Shown here in pieces: positions 1-33,407 of a stretch of 33,407 nucleotides of DNA. The translations under genes were made by a program, and so were the position numbers. The notes under the pieces are model-generated. The model did no database searches. It was not told the DNA's origin and worked only from the letters and a program-made list of their open reading frames with translations. Source of the stretch: Eubacteriales bacterium (GTDB lineage: Bacteria; Bacillota; Clostridia; Oscillospirales; CAG-382); NCBI GenBank assembly GCA_045652185.1, contig JAZRTU010000004.1, positions 1-33,407 on the forward strand, given 5' to 3'. How positions within the stretch are numbered: position 1 is the first letter of the stretch; each line of letters opens with the position of its first letter.

Positions 1-25
1 GACCGCTTGGCCTCCGACTTTAGTT

Positions 26-2539
26 ATGAAAAGAAGAATAATTTCGCTTCTTTTATTGGTAGCTCTTTGCTTGGGGCTTTTCTCCTGCAACGGCGGTAAT
101 GATAATAGCCTCACAGTAAGTGATGAAAAAAGTGATGTTTCCGATGAAGTGAGTACGGAGGTCAGCGAACCGTTGCCTTTTGACGTCCCCGTTTCCACGG
201 CTGATAATATGAAAGAACACGTAACTCTCGGCTGGTGGGATAACTTCGCAAAATTCAACTACGAAAACCTTTCTCTTTCCGATGCCCAACGCCTTGGCTC
301 AGAAGCAGGCGGAAGCTATATGTCCGACGAGGGAAGAGGACTCTATTGGAGATATTATTCCAAACAGTCCAATAAAGCCACTATCGATGCTTGGCATAAC
401 GCAGGACTTAAAATAGGCGCGTGGATCGAAGGACAAGGTGACAGCCGTATCTCTATCGTTGCCGTCAAAAAGAATGAAGATGGCACGTATAAACAAGCAG
501 GAAACGGAATGACCGAAATGCTTGCAAGCCATTGGTATAATTGGTCGAGCGGCGACCTATCTTCCTTCGGTGGTGCGAATGAAACGAAATGGATGGGTGT
601 CCAATCGTTTGTAAACGGTGATAAATGGCAAGGTGAATATATCCTCGAAAACTTTAAAAACATCTTGACACCGACCTATCCCGACGGCAGAGAAGCGATC
701 GGATACCTCGAGGACGATACGAAGCCTTATTCGGCGCTCCTCTATGACGCATGTGCAGCGAAGGATATCAACGGAAAATGGACTGCTGTTCCCGGAACAG
801 TGGCTAATGGAGCAAATAACTTTGCAACGAGCTATGTTGACCCATATGGTGCAACGAAAAAGATCACCGATGGTGCAGTTGCGAAGGATACAGCATCACC
901 GTTCTGGCTTTCATATAATATCGATTCGATCAACTTTTTCGCTGAGCTTGGAACAGACTGGTTCTGGTGCGATAACTGGAATGGCTGGGATAACTTCGGT
1001 GCAACTCCCATTGAAAGAGCGTTCGGTGACTGGAGCGAAGCGAATTTCAGAGAATATTTGAAAGCGCATCCCGAGTATGAGATAGCGAACGTCGATGAAT
1101 TCAGCATCACCGATTATATGAAAACACAGCTCAAAGAATATAATGCATCCGCAAACGGCAATAATTTGCGCGACGGCACTTGGAAAAACCAAAAATGGAC
1201 GGAAAACGAAATTTGGCTCGCATATATGAGCTTCAAATCCGAGTCCAATAAAGCATATAATATCGGTATCTATGATGCAGTAAAGGCTGCAAGCGATAAA
1301 GTCGGAAAAGAAATAATCGTTGGCTCGAATGACTTCCCGTATCTCACCATAAACGGATACGATACAAAGAAAATGGACCTCGTTCATACTGAATATATGA
1401 ACCACTATAACGCATCGACAGGCTCGATAGCCTCGGGCGATGCACCCTATTCCTATTCGGGACATACCTTCAATCTCTGTTCTAATACAACGAGATCGAA
1501 AAACGCAGTTTTGTGGTATTACCACGATTCACTCCCCGAAATGGGTAAAATGTATGGCTTTGAAGCGCTTGCGAATAACTGTACACTTTACGGCGGCGGT
1601 CAAACGACCGAGTCGATAGAGCTTGTGAATAAAACAATCGCAAAAACGAAGCGCTATTTCTCGGGAAGACAAATATATGCCGAGATCGGCGTTGTGTTCT
1701 GTGCAGAAAGCGAAACAACTTATTTCACACCGGGCGGAATAGATAACCTCAATACCGCAACGGCATATATGAGTTGGTGCCATGCGTTTGACGAGCTCAA
1801 CATCCCCTATAGAAGCGTACAAATGCAAAATCTTGCCGATGAGATAGGAATGTTCAGTGTTCTCGTGCTTCCGCAGATCCGCGCAATAGACCAAAGCTAT
1901 ATCGACGAGGTTTTGAAGCCCTTCCTTGATAACGGCGGAACACTTATTATTACAGGAAAAGATTCGGGAAAATACAGCTCGATGAAAAACGGCTTGAAGC
2001 TCAATGACAGCGCGCTTCTTGTTGATTTCGCTAACGAATATAATGGCGACGGCGAGATAATCTACTATGAAACGAACTTCTTGAACGCATATATGCAAAA
2101 AGTCGCAACCAGCAACACACAAGATGCCGTTGATAAACTCAAGGAAGATTACCTTGACCAAGTCAGCGAGCTTTATAGTGAATTTTTGAAGGATGGAACA
2201 CTTCTCCCACTCGCAACCTATGAGAACCTTCCCGAAAGTGTGGAGACTGTCCTCAACTATAACGTGACACAAAACCTCTACTTCTGTGATATCGTCAATA
2301 TGCAATATACGAAGAATAACGACTCGTTGACCGCAGTGGAAGAAGGCGTTGAAGTAACTTTGAGACTTCCGTCGAGACTATGGGGCAAAGAGCTTGAGGT
2401 AACACTCTTCAACGGTAATTCGCTGATTACGATCAACCGTCCGAAAACGATCGATTTTGAGCTTGATGATGAGTTTGTAACCGTAACTCTCCCCGAGTTC
2501 AACTATTACGTAAGTATCATGATCGGCGTCGCTGAATAA
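26..2539 (+). CDS. Secreted lipoprotein of unknown function, possibly glycoside-hydrolase-like
   Basis: Uninterrupted 837-aa ORF. The N-terminus MKRRIISLLLLVALCLGLFSC is a signal peptide with a lipobox Cys, followed by an acidic S/D/E/V linker. The segment FSVLVLPQIRAIDQSYIDEVLKPFLDNGGTLIITGKDSG resembles the GH42-type trimerisation (glutamine-amidotransferase-like) domain. It is Trp/Asn/Asp-rich (WFWCDNWNGWDNFG). The function is inferred only. Confidence 0.75.
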   Translation: MKRRIISLLLLVALCLGLFSCNGGNDNSLTVSDEKSDVSDEVSTEVSEPLPFDVPVSTADNMKEHVTLGWWDNFAKFNYENLSLSDAQRLGSEAGGSYMSDEGRGLYWRYYSKQSNKATIDAWHNAGLKIGAWIEGQGDSRISIVAVKKNEDGTYKQAGNGMTEMLASHWYNWSSGDLSSFGGANETKWMGVQSFVNGDKWQGEYILENFKNILTPTYPDGREAIGYLEDDTKPYSALLYDACAAKDINGKWTAVPGTVANGANNFATSYVDPYGATKKITDGAVAKDTASPFWLSYNIDSINFFAELGTDWFWCDNWNGWDNFGATPIERAFGDWSEANFREYLKAHPEYEIANVDEFSITDYMKTQLKEYNASANGNNLRDGTWKNQKWTENEIWLAYMSFKSESNKAYNIGIYDAVKAASDKVGKEIIVGSNDFPYLTINGYDTKKMDLVHTEYMNHYNASTGSIASGDAPYSYSGHTFNLCSNTTRSKNAVLWYYHDSLPEMGKMYGFEALANNCTLYGGGQTTESIELVNKTIAKTKRYFSGRQIYAEIGVVFCAESETTYFTPGGIDNLNTATAYMSWCHAFDELNIPYRSVQMQNLADEIGMFSVLVLPQIRAIDQSYIDEVLKPFLDNGGTLIITGKDSGKYSSMKNGLKLNDSALLVDFANEYNGDGEIIYYETNFLNAYMQKVATSNTQDAVDKLKEDYLDQVSELYSEFLKDGTLLPLATYENLPESVETVLNYNVTQNLYFCDIVNMQYTKNNDSLTAVEEGVEVTLRLPSRLWGKELEVTLFNGNSLITINRPKTIDFELDDEFVTVTLPEFNYYVSIMIGVAE

Positions 2540-2584
2540 GCACCCGACTCGATATACATAAATATTCTCAGGAGGAATTAACTA

Positions 2585-2887
2585 ATGGAAAGAAAATATC
2601 TTGGTATGGATAAGAACGTGTGCTTCGGTCTTGCATATCTTCCTTTCTTCATTGTAATTCTTATTCCGATCCTTCTTCTTGCGACGGATAAAGAACTTAC
2701 GGTTGATGAGAAGCGTATGTGCGTGGACGTTATTGCAATTCAATTGCTTGGCGGACTTCTTTCAGTTGTATGTGTAGGATTTGTACTTATGGTATTCGGC
2801 ATCATCGCCGCTATCAAACGTTTCCAAGGCGACTTTGCTTGGAAAGTACCGCTTATCAGCAAAATTTCCGAAGCTATCATTAAATAA
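2585..2887 (+). CDS. Small integral membrane protein (DUF4870-like)
   Basis: 100-aa ORF preceded by AGGAGGAA. It has two long hydrophobic segments and a C-terminal IKRFQGDFAWKVPLISKI tail like DUF4870 proteins. Its stop overlaps the next ATG by 1 nt (TAATG). Confidence 0.65.
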   Translation: MERKYLGMDKNVCFGLAYLPFFIVILIPILLLATDKELTVDEKRMCVDVIAIQLLGGLLSVVCVGFVLMVFGIIAAIKRFQGDFAWKVPLISKISEAIIK

Positions 2888-3429
2888 TGAAAAGTCCGAA
2901 GCTGTTTATTTGCTCGGATATCCATGGTTCAGCGCGCTTCTGCTCGTTAATGCTCGATGCATTCGATCGTGAACGCGCTGATGCATTGATAATACTGGGC
3001 GACGTATTGTACCACGGACCGCGAAACGCGCTTCCAATGGAGTATGATGCACCGAAGGTCATCGCAATGCTCAATGAACGAAAAAAGGACATCATCTGTG
3101 TCCGCGGTAATTGTGACAGTGAGGTCGACCAAATGGTGCTCGAGTTCCCGATAATGTCGGATACCTCGACCATCTTTGTTGACGGCAAAAAGCTGTTTTT
3201 AACTCACGGCCATAAATACGGACCGCAGAACTTGCCGCCGATAGGCGTTTGTGACACTCTCCTTTTCGGACATACCCACGTTCCCACCGACGTTACCGTC
3301 GATGGCGTTCGTTGTGTCAACCCCGGCTCGGTGTCTATCCCAAAAGGCGGAAGTGCGAATTCATATATGATCTATGAAAACGAGCGCTTCATCTGGAAAA
3401 CACTTGATGGTTCGATCTTTAATCCTTAA
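2887..3429 (+). CDS. yfcE: YfcE-family Mn-dependent phosphodiesterase (MJ0936 metallophosphoesterase)
   Basis: Metallophosphoesterase motifs are in order: SDIHGS, ILGDVLYHGPRNALP, VRGNCDSEVDQM, LTHGH, GHTHVP, NPGSVSIPKGG. It is nearly collinear with E. coli YfcE. Confidence 0.9.
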   Translation: MKSPKLFICSDIHGSARFCSLMLDAFDRERADALIILGDVLYHGPRNALPMEYDAPKVIAMLNERKKDIICVRGNCDSEVDQMVLEFPIMSDTSTIFVDGKKLFLTHGHKYGPQNLPPIGVCDTLLFGHTHVPTDVTVDGVRCVNPGSVSIPKGGSANSYMIYENERFIWKTLDGSIFNP

Positions 3430-3450
3430 ATAGTGCTATACTATATAGCT

Positions 3451-3479
3451 TAAAGGGGCTCTTTTAGAGTTTCCCTTTA
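3451..3479. terminator. Hairpin downstream of yfcE-like gene (TAAAGGG..CCCTTTA with inner CTCT/AGAG stem)
   Basis: An imperfect stem-loop is read directly from the sequence. No clear U-tract follows, so terminator function is uncertain. Confidence 0.35.
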
Positions 3480-3601
3480 GAATGCCTTGACGACTTCCTA
3501 TCTTTTTTCGTCGAGGTATTTTTTTGTGTGAAAATAGAATTTTTGAGATATAGTTACATATATCTCGACGAAAAAAGCAATATAAAATCTTTGAGGGGAT
3601 T

Positions 3602-3638
3602 CTTAAGGGGGACTTTCTATAGAAAGTCCCCCTTTAAG
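3602..3638. terminator. Strong 16-bp GC-rich hairpin just after the stop of the minus-strand SGNH gene
   Basis: CTTAAGGGGGACTTTC-TATA-GAAAGTCCCCCTTTAAG with one bulge, 13 nt from the stop at 3651. There is no canonical U-tract on either strand. Confidence 0.5.
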
Positions 3639-3650
3639 TTATATGATCGA

Positions 3651-4958
3651 TCATTCAACAATAAGCTCGAAGCTCAGTATCTCAACGGGCTGGTATGCAG
3701 TACCCGCAACGTATATCTTCGCACCGCTGATGACGACCTTGCCGTCGTGAATATTACCCGATGCAATAGGAAGCGACGAAAGCGGGATCGTAACGTCAAT
3801 AGTCTGGTTCGGCGTAACGTCACCCGTGTAGCTGTCGGTCTTGCAGTTGAAGTACGGATTCAAAACGAGATATTGCCCGTCTGCATAAGCGTTTGGCGAT
3901 GCGCCATCGAAAAAGATGATAACGCTCGTGTTAACATTTGCCGTCGTGAGCTTGATCTTGAGCTTTGCCGTGCTAATGTCAACTCGGTACCCCTTGTCAA
4001 ACGTGCATTGTGCATCGGGCCAAAGTCCGTTCGAGTTCGTCATCTTCAGCGTGTCGCCGCCTTTGACCGTCATCGTGCCTTGCTCAACGTACCAGCTGTC
4101 CTTGTCAAACGGAAGTATCTCCGTGTTTTCTGAAACGTCAATGAAATTGTCGTAATTTACTCTCTCTGCATTAGGGTCACTCGCGAAATGCTCCTTCAAA
4201 TATGCCGAAATAGTTTCGGCAAACACCTTGTTTCCGAGCTCGCTGAGATGTATTCCGTCAGGCTTGACTACTTGCTTTATCGCATATTCATCGCAAGCCG
4301 CACGAACGTCAATAAGGTCGCATGAAAGCTCGTTCGCAACCTCGCGTGCCGCCTCGTTGTATGTGTCGAGCCATTCGAGAATATCGCGCCCGCCATAAAG
4401 ATCGGGCGATTGACCTTGACTCGCAAAAAATACGTCCACGTCGAGTGGGTTCGTCGTGACGATCAGCGGAACTGCACCGATCTCACGCACCTTTTCAACA
4501 AGCTTCTTCATGTTGCGCTTGAACGCCTCGGGCGTGCATTTCGGCGTGTCCTTCGCCGTCATCAAAAGATCGTTCATCCCAAAGCAAAGCGTCACAAAAT
4601 CAGGGTTCCTTGCTTTAACGAACGCATTGAAGCGTAAAAGCCCCTCTGCACTCGTGATCCCGCCGCGCGCACCGTTGAAAAATTCCATGTTGCATTCCAT
4701 AGCGACCGTTTTTCCCCAGCTTCCGAGCGCCGTGATAGAGTCGCCGAAAACAACGAGCTTCGAGCCGTCGAGTATCTTTTCTTCGATTATCTCACTTTCT
4801 TCAACGCTCACGTCCGTGCTCTCCTCGACGCTTTGCGTGTCACTAACCACGTCGGATCCCTCGCCATTCGGGCTGCATGAAGCGAACATCGTGATAAATA
4901 TGCATAAAACTAAAAATAAAGCCGTTTTTTTCAAATCCTTTACCCCTTTCGGTATCAT
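3651..4958 (-). CDS. SGNH/GDSL-family hydrolase lipoprotein with a C-terminal beta-sandwich-like domain
   Basis: Lipoprotein signal LFLVLCIFITMFASC followed by an acidic linker. SGNH blocks are present: VVFGDSIT (block I Ser), GARGG, GMNDL, DGIHLS (block V Asp/His). About 170 aa of extra C-terminal domain follow. The ATG at 4958 has no SD sequence. A TTG at 4934 preceded by AAAGGGG would give MKKTALF... and may be the true start. Confidence 0.85.
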   Translation of the reverse strand: MIPKGVKDLKKTALFLVLCIFITMFASCSPNGEGSDVVSDTQSVEESTDVSVEESEIIEEKILDGSKLVVFGDSITALGSWGKTVAMECNMEFFNGARGGITSAEGLLRFNAFVKARNPDFVTLCFGMNDLLMTAKDTPKCTPEAFKRNMKKLVEKVREIGAVPLIVTTNPLDVDVFFASQGQSPDLYGGRDILEWLDTYNEAAREVANELSCDLIDVRAACDEYAIKQVVKPDGIHLSELGNKVFAETISAYLKEHFASDPNAERVNYDNFIDVSENTEILPFDKDSWYVEQGTMTVKGGDTLKMTNSNGLWPDAQCTFDKGYRVDISTAKLKIKLTTANVNTSVIIFFDGASPNAYADGQYLVLNPYFNCKTDSYTGDVTPNQTIDVTIPLSSLPIASGNIHDGKVVISGAKIYVAGTAYQPVEILSFELIVE

Positions 4959-5081
4959 TGGTTTTATTATAATCGATAAAAATAAAAAGTCAATATTAAG
5001 AAAAAATTAATAATTACCCACTATGATTTTAATATTTACTGTGATAAAATAAACTCAGAAAAGAAACAGGAGGTATGAAAA

Positions 5082-5768
5082 ATGGCAACGATACTTGTCT
5101 GCGATGACGAAAGAGATATTGGGTCCGCCTTGAAAATATATCTAACCTCGGAAGGTCATGATGTCCTGATAGCACATAACGGACACGAAGCGCTTCGACT
5201 TCTCGAGGAAAACGAGGTGCATCTCGTTTTGCTTGATATAATGATGCCGATAATGGACGGTATAACGGCGTTGACAAAACTGCGTGAAACGATGAACGTA
5301 CCCGTAATATTCCTCTCGGCAAAAAGTGAGGATACCGATAAAGTTCTCGGCTTGAACCTCGGCGCCGACGATTATATTACAAAGCCATTCAACCCCGTTG
5401 AGCTTCTCGCAAGAGTGAGATCCCATCTGCGAAGGTATATGTCGTTCGGTGGCAACGCTGAGAAAAAGCCGAGTATTATCGAGATAATGGGCTTGACGAT
5501 AGATAAAGCACAGCATACCGTCACAGTCGACGGTAACGACGTTCGGTTGACACCGACCGAATTTGAAATATTGCTCTTGCTTGCCGAAAACAGAGGAACT
5601 TTGTTCTCGACAAAGGAGATATACTCACGAGTTTGGAACGAAAGCGTCTATGGAGCCGATAATACCGTCGCCGTCCATATCCGTCATTTGAGAGAAAAAA
5701 TAGAAATAGACCCCGCAAACCCGAGATATATTAAGGTGATATGGGGGCAAGGATATAAGATAGTTTAA
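5082..5768 (+). CDS. OmpR/PhoB-family response regulator
   Basis: Receiver domain (ILVCDDE, LVLLDIMMP phospho-acceptor Asp, SAK, KPF) plus a winged-helix DNA-binding domain (LTPTEFEILLLL, IKVIWGQGYK). AGGAGG lies 9 nt upstream. Confidence 0.95.
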   Translation: MATILVCDDERDIGSALKIYLTSEGHDVLIAHNGHEALRLLEENEVHLVLLDIMMPIMDGITALTKLRETMNVPVIFLSAKSEDTDKVLGLNLGADDYITKPFNPVELLARVRSHLRRYMSFGGNAEKKPSIIEIMGLTIDKAQHTVTVDGNDVRLTPTEFEILLLLAENRGTLFSTKEIYSRVWNESVYGADNTVAVHIRHLREKIEIDPANPRYIKVIWGQGYKIV

Positions 5769-5784
5769 TAGGGAGGACAAGATA

Positions 5785-7719
5785 ATGAAAAATAAACGGA
5801 TAAAGAAGATTGGCGTTGTTTTCCTCGTGCTTGTCAGCACGATCTTGCTCGCATCGTCGTGCGTGATGATAGTGTATAGCGCGGTGGACGGCGTGTATGA
5901 AAGAAATAAAACCTTTTTTAGTAGCAGCTTGTGTGAGTTTACTGTCGATATCTACGAGAAAGATTTTATCGAGTATTATAATTGTGTTCTCGGACAAACA
6001 TCCGAGCTCTCAAAATATTCGGGCGAATCAAGAGAAAAGCTTCTTGAACGCTATGAAAAAATGTTCAGGCAGGAAAATTGTAACGTCTCGGTAGCGCTTA
6101 TGCGTGCCGATAAGGTGATCTTTTCAAATTACGAGCTTGAGGACTACGCTTATGAATGTAAATACCTGTCGCATAGACTGTACCCTAACGCAACATTCTA
6201 TCTGCGAATAGCATCCGAGGTGCATAAGGGAGACATCGTATATACTTATTATACGATTTGGAATTTTCTTCGCAATTATTCTGTGCTTGTATTTGCAGTC
6301 TTTCTTGGCTCATTGGCTTCTGTAATATATGGGCTCGTGAAGCTTTGCAAAATAGCCGGCGGAGATAAAGATGCAACAAACGAAAGCGGAAATGTCATTT
6401 GGCAGGGCGTTAGGATGTTCTGGTTCGATAAGCTCCCGCTTGAAATAATGAGTATCATATTCCTCGGCGGAATTGGATGTCTCGGTTACCTCAGCTTGCT
6501 TTTGAGCGTTGGAGTGTTGGACGAGTGCACGAAGGAGCTGATAAGAGAGTGTCCGTTTTACGTGCTTGGCACAGTCGTTGCGTTGTGGATCGTGATAGCA
6601 TTGGCATTGATGGTTTACCTAACGACTTTTTCGAGACGTGTGAAGGCAAAAATGCTCATCAAAACAACGCTCGTCTATTACGTTGCGGCATCTATAAGGT
6701 ATCTTCTAAATCTTGCATTTAAATTGACCGAAAACGTCTCGGGCGTGCTGAAAAGCATAGCTTTGGTGGTGCTTCTCGCTCTCGGTGACATCGCTTTGAC
6801 GATCGCATCCAACGGAGAGATAACGCTGTTCGTGTTCCTTATACACATGATCTTTCTTTTGGTGCTTCTCTATTTCTTGCTTTGCTTGGGCGCAATAAAA
6901 AAGAAAATACAAAGCTTCTCGAAGGGTGACTTTTCGAAGAAACTCGACGGCGACAATATGTTCGGCTCGCTCAGAAAGTGCGTGGATGATATCAATTCCA
7001 TCAGCGACGGCGTACAGGAAGAGGTAGTTCACAGAATGAAAAGCGAGCGGATGAAAACGGAGCTGATAACTAACGTCTCCCACGATATAAAAACACCGTT
7101 GACTTCAATAATAAACTATGTTGACCTTCTGAAGAAGGAAGAGCTTGAAAACGAGACGGCAAAGGAGTATATCGATGTTCTCGACCGTCAGTCGCAAAGA
7201 CTCAAAAAATTGACCGATGACCTCGTTGAAGCTTCAAAGGCACAAGCGGGGTGTGTTACAGTCAACCGCACACCTATCGATATCTCGGAGCTTCTGAAGC
7301 AGGTCGTTGGCGAGTATTCCGAGCGCCTTTCGGAAAAAGCATTGAACCCGATAGTCGAGGATGATACGGGCGGTGTGACGTTGAACGCCGACGGAAAACT
7401 TATGTGGCGAGTATTCGATAATCTGTTCGGGAACGTATGTAAGTATTCGCTTGAAGGTACTCGAGTCTATATCGGTATGAAAAAGATCGGCGAAAAATGT
7501 GAGATATCAATTACAAACTATTCGAAATACCCTCTAAGCACGATCGACGAGGCTGAGCTTTTCGAACGCTTTGTCCGCGGCGATGCATCGAGAAGTACAG
7601 AGGGAAGCGGTCTCGGACTGTCAATAGCAAGAAGTTTTGTAGAGCTACATGAAGGAAATATGGAGCTGAAAATAGATTCCGACCTCTTTAAAGTAATAAT
7701 AACATTGCCTTTGGTATAA
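5785..7719 (+). CDS. Sensor histidine kinase with a large polytopic N-terminal region
   Basis: H-box SHDIKTPLTSI, N-box DNLFGNVCKYS, G-boxes GSGLGLSIA. About 380 N-terminal residues contain multiple hydrophobic helices. GGGAGG RBS. It starts 16 nt after the regulator gene. Confidence 0.92.
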   Translation: MKNKRIKKIGVVFLVLVSTILLASSCVMIVYSAVDGVYERNKTFFSSSLCEFTVDIYEKDFIEYYNCVLGQTSELSKYSGESREKLLERYEKMFRQENCNVSVALMRADKVIFSNYELEDYAYECKYLSHRLYPNATFYLRIASEVHKGDIVYTYYTIWNFLRNYSVLVFAVFLGSLASVIYGLVKLCKIAGGDKDATNESGNVIWQGVRMFWFDKLPLEIMSIIFLGGIGCLGYLSLLLSVGVLDECTKELIRECPFYVLGTVVALWIVIALALMVYLTTFSRRVKAKMLIKTTLVYYVAASIRYLLNLAFKLTENVSGVLKSIALVVLLALGDIALTIASNGEITLFVFLIHMIFLLVLLYFLLCLGAIKKKIQSFSKGDFSKKLDGDNMFGSLRKCVDDINSISDGVQEEVVHRMKSERMKTELITNVSHDIKTPLTSIINYVDLLKKEELENETAKEYIDVLDRQSQRLKKLTDDLVEASKAQAGCVTVNRTPIDISELLKQVVGEYSERLSEKALNPIVEDDTGGVTLNADGKLMWRVFDNLFGNVCKYSLEGTRVYIGMKKIGEKCEISITNYSKYPLSTIDEAELFERFVRGDASRSTEGSGLGLSIARSFVELHEGNMELKIDSDLFKVIITLPLV

Positions 7720-7724
7720 TTAAA

Positions 7725-7758
7725 AGGACGAAGAATTTCTGATTCTTCGTCCTGTTTT
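7725..7758. terminator. Bidirectional intrinsic terminator between convergent genes
   Basis: AGGACGAAGAAT-TTCTG-ATTCTTCGTCCT is a perfect 12-bp stem. It is flanked by AAAA upstream and GTTTT downstream. Confidence 0.75.
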
Positions 7759-8390
7759 CATTCTTCTTTTTCTTCTATCGGCATGAAAACGACCTCTCCA
7801 CCCGTGCTGATAACAGCTTCAAGCGGTACGTCGCCGAAAATAACCGTGCACACCTCGTTGCCGTCACCTTCGTTGAAATAGAGTGTCAGACTTTGCAACA
7901 CATTTTCTTTGTCAAATACTAAGCTTGCGCAACCATATGCATCTCCAAATCCAAATGCTTCGGGGATAGGTGATGAAAAATCAAATTGCACACGCTTGTC
8001 GCCACCCGAAAACGAGAACACCTCCGTCGCAACCATATCTTCATAAGCGGATTTTTCTATGATCTCGTCGAGAAATATTTTCAAATATTCCAAAATTTCA
8101 GGTTTAAGCGCTTCAAAGTCAATTTCGCCCTCGCTCTTGTCGGAGAAGCTCGTTTGATGTACGTAGATCGAATTTTTTGTTCCGCTTTCTTCTTTGACTG
8201 TATAGGCGTAAATGTAATGTTGCCCATTGATCGCTTCCTGCTCTCCGAGCCCTTCCAACAACAATTTTGCATCTTTTTCGTCCAATTCGATCTCGGCGCC
8301 GTTCAACTGACGGAGCGAAAAGATACCGACGAGAAGAAGTACGACGGCGAGTGTCGCCAATACTATCGTAATTTGAAGTTTTTTGCTCAT
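7758..8390 (-). CDS. Hypothetical membrane-anchored protein
   Basis: 210-aa ORF with a GGAGG RBS and a single N-terminal TM helix (ITIVLATLAVVLLLVGIF). I recognised no family motif. It lies 15 nt downstream of the zinc-ribbon gene. Confidence 0.65.
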   Translation of the reverse strand: MSKKLQITIVLATLAVVLLLVGIFSLRQLNGAEIELDEKDAKLLLEGLGEQEAINGQHYIYAYTVKEESGTKNSIYVHQTSFSDKSEGEIDFEALKPEILEYLKIFLDEIIEKSAYEDMVATEVFSFSGGDKRVQFDFSSPIPEAFGFGDAYGCASLVFDKENVLQSLTLYFNEGDGNEVCTVIFGDVPLEAVISTGGEVVFMPIEEKEE

Positions 8391-8405
8391 GATCTACCTC
8401 CGAAA

Positions 8406-8819
8406 TCAATATGGCATCTCGGGTGAGATGAGCGCCGATATGAATTTATAAATACCTTGAAGCGTGTTATAAAGCATATCGGGCGCAAGAATAAGTCTTA
8501 TCACCATCATAACGACACTCATTATCATCGCGACGATAGAGATCCAAATAGCTTGCTTAGCGAATTGCAAATACATTCCTTTCTCGACCTTCTTCGCGTG
8601 CTTGATGGCAAGGATTCCGAAAACGAACCCAAGCGGCATAAATATCAAACCGGTACAAGCGATCCCTGCGAGAAGCTTCGCGCGCTTTGCGTGGAACATC
8701 GTAACGTCGTCGAGCGAGCTAACGTTGCTGACGTCCATCATTTTAACTTTATTTCCGCATTTCGGACACTTCGGTTGTTGACCGTCGTGAACGAAACCGC
8801 AATAATCACATTGAGGCAT
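8406..8819 (-). CDS. Zinc-ribbon / DUF4190-like membrane protein
   Basis: I chose the start at MPQCDYCGF (ATG at 8819) because AAGGAGAAG precedes it. There is a CxxC...CxxC zinc ribbon, then two or three TM helices. The 30-codon upstream extension in the ORF track has no RBS. Confidence 0.72.
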   Translation of the reverse strand: MPQCDYCGFVHDGQQPKCPKCGNKVKMMDVSNVSSLDDVTMFHAKRAKLLAGIACTGLIFMPLGFVFGILAIKHAKKVEKGMYLQFAKQAIWISIVAMIMSVVMMVIRLILAPDMLYNTLQGIYKFISALISPEMPY

Positions 8820-8932
8820 AATTCTTCTCCTTAAGAATATATTACATTTATATTTTATAACATTATATTGGAAAATACAATAGTTTTTTTGTGAATTTTC
8901 TTTCACCAAACAATAATAATAACGCCAAAATC

Positions 8933-8961
8933 TTGATTTTTCAACTTTTGTGCTGTATAAT
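8933..8961 (+). promoter_or_regulatory. Sigma-A-type promoter for the IGPD-like/hisJ-like pair
   Basis: TTGATT (8933-8938), 17-nt spacer, TATAAT (8956-8961), about 40 nt upstream of the start codon. Confidence 0.45.
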
Positions 8962-8997
8962 AAAATATAATAGCATAATTATACGAATTGGAGAAAT

Positions 8998-9519
8998 GTG
9001 ATGATCTATTACGGTGAATCATCGAGAGAAAACGGTGTAAATTCCATAAGCGTCGAAATGTCGTTTGGTGAAGAAGAAGGCGCTTTCTATGGAAGTACAG
9101 GAATAAAAACACTCGATATGCTTTTGCTCAGCTTTTGTAAACAAGGTCATATCGATCTTACTGTTGACGTTGAAGAAACGAATGAATTCACGCCTGAAAC
9201 CATCGCCGTTTTGATGGGGAATTGCACGAGAATGGCGCTTGACGGAGTGACTGATGAATTGATGGCAGTTTGCGAAGTACCGTTTGGTGAATCGCTCGGA
9301 AAAGCTGTGCTTGACCTTTCCGAAAACGCTTTGACAGCGTTTGTGTTCGAATGTGAACTTGACAACTCAAAATCGTATATACGCGATTTTCTAAAGACGT
9401 ATACATATTCAATGGGTAAAACGATGCACATATATATTTACGGAAGCGGCGGCGACCAACATAAAGCCGAAGCGATATTCCGCTCGCTTGGAAAATGCTT
9501 CCTTGAATGCTTGAAATAG
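8998..9519 (+). CDS. Imidazoleglycerol-phosphate dehydratase (IGPD/HisB)-fold protein with degenerate active-site motifs
   Basis: Collinear with the B. subtilis HisB sequence as I recall it: TGIKTLDMLLLSFCKQGHIDL vs DVPFMTHMLDLFTKHGQFDL; EVPFGESLGKAVLDLS vs FVPMDEALAQVVIDLS; MHIYIYGSGGDQHKAEAIFRSLG vs LHVIVHYGTNTHHMIEAVFKALG. The DxHHxxE motif is NEFTPE here and the second HH is QH. GGAGA RBS. The start is GTG 8998 or ATG 9001. Confidence 0.72.
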   Translation: MMIYYGESSRENGVNSISVEMSFGEEEGAFYGSTGIKTLDMLLLSFCKQGHIDLTVDVEETNEFTPETIAVLMGNCTRMALDGVTDELMAVCEVPFGESLGKAVLDLSENALTAFVFECELDNSKSYIRDFLKTYTYSMGKTMHIYIYGSGGDQHKAEAIFRSLGKCFLECLK

Positions 9520-9537
9520 AAAAGAGATGTATAAAAA

Positions 9538-10374
9538 TTGATATATGCAGATATGCATACACACACCGCCTTTTCCCACGATGCAAAGCAGGGAAGTGTA
9601 AACGGTAATTGTGAAGCGGCGATAAAGCTTGGAATGAAATACGTAGCCTTCACCGAGCATTATGACGTCGATATGTTAAAAACTTCGAAAACCCGCACCT
9701 TTGACCTCGACGGATACCGAAAGGCTGTGTTCGAAGCAAAGGAAAAGTATGCGGGAAAGATCGAGGTGCTCTATGGAATGGAGCTCGGTGACTGTATTAA
9801 GGAAAAAGAAGAATCCTTCCGCCTTGTTACGACAGAGCCGTTCGATTTCATAATAGGCTCGATCCACGCGCCGCGCCGCGAGTTCGATTTTTTGAGTATG
9901 ACATACGATAAGACCGATGCGGAGATGATAGCTGTGTTCGAGGAATACCTCGAGGACCAACTTAACCAAATAGCGTGGGCAGTCGAAAACGGAGAAAGAC
10001 GATTCGATGCCGTCGCACATATAACTTATCCATACAGATATTATCTTCAAAACGGCAGAGGATATCTGATGGACCTCAAAAAAGACTATTTTGAGGAGTT
10101 TTCGGAAATAATGAAGGCGTGTATAAAAAACAATATCGCGCTTGAATGTAATACTTCGGGACTTCGACAGCTAATGGGGGAACCACTCCCCAACGAAACG
10201 TTGCTTCGCCGTTATAAAGAGCTTGGCGGTGAGTTGATAACCGTCGGAAGTGATGCACATACTCCAACCGACGTTGGAAAGGGTATTGACGAGGTATATG
10301 AGTTGCTTCAAACGCTCGGATATAAATATACGACCGTCTATAAAAACAGAGAACCAATACAAATAAAAATATAA
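9538..10374 (+). CDS. hisJ: Histidinol-phosphatase, PHP (HisJ/HisK) family
   Basis: PHP motifs DMHTHTAFSHDA, FTEHYD, GSIHAP, AHITYP, GSDAHTP. The start is uncertain (TTG 9538 or ATG 9553) and the SD is weak. Confidence 0.8.
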   Translation: MIYADMHTHTAFSHDAKQGSVNGNCEAAIKLGMKYVAFTEHYDVDMLKTSKTRTFDLDGYRKAVFEAKEKYAGKIEVLYGMELGDCIKEKEESFRLVTTEPFDFIIGSIHAPRREFDFLSMTYDKTDAEMIAVFEEYLEDQLNQIAWAVENGERRFDAVAHITYPYRYYLQNGRGYLMDLKKDYFEEFSEIMKACIKNNIALECNTSGLRQLMGEPLPNETLLRRYKELGGELITVGSDAHTPTDVGKGIDEVYELLQTLGYKYTTVYKNREPIQIKI

Positions 10375-10378
10375 AAGG

Positions 10379-10867
10379 ATGAAAATGATGGAAAAATCTC
10401 TTTTGAATCTACTGGAACAAGACGCAAGATTGACCGATAAACAAATCGCCGTTATGCTTGGAAAAGAAGTCGGTGATATAAAGAAAATGATCGAGGATTA
10501 TGAAAAAGACGGAACGATACTCGGATATCGCGCCGTAATAGATTGGGATAAAGTAGGTAACGAGACTGTCAGCGCACTTATCGAATTGAAGATAACACCC
10601 CAAAAGGACAGAGGCTTTGACCATGTTGCAGAAAGAATATGCAATTACGACGAGGTAAAAAGTGTATATCTGATGAGCGGTGGGTTTGACCTTGCGCTCT
10701 TTATAGCCGGAAAAACGATGCGCGAGGTGGCATATTTCGTTGTTGAAAAGCTCGCGCCTCTTGAATTCGTAACTTCAACCGCAACACATTTCATTCTCCA
10801 CAAATATAAAGAGGAAGGTATCCTTTTCGCACCGTCAAAAGAAGATGCAAGGACCAACGTATTATAA
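10379..10867 (+). CDS. Lrp/AsnC-family transcriptional regulator
   Basis: N-terminal helix-turn-helix (LLNLLEQDARLTDKQIAVMLG) plus a C-terminal RAM/ACT-like domain. The true start could be ATG 10385 or 10388, which are better spaced from AAGGA. Pairing with a downstream aminotransferase recalls B. subtilis alaR-alaT (inference). Confidence 0.88.
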   Translation: MKMMEKSLLNLLEQDARLTDKQIAVMLGKEVGDIKKMIEDYEKDGTILGYRAVIDWDKVGNETVSALIELKITPQKDRGFDHVAERICNYDEVKSVYLMSGGFDLALFIAGKTMREVAYFVVEKLAPLEFVTSTATHFILHKYKEEGILFAPSKEDARTNVL

Positions 10868-12039
10868 TGTTTGATATAAATAGTGTACTCTCGGAGCGCG
10901 CGATGTCGCTGAAGCCTTCGGGAATAAGAAAATTTTTCGATATATTGGACGAAATGAAGGGCGTTGTGTCGTTGACCGTCGGACAACCCGATTTCGTAAC
11001 ACCTTGGCATATTCGCGAAGCGGCGATCAATAGCCTTGAGGATGGCAAAACATACTATACAAGCAACGCCGGACTTTTGGAGTTCAGAACTGAAATAGCC
11101 GAATATCAGAAACGTCGTTTCGGACTCGAATATGATCCTAAAAGCGAAATAATAGTAACGGTCGGCGGTAGTGAAGCGATAGATATTGCGTTTCGTGCCG
11201 TTTTAAATACAGGCGATGAGGTAATAATCCCCGAGCCTTGCTTCGTTTGCTATGCACCGCTCGTAACGATGTGTGGCGGTGTTCCCGTTCCGCTCTCGCT
11301 CGAGGAAAAGGACGATTTTAAATTGACTCCCGAAAAGCTGAAAAGCGCCTTGACCTCGAAAACGAAAGCTGTAGTGTTGGCGTTCCCGAACAACCCGACG
11401 GGCGCTATTATGACGAAGGAAGATCTTGAAAGAATAGAATCGGTTATCGTGAATACGAATGCTGTCATCATCAGCGACGAAATATACGCCGAGCTTACAT
11501 ACGGAACGAAGCATACGTCAATAGCTTCAATTGGAAATATGAGAGAACGAACGATAGTTATCGGCGGTTTTTCAAAAGCATACGCAATGACCGGTTGGAG
11601 ACTCGGTTATACATTAGCACCAAAGGAATTTACCGTCCAAATGCTCAAATTGCATCAGTACGGTATAATGTGCGCACCTACGACGAGCCAATATGCCGCT
11701 ATCCAAGCGCTCAAAAACGGCGATAGCGATATTGAATACATGAAATCGGAATATGATAAACGCCGCAGATTGATAACCTCAAGGCTCGAGGAGATGGGAC
11801 TAAAATGCTTTATGCCCTATGGCGCATTTTACGTTTTCCCGAACATCTCCGAGTTTGGAATGACAAGCGAAAGATTTTGCGAGCGGTTGTTGTTTGAAAA
11901 GAATACTGCAATAGTGCCCGGAACGGCGTTCGGTGAATGTGGCGAGGGCTTTGCGAGAATATCATACGCATATTCTGTAAGACATATCGAAAAAGCGATG
12001 AATAATATAGAGGAATTTGTAAATGAGCTTAGAAAATAG
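10867..12039 (+). CDS. Class I/II PLP-dependent aminotransferase (aspartate/alanine aminotransferase-like)
   Basis: PSGIRKFF, TVGQPDF, YTSNAGL, and the PLP-lysine motif GFSKAYAMTGWRLGY. The start overlaps the regulator's stop (TAATG). Confidence 0.9.
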   Translation: MFDINSVLSERAMSLKPSGIRKFFDILDEMKGVVSLTVGQPDFVTPWHIREAAINSLEDGKTYYTSNAGLLEFRTEIAEYQKRRFGLEYDPKSEIIVTVGGSEAIDIAFRAVLNTGDEVIIPEPCFVCYAPLVTMCGGVPVPLSLEEKDDFKLTPEKLKSALTSKTKAVVLAFPNNPTGAIMTKEDLERIESVIVNTNAVIISDEIYAELTYGTKHTSIASIGNMRERTIVIGGFSKAYAMTGWRLGYTLAPKEFTVQMLKLHQYGIMCAPTTSQYAAIQALKNGDSDIEYMKSEYDKRRRLITSRLEEMGLKCFMPYGAFYVFPNISEFGMTSERFCERLLFEKNTAIVPGTAFGECGEGFARISYAYSVRHIEKAMNNIEEFVNELRK

Positions 12040-13165
12040 CGTTTCCTATTATAAAGCCGACTCGTATCTTGAGGAAGAGATAACGGAGTGTGTGCGGAAG
12101 ATATTTAACGATATCAACGCCGATGAACTTTTGGCGAATGCCAAGAAAATAGTCATAAAGCCGAACCTCGTAATAAAACGAGGCCCCGATGCTTGCTCGA
12201 CAACTCATCCGATGATGTTGACAGCAGTAATGAAAGCTCTCGAAAAATATAATGCAAGAAAAATTATAGTTGAATCTCCCGGTGGATTTTTCAACGAATC
12301 AGTTCTGAAAGGGCTCTATAAAGCAACGGGATTCGAGGAAGCGGCAAAAAATAGCGGGTGTGAGCTGAATTTCGATATTGAATCGGTAACCATTCCCTCG
12401 AAACGTCACGATGTTATCGGCGAATTCAACGTGCTTAGAGAGTTTGAGGGCGCTGACGTTATAATAAATCTTTGTAAATTGAAAACCCATACGTTAACGA
12501 CAATGAGCGCCGCTTCAAAGAATATGTATGGAGCGATCCCCGGACTTCAGAAGTTTGAACTTCACGCGAGATTTCCCGAAATAGAGCGTTTTTCAGCGAT
12601 GGTGCTTGAACTTACGGAAACACTCTCGCCGAAGATAAATATAGTCGATGCCGTATACGGAATGGAAGGCAACGGCCCCAACAATGGTGAGGCAAGATTT
12701 TTCGGAGGCATTTTCGGAAGCAGATCGCCATACGTTTGTGACGTCGTTTGCCGCGATTACCTCGGACTCGATGAAAACAGCGTTGAAATGCTCGACGTTG
12801 CTTATCAAAGAGAATTGTGCCCGAGAAACATCGACGGCGTAGAGCTTGTCGGTGATGTTGAGGAATACAAAAAAAGAAAACTGAAAGATTTGAAAATGCC
12901 CGATACAAAGAAGCTCAACATCATAACTACGTTGACGCAAGGCTTCGGTGGACGCTTTCGAAAATTTCTCGAGTCGCGTCCCGTCGCAATGAAGGATTGT
13001 AAGGGCTGCGGAAAATGTGCTGATTTTTGCCCTGCTAAAGCCATAACGATAGTTAAAGGCAAAGCGAAAATAGCCAGAGATGCGTGTATAAAATGCTATT
13101 GCTGTCAAGAGTTGTGTCCGTTTGGCTTGATGGGTATTAAGAGATTTGGAATATTCGATTTGTAA
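12023..13165 (+). CDS. DUF362 domain protein with a C-terminal 2x[4Fe-4S] ferredoxin domain
   Basis: DUF362-like core (VIKPNLV..., CKLKTH..., MEGNGP). C-terminal CKGCGKCADFCP and CIKCYCCQELCP clusters. GAGGAA RBS. There is a 17-nt overlap with the aminotransferase gene. Confidence 0.82.
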   Translation: MSLENSVSYYKADSYLEEEITECVRKIFNDINADELLANAKKIVIKPNLVIKRGPDACSTTHPMMLTAVMKALEKYNARKIIVESPGGFFNESVLKGLYKATGFEEAAKNSGCELNFDIESVTIPSKRHDVIGEFNVLREFEGADVIINLCKLKTHTLTTMSAASKNMYGAIPGLQKFELHARFPEIERFSAMVLELTETLSPKINIVDAVYGMEGNGPNNGEARFFGGIFGSRSPYVCDVVCRDYLGLDENSVEMLDVAYQRELCPRNIDGVELVGDVEEYKKRKLKDLKMPDTKKLNIITTLTQGFGGRFRKFLESRPVAMKDCKGCGKCADFCPAKAITIVKGKAKIARDACIKCYCCQELCPFGLMGIKRFGIFDL

Positions 13166-13174
13166 GGATGTAAA

Positions 13175-14020
13175 ATGAGTAACACTTTAGTTTTGAATGC
13201 CAATGCAAAAATCAACCTCACATTAGAAGTGGGTGGAAAAAGAGAAGACGGATATCATTCGTTGCGTTCAGTAATGGTGCCGATATCGCTTTTTGATACG
13301 ATAAGCTTGACACGCTCCGACGATATTAGCTGCGAATGCTCAAGACCTATGCCCGTCGGTGATGATAATATTGCCCAAAAGGCAGCAAAGCAATTTTTTG
13401 CGGACACGGGAATAAACGGCGGAGTAGGTATCTTCATAAAAAAACGCATCCCCGTAAGCGCAGGAATGGGTGGCGGAAGCGCCGATGCGGCGGCAGTATT
13501 AAAAGGACTCAATGAGATGTATAACGCAGGACTGAGCAATGATGAGCTTTGCCAAATAGGCGTTAAGCTCGGAGCGGACGTGCCGTTTTGCATATATAAC
13601 CGCCCTTGCTTTGCAGAGGGCATAGGTGAGGTGTTGACGCCGATCGCGATGGGCAGAACGCTTTCCCTCGTCGTAACTATCGGTAGTGAGGGAGCATCAA
13701 CGAAGCATATGTATCAGATGCTCGATTCGATTGAAGACAGAGAAAGTTGGTCTCACGACAAGATGAAATATTATCTCGGCATCGGTAACCTCAAAAAGAT
13801 AACGAAAAATCTCAGAAATGATTTTGAGCTTTGCTATGATGAAGAAAGCGGAGTTGCCGAGTCGAAACGTCTGCTGCTTGAAAACGGAGCGCTTGCCGCG
13901 TTGATGAGCGGTAGCGGAAGCTCTGTGTTTGGTGTATATCTAAAAATGAGCCTTGCCAAAGAAGCTGCAAAAGAGATCAGAAAAAAAGACAGATTTGCTT
14001 GGTTTTGTACAACAGTTTGA
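13175..14020 (+). CDS. ispE: 4-diphosphocytidyl-2-C-methyl-D-erythritol kinase
   Basis: NAKINLTLEVGGKREDGYHSLRSVM N-terminal signature and the GHMP kinase motif PVSAGMGGGSADAAA. Confidence 0.92.
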   Translation: MSNTLVLNANAKINLTLEVGGKREDGYHSLRSVMVPISLFDTISLTRSDDISCECSRPMPVGDDNIAQKAAKQFFADTGINGGVGIFIKKRIPVSAGMGGGSADAAAVLKGLNEMYNAGLSNDELCQIGVKLGADVPFCIYNRPCFAEGIGEVLTPIAMGRTLSLVVTIGSEGASTKHMYQMLDSIEDRESWSHDKMKYYLGIGNLKKITKNLRNDFELCYDEESGVAESKRLLLENGALAALMSGSGSSVFGVYLKMSLAKEAAKEIRKKDRFAWFCTTV

Positions 14021-14080
14021 TTAGATAATAAAAATGGTGTCTATAATCATTATGTAACGAAATGAAAGGACACCTTAATA

Positions 14081-14656
14081 ATGAATAAAAAAACGATCAT
14101 AACTTTTTGCCTCATCCTTTTTGTGATATCAATGCTGTTACCGTATATGCCAATACATAACGAGAAAGACATATACGATAGCGTGATAAGATTGCATATC
14201 ATCGCAAATTCCGATAGCGAGTATGACCAAGCATTGAAATTGAAGGTTAGAGACGAAATACTGAAAACTCATTTTCTTGAAGAAGCAAACGATATGAACG
14301 ATGCGAGTTTGATGATAGAAGCCAAAGCGGACGAGCTGCTTGAGTGCGCACGCGCGGTCTTGGTGGAAAACGGATGCCAAAGCGCCGTCTCGCTCGAATG
14401 GGGATATGAACGATATCCGACGAGATTGTATGAAGATACCGTCTATCCTGCGGGAAAATATCGTTCACTTAGAATTATAATAGGTGAAGGAGAAGGGAAG
14501 AATTGGTGGTGCGTTTTGTTCCCACCGCTTTGTACCAAAAGCGGCGTTGCCCAAATACCGCTTGATGACGAATCAAAAAAGACCTTCACCCTCGGCGGAG
14601 ATAAAAAGTATACTATAAGATTAAAAATATTGGAATGGTTTTCGTTTTACGATTGA
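14081..14656 (+). CDS. spoIIR: Stage II sporulation protein R
   Basis: Signal/TM segment, then IRLHIIANSDSEYDQALKLKVRDEIL and WWCVLFPPLC, both characteristic of SpoIIR. Confidence 0.87.
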   Translation: MNKKTIITFCLILFVISMLLPYMPIHNEKDIYDSVIRLHIIANSDSEYDQALKLKVRDEILKTHFLEEANDMNDASLMIEAKADELLECARAVLVENGCQSAVSLEWGYERYPTRLYEDTVYPAGKYRSLRIIIGEGEGKNWWCVLFPPLCTKSGVAQIPLDDESKKTFTLGGDKKYTIRLKILEWFSFYD

Positions 14657-14671
14657 AACGGAGAAAAAGAG

Positions 14672-17600
14672 ATGTTATATTGCGTAATAGGCAGAAGCGG
14701 GCACGGTAAAACAGAATATTTGATGACAACGATAAGCGAGCGGATCTCCACTCGCTCTTTTGTCATTGTACCCGAACAGCAATCTGTTGAAATGGAACAG
14801 CAGTTGTCGAAGAACGTCGGCGATATCTATAATATGTATTGCGAGGTCGTCAATTTCGACCGTCTTCCCGAACGAATATCGAGAGATATCGGCGGCGTGA
14901 AGGAAAAGTATATCGATACATCGGGAAAGGATATAATACTCAGCGCCGTCCTCGAGGAGCTTTCGGAAGTTCTTGAACAGTATAAAAATACATATCGCAG
15001 CGCAGACCATATAAAAAAGATACTCTCCGAGCTTGAGCAACTCAAAAGATATATGATAACCCCCGACTATTTAGGCGAATTGTCGAAAAAAACAGAAATA
15101 ACGGACGTCAAGCTTTCAAAAAAATTGTCCGACCTTTCGTTGATACTTTCCTCGTATAATGAAAAATTCCAATCATCGCTTGACCCTTCTGATGCGATGG
15201 AACGCCTTGTCGAAAAAATAGACGGAATGAATTATTTTGACGGAATGAACGTCTATATCGACGGATACTATTCATATACCGGAAAAGAAATGGCGCTTGT
15301 CAGCGAAATATTGCGAAGTGCCAAAGACGTGTATATCACCTTTTGCCTCGACGATGACGAGATGTTTGCCGAGAATATGAGAACTTACAAGGCGATAAAA
15401 CAGATCGCTTCGACCAATCACGTAAAAACGACCGACGTTTTTTTGAAGCATAATATAAGGCATAAAACGAAGGAGTTGCGCTATCTCGAAGCTAATATGT
15501 GGAATTATGGAGCGAAACCGATAGAAAACAGCGAGAACGTAATGCTTTTCAGATGTAAAGACGTGTTCGAAGAGAGTAGCGTAGTTGCATCACAAATACG
15601 TAAATTTATTCGAGAAGGATATCGCTTCAGTGATATCGGCATCGCGTTGCGCGATGCATCGGAATATAACGGCGTGCTCGATGTGGTGCTGAAAAAATAT
15701 GATATTCCTTGCTTTATGTCGATAAAGGAGGAGCTTTCCTCGAAATCGATCATCGCGCTGACGCTTTCACTCATTGAGCTTGCGATAAGTGACTTCTCCG
15801 TTCAGAGTGTTAAAAATTATATTAAATCATCATATTCAACCTTGACTCTTGAGGAACGCGACGTGCTTGATGCATATGTCACGATGTGGGACCTCAGAGG
15901 CGAGGGTATGTATAAAAAAACGTGGAAAATGAACCCACGCGGATACAAAGAGGAGCTGACCAAGGATGATATCTTGAACTTGAAGCTTGTTAACAGCGCA
16001 AAGAACAAGTTCTATCGTTCCGTTTGTGAATTCGTCAGAATATTGAAAGGCAAAAGCCTCACCTATTCAATAGCGGCAAACGTTTTGTATGACCACCTTA
16101 TCTCAATAAATGCCGACGAAAAATTGCTTGAAAAAGCAAAACTCTATCGTGAGCTTGGCGAGGAAGACAGATGTGTTGGACTTTTGTCTGTCTGGAGCGT
16201 TATGATAAAGCTGATAGACCAGCTTCACGAGGTCGGCGGTGACGGAGCAGTGAAGCTGCGCGGATTTTTAGAAACGCTAAAAATGATGATCAGCGAATAC
16301 GAGATAGGTTTAATACCGACTTCCAACGACGAGGTAACCGTCGGCGAAGCCCAATTGATGCGCTTTACCGACAAAAAGATCTTGTTCATTATGGGTGTGA
16401 ACGAGGGTGTGTTTCCGTCGAACAGTGTCGGCAGCGACCTCTTTACAGAACGTGAGCGAAAAACACTCGACAGCTTTAATTTCGAAGCAACGTTGACTTC
16501 TCCGAGAGCGCAGTGCAGAGAGCATTTTCTCTTCTACCGCACGGCAGTATCGCCGTCGGAAAAGCTGATCCTTTCCTATACGATGTCGGGTACTTCCGGT
16601 GACAAACGAAGCCCATCCGTTGCGGTTATGAGCGTGTCTCGGCTTTTCGATGATCTTGAGGCAAAAGAGATCGACGGCGAGTTCTTGATCGAAAACAAAA
16701 ATACAGCGCTCGAGTACTTCTCAAAACTTCCCAAAGATGTAAAAGCATATCTGGAATCTCAGGGCGTGGAACAGATAGACGGAATAACCCCAAATAGCGA
16801 AACGATCAACATTGACGTTGATAGCCTATATCTCTCGCCATCTTCCGTCGAAAGATACGGACTTTGTCCATTCTCGTTCTTCGGGAAATATCTTCTCGCG
16901 TTGCGTGAAACTAAAAAAGCAAAATTCGAAAATTCCGAAACGGGAACATTTATCCATAAATTGCTCGAGGATTTTATGTGCGAGTATTCTGAAAATATCC
17001 GCGAGGTCACCGATGATATGATCGAAACGAGCGTGAAACGAAACGCCGCCGAATTTGCGAAAGTGTTCGTGCCGAACGACGAGCTTACGAACAGATTTGA
17101 ATATCGATTAAAGCGTTTAACGGTGATGGCTGTCGAGATAATAAAGAATTTGCGCGATGAGTTTATAAGCGGTGATTTTGAGCCGCGTGAGTTCGAACGC
17201 CGAGTCAGCGCAAGTATTGACTTTGACGATGATACGACGAAGCTTTCGGGAATAATCGACAGAGTTGACGTGCTTGAGCATGAAGGAAAACGTCTCGTTC
17301 GTATAGTAGATTATAAAACAGGTCAAAAAGAGTTGCGTCTTGACGACGTGCTTGACGGCTTGTCGCTCCAAATGCTTTTGTATCTGTTCTCGTATTGCAA
17401 AGAGACCGATTCCTATCCGTGCGGAGCAATGTATATGTATGCCGCCGCCCCCGACGAGCAGGAGGATAAAAGCGGTAATTTTAAGGAAAAACTGAAAAAG
17501 AGCCTGAAACGAAGCGGCATATTTATAGATGATATCGATATATTGATGAAGATGGAGCATGGTGGTGTAGGGACGTACCTTCCGGTGAAAATGAAAAAGG

Positions 17601-17905
17601 ACGGAACACTCTATAAAAATTCGCCCGTTCTCTCCGAAACGGGATTTAATGAGCTTGAACAATATATCTATGAATATATAAGAAAGACAGCATCATCAAT
17701 AAGAAACGGCAAGCTCGGTGTCAGACCGGTCGTAAACAGTAAAACGGATGCTTGTAAGTATTGTAAGCTAAGACCGCTGTGCCGTGTAACAGAGGATATG
17801 AAAATAGCCCGTCCTATCCTCGATGAAAAAATGACAAAATGGGCAGAAAAGATCAGAAAGGAAACGAGCGATGGCATGGACGGTGTCGCAGACCAAAGCA
17901 ATTGA
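14672..17905 (+). CDS. addB: Helicase-exonuclease AddAB, subunit AddB
   Basis: 1077 aa. N-terminal degenerate Walker A GRSGHGKT. C-terminal RecB-type nuclease motif IVDYKTG flanked by Cys residues for the Fe-S staple (CPFSFF ... CKYCKLRPLC). It lies immediately upstream of addA and overlaps it. Confidence 0.9.
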   Translation: MLYCVIGRSGHGKTEYLMTTISERISTRSFVIVPEQQSVEMEQQLSKNVGDIYNMYCEVVNFDRLPERISRDIGGVKEKYIDTSGKDIILSAVLEELSEVLEQYKNTYRSADHIKKILSELEQLKRYMITPDYLGELSKKTEITDVKLSKKLSDLSLILSSYNEKFQSSLDPSDAMERLVEKIDGMNYFDGMNVYIDGYYSYTGKEMALVSEILRSAKDVYITFCLDDDEMFAENMRTYKAIKQIASTNHVKTTDVFLKHNIRHKTKELRYLEANMWNYGAKPIENSENVMLFRCKDVFEESSVVASQIRKFIREGYRFSDIGIALRDASEYNGVLDVVLKKYDIPCFMSIKEELSSKSIIALTLSLIELAISDFSVQSVKNYIKSSYSTLTLEERDVLDAYVTMWDLRGEGMYKKTWKMNPRGYKEELTKDDILNLKLVNSAKNKFYRSVCEFVRILKGKSLTYSIAANVLYDHLISINADEKLLEKAKLYRELGEEDRCVGLLSVWSVMIKLIDQLHEVGGDGAVKLRGFLETLKMMISEYEIGLIPTSNDEVTVGEAQLMRFTDKKILFIMGVNEGVFPSNSVGSDLFTERERKTLDSFNFEATLTSPRAQCREHFLFYRTAVSPSEKLILSYTMSGTSGDKRSPSVAVMSVSRLFDDLEAKEIDGEFLIENKNTALEYFSKLPKDVKAYLESQGVEQIDGITPNSETINIDVDSLYLSPSSVERYGLCPFSFFGKYLLALRETKKAKFENSETGTFIHKLLEDFMCEYSENIREVTDDMIETSVKRNAAEFAKVFVPNDELTNRFEYRLKRLTVMAVEIIKNLRDEFISGDFEPREFERRVSASIDFDDDTTKLSGIIDRVDVLEHEGKRLVRIVDYKTGQKELRLDDVLDGLSLQMLLYLFSYCKETDSYPCGAMYMYAAAPDEQEDKSGNFKEKLKKSLKRSGIFIDDIDILMKMEHGGVGTYLPVKMKKDGTLYKNSPVLSETGFNELEQYIYEYIRKTASSIRNGKLGVRPVVNSKTDACKYCKLRPLCRVTEDMKIARPILDEKMTKWAEKIRKETSDGMDGVADQSN

Positions 17906-20900
17906 AGACAGAGGGCATACGCTTCTCGTGTCCGCAGGCGCGGGCGCAGGTAAGACGTCGTGCTTGACTGAGCGTATCGCTCGTCGCCTCGTTGATAATG
18001 GCAAACATGATGATAACGGAACCGAGCTTGGATACGATATATCAGATATCCTCGTCGTTACGTTCACAAAAGCGGCAGCAGCAGATATAAAAGAAAAGCT
18101 TTATAAAAATCTCGCCAATCGACTTAGCGAAGATCCCAACAATAAAGGGCTTTTCTCTCAGCTTATGGGGGTAGGAAGCGCGCGCATCTCAACGATACAT
18201 AGCTTTTGTCTTGATTTGATAAAAGACAATTTTCAAAAGCTTGACGTATCCCCGTCGGTGAGAGTGCTTGATGATACCGAAGGCGAACAGATAAAGTCGA
18301 AAATACAAAAACGTCTACTTGACGATAAATATGACGAAGGCGACGAGAATTTTTTGGAGCTTGTTGAAAGCTTCACCTCGCTTAATAACGATAACGAGCT
18401 TGAAAAAATGCTGCTCGAAATATATGATAAGATCCGCTCGTTCCCCGAACCGTTTGAGTGGCTTGAGAGAATGATATCCCGCCTCGAAAAAGAAACGAGA
18501 TTTGTCGAGTTTTATGATTGTGAGATCGGAAAACGTCTGAAAAAAGTTAAAGATTCATCTCTCAAAAAAATATTTGCGTTACTCGACGAGGTCAAAGAGC
18601 TTGTTTCGAGCGCCTGCAACCCTGTTTATTATAATCACTTCGCATACCACGAAGCAGCTTGCGAATTTCTATCCTCCTCCGAAAAATACGAGGAGTCGAG
18701 AGCGGCATTCAATTATAAGCCGACAAATTTATATACGAAAAAGCTTTGCGAAGAGGATGCCGAAAGACTTCGCGCTTTGAAACAGGAAATATACGATAAC
18801 GGTGTCAAAAAACTCGCAACGTATTATGAAGACGACAGCGAAGAGATAAGAGAAGATCTGATAAAAACAGTCAAAATGATGCGCGAGATATACTCGCTTG
18901 AAAAAGAGTTCGACAAACGCTTCACCGAAAAGAAGCGCGAGCTCGGAGTGCTCGATTATTCCGACCTCGAGCATTATACGTATTCGTTGCTCAAAAACGA
19001 GAATGGTAGCGACAGCGATATTTGTCTCTCAATGCGCGAAAGCCTGAAAGAGATATATATCGACGAATATCAAGATATCAACCCGCTTCAAGATGAGATA
19101 TTCAGACGTATCAGAAAAGAAAATAATTGCTTTATGGTTGGCGACGTAAAGCAAAGTATATATCGTTTCCGTAACGCCGAGCCTTCGATATTTATGGGAT
19201 ATAACGATAGCTTTCCGCTTCTTGAAAACGCTATATGCGAGGGCAAACTTTTTTTGAGGGAGAATTTTCGTTGTTCGCAAAATATAGTGAACTATGTAAA
19301 CAGAATATTCCGCGCCGTATATACGAAAGAAAACGGAGCGAGCGGATACGGTGATAACGAAGCGCTCGTGTTTGGCGAAACGGAGCTTTGTGACTATCCC
19401 GTTGTGACGGTGAAATGCGAGACACTTGCCGACGAGGCAGAATATACGGCTCGTGAGATAGCGAGAGCGGTAAGCAACGGTGAGTATGAATATAACGACG
19501 TCGCGTTGCTTTTGCGTTCTGTAAAAACATCGTCGAGCGACTATATCGAGGCGTTCAAAAAATACGGTATCCCGTTCATAATCGAGCAAAACGGAGACTT
19601 TCTTGCTCGTCCCGAGGTGCTTTTGGCAATGTCGCTTCTTCGTGCCATCGATAACCCGATGGACGATATTTCACTCGCCGCGTCGATGATGAGCCCCGTG
19701 TTTGATTTTGGCGCGGAAGAGCTTTATGAAATACGAAAAGCGGGAAGAAAAAAAGAACTTTTCCGTTGTTTGCAAACATGCGCGAATGAGCGCGATCGAA
19801 CAAAAAAATATAAATTGCTGAAAACGAACACAAAAACTTCTTTTCCGCGTATCGTTACATCGATCCCTCGCGAAACAAATCTACCGCTTAAATTGAAGAA
19901 AAAATGTCAAAACGTGATCATAACACTCAATTCGTGGCGAACACTTTGCGAGAATATGACGACCGAGTCGCTTTTGTGGTATCTTTATACAACCACTCCG
20001 ATTTATAGCGGTGTTGATTCCGCAGACGGACGAAGCAACCTCATCTTGCTCTATGAGTACGCAAGAAGCTTCGAAGGAAGCGCCTTCAAAGGCCTTTCGG
20101 CATTCGTTGAGTATTATAATGACGTGTCGGCAAGCCTCTCGAAGCTCGGCGAAGCGGCGGGCGAGGTCGGTGAAGGCGTAAAAATAATGTCCGTCCATAA
20201 ATCAAAAGGACTTGATTTCCCGATCGTGTTTGTCGGCGGGCTTGGAAAACGCCCAAATTTAAGTGACCTTAATAAAAAATATCTGATCAGCCGTAAAAAC
20301 GGACTTTCGTTCCGTTTCCGCAACGGTGAAGAACGAAAAAAGGAAGACACACTTCTTCGCCGCCTCGATGCATACGACGAAAAGAACGAGCAATTTGTTG
20401 AAGAAATGAGGCTTTTGTACGTTGCTCTGACACGTGCGAAAAAACGCCTTTTCGTGCTTGGAAACGAAAGCTCGGGAAGTTCAATGTTCAGCTTGCTTAT
20501 CGAAACGATAAGCAACACGCCCGAAACGAAAATAATCGAGTATATTGCGCAAAACGGGGAAGTGGATGCAGCAGAAAAAACGGCAACGAAGCTGATCGAT
20601 ATAACGGTCGATGAATTGAAAACTCGACTCGAATATAAATATCCGTACAGAGGCTCGATAAGAAAAGTCTCCGTTTCAGAGCTGAAGCTTGACGACAGAG
20701 GCATATACGAGCCGACGGTAAATCGTTCGATAATAATGGAGCGCCCCTCGTTTTGCTCACCACACAAGAGCGGCGCGGCGCGCGGTACAGCAATGCACGA
20801 GTTTATGCAGTTTTGCGATTTTCAAAGCGCGGTGCTTGTCGGCGTAGCAGAGGAGGCAAAACGGCTTTGCGCGGCAAAAATGTTGACCGATGACCAGTTG

Positions 20901-21281
20901 TTACTGTTGAATGTCAAAAAGCTCGAAAGCTTCTTTCACTCAAACCTTTATTCCCAAATAAAAGCATCACCGCGAGTATATCGCGAAAAACGCTTTTCGA
21001 TAAACGAAAGTGCTAGCCTAATTGGAAACGATGAGAACGAAAGCCTTCTCGTTCAGGGCGTTATCGACCTGTTCTTCGAAAACGAAGACGGAAGCTATAC
21101 CGTTGTCGATTATAAGACCGATTCTGTCGGTGAAAATGACGAGATCCTGTTAATAGAGCACCACCGTTCTCAAATCCAATATTATATCCGTGCAGTTGAA
21201 AAAATAACGGGCGGAAAAGTCTCACGCGCAGTTATCTATTCGTTTTCTCTTGAAAGGGAAGTCGAGCTTTTGGAAATATGA
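17871..21281 (+). CDS. addA: ATP-dependent helicase/nuclease AddA (UvrD/Rep superfamily 1 plus RecB nuclease)
   Basis: Walker A AGAGAGKTS, motif II IDEYQDINP, VGDVKQSIYRFR, LRENFRC, SVHKSKGLDFPIV, LLYVALTRAK. C-terminal nuclease motif VVDYKTD. It overlaps addB by 35 nt. Confidence 0.93.
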   Translation: MAWTVSQTKAIEDRGHTLLVSAGAGAGKTSCLTERIARRLVDNGKHDDNGTELGYDISDILVVTFTKAAAADIKEKLYKNLANRLSEDPNNKGLFSQLMGVGSARISTIHSFCLDLIKDNFQKLDVSPSVRVLDDTEGEQIKSKIQKRLLDDKYDEGDENFLELVESFTSLNNDNELEKMLLEIYDKIRSFPEPFEWLERMISRLEKETRFVEFYDCEIGKRLKKVKDSSLKKIFALLDEVKELVSSACNPVYYNHFAYHEAACEFLSSSEKYEESRAAFNYKPTNLYTKKLCEEDAERLRALKQEIYDNGVKKLATYYEDDSEEIREDLIKTVKMMREIYSLEKEFDKRFTEKKRELGVLDYSDLEHYTYSLLKNENGSDSDICLSMRESLKEIYIDEYQDINPLQDEIFRRIRKENNCFMVGDVKQSIYRFRNAEPSIFMGYNDSFPLLENAICEGKLFLRENFRCSQNIVNYVNRIFRAVYTKENGASGYGDNEALVFGETELCDYPVVTVKCETLADEAEYTAREIARAVSNGEYEYNDVALLLRSVKTSSSDYIEAFKKYGIPFIIEQNGDFLARPEVLLAMSLLRAIDNPMDDISLAASMMSPVFDFGAEELYEIRKAGRKKELFRCLQTCANERDRTKKYKLLKTNTKTSFPRIVTSIPRETNLPLKLKKKCQNVIITLNSWRTLCENMTTESLLWYLYTTTPIYSGVDSADGRSNLILLYEYARSFEGSAFKGLSAFVEYYNDVSASLSKLGEAAGEVGEGVKIMSVHKSKGLDFPIVFVGGLGKRPNLSDLNKKYLISRKNGLSFRFRNGEERKKEDTLLRRLDAYDEKNEQFVEEMRLLYVALTRAKKRLFVLGNESSGSSMFSLLIETISNTPETKIIEYIAQNGEVDAAEKTATKLIDITVDELKTRLEYKYPYRGSIRKVSVSELKLDDRGIYEPTVNRSIIMERPSFCSPHKSGAARGTAMHEFMQFCDFQSAVLVGVAEEAKRLCAAKMLTDDQLLLLNVKKLESFFHSNLYSQIKASPRVYREKRFSINESASLIGNDENESLLVQGVIDLFFENEDGSYTVVDYKTDSVGENDEILLIEHHRSQIQYYIRAVEKITGGKVSRAVIYSFSLEREVELLEI

Positions 21282-22760
21282 TAAAACCGGCAAAAGAATA
21301 GTACCCGTTCCGATGATACAAGTCACAATGTCGCCGGATGAAACGGTGAATGAATGTACGATATACCCGATAACCGCCGACGAGACGAGCGGAAAAATGA
21401 TATATCGAAAAGCTTCCGTTTTGAACCCCGTGGCTTTTTTGAGTCGCGCGTAGCAAAGTGCAAACGTGAATACGTTTGAAATAACAAGAAGCAAAAGATA
21501 TCCGTCAACTCCCGTCCTCGGTATCAAAATCGTAATAGCGGCAATACGGAAAATCGAATTATAAATATTACATCGGAGAGTAAAATAATGCTCTCCGATT
21601 CCGTTTAATATCCCAACGGAGATCGTTTCGATATACATCATCGGATTTATAAGCGCGAGTATTCGAAGTGAGCGAACACAGTCCTGACTATGATAGAAAA
21701 GAGCGGAAAATTCATTTGCGAAAATAAAAAACACAGCGCTGATCATAATTGAGAATACCCAAGAAAGCGAGATGACCTTTTTCGTGGTAGATCGTAGACG
21801 GTCGCTTTGTTTTTTCTCTGAATATTGGGTTACACGTGGGATCAAAAGTGAAACGAATGATGAGATGAACGAAAACGGAAAAAACAAAAGCGGGATCGTC
21901 ATCCCTCGTATCACACCGAAATCCGAGAGGGATTGCGCCTTGTCACCGCCGTAAAGCTCAAAGCATCGCGGTATCAAAACACTCTCGCCTGTGTGAAGTA
22001 ACGTCGTGATATACGAACCGATGGCAAGCGGCACGATAAGCTTGATAATGTCCTTGTATTTTACGGAAGCGCTTATTTTGCTGCTTTTCGGTTTTCCCGT
22101 AAACAAATAGATGATCAGACAATAAATAAAAGAAGCCGCTTCTCCGATAGTAGTTCCCCAAACTATTCCGAGACAAAGACGTCCCGAATCTGTGACGTCA
22201 GTTAATACAAATGAGAACAGATAAACACTTACAAATATCTTAACAAGCTGCTCAAATATCATCGAAGTAGCATTCTTCCAAGCCTTTCCCTCGGCGAGGA
22301 AATACCCTTTGAAGCACGCGCACGGCGAAATGAAAATCATACTCAGCGCAAGAATACGTATCGGCTCGGTTATTCGCGCATCGCCCATGATCGTCGTCGC
22401 GACGAACGAGGACGAAGAAAGAAGCGTGATCATCCCGAAAACCGATATCGCGAGCGATAAAGAAATACATTTAAAAAGCGCTCTCCTGCTTTCTTGTGTC
22501 GCTTCCGAGCCGTCCATCTTTTTTGCAGCTAACTGTGATACACAAACGGAAAACCCCGCAGTCGCAAACGTGGCGAATAAGGTGTATACCGACATGATAA
22601 CTTGATAAAGCCCGATCCCCTCGCTACCGATACGCGACGTCAAATATAACCGAAACCACATCCCGAGAAATTTCGATAAAAACGAGAATGCGGTCAAAAT
22701 AGTAGCGCCGAGCGCAAGGTTTTTTTGTTTGTTTTCGTTCATATCTGTCTCCTTGACCAA
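21222..22760 (-). CDS. spoVB: MOP-superfamily flippase, SpoVB-like
   Basis: 512 aa with about 14 predicted TM helices. The N-terminus GATILTAFSFLSKFLGMWFRLYLTSRIGSEGIGLYQVIMSVY is typical of SpoVB/MurJ-like polysaccharide-biosynthesis proteins. AAGGAGAC RBS. I did not verify the SpoVB versus general flippase assignment. Confidence 0.78.
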   Translation of the reverse strand: MVKETDMNENKQKNLALGATILTAFSFLSKFLGMWFRLYLTSRIGSEGIGLYQVIMSVYTLFATFATAGFSVCVSQLAAKKMDGSEATQESRRALFKCISLSLAISVFGMITLLSSSSFVATTIMGDARITEPIRILALSMIFISPCACFKGYFLAEGKAWKNATSMIFEQLVKIFVSVYLFSFVLTDVTDSGRLCLGIVWGTTIGEAASFIYCLIIYLFTGKPKSSKISASVKYKDIIKLIVPLAIGSYITTLLHTGESVLIPRCFELYGGDKAQSLSDFGVIRGMTIPLLFFPFSFISSFVSLLIPRVTQYSEKKQSDRLRSTTKKVISLSWVFSIMISAVFFIFANEFSALFYHSQDCVRSLRILALINPMMYIETISVGILNGIGEHYFTLRCNIYNSIFRIAAITILIPRTGVDGYLLLLVISNVFTFALCYARLKKATGFKTEAFRYIIFPLVSSAVIGYIVHSFTVSSGDIVTCIIGTGTILLPVLSYFQKLDFPFKRKRIDNCA

Positions 22761-22817
22761 AAAATAATCACACAGTATATGTTTATTTGGAAAGAAGTGA
22801 AAAAATTCGAAAACCTA

Positions 22818-22846
22818 TTGCCACATCTAAAAAAATGTGTTATAAT
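22818..22846 (+). promoter_or_regulatory. Sigma-A promoter of glyA (extended -10)
   Basis: TTGCCA (22818-22823), 17-nt spacer, TGTTATAAT (TATAAT at 22841-22846). Confidence 0.5.
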
Positions 22847-22897
22847 AGTTTGGATTTTGATAAATAATGTTCGCTTTTGAAAGTGAGGAAATAAAAA

Positions 22898-24139
22898 ATG
22901 GTTGAAGAACAAATTAAATTTTTGAAACAATATGATAGCGACGTTGCTGATGCTATATCGGCAGAGCTTGGAAGACAAAGACGTAATATCGAGCTTATCG
23001 CATCTGAAAACTTCGTTTCCGAAGCAGTGCTTGCGGCAATGGGAACAGTGCTCACAAACAAATATGCAGAAGGCTACCCCGGAAGAAGATATTACGGCGG
23101 ATGCGAATGCGTTGACGTTGTTGAGAATATCGCGATCGAACGCGCAAAAGAACTTTTCGGCGCAGAACACGCAAACGTACAACCTCATAGCGGCGCTCAA
23201 GCAAACACAGCTGTTTATATAGCACTCTTGAACCCCGGCGACACAATTATGGGTATGTCTCTCGCGCACGGCGGCCACCTCACACACGGTAGCGGCGTAA
23301 ATATCTCGGGTAAATACTTTAACGTTGTTCCTTACGGCGTAGACCCCGAAACACATGTTATCAACTACGACGAAGTTGAAAGAATAGCAATGGAATGTAA
23401 GCCGAAGCTCATCGTAGCGGGCGCATCTGCATATCCGAGAACAATAGATTTTGAAAGATTTTCTCAAATCGCGAAAAAAGTCGGCGCGCTCTTGATGGTA
23501 GATATGGCTCATATCGCAGGTCTTGTAGCGGCAGGTCTCCATCCCAGCCCCGTTCCCTATGCCGATATCGTTACAACAACGACACATAAAACTCTCCGCG
23601 GACCTCGTGGCGGTTTGATACTTTGTAAAGAAGAACTTGCAAAAGCGATCGATAAAGGTATCTTCCCCGGCTCTCAAGGCGGTCCTCTTATGCATATCAT
23701 CGCAGGTAAAGCAGTATGCTTCAAAGAAGCGCTCAGCGATGACTTCAAAAAATATCAACAACAGATCGTTAAGAACGCAGCCGCACTTGCCGATGCTTTG
23801 AAAAAAGAAGGCTTTGACCTCGTTTCCGACGGTACTGATAACCACCTTATGCTCGTTGACCTCCGTCCGTTCGATATTACAGGTAAAGAAATGGAGCATA
23901 GACTCGACGAGGTATATATCACAGTCAATAAAAACTCTATCCCCAACGACCCTCAAAAACCCACCATCACAAGCGGTATCCGTGTAGGCACACCTGCCGC
24001 AACAACAAGAGGATTCGTTGAAGAAGATATGGTTGAGATCGCACGTCTTATGAAGCTCACCGCAACAGAATTCGAAACCAAAAAGGATTATATCCGCGAA
24101 TGTGTTGCAGCTCTCTGCGATAAACACCCGCTTTATTAA
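22898..24139 (+). CDS. glyA: Serine hydroxymethyltransferase
   Basis: [28 protein letters not shown] and the PLP site [15 protein letters not shown]. 413 aa with a GAGGAA RBS. Confidence 0.97.
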
Positions 24140-24164
24140 TAAGAATAAAAAAGTCTTTCGCCTT

Positions 24165-24199
24165 GCCCAAGTGTTCCTAAGGACACTTGGGCAGTTTTA
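24165..24199 (+). terminator. Intrinsic terminator of glyA
   Basis: GCCCAAGTGT-TCCTAAGG-ACACTTGGGC is a 10-bp stem, followed by AGTTTTATT. Confidence 0.72.
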
Positions 24200-24363
24200 T
24201 TCGCCAAAGGCGAGTGATATTGCTTCGCAGTTATATTCGGCTAATGCCGAGTGATATTGCCTTCGGCAGTTTAAGGCGAATAAAATATCACTGCAAGGCG
24301 AAGCCCATGCAATATCACTTTTGCGGTAGCAAAAATATAACGCTGTCGAAGACAGCATATCAC
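24194..24363. repeat. Dyad-symmetric array of mini-hairpins alternating with 7-mers (GTGATAT/GTTATAT, then ATATCAC/ATATAAC)
   Basis: Forward 7-mers are at 24214, 24230 and 24251. Reverse-complement 7-mers are at 24285, 24312, 24335 and 24357. Seven intervening self-complementary segments have unrelated sequences (details in findings). Confidence 0.7.
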
Positions 24364-24420
24364 TCAAAACCATCAGGAAGAGCGCACTTACTCACCACCA
24401 ACGGCGGTAGTGCTAATGCT

Positions 24421-24460
24421 AAAAAGCCGATACGGAAATAAATCCATATCGGCTTTTTTT
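24421..24460. terminator. Bidirectional intrinsic terminator (serves the minus-strand hemZ-like gene, and a possible plus-strand transcript of the repeat region)
   Basis: AAAAAGCCGATACGGA-AATAAA-TCCATATCGGCTTTTTTT. The stem has 11 pairs and one mismatch, with an A-tract 5' and a T-tract 3'. Confidence 0.72.
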
Positions 24461-24502
24461 ACTGTTCCTTAGCACCCGAACCTAAGGCGAAAGACTCTTT
24501 TT

Positions 24503-25912
24503 TTATCTCTTTAAATATTCATACGGATATCTTGCGTTGCTTTGGCGGTCTACACCGTCTTGCGTTAATATCTTCGTTGTTGCGCCTGAACCACATCCAT
24601 ATATCGAATGCGTTTCGTCTGTCGAAACAATGTTGTAAATGCAAGATCTCCCATCAAGTGTGAACCCACAATTCTCACCGCTTCCGACCGTCTTTTTCTG
24701 GCGGTAGAGGTAGTAGGGTGAATATCCGTTTTCGAAAAGCCGTGTGTGAGAGCGTGAGAGCCGTTTTAAAACGTCAGAGCCGAGTGGGTCGTATGACGAT
24801 GGATCATTTGAGAGAAGTGATGCATTTTTGACGGTCAGCGAATGGATAGTGACGTTTTCGAACCCAAACGAAAGCACGTCGGAAACAGTTTTGTCGAAAC
24901 GCTCATCGTTGTCCTCGGGAAGCCCGACGATGATGTCGGCGTTGCGCGAATGAAACCCGATCTTTTCAGAAATCGAAGCCGCCTCATAAAAAAGCGCAGA
25001 GCCGTGACTTCGCCCGATAGCCTTCAAAACTTCGTCGTTCGTCGATTGCGGATTGATGCTGATACGAGTTACACCGAAATCCTTCGCCAATCGTAGTTTT
25101 TCTTCGGTTATCGTGTCCGGACGTCCCGCCTCAAAAGTGTATTCAATAACGTCGTCCATCGGGAAATATCGTTCAATAGCGGAAAAAAGAGACTTTTCTT
25201 GCTCGAGTGAGAGTATCGACGGCGTGCCGCCTCCAATATAAACGCCCTTTAACGTATGCGCGTTCCTTTTCATCATCGTTGCCTTTTCAACCAGCTCGGT
25301 CTCGAGTGACTTTAGATAATCGGGAAGAAGTGAGTTTAGCTTTTTCGATTCAAGCGCGACGAACGAGCAGTATGAACATCTCGTCGGACAAAACGGTATC
25401 GAAACGTAAAGAAAACAGTCGTCATTTTTGAGCTTTTCCAACTCACGCATTGCGTTTTTTGCAGTAGCGATAGATAGCGCAGTCTTTTCGGCGCTTATCG
25501 CATAATCTTTTTCAAATAGCCTTGCAACAGTATCTTCGTCGAATCGTCGCAAATAATATTCAGCGCGAATAACAGGACGAAGCCCCGCAAGATGTCCCCA
25601 ACAAGGCGAAAATCCGAAAAGCTTTTTCCCGCATTCAATAAAGCAAAGCCCCGTGATGATCTCGGCGACTTGGTTTCTGTCCATCGGGATCGACGTGGCG
25701 TTGTCTCTTTCGCAGTATTCCGCTTCTTCGGTAAAAACGCCTGCCTTTATCGTCGCTTTTGCGAAAATACAGCCGTTTTCCTCACCCAAAAAGAAATATG
25801 CCTCGTTCTCTGTTGAGGTGTGAAAATCCTCGTGTGGAAAATATGAAAGGCACAAAGATGTGAAATAATGGTCGTTGAGATATGGCGTTTGGTTATCAAC
25901 AATGATCTTCAT
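24503..25912 (-). CDS. hemZ: Radical SAM protein, coproporphyrinogen-dehydrogenase-like (HemZ/HemN-like)
   Basis: Radical SAM cluster motif YVSIPFCPTRCSYCSF, GGGTPS, and a HemN-type core with an N-terminal extension of about 160 aa as in HemZ-type proteins. GAAGGTG RBS. The physiological role is uncertain. Confidence 0.82.
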   Translation of the reverse strand: MKIIVDNQTPYLNDHYFTSLCLSYFPHEDFHTSTENEAYFFLGEENGCIFAKATIKAGVFTEEAEYCERDNATSIPMDRNQVAEIITGLCFIECGKKLFGFSPCWGHLAGLRPVIRAEYYLRRFDEDTVARLFEKDYAISAEKTALSIATAKNAMRELEKLKNDDCFLYVSIPFCPTRCSYCSFVALESKKLNSLLPDYLKSLETELVEKATMMKRNAHTLKGVYIGGGTPSILSLEQEKSLFSAIERYFPMDDVIEYTFEAGRPDTITEEKLRLAKDFGVTRISINPQSTNDEVLKAIGRSHGSALFYEAASISEKIGFHSRNADIIVGLPEDNDERFDKTVSDVLSFGFENVTIHSLTVKNASLLSNDPSSYDPLGSDVLKRLSRSHTRLFENGYSPYYLYRQKKTVGSGENCGFTLDGRSCIYNIVSTDETHSIYGCGSGATTKILTQDGVDRQSNARYPYEYLKR

Positions 25913-26000
25913 GAAGCACCTTCGGAAATAGTGATAAGAATAATATAATATAAATACAAAAATCTGTCAATAAAACAATAAAAAAATCATCGACAGATGA

Positions 26001-26030
26001 TTGACAATTTTCCTATAAATGTGTTAAAAT
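26001..26030 (+). promoter_or_regulatory. Sigma-A promoter (extended -10) for the cytidylate-kinase-like/nfo genes
   Basis: TTGACA (26001-26006), 18-nt spacer to TAAAAT (26025-26030), preceded by TGT (TGnTAAAAT). Confidence 0.5.
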
Positions 26031-26085
26031 GAATCGAGGTAAACTCATATAAAAAGTATTTTAAGCATAACGCAAGGAGGGCAAT

Positions 26086-26706
26086 ATGGGAAAAATGGTA
26101 ATAACAATAAGCCGTCAATTTGGTAGCGGCGGAGCAGAAATAGCCGAAAAATTGGCTCAAAAGCTCGGAATCGATTTCTTTGACAAAGATAAACTCAGAA
26201 CTATCGCCGAAAAAAACGGAATAAGCCGTGAAGTATTCGAACGCATCGATCAACAAGCAACAAACAGCTTCCTATACTCTCTTGCGATGTCGAGCTACAG
26301 TGGTCACGCCGCTGCAAGCGTAAACGACGTAATGATGAGTGATAAGCTTTATCTTATGCAAGCGGAGGAGATCAGAAAGATCGCATCGATCAATAACTGC
26401 GTTATCGTGGGCAGAGCGGCAGACGATATTCTTGGAGCAGGAATCGACCACACGAGCATTTTCATCAGCGGTGATTATGATTGGCGCCTCAAAAGAATAA
26501 TGGAAAAGATGTCTCTCGGTGAATCCCACGCAAAATCGCTCATTAAAAAGACCGATAAAAAGAGAGCTTCATATTACAACTTCTATACAAACAGAGTATG
26601 GGGCGAAGCGAAAAACTATGAGATTTGCATCGACTCGTCCGTCCTCGGTATCGAAGGAACGACAGAAATTTTGTATGAATATGTAAAAATGAAATATAAA
26701 ATATAA
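26086..26706 (+). CDS. Cytidylate kinase-like family protein (P-loop NTPase)
   Basis: The N-terminus [32 protein letters not shown] is typical of the clostridial cytidylate-kinase-like family. AAGGAGGG RBS. Confidence 0.82.
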
Positions 26707-26717
26707 GAGATAAACTA

Positions 26718-27557
26718 ATGAATAAATTGAAAATAGGATGCCATCTATCGAGTAGCGACGGATTTTTGAGTATGGGAAAAACAGCGCTTTCGATAGGTGC
26801 GAACACCTTTGCGTTTTTCACAAGAAACCCAAGAGGCGGAAAAGCGAAGGCAATAGAAAAAAGCGATACTGATGCGCTCATCGCCCTTATGAACGAAAAC
26901 GATTTCGGCCGCCTCGTCGCTCACGCGCCATATACTCTCAACGCTTGCGCGGCAGAACCGAGAACGAGGGAGTTCGCCTTGATGTGCCTTGGCGAAGATT
27001 TTGAGCGTATGGAATACGTTCCGAATAACTACTATAACTTCCACCCCGGAAGCCACGTTGGTCAAGGCGTTGAAAAAGGTATCGAGCTCATCGCCGATGC
27101 GCTCAACCAAACGATGCGTCCCGATATGACAACAACGGTCCTGCTTGAAACGATGGCGGGAAAGGGCAGTGAGGTCGGAAGCCGCTTCGAAGAATTGTAT
27201 GAAATAATCTCGAAGGTAAAATATAACGAAAAGCTCGGCGTTTGCCTCGATACTTGCCACGTTTATGACGGCGGCTATGATATCGTCGGCGACCTCGATG
27301 GCGTGCTTAATGAATTCGATAAAATAATCGGACTCGATAGATTGAAGGCTATCCACCTTAACGACGATATGAACCCGTTCGGAAGCCATAAGGACCGCCA
27401 CCAAAAGATCGGCGAGGGCAGTATCGGTCTTGAACATATCTCAAAGGTGACTAACCACCCCGTTTTGAGAGATCTTCCGTTCATCCTCGAAACCCCAAAC
27501 GAGCTTGATGGCTATAGAAACGAAATAACAATACTTCGTTCACTCTATAAAAACTGA
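26718..27557 (+). CDS. nfo: Deoxyribonuclease IV (endonuclease IV, AP endonuclease family 2)
   Basis: Motifs [39 protein letters not shown] and ILETP match endonuclease IV metal-binding signatures. Confidence 0.92.
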
Positions 27558-27561
27558 ATAT

Positions 27562-27579
27562 TATGCATAAATATGCACA
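27562..27579. promoter_or_regulatory. ARG-box-like operator (distal)
   Basis: TATGCATAAATATGCACA has the same 5-4-5 geometry as the E. coli ARG box wnTGAATwwwwATTCAnw. It carries a symmetric A>C / T>G change (TGCAT-AAAT-ATGCA). Confidence 0.5.
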
Positions 27580-27648
27580 AAGCCGCCCCGTTGAAGTTAC
27601 CTCTTTTTGTAGGCAGGATAAAAAATTCGGGCGGCTACCGTTTTGCTC

Positions 27649-27694
27649 TTGACAAAAATGCAAAAATATTGTATATTATGCATATCTATTGTAT
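27649..27694 (+). promoter_or_regulatory. arg operon promoter overlapped by a tandem pair of ARG-box-like operators
   Basis: TTGACA (27649-27654), 17-nt spacer, TATATT (27672-27677). There are two 18-mers, aaTGCAAaaatATTGTat (27657-27674) and taTGCATatctATTGTat (27677-27694), separated by 2 bp as in classical tandem ARG boxes. Confidence 0.55.
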
Positions 27695-27717
27695 ATAATG
27701 CAAAAATGGAGATAAAT

Positions 27718-28650
27718 ATGAAAAAAATATTCATTGACGGCGGAGCAGGGACGACAGGGCTTCGTATCGTTGAAAGGCTTAGCGGAAGAAAAGATGTTGA
27801 ATTGAAGGTGTTGCCCGATAACGAGCGTAAGGATATAAACAGACGACGTGACTGTATCAATGAAAGCGACGTGACCTTTTTGTGCCTTCCGGATGATGCC
27901 GCGAGAGAAGCGGTAACGCTCGTCGAAAACGAAAATACAGTAATAATCGATGCTTCAACGGCACATAGAACGCTTCCCGAATGGGCGTATGCGTTCCCCG
28001 AGCTTTCCGAAGCGCATCTTGAAAAAATAAAGAATTCGAAGCGCATCGCCGTACCGGGATGCCACGCGGGCGGATTTATCGCGCTCGTGTTTCCGCTCAT
28101 CGAAGCGGGAGCACTCTCGCCCGACGAAAAGCTTTGCTGTTTTTCACTGACGGGATATAGCGGCGGCGGAAAATCGATGATCGCCGACTATAACAATGAG
28201 GAGCGTTCATCTCTTTTGGACGGTCCGAGACAATACGGTCTTACCCAACAGCATAAACACCTGAAGGAAATGAAAGCGATAACGGGAATGAGCGACTTCC
28301 CGATATTTACGCCGATAGTTGGCGATTTCTATAGCGGCATGGAGGTCACAGTGCCGATCTTCGCGAGTCAGCTCGAGAGCGAGTTCGGTATCGAGGAAAT
28401 AAGAAACATCTATAGAAATAAGTATAACGGAAAAATAGTGACCTACCGTGATAATACCGACGAAAGCGGATTCCTCTCCGCAGTAAAATTGAGCGGTAAG
28501 GACACGATGGAGATCTCCGTTTTCGGAAATAACGACAGAATTTTGCTCACCGCACGCTACGATAACCTCGGTAAAGGCGCGTCGGGTGCGGCGATCGAGG
28601 CGATGAATATTGCCCTCGGGCTCGAAAAAGAAACAGGACTTGAAATTTAG
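27718..28650 (+). CDS. argC: N-acetyl-gamma-glutamyl-phosphate reductase (short, uncommon form)
   Basis: I chose the start at MKKIFIDGGAGTTGLRI (ATG 27718, with GGAG 8 nt upstream). It has the catalytic-Cys motif AVPGCHAGG and is about 310 aa. The upstream in-frame extension from 27643 runs through the promoter. Confidence 0.92.
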   Translation: MKKIFIDGGAGTTGLRIVERLSGRKDVELKVLPDNERKDINRRRDCINESDVTFLCLPDDAAREAVTLVENENTVIIDASTAHRTLPEWAYAFPELSEAHLEKIKNSKRIAVPGCHAGGFIALVFPLIEAGALSPDEKLCCFSLTGYSGGGKSMIADYNNEERSSLLDGPRQYGLTQQHKHLKEMKAITGMSDFPIFTPIVGDFYSGMEVTVPIFASQLESEFGIEEIRNIYRNKYNGKIVTYRDNTDESGFLSAVKLSGKDTMEISVFGNNDRILLTARYDNLGKGASGAAIEAMNIALGLEKETGLEI

Positions 28651-28665
28651 TTTGGAGAAATAAAG

Positions 28666-29877
28666 ATGAATTTGATAAAAGGCGGCGTGTGTGCCGCAAA
28701 AGGTTTTAGCGCAAATGGAATACATTGCGGAATAAGAGCGAATAAGTCGAAGCGCGACCTTTCGCTGATATACAGTGAAAAACGCGGCGCGGCAGCATCA
28801 GTCTATACGACCAACCTCGTAAAAGGCGCACCGCTTCTCGTTACAAAATCGAATATCGCCGACGGATATGCGAGCGCGATAATCTGTAATAGCGGAAATG
28901 CCAATACATGTAACGCCGACGGAATATTGAAAGCAAAATTGACGTGCGACCTTCTTTCAAAGGAAATGGGAATAGATTCGAAGGATATAATCGTCGCATC
29001 AACGGGTGTTATCGGACAAGTGCTTCCAATCGACCCGATAGCAAACGGTATAAAACCGCTCGTTGAAGGACTCGGTGACCATAGTGAATTCGCCGCAGAA
29101 GGTATAATGACTACCGACACGAGAATGAAGGAGATCGCTGTTTCCTTCGATATCGACGGCGTCGAATGTAAAATTGGCGGTATCGCAAAAGGATCGGGTA
29201 TGATCCATCCAAATATGGCGACAATGCTCGTCTTTATAACGACCGACTGCGCTATCACCCCGAAAATGCTCCAAATGGCACTTTCCGAGGATATCAAAAA
29301 GACGTTTAATATGGTCAGCGTTGACGGTGATACATCAACTAACGATATGGTTTCCGTGATAGCAAACGGAATGGCAGGAAACAGACTCATAAATGAACCC
29401 GACGGAAAATTCGAAACATTTATGAGAGCGCTCAATACGGTAACAGTAGCACTTTGCCGTATGATCGCAGGCGACGGCGAGGGCGCAACGAAGCTCCTCG
29501 AATGTAAGACCGACGGTGCGAAGGACGAAGAAACGGCAAAGACGGTAGCGAAAAGCGTTATCTGCTCGTCGCTCACAAAAGCGGCAATGTTCGGCGCGGA
29601 TGCCAACTGGGGACGCGTTCTCTGTGCGATCGGCTATAGCGGCGCAAAAGTGGACGTTTCGAAGATAGCAGTTGAATTCAAATCGAAAAAAGGGAAAATA
29701 CTCCTTTGCGAAAACGGCGCAGGCGTCGATTTTTCCGAAGAAAAAGCAAAAGAAATATTGCTTGAGGATGAAATCGAAATATTGATCCACCTCAATGACG
29801 GTGAATATTGCGCAACAGCTTGGGGATGCGACCTCACATATGACTATGTAAAAATAAACGGAGATTATAGAACATAA
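28666..29877 (+). CDS. argJ: Bifunctional ornithine acetyltransferase / N-acetylglutamate synthase
   Basis: GFSANGIHCGI, SGNANTCNA, the autoprocessing site GMIHPNMATMLVFITTD, and a C-terminal DYVKINGDYRT. Confidence 0.95.
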   Translation: MNLIKGGVCAAKGFSANGIHCGIRANKSKRDLSLIYSEKRGAAASVYTTNLVKGAPLLVTKSNIADGYASAIICNSGNANTCNADGILKAKLTCDLLSKEMGIDSKDIIVASTGVIGQVLPIDPIANGIKPLVEGLGDHSEFAAEGIMTTDTRMKEIAVSFDIDGVECKIGGIAKGSGMIHPNMATMLVFITTDCAITPKMLQMALSEDIKKTFNMVSVDGDTSTNDMVSVIANGMAGNRLINEPDGKFETFMRALNTVTVALCRMIAGDGEGATKLLECKTDGAKDEETAKTVAKSVICSSLTKAAMFGADANWGRVLCAIGYSGAKVDVSKIAVEFKSKKGKILLCENGAGVDFSEEKAKEILLEDEIEILIHLNDGEYCATAWGCDLTYDYVKINGDYRT

Positions 29878-30749
29878 TGGAACTTACTAACGCACAGCGC
29901 GCACAGGTGCTCATCCACGCGCTTCCATATATTCAAAAATATTATAATAAAATAATCGTTATCAAATACGGCGGAAACGCAATGATAAGCGAAGAACTCA
30001 AGGATGCAGTAATGGGCGATATCGTGCTTCTTTCACTCATCGGTATCAAGGTAGTGCTCGTCCACGGCGGCGGACCCGAGATAACGGAAATGCTCGGAAA
30101 GATCGGAAAAAAGAGCGAGTTCGTTGACGGACTTAGAGTTACCGATAAAGAAACGGCAGAAATAGTACGAATGGTGCTCTCGGGCAAGATCAATAAAGGA
30201 CTCGTCGGACTTCTCGGTTCAAAGGGCGGAAAAGCGATCGGACTTTCGGGCTTTGACGGAATGATGATAAAAGCGAAGCCGATGGACGAAAGATTGGGAT
30301 ATGTCGGCGATATAACCGAAATGAACGTCCAACCTATCCTCGACGTCCTCGAAAAAGGATATATCCCCGTCGTGTCAACAATAGGGTGTGACGACGAGGG
30401 TAACGTCTATAATATTAACGCGGATACCGCAGCGGCAAGTATCGCAGGTCGCCTCGGTGCTGAAAGCCTCATCTCAATGACCGACACAAGCGGAATTTTG
30501 AGAGATAAGGACGATCCGTCAACGCTCATCTCGAAAATATATGTCAGCGATGCGCCTCAGCTCGTCAGAGACGGCATCATCAACGGTGGAATGATCCCGA
30601 AGGTCGAGTGTTGTATCGAAGCTATCCGCAGAGGTGTACGCAAGGTGTTTATCATCGACGGAAGAATACCCCACTCAATTTTGATAGAAACGCTCACCGA
30701 TGAAGGTATCGGAACAATGTTCGTTTCGGGAGAAAAATATGAGCATTAA
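29877..30749 (+). CDS. argB: Acetylglutamate kinase
   Basis: IVIKYGGNAM, VLVHGGGPEI, YNINADTAA and GGMIPKV motifs. The start overlaps the argJ stop (TAATG). Confidence 0.95.
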   Translation: MELTNAQRAQVLIHALPYIQKYYNKIIVIKYGGNAMISEELKDAVMGDIVLLSLIGIKVVLVHGGGPEITEMLGKIGKKSEFVDGLRVTDKETAEIVRMVLSGKINKGLVGLLGSKGGKAIGLSGFDGMMIKAKPMDERLGYVGDITEMNVQPILDVLEKGYIPVVSTIGCDDEGNVYNINADTAAASIAGRLGAESLISMTDTSGILRDKDDPSTLISKIYVSDAPQLVRDGIINGGMIPKVECCIEAIRRGVRKVFIIDGRIPHSILIETLTDEGIGTMFVSGEKYEH

Positions 30750-31902
30750 GGAATTAGATAACCAATATATCGCCCATACCTACGGCAGATATCCGATAGT
30801 TTTAAAAGAAGGAAAGGGTGCGCTCCTTTTTGATGAGAACGGAAAACGCTATATCGATATGGGTAGCGGTATCGGAGTTTCCGCGTTTGGTTCATGCGAT
30901 AGTGTATGGGTGGAAGCAGTAACGAAACAACTTGAAACACTCCAGCACACCTCAAACCTCTATTATACCGAGCCGTGCGCAAAGCTCGCCGAAATACTTT
31001 GTACGAGAACGAGAATGAAAAAGGTCTTCTTCTCGAACTCGGGCGCAGAATCCAACGAGTGCGCAATAAAAGCCGCTCGAAAATACGGCTCCGATAACTA
31101 CGGCAATAAAAGAACGAAGATATTGACACTCGTTAACAGCTTCCACGGAAGAACGATAACGACGCTCGCCGCAACGGGACAAGCTGTATTCCATAAGGAT
31201 TTCCTTCCCTTGACGTCGGGCTTTGACTACGTCGAAGCAAATAATATTGATGATCTGGTCGAAAAAACGAAACAAGGCGACGTCATCGCAATAATGTTTG
31301 AAACGATTCAAGGCGAAGGCGGCGTAATGCCACTAACTAAAGAGTTTGTCGCGAAGATAGAAGAGATCGCAAAGCGCGACGACGTCTTGATGATAGTTGA
31401 CGAGGTCCAAACAGGCAACGGAAGAACAGGAAGCCTTTTCGGATATATGAACTACGGAATAACGCCCGATATCGTGACGACCGCCAAAGGACTCGGTGGC
31501 GGACTCCCGATCGGCGCAACTCTTCTCGGTGAAAAGGTCGAGAATGTGTTCGTACCCGGCTCCCACGGCTCAACGTTCGGCGGTAACCCCGTCTGTGCCG
31601 CAGGTGCGATCAGTGTCATCGAGCGTATCGACAACGAACTTCTCGCAGACGTCAGACGTAAGTCAGAATATATATTTAAGTCACTCGAGGGCGCGAAAGG
31701 CGTAAAAAGCGTCAGCGGAATGGGACTTATGATAGGAATCGAACCCGAACGAAAAAATACAGAGATCCTCGCCGAAGCGAGAGAAAAGGGTGTCTTGGCA
31801 TTGTCGGCAAAAACGAAGGTACGCCTTCTTCCGCCGCTCAATATCACCGATGACCTCCTCGCCGAAGCAATAGATATACTAAAGGAGATAATAGCGAAAT
31901 GA
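30739..31902 (+). CDS. argD: Acetylornithine aminotransferase
   Basis: The start is at MSIKELDNQYIAHTYGRYP (ATG 30739, preceded by GGGAG). Class III aminotransferase motifs are FFSNSGAESNE, DEVQTGNGRTG and TTAKGLGGGLPIGA. It overlaps argB by 11 nt. Confidence 0.92.
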   Translation: MSIKELDNQYIAHTYGRYPIVLKEGKGALLFDENGKRYIDMGSGIGVSAFGSCDSVWVEAVTKQLETLQHTSNLYYTEPCAKLAEILCTRTRMKKVFFSNSGAESNECAIKAARKYGSDNYGNKRTKILTLVNSFHGRTITTLAATGQAVFHKDFLPLTSGFDYVEANNIDDLVEKTKQGDVIAIMFETIQGEGGVMPLTKEFVAKIEEIAKRDDVLMIVDEVQTGNGRTGSLFGYMNYGITPDIVTTAKGLGGGLPIGATLLGEKVENVFVPGSHGSTFGGNPVCAAGAISVIERIDNELLADVRRKSEYIFKSLEGAKGVKSVSGMGLMIGIEPERKNTEILAEAREKGVLALSAKTKVRLLPPLNITDDLLAEAIDILKEIIAK

Positions 31903-32810
31903 AGCATCTTTTGAAGCTTTCCGACCTCAGCGAAAAAGAGATTTCGGAAATACTTAATATAGCAGACCAACTCAAATATGAGAAAAAGCACGGAATCGAG
32001 CATCATCTCTTGAAGGGCAAAACACTCGGTATGATCTTCGAAAAATCATCAACGAGAACACGTGTATCCTTCGAGGTCGGTATGTATGACCTCGGCGGTA
32101 ACGCATTGTTCCTCAGCTCACGTGACCTCCAGATCGGTCGCGGCGAGCCCGTCCAAGATACAGCACGAGTGCTTTCTCGTTACCTCGATGCAATAATGAT
32201 CCGTACCTATGCACAACAAGAGGTCGAGGACCTCGCGAAATACGGCTCTATCCCGATAATCAACGGCCTTACCGACTATTGCCACCCTTGCCAAATACTC
32301 GCCGACCTTATGACCATCCGCGAGCATAAAGGAAAGCTCCAAGGCTTGAAGCTTTGCTATATCGGCGACGGCAATAATATGGCGAACAGCTATATCGTTG
32401 GTGCAATAAAAATGGGTATGACCGTCGCAGTAGCATCACCGAACGGATATGAGCCCGATGCGGAAATAGTAAAATGGGCGAAGGAAACAGGCAGATTCAC
32501 CCTCACCACCGATATCTACGAAGCCGCATAGGACGCCGACGTCCTCTGCACAGACGTATGGGCATCAATGGGACAAGGGGGCGAAGCGAACGAGCGTAAA
32601 AAGGTGTTCGAGGGCTACCAAGTCAATAGCGAATTGATGAAGGTCGCAAAGCCCGATGCGATGGTACAGCATTGCCTCCCCGCACACCGCGGCGAAGAGA
32701 TCACCGAAGACGTCTTCGAAGCTCACGCAAACGAGATATTCGACGAAGCGGAAAACCGACTCCATGCCCAAAAAGCAGTGCTCGTAAAATGTATCCTCGG
32801 CGATAAATAA
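31899..32810 (+). pseudogene. argF: Ornithine carbamoyltransferase interrupted by one in-frame TAG (32529-32531)
   Basis: The N-terminal part has STRTRVSFE and HPCQ. After the TAG the same frame continues [15 protein letters not shown]...[10 protein letters not shown]...RLHAQKAVL. The two parts plus one codon give about 303 aa, a normal OTC length. The ATG overlaps the argD stop (ATGA). Confidence 0.85.
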
Positions 32811-32825
32811 CTCAAAATACCAAAA

Positions 32826-32858
32826 AGACAGAGAACCGACCGTTCTCTGTCTTTTTTT
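32826..32858 (+). terminator. Intrinsic terminator of the arg operon
   Basis: AGACAGAGAAC-CGACC-GTTCTCTGTCT is an 11-bp perfect stem followed by TTTTTT. Confidence 0.88.
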
Positions 32859-32949
32859 GTGAAATGACGTGCATTTGTGCATAAGTGACAAAAAACAAAA
32901 AACTTTTTTATGAAATATAGAGAAAAAGCGCATAACGGCGGTTTTGTTA

Positions 32950-32978
32950 TTGACAGGTGCGCGTTTTATTGTTATAAT
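32950..32978 (+). promoter_or_regulatory. Consensus sigma-A promoter with extended -10
   Basis: TTGACA (32950-32955), 17-nt spacer, TGTTATAAT (TATAAT at 32973-32978), about 45 nt upstream of the ATG at 33025. Confidence 0.6.
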
Positions 32979-33024
32979 AAAATCAAGCAAGAGATTGCTA
33001 ATAAAATTTTAAGGAGAAAAGGTT

Positions 33025-33407
33025 ATGAAAAAAGTTGTAGTGTTTTTGATGGCAGTATTGCTTATTGCTTTAGGAGTAATGAGCACCTCAGCAGCAAGTG
33101 TTCCGTTGACTGATATAAGGCTTTCAGCTGATTTGGGCGATGATCAGTATTTCCTTTTAAGTGATAATGTTGAATGTCATTTTAGTAATGCTGGATGGCT
33201 CTATAAAGCAAAAGCGCACACAGAGTGTTATGTTACGCCAATAAACTTCTCTTATGTTTGGGCTAGATTGCAAAATGGTACAGAGATAGTTTTTGATTCA
33301 GAATCAGGTACAAATGTAGCAGGTGTTATGACTATGGATCCTATAAAATTATCTAGTACAGTAAAACCAGAATCGGTATGGCATGGTGCATACAGAACAA
33401 TTAACGG
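33025..33407 (+). CDS. Secreted hypothetical protein (5' partial, runs off the window)
   Basis: It is not in the ORF track because there is no stop. I read the frame by hand from ATG 33025 (AAGGAG 9 nt upstream) and found no stop to 33407. Signal peptide MKKVVVFLMAVLLIALGVMSTSAAS. No family was recognised. Confidence 0.65.
   Translation, partial: MKKVVVFLMAVLLIALGVMSTSAASVPLTDIRLSADLGDDQYFLLSDNVECHFSNAGWLYKAKAHTECYVTPINFSYVWARLQNGTEIVFDSESGTNVAGVMTMDPIKLSSTVKPESVWHGAYRTIN

Follow-up and report, generated by a model that had tools for sequence, protein, structure and literature searches.

REP and BIME sequences of Enterobacteria and Pseudomonas are extragenic hairpin palindromes in alternating orientation, which form clusters, typically after gene 3′ ends and in the space between convergent genes, and carry a short conserved motif beside the hairpin. 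REP palindromes are about 35 nt long, with a conserved GTAG and an association with RAYT (TnpA-REP) proteins. The Correia elements of Neisseria, pneumococcal RUP and BOX and the bcr repeats of Bacillus cereus are MITEs with regulatory cargo. The IVS of 23S rRNA carry an IVS-protein ORF (PF05635/TIGR02436) and sit at the tip of rRNA helix 25 or 45; the DGR protein Avd also belongs to this protein family. Hairpins are also known as targets, since IS1397/ISKpn1 and IS110-family elements target REPs, and class C group II introns sit at terminators, inserting after the terminator and not in its loop.

The spacer between the convergent glyA and hemZ genes in the window analysed here (the whole 33,407-nt stretch of contig JAZRTU010000004.1, from a Eubacteriales bacterium) contains an element at 24165–24483 that resembles each of these systems in part. 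Extragenic siting is shared with REP/BIME sequences: 21 of about 30 copies bracketed by the arms of a host terminator lie between convergent genes, with those arms 0–15 nt from both stop codons. However, the linker is GTKNTAT and not GTAG, no RAYT or Y1/HUH protein is present in the window or the loci inspected, the unit copied is the whole of approximately 320 nt with defined ends rather than individual 35-nt palindromes, the hairpins differ in sequence from position to position, and the element sits within the loop of a host terminator. As in the MITEs, there are small size, no transposase, terminal inverted repeats (TIRs), many dispersed intergenic copies, the capacity for terminators and promoters and folding into long hairpins when transcribed, and at 319 non-coding nucleotides the element lies below the MITE size limit of about 600 bp. 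It differs from them in having neither a clear target-site duplication nor an identifiable parent IS, in its target, the apex of a terminator hairpin, and in its tandem mini-hairpins, while its fuller relatives carry a four-helix-bundle protein, not a transposase. Probable insertion at a conserved hairpin tip, conversion of the host helix to a long closing stem and, in some copies, the same protein family are shared with the 23S IVS, although here the host hairpin is an intrinsic terminator and mini-hairpin arrays are undescribed in IVSs. As for the hairpin-targeting elements, a host stem-loop rather than a long sequence defines the insertion site, but those elements encode a DDE or DEDD transposase, or intron RNA and a reverse transcriptase, none of which is present here. 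We consider it likely, with a probability of roughly 70%, that 24165–24483 is a non-autonomous, MITE-like cassette of gut Clostridia that lives in the apical loops of terminator hairpins.

The mirrored array and the Gut-1 RNA motif

The features of the spacer, with positions in the window, are as follows.

24144–24164, no strand: left arm of the bidirectional terminator shared by the host genes glyA and hemZ, an A-run then the stem AGTCTTTCGCCTT; host DNA outside the element
24165–24483: window copy of the element, 319 nt between the host terminator arms, without protein genes of its own
24164–24200, + strand: left end of the element, hairpin-1 (13–14 bp, 24164–24193) then GTTTTAT
24192–24262, + strand: left array, matching Rfam Gut-1 RNA (RF01706), with hairpins at 24201–13, 24221–29 and 24237–50; the left-arm mini-hairpins comprise these three and 24258–68
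24214, 24230 and 24251: left heptamers GTGATAT, GTTATAT and GTGATAT
24258–24284, no strand: conserved centre, hairpin TGCC-TTC-GGCA (24258–68) then the spacer GTTTAAGGCGAATAAA
24285–24363, − strand: right array, mirror of the left, with hairpins at 24292–311, 24319–34 and 24342–56
24285, 24312 and 24357 (ATATCAC) and 24335 (ATATAAC): right heptamers
24364–24420, no strand: variable internal segment, private to the window copy and the conspecific contig L124
24421–24460, no strand: second terminator-like hairpin, bidirectional, facing hemZ on the minus strand
24461–24483, no strand: right end of the element, ACTGTTCCTTAGCACCCGAACCT, an imperfect inverted copy of hairpin-1's 5′ half (terminal inverted repeat)
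24484–24504, no strand: right arm of the host terminator, the stem AAGGCGAAAGACT then a T-run that reaches the hemZ stop codon

An earlier, sequence-only reading of this DNA had described the inverted-repeat bracket, the mini-hairpins and heptamers, a centre of 16 nt between the mirrored arms and five occurrences of TTCGCC/GGCGAA in the spacer, and every one of these modules was found at its coordinates in the window sequence. The shuffle control which that reading proposed places the dyad array far above expectation: GTGATAT occurs 14 times in the window compared with 3.9 ± 1.9 in shuffles, five of the 14 within 150 nt, and the 361-nt segment gave folding z-scores of −10.7 (+ strand RNA) and −10.5 (− strand DNA), values that no shuffle out of 100 matched. 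Given the heptamer excess, these fold z-scores and the recurrence of the architecture in more than 100 other genomes, a chance origin of the array is excluded. The element is present once in the 33-kb window; the three ORFs of the spacer gave no Pfam match, and the indels of the family include lengths not divisible by three. Within the spacer TTTTATTCGCC (24195–205) and GGCGAATAAAA (24275–85) form a perfect 11-nt inverted repeat, and the alternative helix suggested between TTATTCGCC and GGCGAATAA finds covariation support, albeit weak; GTTATAT covaries with CGAATATA/CGAAGATA in five of five copies.

The same reading knew of no named family with this module design, yet the left half of the array is the catalogued Gut-1 RNA motif. 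The left arm (24192–24262, + strand) scores 53.4 bits against RF01706, for which the gathering score is 50, and covers model positions 1–77 at full length, whereas the right arm (24307–24380, − strand) reaches 25.3 bits (E = 0.0088), under the gathering score. Left arms match Gut-1 in 11 of 18 related loci, where they alone pass the threshold, and an Rfam search of the right arm and downstream modules returned no other family. Rfam files Gut-1 as ‘Gene; sRNA’, and the motif was rated ‘RNA? Y’ on the basis of covariation and reported as ‘detected only in ... human gut’, with no function given (Weinberg et al., 2010; PMC2864571). The motif and the window's left arm have in common three short variable hairpins with a GUGAAAU/GUGAUAU linker between them, and the flanks of some members in the published alignment display the same mirrored arm and bracket. 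The 77-nt Rfam model, however, represents the left arm alone; the mirrored arm, conserved terminator hairpin, terminal repeats, split host terminator, cargo genes and dispersal are undescribed for Gut-1, and the family occurs in ruminant gut MAGs in addition to the human gut from which Gut-1 was published. In the literature searched, Gut-1 is mentioned by its discovery paper alone, with no follow-up work, and nothing relevant was found on terminator-loop MITEs or the mobility of IVS proteins.

Across the family the hairpins covary: 97.4% of cells are paired (84.7% in shuffles), and both-side changes number 318 (100 in shuffles). Such changes are seen in 26 pairs, the right-array hairpins covary as well, and the columns of the centre are nearly invariant. 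The covariation expected for the hairpins is thus present, but that expected for nested pairing of heptamers between the two arms is not: among 56 variant left heptamers, which come from 54 canonical copies, a single one is compensated, namely that of the window itself. The GTTATAT/ATATAAC match, taken by the sequence-only reading as a compensatory change, is therefore particular to the window copy, and arm-to-arm pairing was rejected. Similarly, the view that structure and not sequence is conserved applies between the modules of one copy but fails across copies, where each position has its own conserved, covarying sequence. The linker consensus is GTKNTAT, in which the two variable positions are those unpaired in the hairpin model. 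The heptamer ends (..AT and GT..) would close the hairpins with A-U and U.G pairs, so that 3 nt of linker are left at the two variable positions (GT-K-N-TAT); heptamers may be conserved because their ends close hairpins and not for pairing between arms. The invariant U.G closing pairs and the U.G pair at the apex of hairpin-1, which 32 of 59 copies carry on the + strand, fit a + strand left arm. Wobble pairs (G-T or A-C) make up less than 2% of the variable stems, which are nearly all Watson–Crick, and their counts (left, 6 GT versus 13 AC; right, 13 GT versus 6 AC) give no usable bias for assigning a strand. This near-pure Watson–Crick ‘covariation’ could in part reflect templated correction in quasi-palindromes rather than selection for the fold.

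The split host terminator and the ends of the element

The bracket formed by AGTCTTTCGCCTT (24152–64) and AAGGCGAAAGACT (24484–96) extends to 21 nt at 90% complementarity (24144–64 with 24484–504). Its existence was correctly noted from the sequence, but the 13-nt repeats do not belong to the element; they are the stem halves of the bidirectional terminator that serves glyA and hemZ in the host, kept 319 nt apart by the element. Locus-specific brackets of this form (A-run and stem, then stem and T-run) occur at about 26 of 29 short-form loci when mismatches are allowed. Perfect brackets of at least 11 nt are found at approximately 30 loci, where we estimate a chance of about 0.004 per locus, and the median duplex energy of the brackets is −20.1 compared with −8.8 for mismatched flank pairs. 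The single element-free allele found is that of L122, a relative with 81% identity in HemZ: its glyA–hemZ gap of 29 nt is non-homologous and holds one plain bidirectional terminator hairpin, and its homology to the window ends at 24142 and resumes at 24499. A metagenome scan for the exact empty site of the window's terminator (GTCTTTCGCCTT-N0-24-AAGGCGAAAGAC) gave 0 matches and, as no empty site with an identical stem was found, we infer insertion from the cross-species comparison and the form of the bracket. Three other HemZ relatives (L120, L132 and L133) were rejected as empty sites because their synteny differs, a tiny ORF or three additional genes being present. A metagenome scan through the NhaC-like flanking protein of locus L006 returned just 55–77% relatives with no synteny and no arrays, and an exact look-up of the window's glyA product returned no record.

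Both ends of the element carry terminator-like hairpins. Hairpin-1 was scored by the terminator scan with 14 pairs (7 G-C) and the tail TTTTATTCGC, and is kept and covarying across 59 copies. It had been labelled the glyA terminator, whereas 24164–24193 belongs to the element, whose conserved left end it forms; the left half of the window copy is 98.5% identical to the copy at locus L010, which lies in an unrelated context. Hairpin-1 probably terminates transcription from glyA, as an intrinsic terminator facing inward, and also provides the left terminal inverted repeat. A co-directional gene ends 10–27 nt before hairpin-1 in 70 of 93 copies. The hairpin at 24421–58 is present as claimed, with 16-nt arms of 94% complementarity flanked by A5 and T7 runs; because of these runs it is taken as bidirectional, and one mismatch caused the terminator scan to miss it. 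All bracketed relatives have a terminator-like hairpin 5′ of the right-end motif (ACTGTCCTTAGCAACCC...), which in relatives adjoins the right host arm. The conserved left and right ends are hairpin-1 and ...ACTGTYCCTTAGCA.., respectively. Aligned with the reverse-complemented right end, the left end scores 18.4 (shuffled, 10.8 ± 2.4). This TIR is imperfect, about 20 nt long, and co-varies by subfamily, for instance in L036 and L086. At the junctions TT/ATT recurs on either side of the element; neither a consistent direct repeat nor a clear target-site duplication was seen, and targeting of the IS200/IS605 type was rejected, the left junction being without a constant tetranucleotide. In the interior, blastn of 24364–24420 matches the window and L124 alone, the place of this segment in relatives being taken by other modules or cargo genes.

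By splitting the host glyA/hemZ hairpin the element would abolish termination there. Inward-facing substitutes appear to be provided by hairpin-1 and its U-tract for glyA and by the 24421–58 hairpin for hemZ, and insertion may be nearly neutral because the element supplies these replacement terminators.

Dispersal of the family and its cargo genes

A dyad-centre search of species-representative genomes gave at least 119 matches, two by chance and 117 family members, so the further copies for which the sequence-only reading proposed a search of related genomes number at least 117. The hosts are gut Clostridia MAGs, including Acutalibacteraceae and Oscillospiraceae, and extend to the ruminant gut. 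The common architecture reads, from left to right, a conserved terminator hairpin, the left hairpin array, the conserved centre, the mirrored right array, a variable part which sometimes contains small cargo genes, a second terminator and the imperfect terminal inverted repeat; the two convergent mini-hairpin arrays make up a core of about 210 nt. Nineteen pairs of cores are at least 95% identical, and 17 of the 18 pairs that could be assessed come from different species with non-homologous flanks, near-identical copies (95–99%) thus occupying non-homologous sites. Two or more strict matches occur in 18 of 99 assemblies, and seven further arrays were found in 0.93 Mb. Contig ends lie within 400 nt of 31 of the 117 copies (6.8 expected), and in the conspecific contig L124 the assembly stops within the left array; in Clostridia MAGs such elements repeatedly interrupt contigs. 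With dispersal, brackets, TIRs and assembly breaks, the suggestion of a REP/BIME- or MITE-like DNA element was essentially right. No transposase, integrase or HUH nuclease was found in or near any copy examined. A phage association was rejected: the seven IMG/VR matches to the centre pattern are due to chance, six of them sharing one phage sequence with no surrounding array.

Copies fall into size classes of approximately 340 nt, 770–870 nt and 1060–1150 nt, the larger ones carrying small cargo genes within the same ends. The proteins of those larger relatives examined include IVP, HTH, DMP19-like and P-loop proteins but no transposase. The gene for IVP (PF05635, TIGR02436; the four-helix-bundle ‘23S rRNA IVS protein’) is present in 11 relatives and absent from the window copy, and in most of the 11 loci it starts at a fixed +157 to +163 from the centre (one at +135). 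A second IVP subfamily has the same kind of dyad array 5′ of the gene with the linker ATGAAG/CTTCAT at two independent loci. Further look-ups in this subfamily (P0349 and P0295) add no independent evidence, since they returned the same orthologous locus. One IVP subfamily has more than 5,000 relatives in gut metagenomes, mostly on tiny contigs. The link between array and IVP is an association. In what is the most speculative step, the folded array, as ssDNA or RNA, might be the cis-acting site of the four-helix-bundle IVS protein; fuller relatives encode IVP right after the array, and the window copy would need it in trans. A broader proposal, which we rate as unlikely, is that Gut-1-type arrays are the nucleic-acid partner of PF05635 IVS proteins in transposase-less cassettes that invade the tips of stable hairpins (terminators and rRNA helices), each IVP subfamily recognising its own linker motif (GTGATAT, ATGAAG and others).

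Alternative readings and significance

The Rfam typing and the ‘RNA? Y’ rating of Gut-1 point to a free-standing structured sRNA gene with its own promoter, whose transcript would stop at the 24421–60 terminator and work in trans, for instance by sponging up protein with its single-stranded heptamers. The strong hairpin covariation agrees with such a gene, as do the U.G pairs, which read correctly on the + strand in the left arm, and a weak promoter-like match in the conserved centre (TTGCCT-18-TAAAAT, 9 of 12, at 24257–86). We nevertheless judge it very unlikely. The left array begins 7 nt 3′ of a strong, conserved terminator hairpin, leaving no room for a promoter, and with hairpin-1 directly 5′ a transcript of the array would arise only by read-through; the best promoter matches are 9 of 12 and number two against 1.7 in shuffles; the second array lies on the opposite strand; and the stems are Watson–Crick, their rare wobble pairs not biased in the expected direction. 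TIRs, host-specific brackets, cargo genes and assembly breaks are, moreover, properties of a DNA element, and the independently terminated sRNA put forward by the sequence-only reading is not upheld. Were the heptamers instead iteron- or operator-like sites in a double-stranded protein-binding array, for example one autoregulating an adjacent IVP promoter, with the hairpins incidental, their spacing (16–27 nt from start to start, in two opposed sets of 3–4) would recall transposon ends and iterons. In fuller relatives the −35 box of the IVP promoter does adjoin the last heptamer, and different IVP subfamilies go with different linker motifs. We hold this to be distinctly improbable, as the palindromic spacers keep their pairing through many double substitutions, with both-side changes in 26 pairs that a model of plain duplex sites would not predict, the variable heptamer positions are those unpaired in the hairpin model, and most copies, including that of the window, have no IVP gene or promoter to regulate.

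It is also conceivable, if somewhat doubtful, that the element is a host-beneficial, possibly domesticated REP/BIME-like insulator for convergent genes, whose double terminators and stacked hairpins would block read-through and antisense transcription and shield mRNA 3′ ends from exonucleases, this benefit maintaining the family. The convergent setting of most bracketed copies flush with both stop codons, the inward-facing terminators at each end and the co-directional genes that end shortly before hairpin-1 are in keeping with this idea. So is the orthologous pair L006/L100 (orthologous in the left flank), in which the element is 98% identical and the flanking coding DNA 92%, a difference more suggestive of domestication or purifying selection than of a repeat that is selfish and nothing else. 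An insulator, however, leaves the TIRs, cargo genes, IVP association and near-identical copies at unrelated sites in other species unexplained, and a plain terminator already does the job in the element-free relative. It is compatible with the mobile-element reading and so is not a true alternative to it.

Returning to the reading of a cassette in terminator loops, this analysis shows the 77-nt Gut-1 motif to be a single arm of a longer DNA element, one that apparently spreads, nests inside terminator hairpins and brings putative replacement terminators and sometimes genes. Gut-1 has been in Rfam since 2010 as an ‘sRNA’ known only from uncultured human-gut DNA, and its reading as a DNA element changes which experiment is suitable. 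Terminator-embedded sites are candidate neutral landing pads, and [Eubacterium] siraeum, in which an ATGAAG-type array is present with an IVP gene, offers a cultured handle on the related system. The PF05635/TIGR02436 four-helix-bundle proteins, tied to the motif by association, are very abundant in gut metagenomes; if true, the array–IVP pairing would supply a function for two orphans, the Rfam motif of 2010 and this very abundant protein family.

The spacer array and the Gut-1 motif

All of the features that a sequence-only reading had listed for the glyA/hemZ spacer, an array of mini-hairpins alternating with GTGATAT heptamers, are present at their positions in the sequence. The spacer is bounded by two convergent genes:

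22898-24139, + strand, serine hydroxymethyltransferase gene (glyA; PF00464)
24503-25912, - strand, radical-SAM HemZ-like gene

The window holds 14 copies of GTGATAT, counted with its complement, compared with 3.9 ± 1.9 in shuffled controls; five of these (either strand) fall inside 150 nt, and a 361-nt segment of the spacer folds with z ~ -10.6 on both strands. The array is not explained by chance. The three ORFs crossing the spacer gave no family matches. Otherwise the window carries ordinary chromosomal genes (AddAB, arg genes, a two-component kinase, glyA and hemZ). No tRNA was found in it, and an 837-aa ORF at 26-2539 has no Pfam match at E ≤ 1e-5. In relatives a tiny 23-aa ORF (MTTVAERLKANGNGRRGCPRTAQ), with its own promoter-like sequence and terminator, adjoins the HemZ-like gene in the spacer after hemZ (L132:4440-4620, L133:2040-2150); it is missing from the window.

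An Rfam scan of the whole window returned a single match, to Gut-1 RNA (RF01706), at 24192-24262 on the + strand (53.4 bits, gathering score 50), and a permissive scan a second Gut-1 match at 24307-24380 on the - strand (25.3 bits, E = 0.0088), so that only the left arm scores above the family threshold. The Gut-1 consensus, in which three hairpins are each followed by GUGAAAU, is the module design for which no named family had been recognized; the element is already named, in part. Gut-1 was rated a likely RNA from covariation, with 43 members from human-gut metagenomes only and no function given (Weinberg et al., 2010; PMC2864571), the only mention of it that a literature search retrieved. 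In the flanks of the Stockholm file of that study, some members carry the mirrored ATATCAC arm and the conserved centre, together with an outer inverted repeat of different sequence. One related contig holds two above-threshold Gut-1 matches 2.3 kb apart (L086:4622-4691 and 6957-7027), so two elements can neighbour closely.

Layout and fold of the family

The real unit is larger than the Gut-1 motif, and one layout is common to the listed members. A search for the dyad centre GTGATATTGCC-NNN-GGCAGTTT, with one genome per species, returned at least 119 stretches; among the matches listed, 117 are family members and two are chance matches in Proteobacteria. The listed members all belong to Acutalibacteraceae, Oscillospiraceae or unclassified Clostridia MAGs, the relatives compared being MAG or metagenome contigs throughout, and their named sample sources are gut or faecal, from ruminants and humans. 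From left to right the layout is:

Part 1, conserved 13-14-bp hairpin (hairpin-1), then GTTTTATTCGCC; window 24164-24205
Part 2, three mini-hairpins with GT-K-N-TAT heptamers between them
Part 3, invariant centre, then GGCGAATAAA
Part 4, three mini-hairpins with complementary heptamers between them
Part 5, variable stretch, then a terminator-like hairpin
Part 6, conserved right-end motif ACTGTCCTTAGCAACCC...

What had been taken for the glyA terminator is part 1 of this layout, conserved across the family. The core measures 208-217 nt in 59 canonical copies, and deletion derivatives without some modules occur. At the right end the 5′ half of hairpin-1 recurs, inverted and imperfectly copied, and the two ends co-vary between subfamilies (alignment score 18.4, shuffled 10.8 ± 2.4).

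In the 59-copy alignment the hairpins are paired in 97.4% of cells compared with 84.7% in column shuffles, and in 28-48% when the partners are slid. Changes on both sides of a pair number 318 against 100 in shuffles and affect 26 of 48 pairs, in counts that ignore phylogeny and could be inflated by quasi-palindrome correction. The variable stems are almost purely Watson-Crick (left, 770 Watson-Crick, 6 G-T and 13 A-C pairs; right, 1126, 13 and 6) and therefore carry no strand signal; stems of this kind would be expected of DNA palindromes, or of an element functioning on both strands, more than of an RNA read from one strand. That the array is a free-standing sRNA is quite improbable. A double-stranded DNA operator or iteron array, in which the heptamers would be the repeated unit, is also improbable. 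The heptamer consensus is GT-K-N-TAT in both arms, and its invariant ends form A-U and U.G pairs that lengthen each adjacent hairpin when the left arm is read on the + strand and the right arm on the - strand, leaving a 3-nt linker that holds both variable positions. Because the invariant ends pair into the neighbouring hairpins, heptamer conservation is explained without pairing between the arms.

The nested arm-to-arm heptamer helices proposed from the window failed the covariation test, since only one of 56 variant left heptamers is compensated, that one being the window itself. One subfamily has five copies: in four of them the alternative long-range helix GTTTTATTCG/CGAATAAAA has become GTTATATTCG/CGAATATAA by a coordinated change, and in the remaining copy (CGAAGATA) the compensating T is likewise present. 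As roughly one evolutionary event underlies this, it supports the helix weakly. A promoter-like sequence, TTGCCT-18-TAAAAT (window 24257-24286), falls within the best-conserved stretch of the element and is directed into the right arm; its spacer differs by a few nucleotides among copies (about 17-21) and its -10 box is TATAAT in one subfamily (L029, L044, L069 and L075).

Host terminators and dispersal

Copies of the element are dispersed, their ends are defined, and they lie in the middle of terminator-type host hairpins. Directly outside both conserved ends, about 30 loci have an inverted repeat of 11-20 nt, its sequence differing per locus and its form constant (A-run and G+C-rich arm, then arm and T-run); by our estimate, about 0.004 per locus would be expected by chance. 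Once mismatches are allowed, this bracket is found in about 26 of 29 short-form copies, with a median duplex energy of -20.1 kcal/mol compared with -8.8 for left flanks paired with the right flanks of other loci. Of about 30 bracketed copies, 21 are located between convergent genes, the arms 0-15 nt off both stop codons. The window follows this pattern (AAAAAAGTCTTTCGCCTT, 319 nt, AAGGCGAAAGACTCTTTTTTT): the repeat seen there in the sequence-only reading is real, but is a split host terminator outside the conserved ends of the element.

In an element-free relative (L122; HemZ 81% identical) the ends of the same two genes converge on one bidirectional terminator hairpin, AAAACAGATTCCTACAGA-TGAC-CTCTGTAGGAATTTTTT; homology with the window ends at 24142 and restarts at 24499, with only 29 nt between in the relative. 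The element is also present in a conspecific contig (L124; 99.4% identical), which breaks off within the left array. Insertion into the loop of a pre-existing terminator is strongly suggested by these comparisons and not proven, because a search for an empty site bearing the window's own stem found none and the empty site available is cross-species. At another locus, L067 (oriented), the host stem is split by the element (AAAAACCGCAGTC / GACTGCGGTTTTT, about 340 nt right of the centre) and is intact again some 700 nt downstream (AAACCGCAGTC-ACA-GACTGCGGTTTTT, about 1060 nt right of the centre), beyond a SLOG-like and an HTH gene, both small. This second stem may have arisen by duplication of the terminator, or may hint at the way in which cassettes are gained.

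The element spreads. Nineteen core pairs are at least 95% identical, and 17 of the 18 assessable near-identical pairs come from different species with flanks sharing essentially no 11-mers. Over 131 nt, the left half of the window copy matches a copy from a sheep-colon MAG (L010; unrelated context) at 98.5% identity; with both right arm and right part unique, the window copy is a mosaic. Two or more matches, even to the strict 19-nt centre, occur in 18 of 99 assemblies, and for 31 of the 117 listed copies a true contig end is less than 400 nt away (6.8 expected). With a loose array pattern, 0.93 Mb yielded seven additional copies and shuffled sequence yielded none, from which tens of copies per genome may be roughly extrapolated. 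Between two species (L006 and L100) the left flank is 92% and the element 98% identical and the right flanks are unrelated; the element here marks a rearrangement breakpoint.

Cargo, IVP genes and a proposed working

Small genes (among them those for XRE-type HTH proteins, a DMP19-like protein and a P-loop/zeta-like kinase, and unknowns) are found inside longer versions, which measure 770-1150 nt between ends and brackets of the same type. Beside cargo genes a module, M2 (GGGTTTTAGGTTCTCCTAACAAG-imperfect hairpin-CCTGCTTGTTACGG), recurs in either orientation (L074, oriented, about 900-1000 nt right of the centre; L038; L034; L065), and is truncated in most short copies (e.g. L010, L012); an imperfect palindrome between ..TAAC and GTTA.., it recalls integron attC sites and has no match in Rfam.

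Eleven loci carry the gene for a 116-aa four-helix-bundle protein of the IVP family ('23S rRNA intervening sequence protein'; PF05635, E = 7e-26; TIGR02436; closest solved structure 2RLD, deposited with five chains). It starts at a fixed +157 to +163 nt from the centre in most loci (+135 in one), directly after a TTGAAA-N17-TATAAT promoter that abuts the last heptamer. This subfamily is very abundant (>5,185 relatives); each of the best 120 clusters shows 83% identity or more, and most of them come from contigs shorter than 2 kb. No transposase or integrase was found near the IVP-bearing loci examined. A paralogous subfamily (IVP2), 46-50% identical to the first, has the same kind of dyad mini-hairpin array upstream, with the linkers ATGAAG (left) and CTTCAT (right):

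L042:3360-3560, ATGAAG/CTTCAT array directly before the promoter of a paralogous PF05635 gene
L222:1290-1500, the same arrangement in [Eubacterium] siraeum, a cultured species

The two arrays are independent, each following a different tRNA gene and terminator. With different linkers before the two subfamilies, array type tracks protein subfamily, an association and not a demonstrated interaction. A long CT-rich/GA-rich inverted repeat after a tRNA and terminator, directly upstream of a third IVP-like gene (L071:1380-1500), looks like a further variant of a dyad element joined to an IVP gene. Immediately upstream, the tRNA/array/IVP2 locus of one E. siraeum-like strain has an RnlA/RnlB toxin-antitoxin pair (L233:1-505), in a variable region adjoining the array that is occupied by different genes in other strains.

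The element resembles MITEs in being small, non-coding and dispersed with terminal inverted repeats, but differs in having neither a detectable target duplication nor a transposase-encoding parent. Its position and hairpin content recall REP/BIME clusters, which it does not match in motif, copied unit or associated nuclease; a host-beneficial REP-like insulator, which would be compatible with mobility, is possible though doubtful. With 23S rRNA intervening sequences the element would share its place at a hairpin tip and, through its relatives, the IVP protein family.

For a mobile element in a terminator loop, some 320 nt between the host arms would cripple host termination, and inward-facing terminators at both element ends would act as replacements. 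The left gene would be served by hairpin-1 and its U-tract (hairpin-1 is called as a terminator by the scan, and has + strand U.G pairs in 32 of 59 copies) and the right gene by the hairpin at 24421-58 with its A and T runs. The arrays may, more speculatively, be a cis-acting folded site (ssDNA or RNA) for the IVP protein, in which case the window copy would be non-autonomous, needing IVP in trans. With such replacement terminators insertions would be nearly neutral, which would explain both their survival flush with stop codons and the conservation of the element.
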